The notes below the pieces were generated by a model that made no database searches, was not told where the DNA came from, and was given only the letters and a program-made list of their open reading frames with translations. 64,000 bases of DNA from Lepidodermella squamata (taxonomy: Eukaryota; Animalia; Gastrotricha). Shown here in pieces: positions 1 to 64,000 of the stretch. How positions within the stretch are numbered: the first letter of the stretch is position 1; every line of letters begins with the position of its first letter. A program made the position numbers and the translations under genes. The stretch covers positions 248,001 to 312,000 of the forward strand of contig JBLDXI010000015.1 in assembly GCA_047495785.1 (NCBI GenBank). The letters are read 5' to 3'.

Positions 1-393
1 TCTAATCGCCTAAATTTGCCTCATTTCGATATTAAAATCAACTCGGAATATTTAAAGGTTGAAATTATAGTGGGGCATTTTTTTAATAATTTTTTCTGAA
101 TTTCACGAATATGAATTTCAAATTTCCTTCGTGTCCGCTTTTTCACCTAGCCGAGAAAGGTGGTTATATTAAAATGCATTTTTGGAGAATGTCAATTTGA
201 AAATTTCGAAATTCGAAAGGTGAAAAATGTTGAAATGTAGAGAATGTGAAATTATTTCGAAAATTCTGAACAGCCAGTTTCGTTGTTCTATTCGAGATCA
301 TATTTTTCAAAATCGAGAATTTTTAAATTTTTTCAAAGAGAAGTTCAATGCCTCCCGGGAAATTTTTTTTTATAAATTTTTTTAAATTTTAAG

Positions 394-804
394 GTTCCAG
401 AGGAATTTCACTATTCAAACAACGCGAGAATAATGGACCTGGTGGTGATAAGCGACGTCGGCGTGTACATGTCGCCGAATTCTTCGATGAAGTACAAGAA
501 AACGGCCTCGCACGGCTACGACCCGAAATTCGCCGTCATGCAGCCGATTTTCTTCGCGCTCGGCCCGGCGTTCAAGCGCAACGGCTACCGCGCGAAACGG
601 CCGTTCCGCACCAAGGACATTTACGCGATTATGACGCACGTCGTCGGCCTGGCGCCGTTTCCCAACAACGCGTCGCTCGCCGATGTCGCAGACATTTTCT
701 GCGACAAATCGAGCTCGAATGCCGCGTCGATGCGCTCGGGTGATTTCCGCCGTTCATTGATAGCCTTAGCCACCCTATTATTGTTTCTACCGATGATGAA
801 CTGA
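394..804 (+). CDS. Terminal exon of an ectonucleotide pyrophosphatase/phosphodiesterase (ENPP4-7-like, alkaline phosphatase superfamily), probably GPI-anchored; upstream exons lie outside the window
   Basis: Acceptor ttttaag|GTT at 394 extends the ORF to VPEEFHYSNNARIMDLVV. It contains the ENPP C-terminal motifs HGYDP, MQPIFFALGPAFK, DIYAIM and PNNASL, and ends in small residues plus a hydrophobic tail. Confidence 0.85.
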   Translation, partial: VPEEFHYSNNARIMDLVVISDVGVYMSPNSSMKYKKTASHGYDPKFAVMQPIFFALGPAFKRNGYRAKRPFRTKDIYAIMTHVVGLAPFPNNASLADVADIFCDKSSSNAASMRSGDFRRSLIALATLLLFLPMMN

Positions 805-1679
805 TGTATTTTATAGCCATATCCTATTTTTACTCACTGAGTATACGCAGAATTGGGGGATCGAATTTGGATTGTTCTCGGAAATTTTTGAAGATTTCAC
901 GTGAATTAACAAATTTTTGAAATTTTGAAGTATCGAGAATTTGAAATTTTTTTAATTTTGTGAATTTTTTTTTGAAATTTTGAAACTCTCAAATCTGCGT
1001 ATAAATTGTTCTGAAAGATGAGAGCGGAAAATCATAATTATTATGTACTTGAAATATTTTTTTCACACTTTTACGCTTTTTGTAGCTCGAATTTGTAATC
1101 ACTTTAGCTTCGACTGCCGAACTTGCTTCTGTAGTTGCCTTTTCCAGATTTTAAATGGTATTTACGTTGCGCTGCACTACGCCTTTTTTGTTATTTTTTG
1201 TTTCTAAGATACATGATTGAAAAGCAGATATTTTCGTGCCTCTTTTTGCGGAATGTTAGTCTCGTTGATTGTTGATGATTGTTGCCGAATGAACTGATTG
1301 ATCGATAAAAATGTTAGTTTATTATTGACGCTGCGGGTAAAAATGAGAGAATAATAAAAGTCGCGCGGTAATTATACAGGATAGCCTCTTCTTGCTGTAT
1401 TGCTGTAAAATGTGTCAAACACAACCTGCTTGAAGGTGTTCCATTACTTATTACTAGAATGTAAAAGCATCCACCACTCAAGATTCAGGGTTTGTTCAGG
1501 AAAATTAACTGCTCAAAATATTCGTCGTTCTCGTTTTATTTCAAAAACATCGCACGACTATTCTGTACAATGTGACAAAAAAAAATGACGAATATTTACA
1601 AGCCATTGACAATCGCATGCCTAGCTTATATAGTCTCGAAAAATTATGTTTCTTACATCATAGTAAAGACACATAGCAA

Positions 1680-4600
1680 TCAAGATATAACACAAGAATT
1701 ACCCCCGAGGATTTTGATTATTTGTCGTTGTTCATCAGAATTCTTCTTAGATGAAGCCCAAGGGTTTTTAGCCCTATCCAGTGCAGTTTGTCCCATATTG
1801 TTCTTCAGGATTGCGTCAGCTTTGAATTTATTCACAAGAAGATCGACGACAGCAGGTTCTATCCCAAAGGCAGCCAACATCAGTGGTGTATCGCCATCCT
1901 CATCTGCCGCGTTGACGTCGGCATTGAACGTGCCCGCCAGCAGTTCCACGACGTCAGCTTTGCCACTCAAGGCGGCCACGTGCAATGGCGTCCTGCCATC
2001 CTTAGTTGCCTCGTTGACGTTGGCTTTGAACTCGCCCGCCAGCAGTTCAACAATTTCAACATGGCCTTTTCGTGCTGCAGCGCACAGTGCAGTTCCTTCG
2101 TAGTCACAATATTTGCCGTTAACATCCAGTCCCAATCGGTCCTTGTGTAGCAGCAATTGGGACATTCTCGCTGCATCATTTTCAACTGCACATCGCACGA
2201 ATTCCTGTTTCAATCATCACACCGAAAAATGAAATATCTATCAATCATCGCATTTACACGAGCATTTACTTCGTAATTATCGATTACTTCGGCTGTTGCG
2301 TCATCATTTTCACTTCAACTCTAACGAGCGCTGGTTTTTACTTTCGTGTGACATTTTATGGGCGCTGTTAGCAAGCCCTCGACTGTGGGGGTGGGTGAGG
2401 ATCATTCTTCGCCTGCCTTCGCCCTCTTCAAAACCGGAAACGGTACACGACGCTCAGTCCCGAAGAGGATAAATAAAAACATTATTATTATTATATATAT
2501 TATTATTATATTATATATTATGTTAGCAAGCCACTGCAAGCCGGTTTAAACTTAAATTTTGCGGTATTGATTAATTTAAAAATTTGCGATCAAATCTTCG
2601 GATCTATACAATTCTCCTTCCGGTAAATAGAAATAATCGATTTCGCGAATATAAAAATTCGTAAATGCTGCCAAAATCTTCTATAAAATTAATTCTGCAA
2701 CGAATCGCGTCACAGCGGCAGTTTCAAGCCACCCTGTACAGCGTGTCCCATGAGTAAGAATACACGAAAAAGTGTTCAGAAACTCTAAAATGTCAGACGA
2801 AGTCCCATCTCGTGGCCAGAAACTCTTTTGAAAAATTCGAATAATCACGAGAATAGCAATCAAGTATATGACACTTGTTAATGGGATTAACAATGTCAAC
2901 TTATTTTGTTAGAAATTTTGTCTAACCGGGTAAAATACTAAAAATTACCAAACCCGTTACCGAACCATCGGGGTTTTCCGGGTTTTCTGCGGAAAATTTC
3001 AAATTAAATTGTAATACTTTTCGGTGAAATCGCGGACAAAACATGGAATATTCTCTCGGTATGTTTAATTTAATAAAATTAGTCGAATTTCCTACGAAAG
3101 GTTGCCAGATGAAAGAATAGTTGCGCAACCTCTGGGACACGTGGGCTTTGGGCGCGCCCCGGAATGTTTTCGAAGCAACACAATCAATACAGTCATCTAC
3201 CTAATATAATTATAATTATAATTATCCCTAAATTATTTGAATAATATTGGCATAACCATCGCCACTATTCTATCAATTTTGATCCCCTATCCGGATGTGT
3301 CGGATTTAAATAATATTTCTTAAGCTCTTACTTTTTCTCAGGAAAATTCGTAATTCGTTCTTAATTTGCTGTGAAGAGGAATTCGCTGACAGCTAATCAA
3401 AAACAAGGTGCTAGCATGCATAGACCTCAGTCGAATAATTTTGAGATATTTTTTCTTCACGACCAAGTTCCAAATATTTTGAATTTGCTTAAAAAAAATG
3501 GATAACCACGCATTCTTTAGTGAAAATCATTGCATAACAGCGAAAGTAATTAACTTGGATAATTATGGGTAGTCTAGTGTAAATGCGACGTTTTTATTTG
3601 AAAACAGAGCAACCTTGATAGCTTCGTCTTTGTTTTTCGGGAGATCGACCGCCTAAATTATTTGGAAATAATTTAAAAATGAAAAATTCAACAGCCTATG
3701 AAAACTCTACCGGGCTTGCAGGCTTCTGCTCGACTTTCTCTTGCGATTTAGACCTTGACAATTCCTCCCTTCCTTTATTTGGCTTCGCCGACTGAGGAGT
3801 GACTGGCTGTTTTGGTTGTCGTTGGCTTTCGGCAGCGATATCGCGGCGTAAAAATGCGTGATTCAGCGCTTGATCGATGGTCGGCCGGCTGCTGCTCTCC
3901 TTTTCCAACAGCGACATTATGAAGTCGCGGCATTCGGCCGAGTAGCCTCGCGAATCGTCGAATGGCCGCGGCGGTTTTCTGGGAGGAAAAATGAAAGAAG
4001 TGAAGTGTATTTGAAATTTGTCTTCTCTACAAATAACGTCCGAAATCGATCGATGAAAAATTATTGATTAGATGCCACAACATGTCACCCAACACCCGCA
4101 ACTATTGTTCTTTGTGACTCTGAAATTATTTTTACCAAGCTCAGATTGGGTAGGTTTTAAATGCGATTCCGCCATAGGCACTGGCATATTGAAATCTCAC
4201 GCAAACAAGTTGTCACATCGATTCCGGTCATGGCGTCAATATGCATGAAAAATGCTTGGCATAGATAAATAATCCATGGCGGAATCGACACCAATGTATC
4301 ATCTCTCAACTGCTATTCCGAGATTATACCTAGTCATACCATATGCTTTGAGGCAAAATTTGGTCATTAAGAAGGCATATTTTACGATCCCGATAGTATA
4401 CAATATCTGGGAACTTTGTAGCGGATAGCGGAAAATATTCGCCTAAAGGCGACTATTTGACCTATCCGCGTAAAAGCTTCCAGATATAGTTGTTATCCGG
4501 ATCACTATCCCCGACTATCCTCATCCTCCCGAAACACCCAATTTTCGTTACAATAGAGATACCATCTCAGCCGAAATTATCGAAAATAACGTGATTAAAA

Positions 4601-7600
4601 AATCCAACTTAAAATTGTGCATCAAAGTTGCAAAAGCGAATGATTTTCAAACGCTAATCATTTTTCACTTTTTCGCTGCGATTTGAAAATGCTTTTTTCA
4701 CTCCCGTCCGCATCATGGATCGCATCAATTTCGGGCAAAACGGAAAGCCTCTCGAATCGCGAGTTCAGCCGTTCAATCTTAGAAGCCAGGCTGCTAATAC
4801 GCAAGAAGAATTCCCAGTCAACCAGCCAGTCACCAGTCACCCAGCGATGATGGCAGCGAAACGGTGTCGGCTGGCGACTTGTTTGCTGTAACATCCTCTC
4901 TTGGCGCCACTCCGATTCTCGAGTTGATCTGAGCCCGCCCCAGAGCAAGATCGAGCGCAAGTTGCGGCTGGCTCAAGTCTCTAAGCAATCGGCGATGATT
5001 CTCGGTTACGGTGGATTTTCTGCTTAATCGAACGTGATCCAACGGCCAAAACGTCTCCGTCCGCTTGTTCCCGTGCCTTTGCTGCATTCCTTTAATTTTG
5101 TTAATTTTCTCGCAATTACCGAATAATAAATGTAGGGGGTCGCGGGGGTTTCGGCGCCTCAGTATTTCGTGACTTTTGTTTCCGTGCTCAAATAAATCGA
5201 AAATAGGGGTGAATTCTGCCAAAATTTCGAGCCATGACTTGGGTTTATATCAGCCCGGATATCAAGATATCCTGGCTCAAACAGCCCGGGATAGCAGAAA
5301 ATATTCCGGGCTGTTTTACGGCGTATTTTCCACTATGATCCGGATAACAGAATATTTTTCGGGCTGCTTCAAGGCGAATTTTCACTATCCCGATAGACTA
5401 AAAAAAACAAGATGGAAATCGCATTTTTTGTGTTTTTAATTTTTGTTAAAATAGTAGTTTTTGGTAGCTTGGCGCGTTGTAACAGGGAAGTTTGAATGCA
5501 GTAACAGGGAAGATTGAATAAATTGCGGCTATAAATAGCCTGATGTCGACGACGACGTGTGTCGTCATAAGAAATGGTGACCTAGTTTTTTTTCGGCCTG
5601 CTGCTCTTTGAGAAAATACGCCAAGTCAGAGATTTTAGCTGAATGCTGACCGGATTGCTAATTAGCTGATGAGTTAATTAGCCATAATTAGTGTATGATA
5701 ATACTTGGCCAAAAATACCATGCGAGCGGAGCAAGCATGTGTGCCGGTCTAGGTAGTTTTTATGTGTTGAATCATTAGTGCGGGGATAGTTTTTTAGTCC
5801 AACGACGGGCAGCGTTTCCACGTGACATCTTTGTAACACGAAAGAAACTAATCGTTAGCTTTTTACTTGAGGTCCCATGCTACGATGGGTTACGTTATTT
5901 CCTGGTCAACTATTTGCATATGCACACTTGGTTGTGTGCAAAAAAAGATGTGCGCGCGTGCGATTTGAGAAAAAAAACTAGCAACACGAGCGGGGAGCGA
6001 TCTCTTAGCGCTAATTTCGTTGCACTATTGATGCTTTTTTCATTAAAAACTGTCTTGCATATGCAAAAAAGACGCATTTATGTTACATCGCCCGTGCATG
6101 AAGGGGGTTCATTGCTAAAAGCTATCTCTGCCGGTCGTTCTGCCGCCGCTGCACCCGTCCAGTTTAGACGGCCAGTAGCACCCAGAGGGAGCCTGCCAAC
6201 GGAGGTCCGCCGCGGCTTCGGCTGTGACGGCCCGGCGGCAGGCGCCCTGGGGTAACAGGAGAAAGCCGGGGGAAGCTTGGAAAATCGGCTGAAAAGCTTT
6301 TTTTTAGCCGATTTTTCAATCTTCCCTGTTACTTTTCCAAACTACCCGGGTATGAGTGTTCAGTGGAATTTCGAATATTTGTATTAGGCTACTATGGACT
6401 ATGGTCACAATAGCCATAGTTGACAAGGTTTGACCTAAGCGCGCTTAAATTGTTAAAGGAAGACTTACTGCATAATGCTCAGCATAAGCAACGTCTGGAT
6501 CCCTCCACCGGTGAACTGAAAGCAAATCAGCGTCGAAAAATATATTAAAAAGTATCCCTCTTCCGATTGGCTTTACCGGCTTGACGAAATTGGCCAATTC
6601 ATAGAGAGTTACTCCAAATGACCACATGTCACACGGGCGCTGGTATTCGTGAGTGTTAATGTAATCCGGAGCTGCGTAATCCAAAGTCGCAACAATATGC
6701 GTGGATTTGTTCGTCGCTGACCTGTGTAAAAATAACAAATAATAACAAGATTGAAGATTCATCCCGGCAGCTCGTCCGATCATTCTGGAAATCTCAAACT
6801 CTCAATGCAAGTGAAATAAATCTCAATTATTCACAAAAGATTATAGGATTTTTGTAAATCGTTGCTTTTCCCAACTGGAAAACCTGAAAACTTAAATTTG
6901 CTGCCCTGCAACTTTTTCAACCGCGACTCAATGGGCAGTGGCTATGACCTCTTCCCTCTTGTAGCCTCGTCGAAAAATTCCTCGAATAAAATTGTGAATT
7001 CAAACCTTTGGTAAAAAATTATGGTAAACCAAGTATCCAAATCCTAACTCCGAAACCTCTAGGCTATTATTAAAAATTTGCAGCATTCTTCATTGCATAC
7101 TCATTTAGGTCTTTTGCTATGCCAAAATCGCCGAGTTTGACCGTTTGCCCATCACGGCTCAAAAATATGTTTTTCGGCTTGATATCTCGGTGAACAATGC
7201 CGTTGACATGCAGACACATCAACGCGGACGCAAGTTGTCCAGCCCAGAACTGCAGTTGGACCTCGCTAATCTTTTCGTATCCTGCTCCGATTCGACTGTC
7301 CAAATCTCCGCCCTCGCAGTGCTCCATGACCAAGTAGTACATCTGGCACCCCTGCTTCGCGCTATCCTCTCTGCAGTATTGCTCTAAGTTATATGCAATA
7401 ATTTGAATAGACCATCGTAAAACTAGCTAATTAACCTTGAAAGGCTCCATAGAACGACACAATGTTAGGATGTCGTAGCTTCTCCAACTTCGAGTGCTTC
7501 ACGAACCGAGAAAAATACCGTATATGCCGAATTAACCCGCACAAGTCCGGCAGGTGTATGTGTAAGTCGCTTGGTGTTTTGGAAGTTGCAAAAAATGCCA

Positions 7601-9183
7601 AAAATGTGTGTTACTATTGTAACTTTTAAAAGTGATTGTGTTAACACAAGTCTTGAAATATTTTCACCAATTTTTTTCATTTTGACCGAAAATGCAATTT
7701 TACACGTCGAAACACAAGTGATTCGATAGATAGCCGAATTTTTCGCTTGTCGAAACACAAGTGATCCATGAAGGTGATTGACAAAACTTTGATTTATCGA
7801 TCAGGGTTAGTCGATAAATCAGTGGCACCTTGATAAACCGGCTGGTATTACAGTTACCCACCCTAACTACGACATATTAGCCCATGAAAATCTATATCGA
7901 ATCGCTGGCAATCGAATTTATCGGAATTAAGCCGAAAAAATCACTTGATAAGAAAAGTGGCTGTCACAAGGGTGCGTAAGCACCAGATGTTGCTGACAAC
8001 ACATTTATAAGCAGAGTTGCGCAAGAGCGGTGGTGGCGTAGTGGTTAGAGAGACTGGGTTGTCTGAGAGGATAATTCAGCTTAGGTTCGAATAAGCCAGC
8101 TGCCGACAAAGATTTTTATTTTTTTTACTCAATTCTGCGACAAAGACGTCTTGATAAAGGCGCCTCGAAGACTTACGAAAATACAGGGTTTTTGTGTGCG
8201 GTTTTTTTGCATTGCGCTATCCCGTCTTTTCTGTGAGAGTGTGGGGTCCAAAAATGAGCTGTGGTACTATTTATTGTCATGTAAGGTTAAAGGCGCCAAG
8301 CACAAATAGATCAACAAGAAATTGAAATTTCATGAAACCAAAAACCAAATGTCTCGGCGTACATTCTATTATTAACCTTTAGGCATTAGGCATTACTGAT
8401 TCATAGCAGTTATGATTTGCACTTGATCGAAGAATATAAAGCAACCTGATTCAAGTGCCGCATTAATTGTTCTTGTTTACGCGTCTCGCATTTAGGGAAC
8501 AATTTTCATAATTAAGAGACGAATTATAGGATTTAGTGAAAATTTCATTTGAAGTGACAATTTACACATTTAAGTGACAGTTTACAGATTTATGTGGCGC
8601 AATCTATTTTAGCGAAACATAATCAACACTTACTCGTGAATGCCTAATTTTTGTTAAATTTTTTGTTTCAATTTTGACTGCAATACAATTAGTGACTAAA
8701 AAGCAACAATATCTGCTGAATATCGCTCACATTATAAACACGCGGCCCGCTGAATTATTACAATACAGTGGTAACGGCCCACCGGCTAGGGCCTAAATCA
8801 TGCGGCTCGCAGGGATGGAAAATGAGTTAGAAAATGGCTCACTACGGATAAAGGTTGAGAAGCACTGTTTTAAACGACCTGGAAACTGGGGGCTTAAACA
8901 GGCTGGGGAATTAAATCGAGTATGGGATAATAATTCGGCATATACGGTACGCTTTCATTCCTCATAACATTACTTGAGCTCTTACCTCGTCGGAGCTGAT
9001 TTTGACCATCTTTCTTGCTTGCTGTTCAGTTCTGCAGTTTTTTTCCAATCGAGTTAGGTTAACCTCTTTGACAACATATTTCACATGAATTGTGCCCCGC
9101 ACAGTTCCGCACAAGTAGACCTTTCCAAAGCCACCTTTGCCTATCACCTTCCATGTATTGAACTCGCGGGCTGATTTAAACAT
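1680..9183 (-). CDS. NEK-like Ser/Thr kinase with C-terminal ankyrin repeats. Predicted exons: 9183-8986, 7496-7436, 7383-7101, 6721-6577, 6515-6469, 3978-3711, 3652-3614, 2204-1680
   Basis: All junctions are GT-AG and phase-compatible. Kinase motifs: [95 protein letters not shown]. The last exon has about 4 ankyrin repeats ([41 protein letters not shown]). The kinase and ankyrin parts are each secure; their linkage is inferred. Confidence 0.75.
2378..2520 (+). mobile_element. Short retroposon (SINE or LINE 3' fragment) inserted in the last kinase intron
   Basis: Flanked by the 12-bp direct repeat TGTTAGCAAGCC (2366-2377 and 2521-2532); ends in AATAAA followed by an (ATT)/AT-rich tail. Confidence 0.6.
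2770..3100 (+). repeat. Copy of a dispersed repeat; a second copy at about 16915-17174 plus 18786-18845 is split by a LINE
   Basis: Shared blocks in the same order: ttcagaaactctaaaatg, tggccagaaa, cacttgttaatgggattaa, ccatcggggttttccgggttttctgc, catggaatat.ctct. Confidence 0.7.
5463..6347. mobile_element. Degenerate inverted-repeat element in kinase intron 5
   Basis: ggtagcttgg..gtaacagggaag(a/t)ttgaa at about 5463-5520 is mirrored by ttcaatcttccctgttac..ccaaactacc at about 6315-6347. No clear TSD. Confidence 0.4.
7518..8947. mobile_element. Non-autonomous Tc1/mariner-pogo-type DNA transposon filling kinase intron 1
   Basis: TIR CCGTATATGCCGAATTA / TAATTCGGCATATACGG with TA on both sides; no transposase ORF. 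Confidence 0.8.
8026..8125 (+). other. tRNA-derived (SINE-like) pol III sequence inside the element above
   Basis: A-box-like TGGCGTAGTGG and B-box-like GGTTCGAAT followed by a T-rich run; no intact cloverleaf. Confidence 0.4.
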
Positions 9184-10232
9184 GTTTCGATGCACTGCGT
9201 AAATGCCTGAAAACTGAGAAAGCACGAGAGAAAGCAAGAAAACTGACAGGGTTATAGTTGCCTTTGTTTTTTGATAAGCTGCCTTCTCGCTGGCGGGGTT
9301 GGCATCTGATTATTTTCAGGCAACTTTGCAGAGATAACGACAATTGCGAGAAGGAAAAAATTATAGGCCCCCGTGCTTCCCGTTTTCCGTTGAGATAATA
9401 TGCACTGCATGCGATATCAGCGGAAAGATATGCCGCAAAAACAAACATTTGCCGGGTTTCTTAAGCGTTGATCACAGGAGGCATGACGCATTTGCACTGA
9501 GTCGTTGAGTCTGCTCACTACCTCAGAGGTTGCCAGATATGTTAAAGAAACTGAAATTTGCGAACATTCATTTCATTTAGAGAAAATGGGATTCAAAAAT
9601 TATGGGTGGAAAATTCTAATTTGGAAAATTACGCGCTTAAAAAATGTGGGGGTTTTCATTGCATCAATTAAAAATCCCTCGCGCAAGAAATGCTACTGCT
9701 ATTTTTTTATGCGCTGTCGACATTTCTTGAGGTAATCTGAGGTGAGGTGAGGAATCTCGCCAGTTCATTCAAATATTTTATTGGGATCAAGCTAGTGTCT
9801 CTACGACAACCTGAATCCATGCTACTTTTCAGAGCATCTCTTGGGTTATCCTTTTTTTAGGTGGATGGGAGCATCATGGAGGTCTGAATTTTGAAAATTC
9901 AAAGTTTTATGAATTAATATGAAAAATACCATCAAATTATTGCAAACAACGCTCTAGCTCCGTCCACTTAAGTAACAGTAACGAAGCGAGAAACGGCATA
10001 CTGTTGAGGAGAAGCTGGATCATTTATTTCCACGTAACAACATAGTTGCTGAAACCTCAATACAAGATAGGCTATAGGCTACTAGTTACCTATCAATAAG
10101 CCAGCAAGCCAAATAAGAAATTCAGACGCGTCTCAACAATCGTCCGAGCAGCATTTGAAGAATTCCTCGGTAAAAATTGCTTAAGTTATGTTGTACGCCT
10201 AGGGTATGAGCATTGTATTCAACCGAAACAAT

Positions 10233-10504
10233 GGCCAAACCGTGAGGGTCACCATCGATCATCATATATCAATCGATTGCTGTAATTAAGGGCTATCGAT
10301 TGGTGCCAAATCGAATTCCGCGCGGAACTTTTGGAAATATGATTTTTGCCTTTAAAGTTAAAAAAATGCGGAAAATTTGCGTTTTTTGGCCAAAACTTGA
10401 CCCTGAGTGTGCCGCGTGGAATTCAATTTGGCACCAATCGATAGCCCTTAATTACAGCAATCGATTGATATATGATGATCGATGGTGACCCTCACGGTTT
10501 GGCC
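10233..10504. mobile_element. Foldback MITE with near-perfect TIRs of about 90 bp
   Basis: GGCCAAACCGTGAGGGTCACCATCGATCATC... at 10233 is the reverse complement of ...GATGATCGATGGTGACCCTCACGGTTTGGCC ending at 10504. An outer inverted pair (TGTTGTACGCCTA about 10189; TAGGCGTACAACA about 10576) suggests nesting in an older element. Confidence 0.8.
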
Positions 10505-10849
10505 GTTATGACAGTTTAAAATATTGCTTATCCCGTATAGGCTTAAGCCTATACCGTATAAGCTTAGATCCTCTATAGGCGTACAACAGTTATTTCCATA
10601 ACCTAATATTTCGTCGTTGAGCATTTGAAAAGATTTATCTCAAGCTATTCACTAATGTTTTGCATGAAGGTGAATTTTATGATTTCTGGCCGAATTCTGA
10701 TACTACAGGCGATATCTCACAATACGAGACGCATCTACAGATAGTTGAAGAAACTAGATTTTCCCTTTTCGCCAAATTGTCTCGTCGCGATAGGACTTTC
10801 GCAAAAAGTATCATAAAAAGATGGCTCAGGAAACCATGAGAAACACCAA

Positions 10850-11270
10850 ATGCGAGGCTGGGACTGTGTCGGACACAAAGCCCGTGTACTGGAAATTACA
10901 TTACTTTGGGAAGCGATATGAAAGACAGGCGAGAAGAATCGCGTCCAATTTGTCCAACAACATCAAACACCAGTCGAGATAATATGGACCACACAGAAGG
11001 TGTCACAAATGTTGTTACGGCCACGATTTTGGCAGGATAGCTGCCACACTAAACTCACCTGTTATGGGTGCATCTTCGATCTCAAATACAGGCATGACGT
11101 ACGTTTCGTTGTGTACGGACTAGATTGCATGTTGTGTAAGAGTTTCTACGTCGGTATGACGGGAGGAGCATTTGCAACGCCTCAGTGAGCCTTATGGTGC
11201 CTGCAAAAATCACTAAGATATAGTTACGCTATGTCTATACATGTAGAACAAGCACACAAAGAACAGCGCT
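10850..11270 (+). pseudogene. Degenerate Penelope-like retroelement (RT thumb region and GIY-YIG endonuclease)
   Basis: VYWKLHYFGKRYERQARRI, then FVVYGLDCMLCKSFYVGMTG (GIY-YIG with CxxC) and a downstream AMSIHVEQAH His motif; frameshifted. Confidence 0.65.
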
Positions 11271-11289
11271 ATTTATACTGCCCTCTCTG

Positions 11290-11830
11290 CACAGAGTGCG
11301 CCTGGCACCTCCCTGGACGCTTATGCCGACGACCTCACACCCGCCAGCACGGGCGCTACCTTTGCCGAAGCTCTGACGCTCGCCCAGACCGAGGTCGATC
11401 TAATCTCCGCCTGAACCTGCCTTTGGTGCCAGCAATTTAATGCCTCTAAACGCGAAGTCATCGCTTTCTCTTGCCAGCCCCCAGTCCTTCGAGTCGAACT
11501 ACGCGGCGCCGCCGTTCCACAGGTGACAACGTTGTGCATACTCGGGCTCATTTTCGATGAAACTTGGAAGCCTCACATAGACCACGTCCTCCAACGGGGC
11601 GGGCGTAATTTGTCCTGGTTTCACTCGGTCGTGCATCGCCCGGGCCTGTCTCTGAAATGGCGCCGCGCTACTTACCTTTCACTCGCCCGCTCCATTGCGA
11701 CCTTCGGGGCTGTTGCATTCTCCTCCACCGCCAAGACGCAGCTTCGCCGTCTGGATGTACTTCAGAACAGCTCCCTTCGCGCTATTCTCCGCGTTCGACT
11801 GGACGATCGCGTTCGCATCTCTGCTCTTGT
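11290..11830 (+). mobile_element. 5'-truncated, degenerate non-LTR retrotransposon (RT C-terminal half)
   Basis: AYADDL at about 11319, in-frame stop, FNASKREVI, LGLIFD..WKPHIDHV, YLSLARS, LDVLQNSSLRAIL; followed by a CT-rich tail. Confidence 0.8.
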
Positions 11831-12025
11831 GATTCTTGTCTCCTTTTTCTTTTCTCATCTCAGTGTTCCATCGTTCCTCTTCTACATCTCTCTCTCTCTC
11901 TCTCTCGGGCGTCTCACTGGCGTCTCCTGCGCACTGTCACTGGCAAACGCCTGTTCACCCTGTGCTCGAGCCTTATATTTCCCTATTGTTATTGATTATT
12001 GATTTTGTTTTTGTTTTTGATGGTT

Positions 12026-12413
12026 CGGTTCTATGACTAAAGAGCACGCGATCTGAGAGCAACGATTAAACAGCAATGCATTAGGAGCAACCGATAAGAG
12101 AGCAACCGATTTAAGAGCAATTGGTCATAAGAGCAATGATTAATGATGAAAAAGTGGCACGCGACTTGATTTTTTTCTGTAGGCGATCAAGTGAATACGG
12201 GAGCCGATTAAACAGCAATTCAGGCATCTTAATCGGTCGAGATTCACTTGATTAGGAAAAGCAAAAAAATCAAGTCGCGTGCCACTTTTTCATCATTAAT
12301 CATTGCTCTTATGACAAATTGCTCTTAAATCGGTTGCTCTCTTATCGGTTGCTCTTAATGCATTGCTGTTTAATCGTTGCTCTCAGATCGCGTGCTCTTT
12401 AGTCATAGAACCG
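12026..12413. mobile_element. Palindromic MITE with TIRs of about 150 bp and a 6-bp TSD
   Basis: Starts CGGTTCTATGACTAAAGAGCAC and ends GTGCTCTTTAGTCATAGAACCG. ATGGTT is duplicated at 12020-12025 and 12414-12419. Internal (g)agcaa..gat subrepeats. Confidence 0.85.
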
Positions 12414-12952
12414 ATGGTTCGTCGCTCCTAAATTATTGCTACAAAATCATGGGAAATTTAAGGACAAATAAGCTGATTTTCATTTTTCATTCTATGCCTT
12501 AGGAATGAAGAGTATCAGGAATTGGTTCAGTCGATAGGATTTCAAGTGCAAAACGAAAAACCAGACCTTTAACAATGAATTTATTTATTTTCCGTTTTTC
12601 ATTTGGCAGCTTATCAACTCACATTGGTTTCAGAACGCAAAAATAAGAAATTAAGACAACTCAACAAAATCGAATCAATCCACATACAGAAAAAGTCAGG
12701 AGATCATTCAAATACGTAAATGGTTTGAAACATTAAGTGTCACGGAAAATAATATGATAAAATTAAATTCAACAACTAAAACTAAACAAGATTATGAAAA
12801 TAGAAATTCAGGCCTAGAAATCCCAAGAATAAACTGAAGTATCCTCCAATTCCTAATTCGAAATTTTCCCATCAATATTCGGCATATTTGTAAATTTCCA
12901 ACTATTTTGAATAAAATCTAACTTTTGAATGTATTCCAGCTTTCAACGTGTT

Positions 12953-15900
12953 CTACTTGTTGAAAAGTTTCACAAGACATTTCAGTTGATAGTCATCAGG
13001 AGCGTGACGAAACGGTTGCTGTCCATCCAACCGATAAGACGCAACATGCAAGGTGTTTTTCACCGAATAACCATGAATTTTTTCCTCGATCTCCTGCGTG
13101 GCCGCATGCGACGAAACGGTTATCACACCGTCGAAGCCTAGCGATTTAGCCAGGCGTAAAAATTCCGTCTCCAGCGCGTTTAAAATCAACGACCGTTCAA
13201 CAGGTGATTTTACGTCATTTGCGACTGCCACGAATTTGAAATCGGCGAAACGGCCGCCTCGTCGCTGCAACTCAGCCTTGACCGGGGCTTCGACATCGTC
13301 GTTGACTTGCAAAACAGCTTGGGATAGGCCTAGCGCGACTGCGTCTATGTCGCATGGTGTTGCCATGTCGAGGTTCAGCATGACCCCGGCTATGTGAGGC
13401 TGTTGTGAGATGTTGTTTGATTGCTCCGAGTCGAAACAGACCAGAGAGAGGCCATCGGCAATGAAGTCCTTCCACAGCGCTGTACATAAATAAAAATAGA
13501 CATAAACATAAGCATAAGTCAGGTGGATGATATCTTCAAGAGCTTTGAGGGAGCTAGAGAGGTCCATGCATGGAACCTCACAGAACTAGACCCTTTTGAG
13601 TCTGCAAAATCGGTTCGGAACATAGCCGTACTTCTAGGATCCTGCTTCATTCACTGGTTTTGCAATTTGGGTATAAATAGTGGAAAAGTGGCATGGCAAC
13701 TTGGAAAATTTGGTACAAAGGCGGTTGCAAGGGCAGCTTTGATCTTCGAGGTAAAACTCCTAGTATACCGAATCCCAGGGCACTTCGGGTTTCAGTGTCG
13801 ATGATGAAGTGAAATGCCTGCAATTGCGAAGAATCAGAAGCCCAAGAATCTACAATTCAGTAGAGGAAACCAGTGTGGAGCATATTTCCAGTTTACTGTT
13901 TTGTCTCGAATTATCTTGCCTGGACCCCCTGGAAAAGGGGTACGATACCCCCAGTGCGCGACGTAGGATCCTCGAACTAGGGGGTATTTTCATGCCAAAA
14001 ATGTATGACGGTGAAGTTTCCAGCCGGAAGTGAGAGAGGGAGGAAGGGGGGGGGGGGGTACAGGGGTAGCTCTAACGATCCTGGCAAAAAAGACCCGAAA
14101 AAACCACACGGACCTTATATGCTAAAATTCGAGGCTGAAAATACCCGATGGTACCCTCCTATAGCTGGAGGATCCTTCTTCGCGCTATGGGTCAAATCAC
14201 ACAAATCGATTTGCAAGGTTGACAAGAGAGGTCGCCATCTTTTTCCCAAGTTATGTAACTTTGTACCAACTTTTTTGTAACTCCCCCAAGTTTTCCGCCT
14301 AGCTTAGTAACTTCTCACCTCGCATCATTTTTGCGAAAGTCGTTTTCGGCGTAGCGTTCATCACATCGAGCGGGTTCGTCGTAACAAACGCATCCGAAAT
14401 GACATCGACCACCTCATCCGTCCTCTCGGGGCCAACATCAACCAACCGCGCCAGTTTGTACCGGCCATAGGTCACCATCGGCATAGCACCCGTGCTGCTG
14501 CGCGGCGCCACGGCCGGCCTAGGCGGCGGCGGGGGCCTGTTCGCCTGTTGGGTGCTGGGTGCTCCGGGTGCTCCGAGGGTGTTCAGAAACTCGGCGAGCG
14601 ACTTCGCCGCCAGCAGCTGGTCCAAATCCGCCGAAGCGTGACCGGCCTGTTGCAGGTACGCGATGGCCATGACAGCGTTCAGCGAGTTGCCGCCCATTTC
14701 GAAGAACGACCGACCGCCGTCCAGCGCCTCGACGCCCGGGTGACCCAGCGCCCGGGCGATGGCGTTAGACGCCGCGCTCGCCGCAACGGGTTGCTTCGGC
14801 GTTTTCCCCATCCGTTCGGTGTAAATTTCGATCAAGCGACGCCGGTCGACTTTGCCTGTCGCTGGTTGAAGGGGTAGAGTTGGACCTTCGATGGGTAGGG
14901 CTTCGAACTGAACGTAGTCGGCGAGATATTTTCGCGTTTTGGCAATTATTTCGGCCGGCCGTAGCGTTGATGAATTTGCGTAGAATGCGATAAGGGCTAC
15001 GTCGTTAGTACCTGTTAGGCGAATTAAGGATACAAATAAGACAATTTTTCCCGAAATTGAAATTGAAAAATCTGAATTAAAAAATTTTAAGAATTTTAAA
15101 AAGATTTTAGAATTGTCTAAGAAATTCAAAAATTAAAAAATTTGCAAATTTGAAAATTCAAAAACTGTAAAAATTTGAAATTTCAAAAAATTTAAAAATT
15201 CAAAAATTTAAAAATTTAGTTTTGCGTGAATTTTTTTAAACTGCCGGTATTTTGAGTGTGCAGCCGAAATATTTACCTGGTCTTGGAACTGCAAGCACAG
15301 CAGCTTGGCCATTCAACTGCGGGCACTGCGTAGTAATCGCGCGTTCGAGCTCAGCCAAGCTGATCTTCTGGCCTCGCAACTTCACGATGCCATCCTTTCT
15401 GCCCTCGTACACCAGCCGGCCATCGACAATGCGGGCGTAGTCCCCGGTACGGTACAGCACCGCGTGGTTGTTCGGGTTGCTCCCGGCCGCAGCCGTGAAC
15501 GGGTTCCGCACAAAGGCGTCGACGGCTGCCCCGGCGCCCTGGGTCGTCGACGCCGAGACGTAGCGCGAGGCGACGTTGAGGCCCGAGACGAAAACTGCGC
15601 CCAGCTGCCCAGGTGAGGTGACTAATTGATAGCTGTTGGACGAGGATGAGGGCGATGATGACTTCGATGACTCGGAATCGTCGGCTAGCAGGTAGATGTT
15701 GGTGTTGTAGATGGGCCGGCCGATGGATAGCTTGTAGTTGACGGTTGTTCGTTCGACTTCGTCTCGGGAATGCAGCAACTGGAATGTCACGTCACCGGTA
15801 ACCTGTTTCACGCAGAATAAGGTTCCAACGTTAGTAATTCACGAAGAAATGAGACTGATAGAAATCATTAAAGGACCTTAATTGTCCATTCCTTTTTACT

Positions 15901-18900
15901 CACTTCACATAGAACCCCATAAGCCCAATATATTCTCTCAAATTTACTATTTTTAGCTGATTTTAAATTTAGGAATTTCTTCATATTTCATTTTCAAAAT
16001 TTCAAAAAATTTTTAAAACATCTCAATTTCAAAATTCAAAATTTGAAAGACTCAATTTTAAATTACTTTTAAAATTTCAAAATTTCAAATTCAAATTCAA
16101 AAAATTCAAAATTTCAAAAAATCTTTTTCATGAGCATTTTAAAATTTAAAATTTTAAAACTTCTTAAAATTCGGCCAATTGCTATTCTTAAAGCCTGATT
16201 TGAATTGAAATTTGAAAAGACTCGATGTTGTTCCAACTCACCTCAGTTGAGCCGTAGAAATTAGCGAGCGTGCAGTGGGGCAGGGCGTCGAAAAAGCGGA
16301 GCGCCAGCGCGTGCTGCAGCGCCTCGCCACTGCACACGACGAGCTTCAAATTCTTCAGATTCTGCACACCTGGTTTGTGCAAACTCGCGAGGTACGTCAG
16401 CATCGAATCTAGAAGGGACGGCACAAGGACGAGCCGAGTCACGCGTTGCCGGTCGACAATCGGCAGCAGTTTCCTGACATCGCCCGAGGTCGATTTATCG
16501 ACGACTATTATACGAACGGCCTCGAGTAAGGGGCCGAATGTTTCTGTGAGGTGGTCGACGAATAGGACGGACCTTTTTGAGAGGCAGCAGTCGCCTGGGC
16601 GGTAGGCGATTTCGAGCCATTGCCACGACAGGCGGTTTAGGATGTTGCGGTGAGAGAGACACACGCCCTTTGGCACGCCGGTTGAGCCGGAGGTGTATAG
16701 GATGATGGCGAGGCGGTCGGTGGGCGACAGGCCTGAGTCTGGGCTCGGGCTAACTGGGTCAGCGCCAACATTCAGTTGAAGCTGAAATGAAAAAATCGGA
16801 ATGATAATAGCGAAAAATTCTTAGAAAATTTCAAAATCTTTCTCATAATATCGAAAATTAGGAATTGGGAAAATACAATGTTTCCCTTATATGTATAAGA
16901 GACGCGAGCAATGAAAAGGATTCAGAAACTCTAAAATGATAGTCGAAGTCACATCTCATGGCCAGAAAAAATTCAGAAAAATTCAAAAAACAAGGTTCAC
17001 GAGAAAAGTAACCAAGTATGTCACTTGTTAATGGGATTAAAGAGGTCGGGAGAAATTCGGTCCAACAGGGTAAAATACCGACAACTACCGGCCCAGTTGC
17101 CATCGGGGTTTTCCGGGTTTTCTGCAAGAAATGTCTTATTTCTTCGGTTAAATCGCAGAATACACATGGAATATCCTCTGCCTCTGTCACGCCAATAGCT
17201 AAAAAACCTAATTCTAAAAAACCTATTGATTATCGCCCTATCTCTCTCACCTCCGCTGCTTGTCGTACCCTTGAAAAAATAGTTAAAAATGCAATTCTAG
17301 ATTTTTTACTAGCTAACTCTATTATCACTTCTGAACAACACGGTTTTCTTCTACGTAGATCTACTGCTTCACAAATGCTAGAATGCACCCACGACTGGTT
17401 CTTTGCCTTGGAATGCGGCGAGTTTGTCGATATTTTATACATAGACTTTGCCAAAGCTTTTGATACCGTTTGCCATTCCAAACTTCTTAAAAAACTAGCT
17501 CAAATAGGTATACAGGGTGATCTTTTGAATTGGATATCCTCTTATCTCTCTAACCGTTCACAATTTGTTGTAGTTAATAATTCTTCAAGCTCACACTCGC
17601 CGGTTACCAGTGGGGTTCCTCAAGGTTCCGTCCTTGGCCCCTTGCTCTTCCTCATCTACATTAATGATATCGTCCCTATCTTACCAGCTGGTGTCACAAT
17701 TAAACTCTTCGCCGATGATTGCAAGCTTTACATTAAATTCTGCTTTAATAATGCTGCTTCTTCTGTCTCGAGACTATCATTAGCGCTTGATAATATCTTC
17801 GCCTGGATAAACGACTGGCAGCTCAGCCTTTCTATTGACAAATGTGGCGTGCTTCACCTAGGCCGTAACAATCCTCAATTTTCTTATACTCTTGGTTCAC
17901 ATCAACTTTCTATCTGTCACTCGTATAAAGACCTAGGTTTGATTATTGATGAAGATCTCACGTTCCGCCCTCATTTTAATACTATTGTTACCAAAGCTTA
18001 TAACTGTGTCAACGCTATTCTTAGAGCCTTTCATGGGCAGTCGCCTTCCGTTCTCACATGGGCTTATCGAGTCTATTCTAGGCCTCTACTCGAATACCTT
18101 CCTTCGATTTGGTCTCCTTACAAAAAAGGCGATATTGAACTCATTGAAAATGTTCAAAAATATTTTACTCGCCGTGCTTTAGGCTTCTCGTCGCACGATC
18201 TCAACCGCCCTTCTTATAAACAAAGGCTTCTAATTCTCAAACTAGATTCTTTGGAAAAACGTCGCATTCTTTTAGATCTCGCCCTTTTATACAAAGTTTA
18301 CTACAAAGCTATCGATTCGTCAATCTCCTTTTATATCGAGCCTCTTGAGACAATAACTCGCGGTCATACTCATCGCCTTAGATATCGACGACCTGATGGT
18401 CGATACCGCAATGCTACCTCTCCTCTTTTTGCCAACTATTTTTTAAATCGTGTTTTACCCATTTGGAATGAATTGCCTGCCTATGTGTTTCCGTCCACGG
18501 ACAATTTCGATTCCAATCTTAAATTTTTTAAATCAAAAATATGTAAACTTGACTTTTCTAAACACTGCACTCTCGACAACTAAATTTAAATACATTTTCT
18601 ACCTAATTTCTCTATGATTTTGATATATGTTGACTCTCCTCTTGACTGTTCTATACGCTATCATATTGACTACTACACGGTTCAGAGTTAGTGGCCTGCG
18701 GGTCCTTCTGTATCCTCGAATCTTTTTTACTGCTTAACTCCCCTGATGAATTTATTTTTCGAAATAAAAAAAAAAAAATAAATAAATAAATATTCTCTCC
18801 GTAGATTTCATTTTTAAAAATTAATGGAATTTCCCATAAAAACTTCAAATCTAAAACGTTGCTAATCTAAAAAATCATTTCGCACCTAAATTGCTGGAAA

Positions 18901-20749
18901 AAATAGTAAAGCCAGTTCCAGCTAGCTACAACGAATCTTCGAATATTCATTCGATATTCGATATTCTAATTCGAAGATAAATTAAAAAAAAACCGAAGCT
19001 TTCATCTACAGTAGTTTTGCGTTAAGCCGGACTTTCATAAGCCGGACTTGCGTTAAGCCGGACCAATTTTTAGTGAATTTAACGTCAAAAAGTCCGGCTT
19101 TTAGAGCAAAGGTTTAGGAAAAATCGCGAAAATCGCACTTTTCATTCTGCTTCTGGGTGGCTTTGACGGACAAATTATTTTTATTTTTGAAAACAACTGT
19201 TTTGAATCGTGGTTTAACCTAAAATCCAGCTTACTATCCCCATTTTGTCAATTCCAAGTAGTTCATTGATGTAAAATGCTGACACCTTAGAATACCTTTT
19301 GAATAAATATGTGTTCAAAAGCAGTATTTTTTAAGCCTGACCGGTCCGGCTTACAATTTGGCGGACTTGCATTAAGCCGGACTAAATCGTCTGGCGCGGG
19401 TCGAGTCCGGCTTAACGCAAAACTACTGTAATTTCCTGAAACCACTTTCAAAAGATCCTGATGAGCCAAAGCTCGAAAGTCGAACTACAAATATTTGTCA
19501 GCAGCGAAATTTTTTTTACCGAATCTGAAGCAGCTCTTACATCAGGCACTCCACCAAGCATAAACACATTTCATATTCCAATTTTTAGCTATTTTCAACT
19601 AAAGAGGAGTTGGGAAAGGTCTCAGAATAAAATATTGAAAATTCGATCGTAGTTCAACCGTATTTTTTATGGCTACTCGTGACTCCCGAAAAATCTAGAA
19701 AATTCATTCATCTGGAAAACTTCGGCCACACCACGAATACGCGAGGATCCTGCTTATCACTTCCCGCCTAGATTCAGGAATTAAAATTCGATAAAATTCA
19801 GGAATTTTGCGAGGATTGAGGATTTTATAGATTGGTATAGTCGAAAATTTGTGTACTCGGAAAATTCCAGCGTGATTTTCAATATTCCTCATCGGAATTT
19901 TCCCAGCACATTCAAATATTCGAATGGGCCTTCGAATGGGTATTTAATTTTGATCATTGAATTAAATTAATTAAATAAAAAAAGAATAGTAATCTAAATT
20001 TGAATTACCGCTGAATTGATGACGACCAGCGTCTCGTCCTTGGTCAAATCCTGATCCGACTGCTCGGTATCCTGCATCAACAGGCTCTCGAAATCCGTCA
20101 CATGAAACTTCGTCCGCCGAAACAAATTCTGAATCCGTGTCCTGTAGTCCGGATCCTGCGCCGAGACGACAACGCCAAACGGCCGATTCTCGTCACACAT
20201 GGCTAGAATGCGGTGATCCGGCAACGCATGATCGAGCACGAGCACAACGCCGCCGAGCTTCCAAATCGCCAACATGGCGACGATGCGAAACTCAGACGGC
20301 GGCATCCAGATGGCGACAACGGGTTGGCTCTTGACAGTCTGCGTCAACTCGAGCGAGGCCGAGCGTGACGTGGGCGGCGACGACGAGGCCGAGACGAGCA
20401 GGGTGTTGCGCAACTGACGAGCCAGCAGATTCGCGTACGAGTTCACCTGGCCGAACGTGAGCACGACGCCCTGTTGCCCGTCGGGGCCTTCGCGCTGTGA
20501 CGCCAGGTTGACAATTGCTGGCAGCTCGGCGACACTGGCGCCGTCTCGCTGCGACCGAACCGTGGCTTCGAAGTACTCGTGCAGGGTGCGCTCGTCCGGC
20601 AGGTCGACGTCTTCGCCGCGCAGCACGGCGAATTCGGCCGCGGCGTTGCTCGGGGTGGACTCGTCGCCCTGGGCGCCGTCGCCTAGGTCACCCGTGTCGC
20701 CCAGGTCCTGGTCGGCTCCGGAACCTTCCGAACTCATCGATTTCGGCAT
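12953..20749 (-). CDS. ebony: Ebony-like single-module NRPS (beta-alanyl-amine synthetase; A-T-amine-selecting domain), about 1008 aa. Exons: 20749-20009, 16781-16242, 15802-15277, 15011-14319, 13479-12953
   Basis: The exons sum to 3027 nt in frame. A-domain motifs: LTFGQVN, ILYTSGSTGVPKG, FVD, CSGEAL, NFYGSTE/VTGDVT, IGRPIYNT, YRTGD, GRKDGIVKLRGQKI, TGKVDR. Carrier domain: FFEMGGNSLNA. C-terminal AANAT-like domain (DAF..TNPL, GLSLVCFD, IAGVMLNLD, AKSLGFDGVITVSSH..TQ) and no condensation domain. Confidence 0.9.
17175..18790 (+). mobile_element. 5'-truncated CR1/L2-group LINE with an uninterrupted RT reading frame, antisense in ebony intron 1
   Basis: DYRPISLTS, QHGF, YIDFAKAFDTV, GVPQGSVLGPLLFLIYINDI, LFADD, YKDLG, RPLLEY..WSP, IENVQKYFTR, RGH, RV..WNELP; stop at 18583, 3' UTR and A/(AAAT)n tail. 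Confidence 0.92.
19009..19428. mobile_element. Tc1/mariner-type MITE in ebony intron 1
   Basis: TIR CAGTAGTTTTGCGTTAAGCCGGACT / AGTCCGGCTTAACGCAAAACTACTG, TA TSD, subterminal taagccggac repeats. Confidence 0.85.
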
Positions 20750-22429
20750 TGCTCAATATAATTCAAAAATCTTCTAAATAAAATTATTTTTCAATAATTA
20801 TCAGGAATAATTAGTCAATTAATTTTGAAAATTTGGGTCTCTTTCGAATTTGAGATAAAATTTAATAATCAATAGGTCGAAGAGTCAACCTTGACCTTCT
20901 GGATCGAATATCTTCAATATTATAGGTCATTTATACGGTGTCCAATTTCAAAATACGGGTTCGATTGAATTCAATAAAAATTTTAAATATTCGAATAGTC
21001 ACTCATGGAATTCAATAAGCAATAGGGTAAAGAGTAAACCTTTACCTTATGGCCGAAGTACCTAAAAAATATTGGTCAAAGATAAGAATACCCAAATTTC
21101 CCAAAATTCGAAAAATTATTAAATTATTAAAAATTAAAGAAATCGAATGTGATTGTGAAAATTCTTGAATACGGGCTAGGAATTCTTGATAGGATTGCCA
21201 GTGATTTCTTTCGCCAAAATATCGCTAAATCTCAGGTCGAAATTGACCAAGCTGTTGCTGAATTGATTGAATCGTCCTGTAATTGATTATAATTCCTCTT
21301 TTCAAACATTTCAATCCGAAAAAGGTCTCAAATTTTGGCAGTGTCGAAGATGGCGGGGAGACCGGGTTACCCTTAAGTTTTTTCCCGGCCCCTACAGAAA
21401 CTTGAGCGATGTAAGGGGGGCCCTTACCTATATCCCCTTTCAGTAAAATTCCCATCTTCTACACTGAATTTTGGAAATGTCAAAGATAATTATTTCGAAT
21501 ATTTCAAATTTTAGAGGAATAAAATCGCTGATCAAATAATGTTGCTGGTTGGCCCGAGACAAAAAGAGAGAAGCATTGAGGTTCGATGTCCCAAAAGACT
21601 TTAATTACTGGGAATCGATCACTTAATAAAGAAACTTATGACGCAGTTAGAGCTGCAACAAGTTGAGTAAAGGGAACAATATGAGAAGAATAATGACGTT
21701 ATTTGACCTCACGCTAGGGACATTTCCGGCAAACTCAATTCGAGTCAAATTTGACCTGATGAAAATAGTCGAAGTGAAATAATAATATAGTTGAGTAATG
21801 ATGGGTCAAATAACCACCTGCATTTAATACAATAAAAATCAAGCAATAAATCTGAAGAATTTCTGAAAAGAGAATCAATCAAATCGGAAAAATGAGATCG
21901 AAATTGTGATTGAAAGAAAATTGCAAGCGTTGTGTCTGGAAAGCATTTGAATTGGTTATTCTGGCGGGCCAATTTTTCTACTACAGGAGGATCTTAGGTA
22001 TGGCTAACGCCGGGTAAAATTTGGCGCTTATCGGGTTATTATTGCGAAATAAAAATTGCAAAGTTAAACTTTCCCTTCGATCACAACCCTTCGAGTGACC
22101 GATAAGATTGACGATGAGTAAATTATCAAATTTCACGCTCGTATTTGTTCGATTTTTCCTACACACCTTGCCCACACATCGCTCTCACTTAGGTTATGAA
22201 ATCAAGTGAAAAATAGCTAATTTTGGTCGCTACAAGTTTTAATCTCTCTAATTGACGAGATTCATAGAAGCCACCTAAAAAATTGATGATATTATCGTAA
22301 AAAATTGCCGAGCGACTGACAGTTTGAGCTATATAGATATGGTAATAATATAAAGTTGCCAGCAAAACGGATGAGATTTTTTTTTCGGTAGCAAAATTCG
22401 TGCATGCGGTTTTGAGGCTCGATGAGTGA

Positions 22430-23290
22430 TTGAAACTTGCCGCATATTACGCACCTGCAGCCGGCGCAGTCGCGGCGGTGCGACACACATATTACGACTA
22501 CGACGGCGGGGGAAAAAATAACGATTTTCCTATAATGCAAGCGCGCTCATAGATAGATAGATAGAGATATGATGCGCGCATTATTATTATTATTGTTTTT
22601 TTCGCTCGCGTGGAGTCGAATTAATAATATCGCCGTATAATATTGGAAAACACGACCGCCGCGCGTTATATTCTGTATAGTAATAATAATAAAAAGTGCG
22701 CGCGTGATGATGAAAGATGCGCACGCTCGCTAAGATATATTATTATGTAAAAATATTTAATTTTTAAATAATAAATTCGAGAACGCGGCCGGCGCGCGGT
22801 TCGATCACGCGCGACCGGCATACACTTGCGTTTTATTCATCGGTCGGCAACAATCTTATTCGCATATTTTATTATCCGCAAATATTTGGCTTTTCGAAGA
22901 AATAAAGTCGAAGTCGCTGTATTATTTTTCAAATAATAGTAGTCTATATATTATGATGTGAAAACTCAGTGAACCGTGACGATTTTTCAGAAACTATTTT
23001 TCTTAACAAAATAATTGAGGAAAAATGGGGCAGGAAATGAAACTTTTATACGCGTCGAAAAATTTGTAAAGAAAATAAATTGAGATTATATTACGAAAAC
23101 CGGCTCGTTTAAAAAAAAATGTGAGCGAAAACGTTTTAGTAAAAGCTTGCGATGTCTGCGCAATATATATATATATATATATCGGCGGCTCGACGTATAA
23201 TAAAAGTAATAAAATCGATTATGTGTGATAAATAATTTATAGCGCGTAAAATAATTACTGGGTGATTAATTGCGGCGTGCGCGATCAGTG
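22430..23290. promoter_or_regulatory. CpG/CGCG-rich, microsatellite-containing segment between the divergent ebony-like and SDR genes; candidate promoter or regulatory region
   Basis: Local cluster of cgcgcg motifs with (ATT)n, (GATA)n and (TA)n in otherwise AT-rich intergenic DNA. Based on position and composition only. Confidence 0.3.
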
Positions 23291-25074
23291 CAAACGGCGG
23301 CTTTTATAAAAAAATTATATTAGCAATTTATTTATTGATTTCAATTCGACGTTCAAAGTATGCCATCAGCTGCCTATAGCATTCAACTCAGATTGTCATC
23401 AATTGGGTCAGATTTGTGGGAGACGCGTTGTAGAGAATTCCAATATAGTTCTATGATACCTATCGGCTAACATAGTTCGACGCAAAATAACGAGGAATAT
23501 TGATGATAGTGAAAAATGAAGAGCAAAGAGATACCGTAGAGTAGGGTAATTTTGGACAATGCCGTTGCTTTTCGAGTACTAAAGTGTAATGATTCCCGAT
23601 TCTTTAGTAAATTACATAGATTTTACGAATTATATCGGGTTTGTCTTATGCGATTAATTTCGCTAAACCAGGCTCTGATTAGGATCCCAACACTTTTACA
23701 GCTTCGACTGATGACACTTCGAAACTTCGTGAAACTGATGGGTTAACATTTTTGTGAAGAAATCGACAAATTGGATTGGGGTTTAATACAATTTGTCCTC
23801 TGATATAACTGAGAGAGAAATGCTGTAGGGGAATTTCCATGCCGAATTTCGTACCTAAATGATCTTTTGTTTGCAACCATTGTGTTCCAAATTTGAGATG
23901 CACTGCTTGTAATATTTCTTGAAAGTAAAGTATTGCTTCAATCACCTTGGGCCTGACGCCACTCGAAAAGTTCTCTAAAAAATTACCTTACGGTAAATGG
24001 TAAATCCCACAACGAATTAAAAATCCAAATCATTCAAGTTTATTAATGAATCAAATTTAAGCACCATGCCAATGACGAGTGGTAGCGGATGCTATGTTGG
24101 ACATTTTTGAATATTTGAAAACGCGACCGAAGGGTGGGATAATCAAACTTCGCAAGCCACCGCCCGCTTCGGAACCGGAAATTTAAGCTTAGTAATTATT
24201 TTCATTTTTAATTTGATCGTGATGTAAAGTTATCAAGTTTGAGTTTCGATCTTCACTTTTGCAGAGCCAAATTTTACCGTATTAATTTGTTCATTTTTTT
24301 CAATATTTGATTAATTCGGAAAAGAAATAATCAGAAATTACGCGTAAATTGAGGAAAAATATTCTGCGTTATTTTTCGTATTTTTATTGAATGGTGAAGC
24401 ATAAGTTCCACCAAACCAGGTTTTGATGAGGGTCCAAACTGTTTTATTGCATTGAACACATTAACACGCCGAGAAACTAGGTTAAATTATTTGAAAAATC
24501 ATTTCAAATTGATTCATTTTCTTAACAAATCTCCAATGCTTTAAATTCGCGGATAAATTTACTGGGATGAAATGAACGAGCAAATGAACCAGGAAATTTT
24601 TCTGATTAGTTTAAACTTCCAAATATTAATCTTGTTTTTTCTCGAATCTTCTCTTAGATTCTTGATTTGGCAGATGCTCTTTATACTTGATCGGTTCTTC
24701 TGATTTCAAGACGCCATTTTTGTCAATGGCGACTGAAATAAAAACGCGAATCGATTTAATATGAATGGCGGTTATTGCGCAAGCAGCGAATCTGAAGCGC
24801 ACGCTCGGCGGGCAGATCGCGTGCGGGCTCAGCCGGAGGCGCCAATATCGCACACAGAAATCGCCGCACTCATTCATTACAACCATTTTTTTTCCTCATT
24901 CTCAGTTTCAATTTCAGCCAATTTATTTATTTCAATTTTCCACATTGATGCGTACTCGTTTAATTTAGCCAAATTAGCAGTGCGTGACCGATTTCTATTA
25001 AAATTCAATTTAATGATGACACCGCCTAATAATGAGGATGTTAATTGCGCCTTTCACTATGTGCCGCGGCTTCG

Positions 25075-27583
25075 ATGATACTAGACATTTTCATATTCAG
25101 CTTCATCGTTCTACTTCCGTGTGCTTACGTTGTTTTGCTAGTTGACATTTGCGACATGGTTATGACCGGCCTCGTCAGCCGCCTCTTCAACACCGGCCTC
25201 GACATGGCCGCCTTCGTCGTCGGCAATTTGCTCTTCCTCGCCTCGCTCCCGCTCATGGTCGCCCGCCAGTGGATCAACTTCTGGCGCCGCGTTCTCTTCG
25301 GCTACCAGGACACTGTCAACCCTGTCAACAAGGTACCACTTCAATTTTCAAAATTTTCGAAATTGAATCACAATTTTTAGGAATTATTGCAATGAATAAA
25401 ATTGTAGTGAGAATTTTTGAAATTTCAATTTTGAGGTAATTAATAAATTCTATTTTTTAGAGATGACAACAATTTCATAATTTTTGAATTTTTTTAAACC
25501 TTGAAATGAATTCAAAAACTTGTTGGTCAAATTTTCAATGATTTAGCTTCACATTTTTTCAATTTTATTAGAGCTCATTTTTTTCATCGGCAAAATTATT
25601 AAAATTAATATTGGATTGTAATTTAGTTAAAACTCATTTTTTTAAATAAATCAAATTATCGAAAATTCGAAAAATCGGGATTTTTCGAATTTCTGGTTTT
25701 TTTCAAATTTTAATCTATCAATTTTTGCCCTTGCTAGGTCGTCCTTGTTACTGGCTGCGATTCTGGCATTGGTCGGCAAACCGCGATTCGCCTGTTGCAA
25801 CGCGGCTTCACCGTGGTCGCCGGCTGCCTGGACGCCAAGGCTGCTCAGGCCTCGCAGACGCTGTTCGCCGAGTTCAAGGGCTCGGCCAACCTTCACGTCG
25901 TCCAGCTGAACGTCACCAAGCAGCAGGAGGTCGACGCGGCGGCTCGCCACGTCATCGAATACTTGGACAACAACCCGCAGACCCGTAAGCGGCATCCTTC
26001 ATCATTTGAAAATCGAAAATTGAAAATTTTGAAATAATATTTTGAAAATTTCAAAAAGTACAAAATGAATTTCAAATTTCAACTAATTTAAAAATTGGAA
26101 TTTTTGAAAAAATTCATAATTTCATCACATTTTTTAATTTTGAAATTTCGAACAATTGTTGGAAAATCTGATTTGATTTTGAAATTGAAATTTTTCATTT
26201 TGTCTTCGATTTAGGTTTCTATGGCATTGTTAACAACGCGTCGATCCACGCGTTCGGCCCGTTCGAATTTCTGTCGACCGAAACGCTGCAGCAAATGCTT
26301 GACGTCAACGTTGTCGGTCCCGTTCGCGTCACGAAAGCCTTCCTGCCGCTCATCCGCCGCTCGGGCGCCCGTGCTGGTGGTCGTGTCGTCCACGTTGGAT
26401 GCGTCGGAGGCGCCGAAATTCCCATTCCTATGCTGTCGTTCAACGGCGCCACCAAGGCTGCTCACACCGCCATTGCCCAGGTAAATATTTAAAAAAAATT
26501 TGAAAATCGAAATCGAAATTTGAAATTTTTCAAATATTTTCAAATATTGAAAACCCAATTTTCCAGTTTTAAGAATTTGAAATGTTGATTTTCTAGGTCA
26601 TGGAATCCGAACTTGCGTCTCGCTTCAACATCGAATCGATCGTCGTGCACCCAGATGACACGTTCGCGACCGAGATGTGGAACCCCGACCGCCTGCTCGC
26701 GTCGTTCAACCGCGAGGTCGAGCGCGCGCGCCCCGACGTCATCGACGCGTACGGCGGCCAGGAGCGCGTCGAGCGCATGCGCCAACTCGTCGGCAAGGCC
26801 CTGCCCCGTCTCGCCCGCAACGACCCGAAACTCGTCGTCGACGCCATCATCGACGCCATCGCCTCACCTTCGCCCAACCAGGTATATACTAGGCAATAAT
26901 CACGTTTCCACAAAAATCGTCAACTTTTTTTATTTAGTCGAATTACGCATTCACTCAACAAATAAAATCTGAAGAAATCAATTTCAATTTATCAATTTTT
27001 TTTAAGTTAATGCCGGACATTTTCGAACTCTTTTAGATTTTCAATTTCAGTTGATCTCCTTTGATAAATTAAAATTTGGAAATTTATTTTTACAATTTGG
27101 AAATTTCAAATTTCAAATTCAAAATTTTAGAAAAATTTCAAATTTCAAAATTCATTACAAAAATTTCAAGATTCAAAATTCAAAATTTTAAAATTAAAAT
27201 TTTAAAATTTTGAACGATTTTCAAAATTTATATTTTTATTCATTTTCGAAATTCAAATTTAATTTTCAAAATTTATTGTTTTCAATTTCTTAGGGACATT
27301 AGTCTGGAATACATTTTCAACTTCAATTTTAATTTTAATATTCAAGGTCTACTACGTGACTGAGTGGAAGACGCGCCTGCTGAAAACTGTTCAAACGCTC
27401 TCGCCAACGTTATTCCGCCGCATTTTCGTCGAGCTGATGCCCGCTGTTATGCCGACTGCCTTTTTGCCCGACTCGACCGCCGTTGCGCTCATGGCCGGCC
27501 AGTGGAATGTCCCGCTCACTCAGATGCCGGGCATGGTTGCCAACGCGCCGAACATCCCGTCGATGGCCGGCCGTGCCAAGTGA
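25075..27583 (+). CDS. Membrane-anchored short-chain dehydrogenase/reductase (RDH/BDH1/HSD17B6-like) with an atypical active site. Exons: 25075 (or 25156)-25332, 25738-25984, 26215-26480, 26597-26881, 27347-27583
   Basis: VVLVTGCDSGIG (TGxxxGxG), GFTVVAGCL, VQLNVT, YGIVNNA, DVNVVGPVRVTKAFLPLIRRS, GRVVHV; hydrophobic N-terminus; junctions in phase. The YxxxK position reads NGATK. Confidence 0.88.
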
Positions 27584-28169
27584 TTGATTGTAATCGATTA
27601 TCGATACACGCGGATCGATCGATTGAGATGCGAAATCGAACTTAATTTATGCCTAATTAATTTAATTGTAAGAGATGTCTCGATTTCATTGCTCACATTA
27701 TTATACAGGTGATATGATACAACAAGAGATCTGTGTCGTGTAAATCATTGATTGATTGATTTATCGATTGCCAAAAATCGATCATTTCAAGTGTGCATGC
27801 AGCTATTATTGAATATATTACGATAATAAATTAACTATGCAGACCCTAACTACAGATTATTCGATATTTTGAGGTAAAAATCGATTACCTCAATTTGCAA
27901 TAATGGTGGACCCAATCGCTCAGAAAACCATTAAGAAGGAATTTAATAGAATAGAAAAATACGATTTATTTCAATAAAATAATTAGGGAATAAATAAAAA
28001 AATTCTTAGCAGAAAAAGTTATTATACATTAAGTATTGTTTGACGGATCTAAGTCCAAAATAAGCGACCAAACAATGAGCTGATTTCATTACAGGCTGAC
28101 TGGTTGCTTTGACCCAAAAAATCGGTCTCAATTGGCTTATTTCTAGGAATATCGGTGACATGCCGATTC

Positions 28170-28236
28170 CTGCGGTAGTTTTTCGGTAGTTTATGCGGTA
28201 CTTTTTCGGTACTTTTTCGGTAGAAAAACTACCGCA
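28170..28236. repeat. 11-bp-unit tandem repeat (tttttcggtag) with an inverted copy; a matching block lies at 30488-30552
   Basis: Read directly. The two blocks have the same orientation and may be two parts of one element separated by later insertions. Confidence 0.6.
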
Positions 28237-28402
28237 AAGAAAAAATTTAAACTTGGATTTCTTCCAAGTTGCATAATTGAAAATCGAAAAAAACTACATT
28301 TACTGGCAACCTTAACATATTCCTACATCGCATGTGCACCGCAATGCAGCAGGTCGCAAATTGGCCAGGAATTATACGCATATCAGGTTTTGGCAATTTA
28401 AA

Positions 28403-28722
28403 ATTTTGGCACACTTTGCGCGCGTCTGCTGCTCGAACGGACCATCGCAGGCGGGTAATGATCATGTCGGCTGATAGCCCATTCGATTCTCTACAAGATA
28501 TAGCCGGCTCATTTCCCTGCAAGTCGCGGAACATGCAAAAATTTCGCCGCGAAATTCGCGAAAAATTTCAAATACGCGACATTTTGGCACACTTTGCGCG
28601 CGTCTGCTGCTCGAACGGATCATCACAGGCGGGTAATGATCATGTCGGCTGATAGCCCGTTCGAATCTCTACAAGATATAGCCGGCTCATTTCCCTGCAA
28701 GTCGCGGAACATGCAAAAATTT
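28403..28722. repeat. Tandem duplication with a 178-bp period and two near-identical cores of about 140 bp
   Basis: attttggcacactttgcgcgcgtctgctgctcgaacgga...ccctgcaagtcgcggaacatgcaaaaattt starts at 28403 and again at 28581. Confidence 0.85.
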
Positions 28723-29072
28723 AGCCTTTAATTCGCCACTCTGAGCGTATACTATAGGATAAATGAAGTGGTATTGTTGATAAAACAGCTATAAAACTAA
28801 TGCTTGGGTGTATTATTGCTTTATTCCGTTACGTATATTGCTAAAGGATGGCCTAAGCGCCATGCGACCTCATTCATAATTCTTTTACGCTTGTTAAATG
28901 ACTAATAATCGTCAAATACATGCGGAATGAATGAAAAATAGGCCATATAGCCCCTCATATATGAATTTTAAAATTGCGTTGATATTGAGCGTTTATCATA
29001 TTATTTTAGCGTAAACGCGATTAACATTCAAAAATATGTAATTCCTGGTGAAGATTTTGATATATTACAGTA

Positions 29073-30352
29073 CTAGAAAAGACGGGCGCGCGTACCGCGC
29101 GCCTCGTAACATGTACGCTGCAATGCTTCCATGCCAAGGAACTTAATAATAAAGTGGATTCGAAAATAACTTGAAACGAATCACATTAAAGCCAATGGAT
29201 TGTTGGTACTTGTAAGACACCGTTCAGATGACGGTTCTTAACTTAGGAATGTCACTCACGTTACCCATTCTTCATTTCACATTACATTACCTCACTGAAT
29301 AGAATTTATGCTAAGATATCGAAGATTGAATCTCATCGTCTTTAAACAGTTATCTCTCACAGAACTAATGCAAAACTAATGATAAGCACTCAGTGTCTAT
29401 AGTCTATCAATTTGAATTGACATCTCCCTTCTCAGTGGACCTAAAATATTAAGATTTAAGATAAGTAAGAAATATTAAGTTAACATCCGACATCAGACAT
29501 GAAAATCTGTTGCTTGACCATAAGACCTGCATGAGTTGGAGCTAAAGGCTAAAGCTCAGCTGATCTATATGCTGAAAAGATGAGCCCGGCATGAATTTGA
29601 GCTATAGGGAGGTATCTTAATCACAATTTAGATCTCTTGCTATAGATGATTCTAACATCCTAAAGATTCATATGCATCTCAGTATAGTATCTTTCCGGGG
29701 AAGATTAAGTTAACATGAGTCGATCATATCATCTATAGATGGAAGTTAAGATTGAGTAGGATTGAGACTTACTACTCCAGTCTCCATCTCAATGAAAAGA
29801 AGATGTTAGGACTTGAGATCCTACTACTATTATGCATCTTGATGTTGATGTTACATACATCTAAGTTAAGTAAGTTAAGTTAACTCCATTCATAGATCCA
29901 TAGATCCTTACTCGACGTACTCTGAATGTGATCTGAGTGAGATCTAACTTGAGATCAAAGTATGTTACTTAGCAACCATAGATCCGTACTCAATGTTGAT
30001 GTTGCGGATTGACATAGATCTACATTGAGATTAAGATAAATAGATCTACTTATTCTTGAGAATGAGGTAAATTGAGGTTAAGTTCTAAGTTGATCTAACT
30101 TGAGATTAGACTTGTATGTTAGTTAGCATCTATATATGCAATGTTCTTATACTCAAGCATTAGCAGATCTCAGCGAAAGAAGTATCTAAAGCAAATGAAT
30201 GTCCTATTGATCGTGATTCACGAACATCTTTCAGTCAGACACCGAACATCAGTGAGCGCAGAAGTTGACCGCGCGCTGGTTAACTTGAAACTCGCGCGCC
30301 CCCGTAAAACCGCGTCAATTTGGTTTTCAACCTGAATTATTTAAAAATGTGA
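29073..30352 (-). mobile_element. Probable non-autonomous Helitron (5' end approximate)
   Basis: On the minus strand, the hairpin GGCGCGCG-gta-CGCGCGCC (29103-29085) lies 8 nt before CTAG|T at 29073. Candidate A|TC start at 30352. No ORF inside. Confidence 0.55.
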
Positions 30353-30678
30353 TTGTTAGTAATTTTAAAGTAAAATAAAAATTATAGAATTATTTTTATT
30401 TAAAATTAACGCGTATTTAAAAAGTTTATCCGAGTTCTCTTACGTTCTTTATGTTGTTAATTTTTGCTTGGATTCTTGAAAACAAATTTTGCGGTAGTTC
30501 TGCGGTAGTTTTTCGGTAGTTTTTCGGTAGTACTACCGAAAAAGTACCGAAATATTCGTAATATGACCAACAGCAAAATAAATATGAATTTAATGAATTC
30601 GATGCACTCCGACAGGAGAAGTAGCTTGAAATCGATAATCGATAATCGCATAACCTGTACGACATGTAATGTAAATTG

Positions 30679-32988
30679 TTAAATGTTGCTCAAATTGTTG
30701 CTACGAGTTGCTTTTGGATCCACTTCATTGAGATTATTCCCATTTTCGCTCATCCTCTGCAGGAAGCTGCTCGAAGCCGAACCAGCAATCAGGAAAACCG
30801 ACAGCAGTATGTCATATTGAAAACTGGGCGCCATTAGATAGCCAATGGCCACCGAAGCGCCGTACAGAGTTGCCGTAACTCCCATCGAAACATACGCCGA
30901 TTTTATAGCCGGGTACATTTTCAAGTGCCGCATCATTGGTTGTAATTTCAAAACGAAAATCAAGCCGAGGAAAATCAAGCCGAAGTCGAAGCTGACAAGG
31001 AATCCTACCCAAGCCATTGCCCAGTTCGATTTGCAAATCTTCTCACGAGTTATCAAGTAAGAGTCTTCGATTTCGTTATACTGAGCAGCCGAATCTTCGG
31101 CTGAAATCGCTACAACAGGGTCTGATATCAGCCAGGCTAAGACTACGGCGACACTGATCGCTGTTGCGAGTAGTGTCAAAGCAGCTAAACGTTTCGCCCC
31201 AACTTCAACATCAATCAAATCGATTTGCTCGGACTTGACAGATACATCCGTGAAACAGGTCGTGCCGGCTGTTTTCGTGCGTTGTAGCCTCGACTTTGGC
31301 CTCTTGTCCCTATATTTGGGGTGCTGTGCGGCTATAACGTTATAGTAATTGATTACACTAATCACTAAGCCGCTCAAAAACGATGAAACACCTATAGCAA
31401 GTGCAACTGTAGCTGATTGACAAACAGCATTTGAACGCAGGTTGAACGGCTTAGCTATCAACAGTACAGACAGCGAAAACAGGAAATAGCTCGTCAAGGA
31501 GAGTAAGTTCTTCACCATGCGTTTCCGTATCGTTTTGTCGAAAACGTATTTCTTGGCAACGAATACAGCTTGATAAATGATCAGGCTTGTTGCAACAATG
31601 GCAAGGATCACGTAAACCGGCAATGGCACGCCTTCTTCTTGGATGACAATAGCAGGCGAGTCGTGAGGCAACGAAGTCATAGGTTGAACTGCTGTGAACG
31701 TAAAAATGTTAGTCGTCTTCAAATTCGTTGCATTCGGCATCAAATTTCCGACGTAGCGAACGGCGAGGCCTTTGCCCTGCTCCCACGTCATGACAACTTG
31801 AGGCTCGTAGTCCCATTCGAGGCGGTTCGAGTAGCGAAAGTTGGCGTATCTCAAGCTTTCGTATCTGATCGAGCTGACAGATTGATTGGCGATCTTCATA
31901 ACAAGCTGCGGTTGGTTTCGATAATCTTTGAGACTCATATTAAATGCAGAAAGCTTTTTCTCTGTTTCATTGAGCGCGACAACTGCAAGGAGAGCCGCGT
32001 CGTAGCAAGAACCTCGAAACAATTCGCCACTTCTCGACAGATTTTGGCCCCGTTCTGCTAGTACCTTCTCAAATGCTACCTGCGTGTTTCCTAATTCGTC
32101 GAATCTGGACGAAACAATAGGCGCAGCGTCGATCGAGCCGATAATCACGAGCGATTTCAATTGCTCGAGGTAATGATCCCTAGTGCAGCCGCGGGGAAAA
32201 ACTTGTGTAGGCGAGGGATCCAAAAATACGATCGCTTGGATGAAAAACATGAACCGACGCCCAGTTATCCCGTTTTTGTAGGCTTGGCATAGGAAACCTA
32301 TGGTTACTTCAGGAGACGACGCGATGTCAAGCGCGAAGATTCTAACGTCGCTTTTCAACATAAGTTGCAGAAGCTCGTCAGTAAGTTCGTGATACGCCTC
32401 GAAGTGCTGGACTTTGATTCCAGCTGTCGTTGCAACTTCATGAAAGAAGCTAGCTGTTTGAACTGAATGTGGATTGCCTATCTCTGCGATGATTGCCAGC
32501 TTGTTCCAAGGCGTGAATTGCCTGATAAAGTGAAGACGAGCGATCAGGCCGAGATCAGCCGGGCCTCGAACGCGGAACATGTTAGGGTAGAGATCGCGTC
32601 TGGCTATGAGACTTGGCGCAGTGCATGCCGCGGCGATCATCACCATGTTCATGTGATGGGCGATGGAGCCCCAAGCTCTACAGCCAGCAGCTGCGATTGT
32701 GCCAACAGTGATAGGGGCTATGTAGTTCTCGCTTGATAGCAAATTTTCATCGACGAATTTAACACCCTCCGCAGCGGCGTTAGCGCTGAACATCACCTCG
32801 TCCTTGATCACAAATTTGATGCGATAGCCAGGCAGTAAATTGCGTTCGTTGACGGTTTCTTCGACCTGGCCTATCGCAAAATTGCACCGCTCAATAAATG
32901 CAGGCAGTTGGGTAAGTATCAGCAAGTTGCTTGGTTGTTGAGCCATGGCAATGTGCACGAGAGAAATAATCAGTAAGATTTTGTTCAT
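30679..32988 (-). CDS. Intronless class C (GABA-B-like) GPCR: signal peptide, Venus flytrap domain, 7TM, no cysteine-rich domain
   Basis: ATG at 32988 (MNKILLIISLVHIAMA). VFT motifs: AIGQV..VNERNLLPGYRI, LIARRDLYPNMFRV, WNKLAII, DVRIF, FLCQAYKNGITG, YDAALLAVVALN. Seven hydrophobic segments with TM3 and ECL2 cysteines and W..SDP. Confidence 0.85.
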   Translation of the reverse strand: MNKILLIISLVHIAMAQQPSNLLILTQLPAFIERCNFAIGQVEETVNERNLLPGYRIKFVIKDEVMFSANAAAEGVKFVDENLLSSENYIAPITVGTIAAAGCRAWGSIAHHMNMVMIAAACTAPSLIARRDLYPNMFRVRGPADLGLIARLHFIRQFTPWNKLAIIAEIGNPHSVQTASFFHEVATTAGIKVQHFEAYHELTDELLQLMLKSDVRIFALDIASSPEVTIGFLCQAYKNGITGRRFMFFIQAIVFLDPSPTQVFPRGCTRDHYLEQLKSLVIIGSIDAAPIVSSRFDELGNTQVAFEKVLAERGQNLSRSGELFRGSCYDAALLAVVALNETEKKLSAFNMSLKDYRNQPQLVMKIANQSVSSIRYESLRYANFRYSNRLEWDYEPQVVMTWEQGKGLAVRYVGNLMPNATNLKTTNIFTFTAVQPMTSLPHDSPAIVIQEEGVPLPVYVILAIVATSLIIYQAVFVAKKYVFDKTIRKRMVKNLLSLTSYFLFSLSVLLIAKPFNLRSNAVCQSATVALAIGVSSFLSGLVISVINYYNVIAAQHPKYRDKRPKSRLQRTKTAGTTCFTDVSVKSEQIDLIDVEVGAKRLAALTLLATAISVAVVLAWLISDPVVAISAEDSAAQYNEIEDSYLITREKICKSNWAMAWVGFLVSFDFGLIFLGLIFVLKLQPMMRHLKMYPAIKSAYVSMGVTATLYGASVAIGYLMAPSFQYDILLSVFLIAGSASSSFLQRMSENGNNLNEVDPKATRSNNLSNI

Positions 32989-34272
32989 TCTTATTGCTTG
33001 TCTCAAAAGAGAGATTCAGAGCAGAATCTGTGTTTGTAAGCTTTTATACCCCCGCAATGCATTAGCTGAGCAATTTGAACAGGAATTACGGCTGCCATCA
33101 AGCTGGGAATTTTTGTCTGTGATCAACCAAGCTTTTATAGCCCCGGAAATACTTTTGATTCGACACGCCTTTTTCCGAAAGAAGTTCTCAACCTAGAACA
33201 GCGGCTCCGCTAGAACAAGAACCTGCTGAGACTCTCTGTCGCGAATGAATGTCAGTGAATTTGAAATTCTAGTAAGCGCCTACAATTTCTCCAATCCTCC
33301 AACGGCAATCGCTCAATCTGATCTTCTAATCTGCGCAATGAACGGAAAGAAAACATGATTCTCAGTTGTTGAACCCTCAACATACATTTTTTACATTTCG
33401 GATGTGTGCATTAGGAAATCCGCACTACACGCTCCACGCTGTTACGCCTCTCCAAGATGAGGCATGACACTGCAATCCGGAAGGAAGTCTACCTTTAGTT
33501 GTTTTTCCTAACTTTCCAGTTCCACCAAAGTCCTCGGCATATTAGCAAGAGAGTTTAAGTTCCCATCGCAGTGATTTCAGCCTCCTGACTCCTGACGTAA
33601 GGATGCTTTACTGGTGTAATATATGTGGCATCATGCAGTAATGTTTCCGATTTCCCTCACACGTATGGCCGTATTTTCATATTTGCCGATTTCAACCTTG
33701 TTTTCAGGCATTGCTTTCTGTTTAACAGGGTGAAATGCTAAATTAAATTGACTGGATGTCATAAAAAAGGACAAGTGGATCTCCTATTCCAAGCGCGTTC
33801 GTTTAGACCAAATTTTCTTGTTCTCAACCGACGTCCTAATCTGGTTTCGGCAATTAGTATTGAACAAAAAACCGCACAGTCACGCACGAAATGTCCAGGG
33901 TTACACGTGATCAACGTGATCAGATTATCTTCATATCACGGACAGCTCAGTTAGTAAACGGTACTCTTAAGCATTCCCATGCAGCCATAATTTAATTCTT
34001 CAATTTAAATTCCCGGAAAATGCTTTGCTTCTAGTAATCTTTCGGATTCAACTTTGAGCACACGTTGGTGAACGATTTTTACTTGTAATTGGAAATATCG
34101 ATCGGGCTATGTATCTAGTTCACTGGGCGCAGCGTCACAGTTCAAATCTCAAATGACAGCTCTTGTTTATCGATTTTCAGCCCTGACGCTTTCAGCCTGT
34201 GTTGCTCTCTCAAGTATGACACAGTTATTCGTGAAATAAGCGTAAATCCCAATAACAACAATTTGCCGAAAA

Positions 34273-35883
34273 ATGCATGTATCAAAACAGCCGTTACCGA
34301 GGTGTAAAGTTTGCGGGTTGATAGTGCCGCCTCGAACGGATTATCAGCCCCGAGCGTGTTCGGCTTGTCAGAAGTTCTTCAGACGAAACTGCGAGAGATG
34401 GCGCAGCATGACTCACAACCACGGCGAAAATGGCAAGCAGACCCGAATTTACTCGCTACGCTTCGACTGCTCAAAGTGTCGCTTCCAAGCTTGTTTGAAG
34501 GCAGGCATGAAAAGTAAGCCGAATAAGTTTCCCGTTTTTCTGAGGTGCCTACTGCCGAATGTTGTTAACATTTTTTTTTCTAGTGGTAATAATTTATAAG
34601 TCTTGCTTGATTTTTGATTGCTTGTTGCTTGGATTAAGGTTTCCAGCAATCTTTGATGAATTTCTTTCCATTTCAGGCAAATACCTGGCTAAGATAGAAT
34701 CTGATGGCCCGTTTTCCCCCGATACAAATGCGACTGCAGTCGACGACTCGCCAGATTCTTCCATCATTGAAAATCCAACTATTTACAACGGAGAGGATGT
34801 TGAAAACGTGCTCAGACTGGCGATTGTCGCCCAAACACAACTGCATGATCTGGAATTCGTGAGTTTCATAGATTGTAAAGGAACGCACCAATTTAACGGT
34901 TGTTTGCAATTTCCTGAATCGAAGCTGCCGCTGAGGAGGCCAATCGAAAAAAGTGCGTTTGCGGACCCTCGATGTATGTTCGGCTTGATGCATGAGAACC
35001 TCTCAGAGATCTTGCGATTGGGCTTCGAATTCACGAAACTTATGCAGGGTAAATACTGTTCTCATTTTTAAAGTGAATAGTTGAAGCTATTTCACGCTAG
35101 TTTCATATGTACTCCGATTTTGAGTCTGTATGTAATTTCATCAGCCTCCTTTGAGATTCCCGATAAAGAAGCTTTCGAAATGATGCGGAAAGGGTGGCAA
35201 CTCGTCACGCTTGCTTACTCTGCACTTCCTGCAACAAGCGGAAGTATTTTGGTTGGCCAAGAAGTACTGCCTTACTTTCTAGCCTTGAATCCAGAAATGC
35301 GGGTGAGGCGGTTAATATGACCATATTTTGTTTTAAATAAATCTGCTTTCAGTGCGCTGTTGAGGCTGAGCAAAAGCTTGCAATTGAAGTCGGCAAATGG
35401 GATCCATCCATGCTGGAGATCGCCCTTTTCATGTTTCGGCTATTCGTGAAAGGTACGAGGTGATGAAAAAATCGAGAAACCGGTTATTTCCCAGAATTGA
35501 AATTCAAGGCGATTCTAATGCAGGATGTTTTAGTTCACTTTGGCTCTTATGGCCAAATGACCTCTTAAATTCAGGATATCAGAGGAGTGGGGATTGGGCT
35601 TTGTGTTCCTGTGCCAATTAAAGGATCATTTTGCTCTTTAGGATTCGATGATAGAAGGTGTCCTCGAATGGATAATGTTAAGCGACGCATTGACAACGCT
35701 TTCTCTTTGGTGTGCTCGCGGCGTTTCCAGGACGACCCTAAGCAAGCATGGAGCCATGTTCAAACGATCGAGAAACTAGCGACCGATGCAGCTGATAAAC
35801 TCAACGAGAGCGGTGCAGCAATTGCGAATCGGCGTCAGGTCGAAGCAGAATCAGCTGTCGTGAGATTGGCTTTCAAACTGTGA
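34273..35883 (+). CDS. Divergent nuclear receptor, paralogue 1 (6 exons: about 34273-34513, 34678-34858, 34925-35048, 35145-35302, 35353-35452, 35642-35883)
   Basis: DBD CKVC..CSACQKFFRR..CSKCRFQACLKAGM. LBD-like segments FEIPDKEAFEMMRKGWQLVTLAY and KWDPSMLEIALF. Same exon structure as paralogue 2. Confidence 0.8.
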
Positions 35884-37195
35884 AAATTCAAAGTGTAAAA
35901 ACATCTGCTTACACTGTGTCTTCTCTGGCATGCCTCTCAGACAAATTTGGCTTAGCCTATGAAACCGTGGGATTCAGGATCGCCCGAATAAAATTCAGAA
36001 CAATTTCCGGTTATGTATTCAAAAAATTGTCATAGATTCTTAGTTTAGCGCCTGGACAAGGGCAGTTTTATTAAAACGTGAGTCATCTTCGGACTTTTCT
36101 TTCCTTGTGCTGCAGGGCTGAAACTGACATAAAACTTCCGAGCTGCTAAACAAGAGAATTTTGTATCATTATCTGTGCAAATTTTTGGGCAAAACGTATA
36201 GATTTTTTCGAGACATTTATTCGATATAGATGAACTCTGACAACATATTTACAGTTTACAGCGTACATAGCAACACGGCAAAAAATCACACCCCTAGGTA
36301 CCTTCATCCAGGTAGCAATAACTGATGACATTTCGACATTATTATCTCTCATCGACAATACATTCGCGCTTAGGCGTTGAGGCGTTAGGTGTTAGGTTTG
36401 TTTTTTGTTAGATTAGTTCAATCTATCGCAGCAGCAGAAGAAAAAAGACACGCCATTTCGCGGATTGTGGAGTTGAAAAATGACATGATGAGGCAAGGGG
36501 TTTAGGTCGTAGCAACACGGCGATACATTCGAGAGACGCGATGCTACTCTCTCGTCTGAAGAAGCCACTCGCAGACGACAGCGGACGGAATCTGCACCAC
36601 GTGGCTGATGTTGCTGTGATCTGGTCTATGAATTACTATGCCAATCAGTTTTAGTGGCTGGTTTACTTCTGATCGAAAATATGAAACTGAGCTGAAACTT
36701 CTGAACCAGCGAGTATCTCTCGAACGATAACAAAGTTTTAATTAAAAATTAATAGTATAAGAAAATTATTCTGTGAATTTTCTATCGAAATGAATCGCCT
36801 TCGATCCAAATTAAAATTGGAAAAATGTTTGATAAACAATTTAACAATTTACCATCGCACCAACGGCAACAACTCGTGCCTGGCTAATTAGTGAGTAGAT
36901 TATATTCAGCCTAATTGTCTGTCAAACTATTCGCATGTGCTTTTTGGACAAAATCAGACCTGGCGCCTCTCGGATCTACTGCAAAAATGTTTTCGATCCA
37001 GTCCTTTTATTTGCTAACGCCACTGCGCCTTAGCAGGCTAATTACGAATTCCTGAATACATATTCCACCTATACGCCGGGTAATCACATGAGATATGACC
37101 ACGTTCAGCCAGCGCCTTTAGATTCAATCAATCATCGCTATGTGGCCTGCCGCATTTCGACTACATCGCTCAAGTTCTTCGCATTTTTTGTCGAG

Positions 37196-40100
37196 ATGAA
37201 GCGTTTGGTTACGTTGCTACTCCTCGCTTCTTCCGTCGCGTGTGGATCGCATTTCCAACGCTATGAAAATAAAATAATCAGTCCGACTACGGCAAGTGGC
37301 CTGCCTAACCTAAATAGCCACACAATTCTTACAAAATCAGCACAGGAAGAATCGATATGCGCTGCGTTTTGTTCAAGCAATCCGCAGTGCCAATCGCTGC
37401 AGTTTCGAAAAAGTACAAATACGTGCCTGCTGTACAGCATCTCGCCGGAGGGGTCGAGTGTCGCGAGACTGGTGGTGAACTCTGACTTCACTTCAATGAC
37501 ACTAACTGGGCGTAGTCAACTAGCGAAATCGGCGCAGTGTTCGAGCAATCAGTGCGTGACGAGTTGGTACTTCAATGCGATCAGGCGTGAAGTCAGCCGG
37601 CCAACTTGCTGGAAAGAGTATGCGAGTGATCCCACGCCGACGCGTGCAGTGGAAACACTCGACTACGACACGAGTTACATCAGCGACCTCGGCTACTCGT
37701 CTTCATCGGTTAACAACCTGACGGCGACAGGGTACACCCTGGCTAGAGAACCGCCATGCTACGCTCGAATCACATCGGGCCATTTGAGCCACGCGTGCCT
37801 AACGATGTCGCCACCCATTGGATCTTGGTTCAAAATCGACCTGCAACGCTATGCCTGGCTGACCAAGATGGAGTATCACTGTACTGACTCTAGCTGCATC
37901 AGCTCAATGCGGATTGAGTACAGTTTAGACGATGGTCAATATCAGCAACTCATGTCAGGACGCGGAATTCTACAGGTATGCACATCATTTTACTTCATAT
38001 GGCAATTAACAATGTGTACCCACCAATTCACAGTAAATAATATAATGATTCAACAAATTGTGCAAATTACCGTATATTCCGTAATAGCTTCAGGGGGCAT
38101 TGTAATTTCAAAGCCTCGAAAAAGGGGGGTTGTAAACGGGACGTGTTACAATTGCGAGCATGCGACTCTATTGTTTCAAAGCAAGTTTTCAAGTGTTAAA
38201 ATTGAGTAAAAATAAGAATAAATTGATAATTTTCGAACTACAGCTTGTAAAGTCAACAGGTTTTCATCAAAATCGAGAACGTCATCGTTCGATTGCGAGT
38301 TTTCAGCCATTTTTATGCAAATTACTGAAATTTTAAAATGTTAGTTTTCTTCAAATCATGAATGCTAGGAAATCGACAGCTACTTTGGCAATTTTCGTTG
38401 CTGAACTTCTCTCACTCGGCTATGTTTCGCCATTTTCTATCAAACAAGCACATCAAACGCCTCGAAATGGAATTTCAAAACGATAGGCGCTATTATTTTA
38501 GAATGCGATTTTCAAAGTTTGAATTTGAATTTAGGTCCCGGGTAGCTATTGCGAGTATGAGGCTTTAATATTTCAAAGGGCTTAAAAAGGGGGGTTGTAA
38601 ACGGGACGGGCGGTAATAACGGGTATATGAAGCTATTACGGAATATACGGTAAATTGAAATTGTTTGCGATTACATGTAGACATTTCACGATTGTTGATT
38701 GTAAATGTTACCGCAAAAAATATTATTCATAGCCCTTTCTCAATTCTCTAATCAATCTTAGAACTCGAAGTGGGTGTAATATTAGTTAGCAGTTTGCATC
38801 GCCCACTCAAATTGACCTCTCAAAGTTTAGGCGTTGCTATTTGTGTTCCGAATTCTTGTTTCTATTTCTTAGCTGGTTAATGGTACTATTGGCGAGATAG
38901 TCACTTTCGAGCTCTATCGGCCAGTTATGCTGCGTCACTTCCGTGCTGTAATTTATGCCGAAAACGGGACGGGCATTTACTATCGATGTGCCCGGTTTCG
39001 TATATACGGCTGCGCCGCAAATTGCTTGGATCCTCTTGGCATCGAAAATGGAGACATTGCCGATGGCCAAATTACAACCACAGATTACATATCCCAAAGC
39101 TACTTTTCCCGGCTGAATTGGGGCATGGCCGCTGTTAACAACTACAACAGCTTGACGATCGACCTTAGAAAGCAGATCTTCGTTAGGGCGGTTCTCGTTC
39201 AAGGATGTGATCGGCTGAACTCATGGGTAACTGCATTTGCCTATGAATACAAGGCGACGGCAATGGACAACTGGCTCCAGCTTCAAGATGCCTCGGGGTC
39301 GCTGGGATTTACTGGCAATACTGATGCGAAGAATGTAGTAGTCAACATGTTCCTGAACGTTATTATTGCCCAATTTTTCAAAATTATTCCAATATTTCTT
39401 TCATCGACTAATTGCTACCGATTTGAGTTGCTTGGATGCAAGAGTGAGTTAGCGTTCAATTTATTTAATTAATTGCTACATTTAATCAATTTTATCTAGC
39501 AACACCCGTGTACTCGCGAAACATAGCAAGCGGGGCAGGCACTTCATACTCGGCATTCGATTCAACGTTATCTGCAACCAATGCGATCACCCAGAAGCGA
39601 GATGTTCGGCTACAGCATCAGCAGAACTGCACTAGGATTACTGGGAGCCCAGTGAATTCAGGCCGCCCCTATGTCACGATTGGCTTGGGCGAGAATAGAA
39701 CGATAACTTCGGTGGAAATTGTGACACCCAATTTACCGGGCGCTGTCACTCTGAACCCTGATGGCCTGTGGCTCTTCGACTACCAGCGAGGTGGCGATGA
39801 TTTGTCTAGTAACGGCAATCACGCCATTGTTCCGCCGAGTATGAGCTACGTGGCTGGGTTCGATGGTCGGCCTCTTGGGGCTCTGCAGTGGCCGGGGGCA
39901 GATCAAGCGATTCTTGTTCGAACAAATAACATCAATATGATAGATCTGAACAACGGCTGGACTTACGCAGCATGGCTTTACTTCCCAAGTACTGGTACTG
40001 CTGGCGACTTTTTCCCAATGAAATGCAAGGCTAAAAGCTGGTGAGTCAACCTATATCCACTGTGATTTTGTGTTAAAACGTTAGCAAACAGGACACCTGG

Positions 40101-43100
40101 GACTTGGAGATTCAACATACGCTTCAAGTCAACGCGCGAGATAACTGTTGACTTCACTACTCATCCGACAAGCAGCTGGCAGTGGCCTTTGAAGAACGCT
40201 ATTGCGCCGTACGATCGCTGGTTCTTCTTCGCCCTAACTGTCGACTGCCGAAGTGGCGTGAGTCGCGTCTACTACGACACATACGATCGAGCAGTTAACT
40301 ACCAGGGCTGCCTGGCCCCAGACGTTTTCATGCTAACTGAGTATTTCGAAATTCGCGGCAATTGGAGTGGCCGCATCGCTTGCATGCAGTTCTACAAGCG
40401 AGGCCTCGACCAGTCTGAAATTGAACAAGCCTCGCGATGCCCTTGGATGAGTAAGTATCACATTGAGCGAAACATCAATAAATTTATCTTGTTATCCTTA
40501 GCCCCAACGCCCCTTGCTATTTATCCCTTTGCTTGCACGTTGAACGACGTGACTGGCCAAGCACCGAGTTTCACTTCAAATGGCAGCCCTCAATGCTCGA
40601 AAATATATGGATACACGTCAACGTATGTTTTTCTCATAAGGGAAGGCATATTTTCCTATTTGATCGGCATTCCAGAGCTTGGAATCTTGCAACAACGAGT
40701 GACAACCTACAGATGCAGATTAACACTGCCCCGGGCAACATTCTCGACCTCCAGTATTCGTTCACTGTTCTGCTTCACATAATGCAACCCAGTGCTGCTG
40801 ATGGCGTGATTCTGGGCTGGTACACCTCAGCGACAAACCCAGGAATTTATATATTCATTTCTGGTGGTAAATTGGCATTTTCCGTGAAATGTCGAAGTGC
40901 TGCCGTATCAACAACCACGAATTTTACAACCTCGTTACAACCGATGCCTAATCATTGGTCTTACATAGGCCTGATCTACGACAGTGAGGCTGGTACCCTG
41001 CTTCTGGTTCTCGATGGCACAGAAAGTTCAGTGATTTCCTTCCCGTGCTCCAGCGGCCTTCAGACCAATTCAAGCCCGTTTCGAGTCGGGGGTTCGATGC
41101 CTATCAGTGTTGCTTGCCTCCATTTCTACAAAGCAGCTTTGAATCGGAGGCAGATCGCTTCGTTAAAGCGTTGCCCGTCGACTGCGACGTCAGACATGAC
41201 AGCTGTTGCTAGCGCACCGTTGGATGGCTCTTTCGGCAGTTCCTCCATCACTAATCCAACAGCTGGAGACATTATAAATTCATCTAATTGGAATCCAGGT
41301 GAGAACCTCAAATTCTCTGGTGCTCCCCTTATTTTATCTTGCGGTCTTAGAACTAGGAAGCGGTGATGCTTATTAAATCTAACAGCTGCTTTGCAAATTA
41401 TTCAACTTGCTTTGACTTCAAATGATTCTATTAATGATAAACAGGTTCTGGCTTCCCTTGGCGAGGGAACACAAATGACGTCTGGGGCCAGCAAAGTTCA
41501 TCTGCAGCTAACTACTATTACTCTGTACCTGGGCGAACTGACTTGGTATTCGGCAATGGAACGAATAGCCAGACACCGTACACCTTCGGCATATATTTTT
41601 ACAGCAAAGAACCGACTAACGGTGTGATTTCGCCTGTTCTCACGCTGAACCAGCTTTCAACGGACTATGAACAAGTTTTCATCTCGCTGACGACTCCGAG
41701 TTCCATCGTGTACCAGGCGATAATGGAGAACCCAACTGGCAGTTCGACTACTCCATACTCGCGAAATGTAGCAAACGTCAGCACGTATTACAACGTTTGG
41801 CGGCACTTTATGATGTCGTTCGACATGGCGCCTGGGGCTATGCGCTTCGAAGGTTTCTACGACGGCAGTCGCGTCGCTAGCTACGATATGCCCGACGTGA
41901 GGCCCCGGGCGCTGCAACGGATAGGCATCGCTCGTCAACCTTACTGGGGCTATTGGGCGAAAGGCGAGTTTGCCTGCATTTCCGTGTTCCAGGGCTACTT
42001 GAACCAGTATATGGCAATGGAAGTCGCTACGCAGTGCCCTGGACCGGTATCACGTAAGAGGGGAAACCTTAAGGCTTAATGAAGCATATTGAAACGCTTA
42101 TTCATTTTATCAGTTCAAGGTCACGTTTGCGAGAGCGACCTTACAGTTCGTGCTACTGCTATTCCAAGTTCAGTGTTCGTATCATCAGCTGGGGTGAAAT
42201 TCGACCAATTCCGTCTCCAAAATCGATGGGTTGGCAACGCGACAACAGCTGGATCGATCGCTTGCTGTTGGCAACCAGCTGCCTCTGATTCAAGCCCGAT
42301 TCTAATGCTTGATCTTGGAGAAGAGACCACAATAGCTTCAATCGCGACCCAGGGGGACTATTCTACTGGGTACTACGTGACGAGTTTCAGAATGTCATAT
42401 GGGACGCCTTTCAATTACTTCTTGTGGGTCTACGAATTGCCGAGACCAAGCGTCATCAAAGTGAGCCAACTTTAATAAAAATTCTGTTCGAATTTTGCTC
42501 TCGAATGGATACAGGTGTTCACTGGGAACGAAAACAGCGATGGAGTTGTTTGGAATGCAATTCGACCTTACATTTCAGCTAGATATGTCAGAATACACCC
42601 GTTAACCTCAGTTGGCGGAGTGGGAATGCGGATTTTACTCCGTGGTTGTCCAGGTGAGGCATCAACTTGCTATGAGTTACGAAAATGCAATGATTTTCTC
42701 AAAGATTTCTTCTGCAAGACTGAGCTGAATGATGGGAAGAACAGCAGTGTAACGGTATCCAGCACGCAAACACCAGCCATTGAATCTCAAACCTACGTCA
42801 TCGGCAGCACCGTCGATTTCCGACCTCTGTTAACCGATCCTCAGCCTTTCTATCAAATCACGTTCTCGGTAATGAAAATCCTATCGGCTGTCATAGTCCA
42901 ATGCAGTGTTGATTCATCATCCTGGATTACAAAATATCACCTGATGGCTAGTTTGGACGATATCAAGTGGACCGGCTACGTTTGGCCTCATAATGGGTCA
43001 AGACTTCGAATATTCGATGGCCCATCAGCTTTGAGCAACCCAAATCCTTTCATTTCCTACTTGAGCCCTTATCCTCTTGTAACGATGGCGGTTCGACTGG

Positions 43101-43849
43101 TTATTGACGACTTTAATGTTGCTCCTTATGGTCGATTCGGATTCAAAGGCTGCTCTGCCCCTACAGCAGCAAACAAATACGCTTCGATCCTCACAACTCC
43201 TGTTGGAAGAGTTTCTGTTCGCCTGGGCTCGACTCGCCCCAACTCATCTTCAGATGCGGACGCACAGACTCAGTGCTCTCAGTTAGGCGGGATTCCGAGC
43301 GGAAGGCGGGTTCAACTCATGTGCGAGAATGGCCCTATAATTGGTAGGTTTCTAACTATCGTTGGTGCCAATGCTGGATCGACAATTGAGATTTGCCAAT
43401 TCGGAGCCTACTACGACAACGGCACAGACTATGCCAGCTTCAAAAATTTAGCAACTAACATCTCATCGATACCAGCTACAACTCTCATGGCTCTGACCAC
43501 CCCGGGTCCTAATAGCGTTGGAGCATCGTTGACCACTGGCTGGCTTCTGGTCGATCTTGGCGTGTCGTATTCCGTCGGCAAGGTTGTTGTGGTCACTCAA
43601 CAAAGCGGTTCATGGGTCGTCGATTCAAACCCCGGTAGCTGCCAGCTGACGATCCGAGTTGGAACCTCAACGAGTAGCAATCTTCAATCAAATCCTGTTT
43701 GCGACTTTTGGCTTGAGGGAAACCGCGTGGCTTTAGTTCAGGGACAAGCGCTGACTTTCCATTGCACCCCACCGTTGAATGGCCGATACGTTAGCCTAGA
43801 AAAAGAAGGCACTTCTACAATTCAAATTTCACGCTTCATGGTTTTTTGA
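37196..43849 (+). CDS. Large secreted mosaic lectin/adhesion protein: signal peptide, PAN/apple, 2x F5/8C, F-type lectin N-half, about 3x LamG/pentraxin-like, 2x F5/8C, F-type lectin C-half, second F-type-lectin-like domain. Multi-exon; first exons 37196-37975, 38873-39443, 39500-
   Basis: MKRLVTLLLLASSVAC signal peptide. PAN: CAAFCSSNPQCQSLQF..CLL. F5/8C: WFKIDL, RFRIYGC, CLDPLGIENGDIADGQIT, IATQG..YVTSF, ARYVRIHP..MRILLRGC. LamG-like: WFFFALTVD, WSYIGLIYD, IACMQFYKRGL. F-type lectin: GRFLTI and GRYVSL. Some internal junctions were not fully resolved. Confidence 0.78.
38070..38650. mobile_element. pogo/Tc1-type MITE in intron 1 of the lectin gene
   Basis: TIR CCGTATATTCCGTAATAGCTTCA / TGAAGCTATTACGGAATATACGG, TA TSD, internal direct repeat aaaaggggggttgtaaacgggacg. 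Confidence 0.85.
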
Positions 43850-44601
43850 ACGTTCAAATTGTTTGCTGAATATTATTTAACAGAATAATGGCTCGATTTC
43901 GGTGAATCATAATGTCTTTTCTATCTTACAATCATTTTGAGTTCGCAATTCGCAAGACTGTGTTTTTTCGTTTGATTGGTGAAACTGAAACTTGAATGTT
44001 CATTTCGGCCCACTCTTCACGCCTGGCAATTTAATGAGCAATTTAATAAAAATCGCTTAGTCTTTTCGCGTCTTGTCATGTCAATCATGCTATTCGATGC
44101 TGATCAGCACGCGCGTAATAAATGAATGCATTATTTTCTATAGCGTGTTCTTCGTAAACGGCTCAGTATAGCGCAGTGGTGAGTGAAATAATCACAGCGA
44201 GAAAAATAACTAATTCTGCGGTTATATTCGAGTGTTTCCGCCGGCGGCACTTGAGCGAACTTTCAGAGCCGGAAATTCTTTCCTACAGCATGCAGAGAAA
44301 AGGCTAAGCCAAATTTATTGGTTTAAAACGACGAATGCAGTAGTATTTGGCAATAAAAACGTTGTTGATGAAGCCCCACCAGGTAATGCGGAACGAATTT
44401 ACTAACGTTACTGCATGCGGCTCTGCTACTACCACATTTTGCATGATTGATAAATTAGCTCTTGTGTTACCCAAGTAAATTTACGCTGGGAAGAATTGAG
44501 TTGTCGATTGACGATCGCTAGCCTCGAGTAAACAATTATTTTTCTTGATTATTTGGAATATTCTTCATTTCAGGTTATCGTTTAGGAAATCAAACCTATC
44601 G

Positions 44602-45418
44602 ATGTTAGTCTATCGGATATTGTGGACTTCGATAACGTTTAACGTCGCTTGTAAGTTTTGAGGTTTGTGTCACTCATATGAAATCATTTTAACTCTGAAA
44701 TTAGCAACTTATTCGACTATCTCGTGTTATGTTGGCACCGGAGAACCAGGCTACATTCAGACAACATGCACTACTACGGGATATTGTTCGGTAAGGACGA
44801 ATTGTTTATTTCAAGTGATTTCATTAATTTCGTGAATTACGCTGAATAATTATCCCATTAATTACATATTACGCTGAATAGGGTGTAAACTTTCGGGTAT
44901 TTTTAGCTCCCAATTTTCAGACCGTAGTACGCCTAGTCCACGTGGCGATTTTCGTCAAATCCGCTAAATTTTCAATTTTTCAAAGTTACAGCATCCGCTC
45001 AAATTTCATAAGCATCTAAAGAAAAGTACTTTGAATGACGGGAAATCGTTTAGCTTACTATTCGTATAGATCCGAAGCATGGTCGAGCCGCAAAGCCGAA
45101 AATTTAATGTCGAATGACCCTGACCCCGGATCAATCCGAATCAAATTAAAGGCTAACAGCTAACATATCATATCGTTATCTTAGAAAATGGAATCTCGAA
45201 TCGCTTTGAGCGGCCTGGTGACAAAGGCTTACAACTGTGCAGTGAATTGCGAGGAGAAGGAAGTGGCGATATCTTACAGCGGCGGCTTCACGATTCGCAC
45301 ATATTGCTGCTCGCGGTCCTACTGCAACGCCTCAAGTTCATCACATGGGTCCAGGCTTCAAACTGCCATCGCATTACTTGGCATACATTTCCTCGCTTCA
45401 CAGTTTCACTTTAGATGA
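44602..45418 (+). CDS. Ly6/three-finger-like GPI-anchored protein; exons about 44602-44650, 44705-44790, 45185-45418
   Basis: Signal exon MLVYRILWTSITFNVA; exon 2 STYSTISCYVG..TTCTTTGYCS; exon 3 with NC..NC and CCSRSYCN, then a Ser-rich spacer and hydrophobic tail. Eight cysteines; phases compatible. Confidence 0.75.
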
Positions 45419-46404
45419 CCACTGCCTCATGTTTTCGATATGTGCAAACCCCTTTGTTGCTGATTGTTTCAAAAATTGATCCGCCGATGCGAGATAACTG
45501 AATGCAATAAAATAAATATATGGGCCTTCTTCTTGATACCTGAAGAACATGAAATGCGGAGAAACTCTAGCACACTCCGTGTAGGAGGTCTCCTTCAATT
45601 ACTCCTAGCTATGCGAAATATTGAATCAATACATGATCAATACATATAAGGAAATGATCAGCGTCGTGAAATCAGGCTGTAAAAATCCTCTTTTTTTTAC
45701 GCAGAAGTTAATGAATGAACTAATGTGTATATTGGCACGTGCTCTATACGTGCATTGATGGCCGTACTACAATATACATTTTAATAGTTTGATTTCCCAA
45801 ACAAACTTCCCTCTAAATGAGGCTTCATAAACCTCCCAAAGTAGTTCCAGTTGCTTATTTTAAACAGCTGTATAGAGGTAAAAAATGTCTTTCATCAGAG
45901 ATACGACTCGATACTTTTCTCAGAGTGGAGGGGGAGGGGTAAATCGAGCATTTGTAGCTTTCAAATTCTTGAGTGCCAAGGGCTTGATGTCTTTCCACTT
46001 CCCTCGGAGCTCTGCAATTTTCTGAAATGACGACATTGCCAATTAAGGTTTATCATTCTCCCATCTCACTTCGACGTACAGCAACTAAAATAAAAAGAAT
46101 CACTGCATGCTCCTGACGCCCTCAACGTCCGACGTCCAATGTCCGCAATCGATATTGATCAAACTCTCGTATTTCTAGCGTGTAAAAAACGCAGCAAACT
46201 GTCATTTAGCCTGCAGCGTTTTCGTACCTAGTCGCAAAGCATTAATGAATAATCTGTCAAAATCGATTAAGCTTACAAAATACTTGATGAATGCAGCACG
46301 TACACACACCTCGTATTTCTAGCCAAGTATTTTATGTTCTATAAAGCCGCCATTCATCAAGTCCATCTGCCCTCATATCCTAGCATCGCTTTATTTTTTA
46401 AGAG

Positions 46405-47722
46405 ATGAAATCCTCAGTGTCGTCCTCTGCAAAGTGCAAAGTGTGCGACTGCGCTGTGTCCCCCCGCCCTACTTTTCAACCCCGAACCTGTGCGGCTTGC
46501 CAGAAATTTTTCCGCCGCAACTGTGAGAACTGGCAGCGGCTGAGATGCAACCATGACGCTGCTGCAACGGCAAAATCGAAGCCGAAGTTGCACAAATATG
46601 ATTGTTCGAAATGCCGATTCGATGCGTGCATTCGCGCAGGCATGAAAAGTGAGTAATCGCAAGAGAGAACTTTTTAAACTATTTTATTCTGATTTTAGGT
46701 AAATATATGGCACGCTGTTCGATGGAATCTGAGAACCACTCTCTGGATTCAACCTCGAGCAGCGATTGCTCACTGATAGACAACCCGACGGTTTACAACG
46801 GCGAGGACGTTGAGAACATCATCCGATTGGCAATAACAGCACAAACTCATCTTCACCAGCTTGAATTTGTGAGCCTCGGGATTTTCATTGTGACAGAGCT
46901 TTTTATTCTAATTTGTAGCTCCCGTTGAGGAAGAACATCAGCGTTGAAGATATGTACAACCCACATACGTTCTCGCGAATTTTAATGCAAAATATCAGCG
47001 AAATTTTGCGTATTGGGCTTGAATTCACGTCTTTCCTGAAAGGTATCTTTTCTTTCGATTCCTGGCAAATTAAACCCCGTGTCCCTTAGATTCATTTCAG
47101 ATACCAGAAAGGGAAGTCGCTGCAATGATGCGTGGAGGCTGGAAGCCGATAACCTTGGCCTATTCAGCTCTGCCGTCGACTACAGGCAGTGTTTTAGTAG
47201 GGCCTGATAATTTGGCGCATTTCCTGAACCTCAATCCGGAGATGCGGGTCAGTTTTCCTTTTTTTATTTCCCTATGCTATCTAGAAATATACTAATTTCA
47301 GTGCGCTGCTGAAGCTGAGGATGAAGTTTCCTTTGAAATCAGTAAATGGAACCCTACGCTACCTGAAATTGCGGTTTTGATGCTTCGAATCTTCCTGAGA
47401 AGTAAGTTTCCAACTGTATTAAAATAACAGTCTCAGCAATCTTAAGTTTGTTCCTTATTTTTAAGTCGTAGATGATGAGACATACAGCCTGCAGTCTCGT
47501 TATCTAAAGCGGCAAGTTGATACAGCGTTTTCTCTGATATGCTCACGGCGATTCAGGCAGAACTCTGACCAATCTGTGACGCAGGTGAAGAATATCGAGC
47601 GACTGCTCGCCATAGAATCAGACTTACTCGACCAGAGTGGAGCGGCCGTTTCGGAGAGGCGACGGCTTGGCGAAATAAGCGAAAAAGATCGCGTCGTCGT
47701 CAAACTTACGTTCAACACTTGA
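46405..47722 (+). CDS. Divergent nuclear receptor, paralogue 2 (6 exons: about 46405-46648, 46699-46868, 46919-47042, 47090-47247, 47302-47401, 47466-47722)
   Basis: CKVC..CAACQKFFRR..CNH..CSKCRFDACIRAGM; NPTVYNGEDVENIIRLAI..QTHLHQLEF; FQIPEREVAAMMRGGW; KWNPTLPEIAVL. Spliced frame checked open to TGA at 47722. Confidence 0.82.
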
Positions 47723-48230
47723 TATCGTTATACATCGCAATAACCGCACTACCCGATGTATCAGCCATTTACACGTAACTATCCTGACTGAGGGTTCTTG
47801 GGCATCTCTTTTCATTGGCTAAAAGTAATGCAGGAGACATCCGGATGATTTTTTTTATATTTTTCATGCGGAATAAAAGAAGCGGATGATTTTCAAATTC
47901 TTTAGATGCTTTGCTTTATTTGTTTATTTATTTGCTTTAAAAACCTTACAAATGTAAAGGTCAACATGCTGACCATGGACAAGAGTGCCAGCAGTTTGCC
48001 CTCCAAACTGAGTGACAGCTTTTGACTGATCAATTTCGATCATGAATCACGATTAAGTAAACATGATGAAGTTTCAACAAATCCCGCATATTTTCTTCAA
48101 TTTACTAGAGTTTCTTCAACAGTTTGTATAAACTCAAGCTGCATGTAATTGGCAGTAATCACAAAAAAGAATGATTTCAGTTTGAATTAACTTGATTTCA
48201 TATTGTTCACTTTCGAGGGTTGACCTGATG

Positions 48231-48345
48231 CTAAGAGCTGATTCTCCAGACTCGGATGAAGAGTCGTTTCATAACTGCAGCGCTACAATCACGGAGAACT
48301 CGCGATTCCATGTCGACGAGACGTTCAGCGATTGAAACGTCGGTG
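48231..48345 (-). pseudogene. Isolated fragment of the last exon of a nuclear-receptor paralogue
   Basis: DVSIAERLVDMESRVLRDCSAAVMKRL matches paralogue 3 DVSNVESLVDMESRELNDCSTAMLKRL. Confidence 0.65.
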
Positions 48346-48399
48346 TGGGGCCGTCCTCGTCCTGTAGCATCACGGGCGAGGGAAGGGTCACTTCTCTCG

Positions 48400-50000
48400 A
48401 GGGCTTTGCTGTTAAGTACGGAGTCGAAGTGATCACACAAGAACTGAAAGATATCCACTTTCTTTTGTAACGGAGCCGTTTTCAGCTTCACCTAGGTGCA
48501 GACTGAGGTCCATGTCTGCCAACTCCTCGGCAGTAATAGGAGCGCTCAGCAAGTAAAGAGCAGGTAACAAAATAAGGAATAAATAAGTAAATAAAAAGAA
48601 CGCCTGCGCCAAAACCTGTTCGCGGAAACACAAATAATTTCATCGGCCAAGCCTTGGGATATTTTTTGTGCAAGATTAAATATTGAATAACCGTTGCATA
48701 ACCGTACGAGTGCATCGTCGCTGAAGCTGTCGTGAAAACTGTCGTGTAATACCACCAGAACATGCTGCATTCCTGACAGGCTGCAGTTGCTCCGACACTC
48801 AACTTTCTGTCGTTATCGATGCGATTTCGACAAACAATAGCAGAAAGGAGTTTACCCTGCGGCAAACGGACGTCAGCGGTGCGTTCGACAGAGTCGACCG
48901 AAAGCTACTACCCGATATTCTCTGGAAAGCGAGTTCTCGAATTGATACGCTCATTTCTTTCAAATCACTTCTTTAGAGTTCTGGTAGCAGGGGCTGGATC
49001 TAGCATTCGGCCCGAGGAAGCCGGAATCTGCCAGGGCAGTGTCCTGGGCCCCCTCTCTGGGTAGTTTTATACGCCGGTATTAGCAGATCGTTCTCAAACA
49101 TCGAACGACCGAGAGGCGTAGCACCTCCAGAAACGTACACATTGGCTGACGATTTTAATATCGGCAGCACTTCAGCAACGGCCATCGACACTGGCGAGGA
49201 TAACGCGACGAAATCGGCCCTGGCTCATCGGGTGTCGATGGACCCGAAGAAGAGAGTCGACACCCTATGCTCGCCTTCGATGCGGTCGAAAAGAAAATGG
49301 AAACGACGAAGAAGTGAAGGCAACAGCAGATCGCGACGAAGAAGAAAGCACCTCCACTACGCTCGTTGGTCTGATTTTAGACAAGGGGCTAGTATAAAGG
49401 GAACAATAAATCAGGAATAAGAAGGTCGGCCAGGCTACAACCGCCGTTACACAACTGCTACGCCTGCGACAGTACGTATCACTCGGTCAGTTAACAAACG
49501 CTTTTAAAACCTATGTCTTGCCGATTCTAGAATTCGGCCTAGTGGCCTACACTTTCGCAGCCAACCCAACGCTACTCGATCTACTCGACCAAGTTCAAGA
49601 CCGATTTGTCAGATCAACTGGGGTGACACTTCAGCCTCTTGCAAAACGCCGATTCGTCGGCGTGATGTGCTACCAGTACAAAGTCATTGTAGCTGGACGT
49701 GGTACACAGCAAATCAGGGCGAGGTTTCTTAGAGTGGCATGAAGATCAGGCAGACTGCGGAACCCTAAATGCAAACACGGCTATCAAATCAAACTCAACA
49801 CGCCGAGCTCGGTCCGCGACATTGACCTGTTCTTGCGCATGGCAGCAATAATACAAAAGTGGAACCAACTATCCAAAACCGTCTTGCCGTGGGCAACAGA
49901 CCCTGAATCGTTCAAGCATTCTATAAATGCTCTAGGCCTTACCTTTTGACACCACCCGAAAGGGGGCTGAATATTATACAAAAAAACTATCACGTCGACG
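48400..50000 (+). mobile_element. Old, frameshifted LINE reverse-transcriptase remnant (boundaries approximate)
   Basis: GAFDRVDRKLL (about 48880), IRSFLSN, GICQGSVLGPL, LADD, AFKTYVLPILEFG, LDQVQDRF, KWNQL. Confidence 0.7.
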
Positions 50001-50151
50001 ATCTTTAGGCCGAGGCCACAAAGGAGGCGGTGTCGGGCGCACTGTAGGCGTTTCACTTTATGACAATCGTAAGCGCGCGGTAATGCGGAAAGAGCAAGGA
50101 GACTGATTTCAGCTTGATTTACGTGATTTCATGCACGTAACATATATTTTA

Positions 50152-52211
50152 TCAACTTTCGATGGCGAATCGTATGCCTAGAGCTAATTCTTCAGATCCG
50201 GGCGAAGCTTCGAGTCGTTTCAGCATCGCGGTGCTGCAATCATTGAGTTCACGCGATTCCATGTCGACGAGACTTTCAACATTGGAAACATCCCGCATGA
50301 CTTTCGGAGCTCTTGAGCCGTGCAGCTTATAGCACGTGATGGAAAAAGCTATTTCGACACGCTTTCGAGCTGCTTGTATGCTGGACAAGTCTTCAAAATT
50401 GCCTGCCCCTGCGAATCACAATAAAGCAATTTCACATCGTTAGTCTGGTAATCGGTATTTTACCTCGCAGAAACAGGCGACAAGTGAGGAGAGCTATTTC
50501 GATGAGGCTTGGGTTCCATTCACTCATGGCGGCAGATACTTTCTTCTCGGTACATTTGAGCGGCTGCAAAAAATAAGAACCCATATTTATCATTATTAAT
50601 AATAAATTTTGATAAAAGCTAGGTTCTAAAACATGGTGAAACCAACAAAACCCATTTTTGCCAAGGAAGTTAAGGTGTGGACTTCATCCCCATGTTGTGC
50701 AATCCAGTAGGCAAAAAACTGTAAACCCCAGTCCGAAAATTCAAATCGGAAAATGTCCCTCCCAACTCCCAATCTTGGAGTTCGAGTCGAAAGCGATTTT
50801 TCCTTTTTCTAGCATATAATATTACTAAAGCTTCCGGAAAATTGCGGAAGAAACTGGGCAGAAGACTGGAATTTGCTAAAAGACAGCCACTGATGCTTGG
50901 TAGAGAGGAGTATGCCAGTACAATGCTCTTCCAATTGCGCATTCCTAGAGACTGCACATCAGATTCGGTCAGCTCGAAACGCTCTGGAAAAATTCAAATA
51001 TTACTCCCGTTTTAAAAAGAGTGTTGTCCTTGATTTTGACGCCATACCTTGCATCTGGTGGCAAATAATTCGGCTCAGACGTAAGTAATCAATGATATGG
51101 TCAAAAAGAAGCTTTTTGATAAACTCTGAGTCGCAAAAGTCATCATCAACGTAGGTTTTCCTCAATGGCAACTATTAAACAAATAGACTATTTAAATGCA
51201 TCTAATGAAAATTTGCGTTCAAAATACGTGATCGAGGCCGTGTAGCAGCAGTTGAACGTCGATGGCTTTTTCCAACGTATTTTCAACAATGGAACCAGCC
51301 GACGAGGATGGGCCCATATCTATCTCCCCTTCCTGCACATCTTTCTTCCCAGGATGCCTCAGGAATTTACCTTTAGGGTAAGTAAAAATTACAAATGTAG
51401 CTAGGGCATGTGATCACTACGTTCAGGGTGCAATCATCGATCCTGGGGTGCCAGGAATGGAAAAATTGTTTTGCTGCTTTTGCCAAAATGAATAGTCATT
51501 TCAACTCAAAAGCGAGCGTAGAGCGTAGCGAGAAAATTGTGAAGATTGTTCCCTACAATCCGAAACGAGGGGGAATCAAATAAACTTTCAAGCCTGTTTC
51601 AAATGTATGGTTCAAATATTCAAATATATGCCTGTTTCAAAGCAGCTGCAGTGAGCAGCTCTGCCATGTTATATAAATTAGGAGTGGGAAATAGACTCCG
51701 AGTCAGGCCTGAGCAACGGTGCCGAGGTCACTAGCTATAAACTAGATATCAATGACATTTTTCGTCTTTCGATGACATAAATCCTGAAGGGCCACCCTAT
51801 TTCGTGTAAAACTATGCGTACGGTGGCTTTTCTTGAATTTGAAATGTCCTAATTGCCACGATTGAATAGGACATCTAATGATTTCCAGGCCCTGTGGGCT
51901 AAGCCTGGGGTGAGCTTACTTCTCATGCCAACCCGAATGCATCTGTCAAATCGGCATTTCTTGCACATGCTACGTCGCATATTCCTGTCGGGTGGCGGCT
52001 CGCCAGCACTTGCGTAAGTGTGGTTGCATTCCAGTAATTGCCAATGCTCGACGCTTCGCCTGAAGAACTTTTCACAAGCGGCACACGCTCGCGGTTGGTA
52101 ACTGGGCCGCTTCCTTGCTACAAGACCGCAAACTTTGCAACGGTGCGGCTTACCTGCCTTGTAACAAGCCCCGGCCGCATCTTTTCCATCACCAGCTCCA
52201 CAAGATGCCAT
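50152..52211 (-). CDS. Divergent nuclear receptor, paralogue 3 (6 exons: about 52211-51919, 51372-51229, 51174-51048, 50984-50827, 50565-50464, 50409-50152)
   Basis: CKVC..CAACEKFFRRS..CNH..CKKCRFDRCIRVGM; SSAGSIVENTLEKAIDVQLLLHGL; NWKSIVLAYSSLPS; WNPSLIEIALL; RKRVEIAFS. Confidence 0.8.
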
Positions 52212-53329
52212 TTTCAATGATAAAAATAACTGCTATCAAACAGGAAGAAAAAGCATTTCGCATCTCAGGTCTAAATGTAAGCCTGTCATGTTAAGGCAAC
52301 CGTGTCGTCAACATATTTTTCCAGGAACAATTTTCCTTTACATGTTTCACAATAAAGCCATCATCGATCATAAAGCGTTGTAAATGAAAAGTCTTGTCAC
52401 AAATGTACAGACCGTAACTTGTAGAATGTTGTATTAATGCTTTTTAACACGGACCGGGAGCTATTTGATATTTCAGCAAAAATACATCGCACAATGTGAG
52501 AAATATGATTATATGACTAGATACTACGGCGCATGTAATATCGATTTGTGTCCTGATGTCCTCAATGTTAACGCAGATTATACGGCTGAACTAACAACAG
52601 TGGATTTCATTAAGGTCCGCAGCTAAAACTGCAAATGAGACGAACATATTATCGGGGTAGTAAAGATAATTCTTTTAATCATGAAAGACAGCAGCATAGC
52701 CCTGTTGAATAACTTAGATTTAGGCTTGTTTATTTACGAGTGTTTTTATTTTTCACGCCTGTATGAACTATTTTTTACCGCATTTACTTTACCACGTATT
52801 TTCCATGTCCAGTTTTCTCTTCCCTTTCACTACGCTTTATGAGCCGATTTGACGCCAGCACCCAGCACTTTAACATTGAGATTCAGGTCGGACAATTTCA
52901 CCGTCAGAAAATATGTTACCGCTGAACGAACTCATAAACAAGCCAATATCCGAGTAATCCAACGACGCTAACGAAATGACGGTACACTTGACCTAAACAG
53001 TCACAATTCTGTGAATCAACTGTACAAATTTGTTTCCCACGGACCGAGAGTGGGTTTTAGCGAAACAGCTCTACTGTCATTATGATGTTATGATGGTTTG
53101 TGAGCATCCACGCTATCGAGAGTAATACTTCTCCGCGCGTAAAAAATTGCCACGTTCATACCCGGCCGAAAGTGCATTTTTCACGGTTTACTAATCTACT
53201 CATTGCGCTCTACAATAAGCTGAAAAACAAGTATGAAAATTCCTAAGAGGTCAAGCATCTAGTCCTCTGGGAAACTATTTTTCGACGGGTCAAGTTCATA
53301 GCATGGAGCCAACAGTCCAAAGAAAACAT

Positions 53330-53381
53330 GAAAGCATCATAAAATGCATCATAAAGCATCATAAAGCATCATAAATCATAA
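53330..53381. repeat. Short tandem repeat (aaagcatcat), about 4-5 copies
   Basis: Read directly. Confidence 0.7.
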
Positions 53382-54480
53382 AAATGAACATGAATTATTG
53401 GCGATTATTTCTTTCAATATGTAGCTCATATTGATATCGACATTAAATATTCATAGCGAATAGGAATGACAGTAAGCGCCGATAAGCGTACATTTTTGCT
53501 ATTAGTAAATGGCTTTGGTGCTTCATGAATAAGCTCAATATTTGCAAATAGCTTCATCATTAAGGAAATGAATTAATGAAAAATTTAAAATGAATAAAAA
53601 ATTGAAAATCCCAGCATTAACAATTTGTGGCATCAGAATCGAACCCGAGGCGCCTGCAAACCATGTTTACAACGCGGAAATCCCTACGCGTTCATTTTCA
53701 CACGTGGAACAAAAAGTATTGTGAAAGCACTAGGCAAGATAATATGACAGATTTGTTACGCCTAACAACACCTACTACCACGCCCACGATAGACATCGGG
53801 CTCGAATGTTTTCGACAGATTTTTGAAACCAAGAGCCGAACCATGGTCCCTGTCGGCGTACCGATGCCACTCCAGAGAGCAGTTATTGTATTGTATTTTA
53901 TTGTATTTTATTTTCCAAATTCATTCAAAAATAATTACAGAATTTAAGGTTAACAATCATTGAGGAAAATGGATTAGAATACAAAGGGCAAGTTCTGCCA
54001 CTTATAGTGCGTTCACAAACTACTTCGGAGACCGAACGCTTCGGAGAGCGAAGTGCAAACTTCGGAGAGAAATAGCAAAACTTCGGAGGCCTTATCAGTG
54101 GCATTTTCTACGCGCGCGCGCAGCGTGACGACCGAAGTTTCTATTGTTTGCGAACGAAGTTTGGCCGCGCGCTCTCACACCGCGTGATACATCTGGCGCG
54201 GGTTTGGTTCGAATTTGTACGTCCTATTTTTTCTCCATTTTTGCTCGAATCACGAAGAACATGGAAAAATCGAAATGTTCACATCACGAGCAACGCTAGC
54301 ATCTAAAATTTATTGAAATATTTCTCAATCAATATTTTTTCGAAAAACAGTACATGAAAAGCAGTACATAAATGGCGTCATTCAATTTTAGGCAAAACTA
54401 GGAAACCGCTCAACACAATTTTCGAAGAGAGAAACAGCAGTACAACGGTCGCAAAAATTTCAGCAATATTTCAAAGAGGA

Positions 54481-55855
54481 TCAATACTTCTTATTTATCA
54501 TTTTGCTCTGCCAATCAACCATGCCCGTCTCCGATTGAAACCACAACGTGAGATTTGATCGCAGCTGCTGACCATGTTCGAGGCCCTTCTTCCCGGTGTC
54601 GCGCACATTTTCAGGGATGAAACTCGGCAGCGCGCCCTAGCTCTGGATCTCTTCCCAGCTCTCCCACACCTCTCGATCACTGATTTGGTACGATGAGACT
54701 TCGGCCATTGCAAAGTTATGAAGAGCGGTGATCGCTAGAACTGCGTCCTCGGCCATCTCGGGCGACAGCTCCATAGTTTTGCGCAGCAGCCGAAATCGGG
54801 CCGATGCGATGCCAAAAGCATTTTCGACGACACGACGGCCGCGCGACAAACGGTAGTTGAAAGTATGCTTGTTGGCGGGTAAATTGCCGGTGGTTTGGCC
54901 CGGGTACGGAGAGAGTAGGTTCCAATCCAAGCCAAAGGCGGCATCAGCGGCGAAATAGTGATTCGCCTTGATGTGAGAGGGCGGAAGTGACATGACCTCG
55001 GTTGGAGTCGTTTGGTTGCAGTAATCTAGCAAACCGCTGTTTTTGAAGACGCCGCCGTCGCTGAAACGTCCGTGAGCGCCTACGTCCACCAGAATAAATC
55101 GGTACTTGGCGTCGACCACGGTCATCAACACAATAGAGTACGTGCCCTGAAAAAAACACGAAATTAATTCGTTATTTAGGATATAATTTTTTTTAGAAAT
55201 TTTTGGAATTTTTTTGGAAAAATTCGAAAATTCAAAAAAAAATAAAATTAATAAAATGAATTAAAATCCTTACCTTATAATTATAAAATTCACTTCCAGA
55301 TTTCTCAGGTCGATTGATAACGCAATGTTTGCCGTCGATTGCGCCGCAGCAAAATGGGAGATTCCAGTAAGCGCCGAATTCGGAGGCGTTTGCCCGCCAG
55401 GTATCCGCCGTTGGCGCTGGCATGTAAATTGGCAGTAGTGCTGTGGCGATGGCGCGGAGTGTTCGTTTTAAAATGGCATGCACGGTTGACTTGCCCATCC
55501 GGAAAGAGAATGAAAGGCTAGCCATAGTTTCGCCAGTCGCCAGGAATCGCAGGGTCAACGCCATTTTTTCCTCGATTGAAATGCCGTGACGACCCAGTGG
55601 CGAGGGCTTCGGTAATAATGGCCGAACCAGGCCAACCAGCTTGTTAAACGCCGCGATGTCGAGTCGGTAGTAGGCCTAAAATCGCTCGTTATCTTCGAGT
55701 AACTCGCGGTGTAAACTGTGAAAATGCCCTGCCATCGCCCGGGCTCGGTTGATAGGATGGATGCCGAAACGACGTGCGCATTTATTTTCTCGCTTTTTAC
55801 GGCGAAGGTGTAACACTAATGCGGCTAAAATCGCGCGCTTCTTCTTGCTGATCAT
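54481..55855 (-). pseudogene. Harbinger DDE transposase (HARBI1-like); exons 55855-55274 and 55146-54481; two in-frame TAG codons
   Basis: ALTLRFLATG, GAIDGKH, FYNYK|GTYSIVLM..VDA.YRF..VDVG..GR.SDGGVF, ADAAF, FNYRLSRGRRVVENAFG, LHNF, C-terminal R..L..WF...G.VDWQ. TAG at 55678-55676 and 54639-54637. Confidence 0.88.
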
Positions 55856-56117
55856 TATTAAAGCAGAAGTATTACAGAAGATTAGCGTAGGTCTGAGCAG
55901 ATTAATGATCCAGGGATTAAAAGGTAGCTGACGAGCTTGCGAGATTTGCGCCAACGTGCGCCATCTTGGGCGGCGCCCTTTGATCATTACTGACGGGCGT
56001 GTTCAGTGTGGCGCGGAATTTGCGGTATAAAACGCAATGCTCTGCTCACTAAGGTATCAGCAGCCTTTCAGTTCTCGTTATAATTATTCGAAGTTTTACG
56101 ATTTCACTCGCCTGAAA

Positions 56118-57219
56118 ATGATGAACGACATGCGTTACTACTACCCGCCAGCCAGCCAAAACAGCTTTGAAGACAGCCAGCCGCAATACCACAACATGAC
56201 GCCTCACTCGCAGCCAGCCCAAGCATGGCATTCAACGTCTCTGCCGCTCACTCCGGTACCGCAGTCGCAATCGACTCGCCCAGCTTCGTCGTCGTCGTTG
56301 TCGTCGTCATCCCGCATCTCAATCGATCAGCACCGCAACGAAGTTGACACAGCCATCATCGAGTACGTCCGGTGCAACCCGTGCCTTTGGCGCCCCCCCG
56401 ACGCCAAGTACTGCGATGTAGTGTTCAAAAACACCCATTGGGCCGCGCTGGCGACACGGTTGCCACTAAAACCCGCCACTGTTCAAACCGGTCCGCAGCC
56501 GTACTCCGCCCAAGAAGCCCGCGACATGTGGGATTCGCTTCGGGACAAATTTACGAAATGCCACAAGGCTTACATCGCGAGTGGCTCGGCTGCAGCTGAC
56601 AAGAAGAGCCGGTTTCCATATTACGACGCCATGACGTTCCTTGCTGACGTCATCGTGTACAAAAACAAGTAAGTTTGAAAAATCATGAATTTTGGTTTCA
56701 TAAATAAAATCATGTTTTTCTTCTAGAACAAAGGGAAATCTGCCCGCCGACTCCGCACCGGCATCTGTCTCCCGCCAAAGCAACGCCGCCGTCGCCGCCA
56801 CCACTGCCGCCGTCAATCGCGTTGACTCGTCTACCGCTGGCGACGACAACCTGCCGCATTTCGATCAAGCCGCCGCACAGCCGATCGATGACTCTCAAGG
56901 AGATGTTTTGCCGCCATCCGCTTCTCAGCCCAGTGCCGTATTGCCGGCCGAAAGCGCTACACCTGTCGCTACCAACGGCTACAAGAAGGCCAAGAAGCGG
57001 CGCAACGGTGACAACGGTGAGAACGAGGAAGACCCGACGCTGCGAGCCATTTTGCAGTCGCTGGAGCCTGATGACGTGCCAGATCGCCGCCGTTTCATAA
57101 ATGAACTGTTTTCTTCTATTCTTAATGCCTTAGAGCGTTCTAATTTGTCTGATCATGAAATTACGCACTTATACTTCGACATTAATGACGTCGTTCGCCG
57201 CAAACTTCTCGGTTATTGA
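56118..57219 (+). CDS. Harbinger ORF1 MADF/Myb-SANT-like DNA-binding protein; exons about 56118-56668 and 56727-57219
   Basis: IIEYVRCNPCLW..D.KY..KNTHW..LA..WDSLRDKF..FPYYDAMTFL (MADF). The gtaag...ttctag intron keeps the frame open to TGA at 57219. Confidence 0.85.
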
Positions 57220-58045
57220 CTGTTATTGGTATCTCTCGTTCGTTTTTTACTCTGTTCATTCACTCTGCTAATAATTGTTGTACTGCAGCAGTCTTGGGCA
57301 ATAAAGTAACTGCTTGTCAGACGAGCAACTCTATTGTTTTAAAACTTCGGTTCGGACGCACTTCGGAGGGTAGTTTTCAGGCTCTCCGAACCGAAGTGCT
57401 TTGATGAGTGCGCGCGCGCCGCTTCGGAGGGTCTATTGTTCAAACTTCGGGCAGCGCGGCCGAAGTGCGCGCGTTTGTGAACGAAAATCTAAACTTCGGG
57501 CAGCGATTACGCAACTTCGGAGGCCTGTTACGATTCTTCGGAGGCCGAAAACTTCGGACGCCTCTCCGAAGTAGTTTGTGAACGCACTATTACATGTACC
57601 TACATCTATCTGTCTTCGAAAAAAAATAAGCGAACAGAGAGATCCGAGATCAGAGAGATTGTATGCGATAAAAAGGAGATAAGGCTGGAATACAGCCAGC
57701 CATACTTGCTGCAGTCTGCCTATCATCACCCCGCATACCCGACGAAGCGACTAAAGTAGTCTTAATGAAGTAAATTTTAGAGTGCCCCAGATTTTCAAAA
57801 AACGCTGTTTATGAATTTATGTAAAATTAGAAGCTTTTCTAACATTTCCTTTTGGGTTCATGCAGTTCGAAGGTCAAGACACATTACTAAAGAAGGCTAA
57901 AAATGGCCTCCCGAAAGCCAGCCTTCGATAAAGTTCACCTCAAAAGTCTGCAGGTTTTCGTACATTTTAGGCCCTTTACCCAAAGCTATTTTTCCATTAA
58001 ATTATTAAAGTTCTAGAATTTTATTCTGAAATTTTATTTTGATAG

Positions 58046-59462
58046 ATGAAATCCTCGAAGTCAATTATACCATGCAAGGTTTGTGGGTGCCTTGTACCAC
58101 CTCGTACCTGTTATCAAACCCGAACCTGTGCGGCGTGTCAGAAATTTTTCCTGACGACGCAGAAGCGAGCCGAAATTTGCGATCGATTTAAAACCGTCGT
58201 CAACAGTGGGTTCAATAGTAGAACATACGCTGGATAGGGCAATTGATGTTCAACTGGTGCTTCACGGCCTCGAACAGGTACTCGAACAGGTACAGTTGCC
58301 AATGAGGAGTACCTATGTTGGGAATGGCCTTTGCGATTTTGGCTTTATTAAAAAGCTTACTTTCGATAACATGGCTGGCTTTCTTAGTCTCGGCCGGTTG
58401 TTTGGCAGCGTAATGATGGGTATGGCTTCTGAACTTTGACTAAACTGATTCTTTTTAATTTTGAATCATGAGACTGCTTCGGTTTGAGACAGTCTGATGT
58501 GAGGTTGCTGCTGGTTCGCAATTGGAAGGCCGTTGCAGTAGCCTACTCGTCTCTGCCGAGCACTAGTGGCCGGCTATTGGCCAATTCCAGCCTTCTACCC
58601 AGTATTCTCGACATTTATCCTGAAGTTCTGGTAAAGCTGAAAATTTTTAATTGAAACAGTTATCAGAAAATATAGTCGGGCTTCGGGCATACTTTGCTCA
58701 TGGGAAAAATGATTGCATTTTTTTCGATGCAGCTGCGCTGTCCGTCTTAGAATTTGATCATTTAAGAAATATTTAGTTTTATTCGGCTCGGGCCATCTCA
58801 AGCTATCTGGAATATTATTAATCATAATGAACAAATGAACAAATGAATGAACAAATGAAAATGTTTTATTTTACGTCCACTTTCGGCTAAAAGTGATGGT
58901 AATATAGATGAACAAGCCTTACCCGTGAGGGTTTAGGGGACGGCTGACGACGAGAGATCAGCTTCAGGAACAGTCGCCAACAATCTGCTTTTTCCCATGA
59001 ATTCATAATTTTCTATACTGTTACATAGTAGCTGCCATTCTTCCCGGTCTCTAGCTGTTACTTCCGCCAATTCTAAATCCGCAATTTTGTGAATTTCGAT
59101 GCGTCGCATCAATAAGGTTGATTTACGGGGTCGCCCTCGTTTTTTAGGTTCATTAGGATCTGATACGTTTTTCATGTATATAAAAAATTGCAATTTTTAG
59201 AAGGCTTCTTTTTAATCATAATTATTAAGCATATTAATTGACCACAAATTAACTCAATTATTTACGTTTTAGCCGGCCAAAGCTGCTGAACACCAAGTCT
59301 CAGAAGCCGTGAGCGAATGGAACCCAAGTCTCATCGAAATGGCTCTTGTCGCTGGTTATCACCGATTGTAGCGTCGCAGTTATGAAGAGACTCGAAGCCT
59401 CGGTTAGTAGCGAACAAAAGATTCTCGGCAGCATATTCACGCTCGGTGTTGACACAAATTGA
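58046..59462 (+). pseudogene. Nuclear-receptor pseudogene (paralogue 4) with internal deletions and a LINE insertion
   Basis: First zinc finger to CAACQKFF, second finger lost; GSIVEHTLDRAIDVQLVLHGLEQ; NWKAVAVAYSSLPS; WNPSLIEMAL joined by deletion to DCSVAVMKRLEAS. Confidence 0.75.
58829..59211 (-). mobile_element. 5'-truncated RTE-like LINE 3' end in an intron of the pseudogene
   Basis: KKRGRPRK...A.DREEWQLL resembles the RTE ORF2 C-terminus; (TTCA/TTTGTTCA)n tail; 11-bp TSD TTAATCATAAT at 58818-58828 and 59212-59222. Confidence 0.7.
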
Positions 59463-59826
59463 GGAGGCCGGTTACGCTGAGTTATGTATGCGAATGCGGA
59501 CATCACCGCTGCATAAACAGATGATATTGCTCTCATTTCGTCAGTTTTATTGTCCTCTCACAGTATACATAAATAAATTGACTGAAGGATCCCTCCTGTT
59601 GCTTTTTCGGACTTCGCATCGCGGTAGTATAACTTAGAAATAACATGGGCCGACAAAAGGTACGTCACAGCTACTGTTGAGCAATGGCAAACAAGCGCCG
59701 ACTTTTTTCATTTTTTTATAAATGTTCATACAAAAACTGAATGCAATTAATATGCAGTTGGATTCCTTGTACCTTACAAGTACAATGATTTCTGCTTTTT
59801 TAACGTGCTTTCACACTAATTTCCTG

Positions 59827-61669
59827 CTATTCGCCTTCGAGCGTTAGCCTGATGCCTACAGCTAAATCTTCAGAGCCCGACGTCGCTTCGAGTCGTTTTA
59901 AAATCGCAGCGCCGCTATCAGCCAGAGCTCGCGAAGCCAAGTCGACGAGATGTTCAACAGTGGAAATATCCTGCATGACTTCTGCCACTCTTAAGCCGTG
60001 CAGCTTGTAGCAAACCATGGCAAAAGCAATGTCGACACGCTTCCGCGCTGCTTGTATTCCAGTCAAGTCCTCACAATTGCCTGCAGCTGTTAATGACAAT
60101 AAATAATTAAATCATTTTTAGAAGGACAATCATTACTGCGGAGGAACAGTCGACAAGTGAGAAGAGCAAGTTCGATGAAGCTTGGATTCCATGTGCTCAT
60201 GGCTTCTGATAGTTTGCTTTCTGCAGCTTTGGCCGGCTGAAAAAGTCCCGGTCATTGTAAATTATACATTATACAACTTTCAAAAAAAGCCACGGTCGTT
60301 GGTCCTAAACTCAGTGTACGAAGTAGGATCCTCGAGCGGGAAGGTTTTTTCCGATTTAATTATTTTTCGGGTTTAATTATCGCTATTTCAATTTTCAATT
60401 TTGTTGTTGTCTCTACATTTCTATTGATCACTTGTCTGAGCTGTCCTCTTTCTGGGCGTTATGGCTCTTCAAATAAATAATATGAATTATTTGTTGAAAT
60501 ATTGCAATCTTTCCTTATTTTCTTACGGGAAAATTATAATTTCGACTTAAAAAATGCGCTAACTCTTCCTTTACAAAAATTGATGCACCACGTTATAAAA
60601 TTATTATGGATATTACTAAAACTTCAGGGAAATTGTGCAAGAAACTGGGTAGGAGACTGGAATTAGCAGTGAGACAGCCACTGACGCTTGGCATAGATGA
60701 GTAGGCCAGTACAACACTTTTCCAACGAACTTCCAGGCGCTTCACGTCAGATTCGGTAATTTTGAAACACTCTAATATATTATATTCAAGTTTTGACAAC
60801 AGTTCTTCGATCGTTTTGAAACCATACCTTGAATTTTGTCGCAAAACATTTGGCCGAGCCGTAGATAATCAACAATATGATCAAAAAAGAGCTTTTTAAT
60901 AATCTCAGAGTTGCAAAAGTTATCCGCGACGTAGGTTTTTCTCATCGGCATCTAAATTATAAAATAGGCTATTCAAAACGCAACATCAGCGTTTGAAATA
61001 CCTGTTCGAGGCCGTGAAGCAGCAATTGAACGTCGATTGCTCTTTCCAGCGTATCTTCCACAATCATACCAGCCGATGACGATAGGCCCATATCTATCGC
61101 CGGTTGTATCACGTCTTTTTTCGCAGGAGGCATCAGGAATTTGCCTGGCATAAATCATGAACAATTATGAATGTGGCTATAGTAGCCAATCAAACAAGGT
61201 TTCAAGTTTCAAGCAAATTTCCGTACCCTAAATTTTAAACGAGACTAAACAATTTAGCTAGCGACTAAACTAACCCCGTTAGACCAGGCCCAGTGCTGTG
61301 GGATCATCGCTACATTACGAAGATTGAACAACTAGCGACATTGTGTTTTCGCTAGTTGCGCGGCCTGCTGCCTGGTGTGAACTTACTTCTCATGCCAGCT
61401 CGAATGCACCTTTCGAATCGGCATTTCTTGCACATGCTACGCCGCATGTCCCTGGTGGTTATAAGCTCATCAGCACTTGCGCAATTGTGGTTGCATTCCA
61501 GTGATTGCCAATTCTCGACACTGCGTCTGAAGAACTTTTCACAAGCAGCACAAGCTCGCGGCTGGTAGCTGAGACGTTTCGTCGCTACAAGACCGCAAAC
61601 TTTGCAGAGGCGCTGAGACGGTTCCGTTACTTGAGAAAAAAACGTAGTATCAGCTTCAAAAGTTGTCAT
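59827..61669 (-). CDS. Divergent nuclear receptor, paralogue 5 (6 exons: about 61669-61389, 61144-61002, 60950-60828, 60772-60616, 60237-60138, 60087-59827)
   Basis: CKVC..CAACEKFFRRS..CNH..CKKCRFERCIRAGM; collinear with and closely similar to paralogue 3 in every exon. Confidence 0.8.
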
Positions 61670-61835
61670 GATGGCTTTCGAGGTTTTGAATTGAGAAATT
61701 GAATTGAGCCTAGAGAAGTAAAAAACAACGATTTCATATATTAGCGTTGGCTTGAGTTGATCGACAAGAAAAATCCATTGCGTTCAATACAGCGTTGTAT
61801 TTATTGGAACCTAATACAGTGTGACCTCCATAAAT

Positions 61836-62285
61836 CAGTGACTTTGATTTGATTTGATTTGATTTCTTCAGTAAATCACAGGTCTTGTTAAATCAATCTT
61901 TTCAAATCAAATCCCCCAAAAATCCATGGTAAATGGTAAATCAATCAAATCAAATCATCAGACCAGTCTAAATCAAATCAAATCAAATCTTCGCCCAGTG
62001 AAGTATGAGTATTAGGGTACATTTCTAGAGATTCTTTCACACTTTAAGGTTGTTTATGGCAGAATGAGTCTACAAGTAGTTGAATTGCTCCATACATTGG
62101 AAAACAGGTGTTTTCGAGGCAAATGTGGGTTCTCATGTTTAGCAACAGGGGGAGTTCCGAGAGTGTTGCATACTCTAAATCATCAGTAAATCATAGGGGC
62201 TAAATCATTTGCAAATCAAATCATCAAATAACGGCCTAAATCAAATCAAAAATCAAATCACAATCAAATCAAATCAAAGTCTCTG
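61836..62285. mobile_element. hAT-type MITE with (AAATC)n subterminal repeats
   Basis: TIR CAGTGACTTTGATTTGATTTG / CAAATCAAATCAAAGTCTCTG; 8-bp TSD CCATAAAT at 61828-61835 and 62286-62293. Confidence 0.85.
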
Positions 62286-64000
62286 CCATAAATGCAAAGG
62301 GTCGGTAGACAGGCGTTTGAATTTACGGATGGTTGCTTTCATACTGGGCTGTTAAAGAGCTGGCGATGAATCATAAGTGCGTCGCTTAGTTTTTTCTTAG
62401 TTGCTAAGGCGATGATGATTTTACTGGTTAGCCATATTATAAGACAAGCCGGAACGAATTCTGTCAACTTTCATTGGTTTCAATGGGTTGTAGTATTTGT
62501 AAAAGCAAAAAACTTGAAAAATCGCGTGCGCACGATATTTTTGATTCGCAATCTCAATGAGCTTGAATAAAAAACAACGCTCTGGTAAAGATCGAGAGGT
62601 TGGGTGTTGGGTGAGATAACTGTGCAAGTTAAAAAAGCTAGATATCCGCCCACAGGGCTGAAATTTCGTTGCTTAAAGGTGTCCTCTAGGTGTCAGATGT
62701 TCCACTATAGCCTAAGTTTTGGGATAACGACGAATTACGTATTGGCTTAGCTATGTATCGGTCCTAGCTAAGCTACAAAGAGAGAAGAGAGGCAAAAAGA
62801 GCTCATGGCTATGAATTTCTCGCTGTCGCGGTTGGAACAGTATTTGAACTAGGGCAAATCAATGAACTTTCTGTGTTTTCTCAAATATTGTTAGGGAAAT
62901 GTGCTGCTTGAATGCAATTACGGAGTAACACTAAAAGCTGTTTCATGGTTCACTCAACCGCTAATTCGACTCATCAACATTTTGCACAGACTTTAGTGTA
63001 CAGAATACAGCTGGATACGCCACATCGATGTCTGCCGTCTGCCCTATAAGGAAGCTTTAATAAGCACTAGAATGAGGGGCAGAGCATCCTGCTAGGGGAG
63101 GAAGCTATGCCTGCGCTATCAGCTATAAGCCATACATTATGTATTAGGTGTTGTTGATCTCGCCATTATTATGTCTGGTGTCGTCTGTGGTCTGTGTTTC
63201 AAAAAGCAAACACTTGAAAGGTGCTTGCTAATTTAGCTCATACATGCCCTAATAAAATGATCCTGGAATATTTAGTATAGACTGACGTGTCAAACAGTGA
63301 TGATAGATCATCGATTTACTGTGGACATTGAATCATCAGCATGAAACAAGTTCGAGTTAGCTCTTTAATTGAACAAATTACGGCAAAAATCCCCAAGCCC
63401 TGATAATCCCCCAATCCCCCAACAAAAATGGGTCACTGCCGATATCACGCGAAACGACCTCAACGGAGTTGATTGCGTACCACAAGCAGCCTTACTTTCA
63501 GATTGAATTCAAAGAGGCGAAACTAATAAATACCGTTTCAGTTCAATCGAGTAGGAGCAGTGCGGCTTCAATCACGAAGTACCATCTGCTGTCAAGATTA
63601 GTAAATTCTACCAGCATATATGGCTAGGCTATGTCTGACGAACGGTTCGACCCTTAGGACATTCGAAGGCCCTACTGGGTCCGATTCCCAGCCGGTCGCA
63701 AGCTATTTGAACCCAGCTCTTGTTGCAGTGGCAGTTCGGCTGTATTTGTGTATGACGTCAATATTCAACCCACTGGTAGATTGTAACTATGTGGACGACA
63801 TCATGAGACGTACCAGGACGCAGCGGCTTCGAAGCTCCAGTTTTCCGGGTTTGCGTAAAAAATCACGTGATGTGTTTAGCAGAAGTGTGCATAATAATTA
63901 CTTTCGTTGGCGAATTTTTTATTTATTAAAAAATAAAATTGCCATTGATATAAAAATTAAAATTGAAAACAGTATAACTGATCTTTTCGCGACCCGTTTT

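Follow-up and report, generated by a model that had tools for sequence, protein, structure and literature searches.

Two complementary halves of an F-type-lectin-like domain flank five complete domains in a predicted secreted protein of Lepidodermella squamata

A gene encoding an F-type-lectin-like domain in two widely separated parts was found in the window, a stretch of 64,000 nucleotides from the gastrotrich Lepidodermella squamata. Sequence comparisons confirmed that an N-terminal half (N-half) and a C-terminal half (C-half) are complementary, non-overlapping parts of one such domain and that they flank complete domains. The break falls at loop CDR4, the coding sequence is continuous, and the arrangement is kept in a second species, where a collinear homologue on a metagenome contig (L001; ∼38% identical) carries both halves at corresponding positions. 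We consider it probable, though with some reserve, that the whole account holds, in which one secreted protein with an insert at CDR4 has halves that pair in cis as a disulfide-pinned clasp. The features of the window gene are as follows:

37196..43849, plus strand: whole gene, nine exons, predicted secreted product of 1,761 aa (stop-to-stop ORFs and GT-AG junctions)
37196-37975, 38873-39443, 39500-40040, 40092-40450 and 40502-40622, plus strand: exons 1-5
40676-41298, 41445-42053, 42114-42460 and 42515-43849, plus strand: exons 6-9
37196..37246, plus strand: predicted signal peptide (MKRLVTLLLLASSVACG), read from the sequence
37313..37495, plus strand: PAN/apple domain (Pfam PAN_1, E 5e-7)
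37736..39439, plus strand: F5/8C domains 1 and 2 (Pfam F5_F8_type_C; aligned with L001)
39520..39726, plus strand: N-half of the split F-type-lectin-like domain, aa 458-526, 69 residues (custom profile, shuffles, hhalign)
39727..43153, plus strand: nested insert of five domains (Pfam Laminin_G_3 and F5_F8_type_C matches)
39727-40443, plus strand: LamG1 (Pfam Laminin_G_3)
40444-41198, plus strand: LamG2 (Pfam Laminin_G_3)
41447-42043, plus strand: LamG3 (matches a profile made from LamG1 and LamG2)
42044-42649, plus strand: F5/8C-3 (Pfam F5_F8_type_C)
42764-43153, plus strand: F5/8C-4 (Pfam F5_F8_type_C)
43154..43207, plus strand: 18-aa linker from F5/8C-4 to the C-half, read from the sequence
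43208..43414, plus strand: C-half of the split domain, aa 1549-1617, 69 residues (custom profile, shuffles, hhalign, AlphaFold2)
43439..43846, plus strand: complete, uninterrupted F-type-lectin-like domain, aa 1626-1761 (phmmer versus 1K12, E 0.003; AlphaFold2)

When joined, the nine exons gave a predicted CDS of 5,286 nt with zero internal stops. All introns were GT-AG and phase-compatible, with lengths of 51-146 nt and a single exception of 897 nt, which interrupts F5/8C domain 1. The predicted product consists, in this order, of a signal peptide, a PAN domain, two F5/8C domains, the N-half, three LamG domains, two F5/8C domains, the C-half and the complete F-type-lectin-like domain, and no transmembrane-like segment was found elsewhere in its 1,761 aa. 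In both the window gene and L001, each half shares one uninterrupted exon with the adjoining end of the insert. Conceivably, the two halves could reside in different transcripts, or an isoform could skip the insert and thereby yield an ordinary contiguous domain; the LamG1-LamG2 and LamG3-F5/8C-3 junctions inside the insert are indeed introns in both species. We nevertheless regard such an artefact or alternative splicing as very improbable, since the reading frame stays open across short, phase-compatible introns and the L001 gene is collinear, with three intron positions common to both. Furthermore, no consensus-like cryptic splice sites joining the halves directly were found near the half boundaries of either gene: the only frame-compatible GT/AG pair there in the window has a poor donor (CCT/GTGGCT) and lacks a polypyrimidine tract, and no GT/AG pair in L001 resembled the real introns. 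The only public run that was found (X1) is genomic DNA, and its contigs read through introns and contain no joints. We infer that a single transcript carries both halves.

The identity of the halves was established with a custom profile made from 117 canonical F-type lectin units. The N-half matched HMM positions 1-64 and the C-half positions 85-134 when alone or 74-134 when joined, and the joined halves gave a single match over positions 1-134 (34.5 bits), which is a full-length match to the family of the Anguilla anguilla agglutinin (PDB 1K12) and striped bass MsaFBP32 (PDB 3CQO). None of 1,000 shuffles reached the score of either half (16.8 bits versus a maximum of 5.5, and 21.0 versus 5.2). 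In addition, hhalign was run with the halves from both species, the window gene and L001, as query against the canonical F-type lectin alignment. The joined halves covered template columns 2-138 of 140 with 98.4% probability (E 4e-15), and taken alone the N-half covered columns 2-64 and the C-half columns 75-138 (E 4e-12). In a MAFFT alignment the C-half lined up column by column with the C-halves of canonical units, two invariant cysteines included, and the neighbours of the N-half in the ESM Atlas were PF22633 fragments. This agreed with an earlier sequence-only reading, which had proposed two complementary halves of an F-type lectin domain at 39517-39732 and about 43200-43415, very close to the boundaries in our gene model. 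Pfam searches and single-sequence PDB searches recognised neither half alone, and BLASTP of the C-half against the complete F-type-lectin-like domain gave no match; among the searches run, the halves were visible only to the custom profile and hhalign. Since Pfam detects neither half, architectures of this kind are invisible to routine annotation.

The insert between the halves spans aa 527-1548 and, at 1,022 aa, is about seven times the size of its host domain (∼140 aa). It sits where the eel agglutinin has the sequence RGDCCGER, in loop CDR4, so that both the break at the RxDCC..R fucose-binding loop and the estimate of about three LamG and two F5/8C domains in roughly 1000 aa, as first proposed from the letters, were borne out. 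A Cys-rich linker separates F5/8C-3 from F5/8C-4. The 18-aa linker that leads to the C-half showed two non-synonymous allelic differences, and all three allelic differences in the C-half itself were synonymous.

Sections of a published account of F-type lectins (PMC5712786) give the disulfides of the eel agglutinin as Cys50-Cys146 and Cys108-Cys124, define the fucose-binding motif H-X24-R-X-D-X4-R/K (His52, Arg79 and Arg86, plus the vicinal Cys82-Cys83), and state that the CDR loops hold most indels. Equivalents of both disulfide pairs are kept in the split domain. Cys494 (NCT in the N-half; 39628-39630) aligned with the 'sCsht' column of the profile and Cys1611 (ICQ in the C-half; 43394-43396) with the 'LCEv' column, that is, with Cys50 and Cys146, which upheld the claim that the CTHT and LCEV cysteines are retained. 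Cys1571 and Cys1587 aligned with Cys108-Cys124 and are predicted to bond within the C-half. An argument for a disulfide between the halves from cysteine parity was dropped, as the cysteine counts of several other regions of the product are odd as well. The fucose-binding motif was absent from the split domain: the position of His52 is Arg (NCTRIT), Arg79 and Arg86 are missing, and the insert takes the place of the segment equivalent to RGDCCGER with its Cys82-Cys83. The cation-binding motif h2DGx was likewise absent, with NAITQ in the window and NAVKN in L001 versus AvDGn in the profile. Judged by these residues, the split domain is not a fucose-binding lectin, and because they are lost it would represent a lectin fold without lectin function.

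Comparison with L001 bears on whether the halves still form a domain. The halves are 34% and 32% identical between the two species, with no large gaps, as against 22-45% for the other domains and 0-24% for the longer linkers. The core-strand motifs are kept (PYVTIGLG in the window and PVLTVDLG in L001; GRFLTIV and GRYLSVV). The same split is thus retained in a distant relative, and the halves probably still fold together. An alternative is that a domain cassette broke an ancestral lectin-like domain, the pieces of which no longer form a barrel and now act as linkers or dock separately on neighbouring domains. Several observations would fit such relics: the sugar- and calcium-binding motifs are lost, Pfam is blind to both halves, conservation between the two species is poor over the first 45 residues of the N-half, and two non-synonymous polymorphisms within L001 fall in its N-half, although the sites in the halves are too few to inform. 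Against the favored account, the N-half of L001 matched the custom profile weakly, with 7.6 bits. However, the halves are conserved in the manner of globular domains at ∼38% overall identity, and each scored far above shuffles against canonical domains. Moreover, L001 has Ala and Ser in place of C494 and C1611, so that the two members of the cysteine pair, one in each half, are missing together; this co-variation rests on a single event because two species were compared. We therefore think relics unlikely and favor halves that still fold as one domain.

Searches beyond L001 returned little. The exon of the window N-half gave zero matches in a homologue search at exon level, the L001 ORFs recovered only themselves, two metagenome scans with conserved peptide patterns gave zero matches, and a representative search found nothing closer than 31-35% identity besides the L001 ORFs. 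For P0008, the ESM Atlas listed generic F5/8C neighbours only. None of the neighbours of L001 was found within the window, and no paralogues turned up there save a separate F5/8C fragment near 63481-63748. An Rfam scan of the window likewise gave zero matches.

The last exon was modelled with AlphaFold2 as one contiguous stretch that includes, of the two halves, the C-half, the neighbouring F5/8C domain being left unmodelled. The complete domain (aa 1626-1761), which is without the fucose-binding motif, adopted the fold of F-type lectins, with a Z score of 11.0 and an rmsd of 2.2 Å versus residues 38-151 of 1K12. In the same model, the C-half was shaped like the corresponding C-terminal part of F-type lectin domains and superposed on 3CQO from residue 73 onward, with a pLDDT of about 80-91 that is owed in part to the canonical rows in the alignment. 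The sequence-only reading had named, as an outcome that would speak against it, halves that complete their folds with adjacent sequence; the F-type-like C-half addresses this point weakly, given the unmodelled flank, and the C-half might yet dock on a neighbour.

Halves that refold into a disulfide-locked clasp, as suggested by the earlier reading, thus appear plausible from their sequences. The 69-residue N-half and the 69-residue C-half would meet within one chain to form one beta-barrel, which in the window species would be pinned by C494-C1611, the equivalent of Cys50-Cys146. With both ends of the insert held by this bond, its five domains would form a closed loop that stands out from the former sugar-binding face of the barrel. 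As the barrel has lost the fucose-binding triad and the calcium motif, it may serve as a scaffold or clasp and have no role as a lectin. Alternatively, halves from different chains could pair through domain swapping, N-half with C-half, giving dimers or chains of molecules in place of a loop closed within one molecule. The complementarity of the halves in sequence fits this equally well, the separation of 1,022 residues makes closure within a chain entropically costly, and the data do not tell intrachain from interchain pairing. Nested inserts, however, usually close within one chain (PMC13114784), and a single-domain insert at the same loop in L001, described below, is most simply read as intrachain closure. 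We consequently regard swapping as rather improbable and prefer pairing of the halves in cis.

Nested A1-B-A2 domain insertion occurs in ∼20% of multidomain proteins, and in the survey concerned the inserts were consistently smaller than their hosts (PMC13114784). The present case is alike in that other domains break up the sequence of a host domain; it differs in that an insert of five domains, where a single one is usual, exceeds its ∼140-aa host about sevenfold. Nested domain insertion as such is therefore already known, and it is the ratio of insert to host that, as far as predicted domain boundaries go, is unusual and new here. In the integrin beta subunit, which has a long-range disulfide, the beta-I domain lies inside the hybrid domain and the hybrid domain inside the PSI domain; in laminin, L4 domains are inserted within an LE module. 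Like the protein proposed here, these are extracellular and have a small, disulfide-bonded host that encloses the larger insert by which it is interrupted, although closure is only proposed in our case; they differ in their host folds and in having inserts of one or two domains, and they are structurally proven. Should the halves indeed refold, the closing of a ∼140-residue host round ∼1,020 residues would count as extreme. Such a protein would help to test at what sequence distance beta-barrel halves can still fold, and it could serve to probe pipelines for structure prediction and domain annotation. In terms of lectin biology, it would mean that the F-type lectin fold has been reused purely as a scaffold.

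F-type lectins differ from the split domain in that the latter has 1,022 aa in place of their CDR4 (RGDCCGER), and the passages on CDR loops in PMC5712786 describe no whole-domain insert. A second such event was detected in L001, the second lectin-like domain of which is split at the CDR4 loop by a putative complete SUEL lectin domain. This insert matched positions 1-80 of 80 of Pfam PF02140 with E 6.9e-7 and 30.0 bits, under the gathering score of 31.4; its sequence has eight cysteines, and in the PDB it weakly matched a latrophilin lectin domain (E 0.42). This indicates that the CDR4 loop tolerates whole-domain inserts in this protein family. More tentatively, and with somewhat less than even confidence, we suggest that CDR4 of the F-type-lectin barrel serves in this protein lineage as a port at which whole binding modules dock repeatedly, the barrel being a small, sugar-blind clasp, pinned by a disulfide, whose former binding face displays other lectin-like domains. 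Whole domains in or near a CDR are also found in LAIR1-containing antibodies and in bovine ultralong CDR H3. By analogy only, a binding loop of a beta-sandwich is there replaced by an autonomous binding module, for which the putative SUEL domain within the lectin-like domain of L001 is the closest parallel; the proteins are unrelated, and the antibody cases are somatic whereas the window gene is germline. If correct, L001 would have one lectin nested within another, at the sugar-binding loop. In the first domain of both species, CDR4 is occupied by a LamG/F5/8C cassette of five domains, and in the second domain of one of them by a putative SUEL lectin.

The region carrying the split F-type-lectin-like domain proved to be eukaryotic coding sequence on the + strand, with long open reading frames (ORFs) separated by short introns. 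Connecting these ORFs via GT-AG introns, seven of them short (51, 51, 53, 54, 56, 60 and 146 nt) and one measuring 897 nt, yielded a gene of nine exons (37196-43849, + strand), with a coding sequence of 5,286 nt without internal stop and a product of 1,761 aa.

Elements of the window protein, in order
First element, + strand: signal peptide
After the signal peptide, + strand: PAN domain (Pfam)
Between PAN and the N-half, + strand: two F5/8C domains (Pfam)
39520-39726 (aa 458-526), + strand: N-half of the split domain (custom profile, hhalign)
After the N-half, + strand: three LamG-like domains (two by Pfam, the third by a profile of the first two)
After the LamG-like domains, + strand: two F5/8C domains (Pfam)
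Between the last F5/8C domain and the C-half, + strand: 18-aa linker
43208-43414 (aa 1549-1617), + strand: C-half of the split domain (custom profile, hhalign)
aa 1626-1761, + strand: complete F-type-lectin-like domain (matches eel fucolectin 1K12)

The insert between the two halves amounts to 1,022 aa, in agreement with the roughly 1000 aa and five domains (three LamG-like and two F5/8C) estimated in the sequence-only reading. Since no transmembrane segment was apparent in the 1,761-aa protein, it is probably secreted. The first intron (37976-38872) splits the first F5/8C domain; at 897 nt it greatly exceeds all the others (51-146 nt).

Neither half was matched by Pfam or, as a single sequence, by phmmer against the PDB, and BLASTP revealed no similarity between the C-half and the adjoining complete domain. 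With the C-half and the complete domain together as query, a representative search retrieved tandem F-type lectin proteins, and from 117 canonical F-type lectin units in these matches we built a custom profile of 138 positions. Searched against the full 1,761-aa product, the profile matched the N-half (positions 1-64), the C-half (85-134) and the complete domain (44-136), with one weak 4-bit contact to an F5/8C domain. The N-half scored 16.8 bits (shuffle maximum 5.5) and the C-half 21.0 bits (shuffle maximum 5.2); for each, none of 1,000 own shuffles reached the score. Joined in silico, the halves gave a single match over positions 1-134 (34.5 bits). An hhalign comparison of the two-species halves (window and the metagenome homologue L001, described below) with the 140-column canonical alignment placed the joined halves on columns 2-138 (probability 98.4%, E 4e-15), the N-half alone on columns 2-64 (probability 77.8%, E 1.9e-5) and the C-half alone on columns 75-138 (probability 97.6%, E 4e-12). 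Furthermore, the ESM Atlas neighbours of both pieces were, independently, fragments of galactose-binding-like or fucolectin-like domains. The complementary positions confirmed that the two pieces are halves of one domain.

Aligned to the profile, the N-half runs as far as the strand '..VseVvitn', and the C-half picks up at 'kgaeirvgn'. The absent segment, 'rkdccse', corresponds to residues 79-86 (RGDCCGER) of eel agglutinin, the CDR4 loop, which according to an F-type lectin review holds the fucose-site Arg79 and Arg86 and the vicinal Cys82-Cys83 (PMC5712786). The break thus falls at the RxDCC..R fucose-binding loop, as had been proposed. The window protein has Arg at the His52 position and the calcium motif is absent; judging from the alignment, the split domain retains the fold and has lost the lectin site. 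As also anticipated, both cysteines of the CTHT/LCEV pair are retained, C494 (NCT) aligning with Cys50 and C1611 (ICQ) with Cys146; the equivalents of Cys108 and Cys124 are C1571 and C1587. Among the representative matches, P0005, P0010, P0014 and P0026 represent an F-type-lectin-like subfamily in which CDR4 is lengthened and has two additional cysteines (e.g. ADNCDHTVSKTGCGYKN); the window C-half (CENGPIIGRF) is similar to this subfamily.

Two representative matches, P0008 and P0018, turned out to be adjacent ORFs on one eukaryotic metagenome contig (L001, with near-identical copies L003-L005). Our model of the L001 gene starts with the second F5/8C domain and continues to its end (1,535 aa); the product is collinear with the window protein and ∼38% identical. 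Both halves lie at the same positions without large gaps (identity 34% for the N-half, 32% for the C-half), compared with 22-45% for the other domains and 0-24% for the longer linkers. As the neighbouring genes in the window showed no synteny with L001, we term L001 a collinear homologue and do not claim strict orthology. In L001 the second F5/8C domain, the N-half and the whole first LamG-like domain form one uninterrupted exon, and in both genes a single exon encodes the last F5/8C domain together with the C-half. The two genes have three intron positions in common; the remaining introns differ, so that in one species or both an open frame runs straight through most domain junctions. L001 has no intron at the site of the window's 897-nt intron. 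From these structures we infer that the exons of the split-domain gene belong to one message. A direct splice joining the halves and skipping the insert is unlikely: the one frame-compatible GT/AG pair near the window half boundaries has a weak donor site and lacks a polypyrimidine tract, and L001 lacks any GT/AG pair resembling real introns. That the halves are relics of a broken domain fits poorly with the conservation of both and with their intact core-strand motifs. The equivalents of Cys50 and Cys146 are both replaced in L001 (Ala and Ser), while the Cys108/Cys124 pair is kept. Such joint loss of cysteines more than 1,100 residues apart, a single event, is as would be expected of disulfide partners.

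The last F-type-lectin-like domain of L001 is itself split at the CDR4 loop (L001:5079-6588), in the order N-half (profile 1-70), probable complete SUEL lectin domain, intron and C-half (profile 78-136), which would be a lectin nested in a lectin. The SUEL/rhamnose-binding match covers positions 1-80 of 80 of Pfam PF02140 (E 6.9e-7, slightly below the gathering score) and has eight cysteines. The window's copy of this last domain is uninterrupted. With the five-domain insert in the split domain and SUEL in the L001 last domain, the same loop appears to have taken whole-domain inserts twice in this protein family. Within the SUEL insert (L001:6188-6262), ∼10 of 14 sites differing between L001 and L004 and L005 are non-synonymous and clustered, which could reflect relaxed or diversifying selection.

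Allelic differences were drawn from the only public sequencing run, which is of genomic DNA. All three in the C-half were synonymous, whereas two in the preceding linker were non-synonymous; this is consistent with constraint on the C-half, but the differences are few. The run also contains a second haplotype, present at roughly half depth, whose differences cluster at 39182-39231 and 43166-43255; the assembly's source animal is heterozygous there.

A structure model of the last exon (444 aa; F5/8C part, C-half and complete domain) was built from an alignment in which the exon of L001 was combined with canonical 'C-half plus next unit' segments. Having only two alignment rows, the F5/8C part stayed at a pLDDT of about 30; values were about 80-91 for the C-half and high for most of the complete domain. 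In VIA-align, model residues 331-444 superposed on residues 38-151 of 1K12 (Z 11.0, rmsd 2.2 Å), and residues 224-444 on residues 73-288 of 3CQO, the striped bass tandem lectin (Z 10.7). The modelled C-half therefore lies where the first 3CQO domain has its C-terminal half. The model agrees with the sequence result on the C-half, in part circularly, as its alignment was drawn from canonical domains.

In integrin beta subunits and laminin L4/LE modules, a small disulfide-bonded host has been proven to close around a larger insert. The sequence-only reading had the two halves refold into a disulfide-locked clasp that closes the insert into a loop. This interpretation is partly supported: both halves are conserved in a second species, the same loop has received another insert, and the paired cysteines co-vary. 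The refolding, the C494-C1611 disulfide and the single transcript are what we infer. It is rather improbable that the halves pair between molecules instead of within one; the data fit both kinds of pairing alike. About 20% of multidomain proteins contain a domain insertion, and the inserts are reported to be consistently smaller than their hosts (PMC13114784); the window insert comprises five domains and is about seven times the host size. In F-type lectins, most indels fall in the CDR loops according to the review, whose consulted passages mention no whole-domain insert (PMC5712786); no split F-type lectin domain came up in a limited literature search.

Elsewhere in the window, a single 775-aa ORF at 30679-33006 (- strand) encodes a class C GPCR (ANF_receptor and 7tm_3) and is apparently intronless, unlike the adjoining genes. 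ORFs with AMP-binding and PP-binding domains at 12953-20749 (- strand) may be part of an NRPS-like or Ebony-like gene, and a reverse-transcriptase ORF between them (17018-18583, + strand) is probably a retroelement within an intron. Another F5/8C-like coding fragment, possibly from a related gene, lies at the window edge (63481-63748) and shares 45-53% identity with the fourth F5/8C domain.
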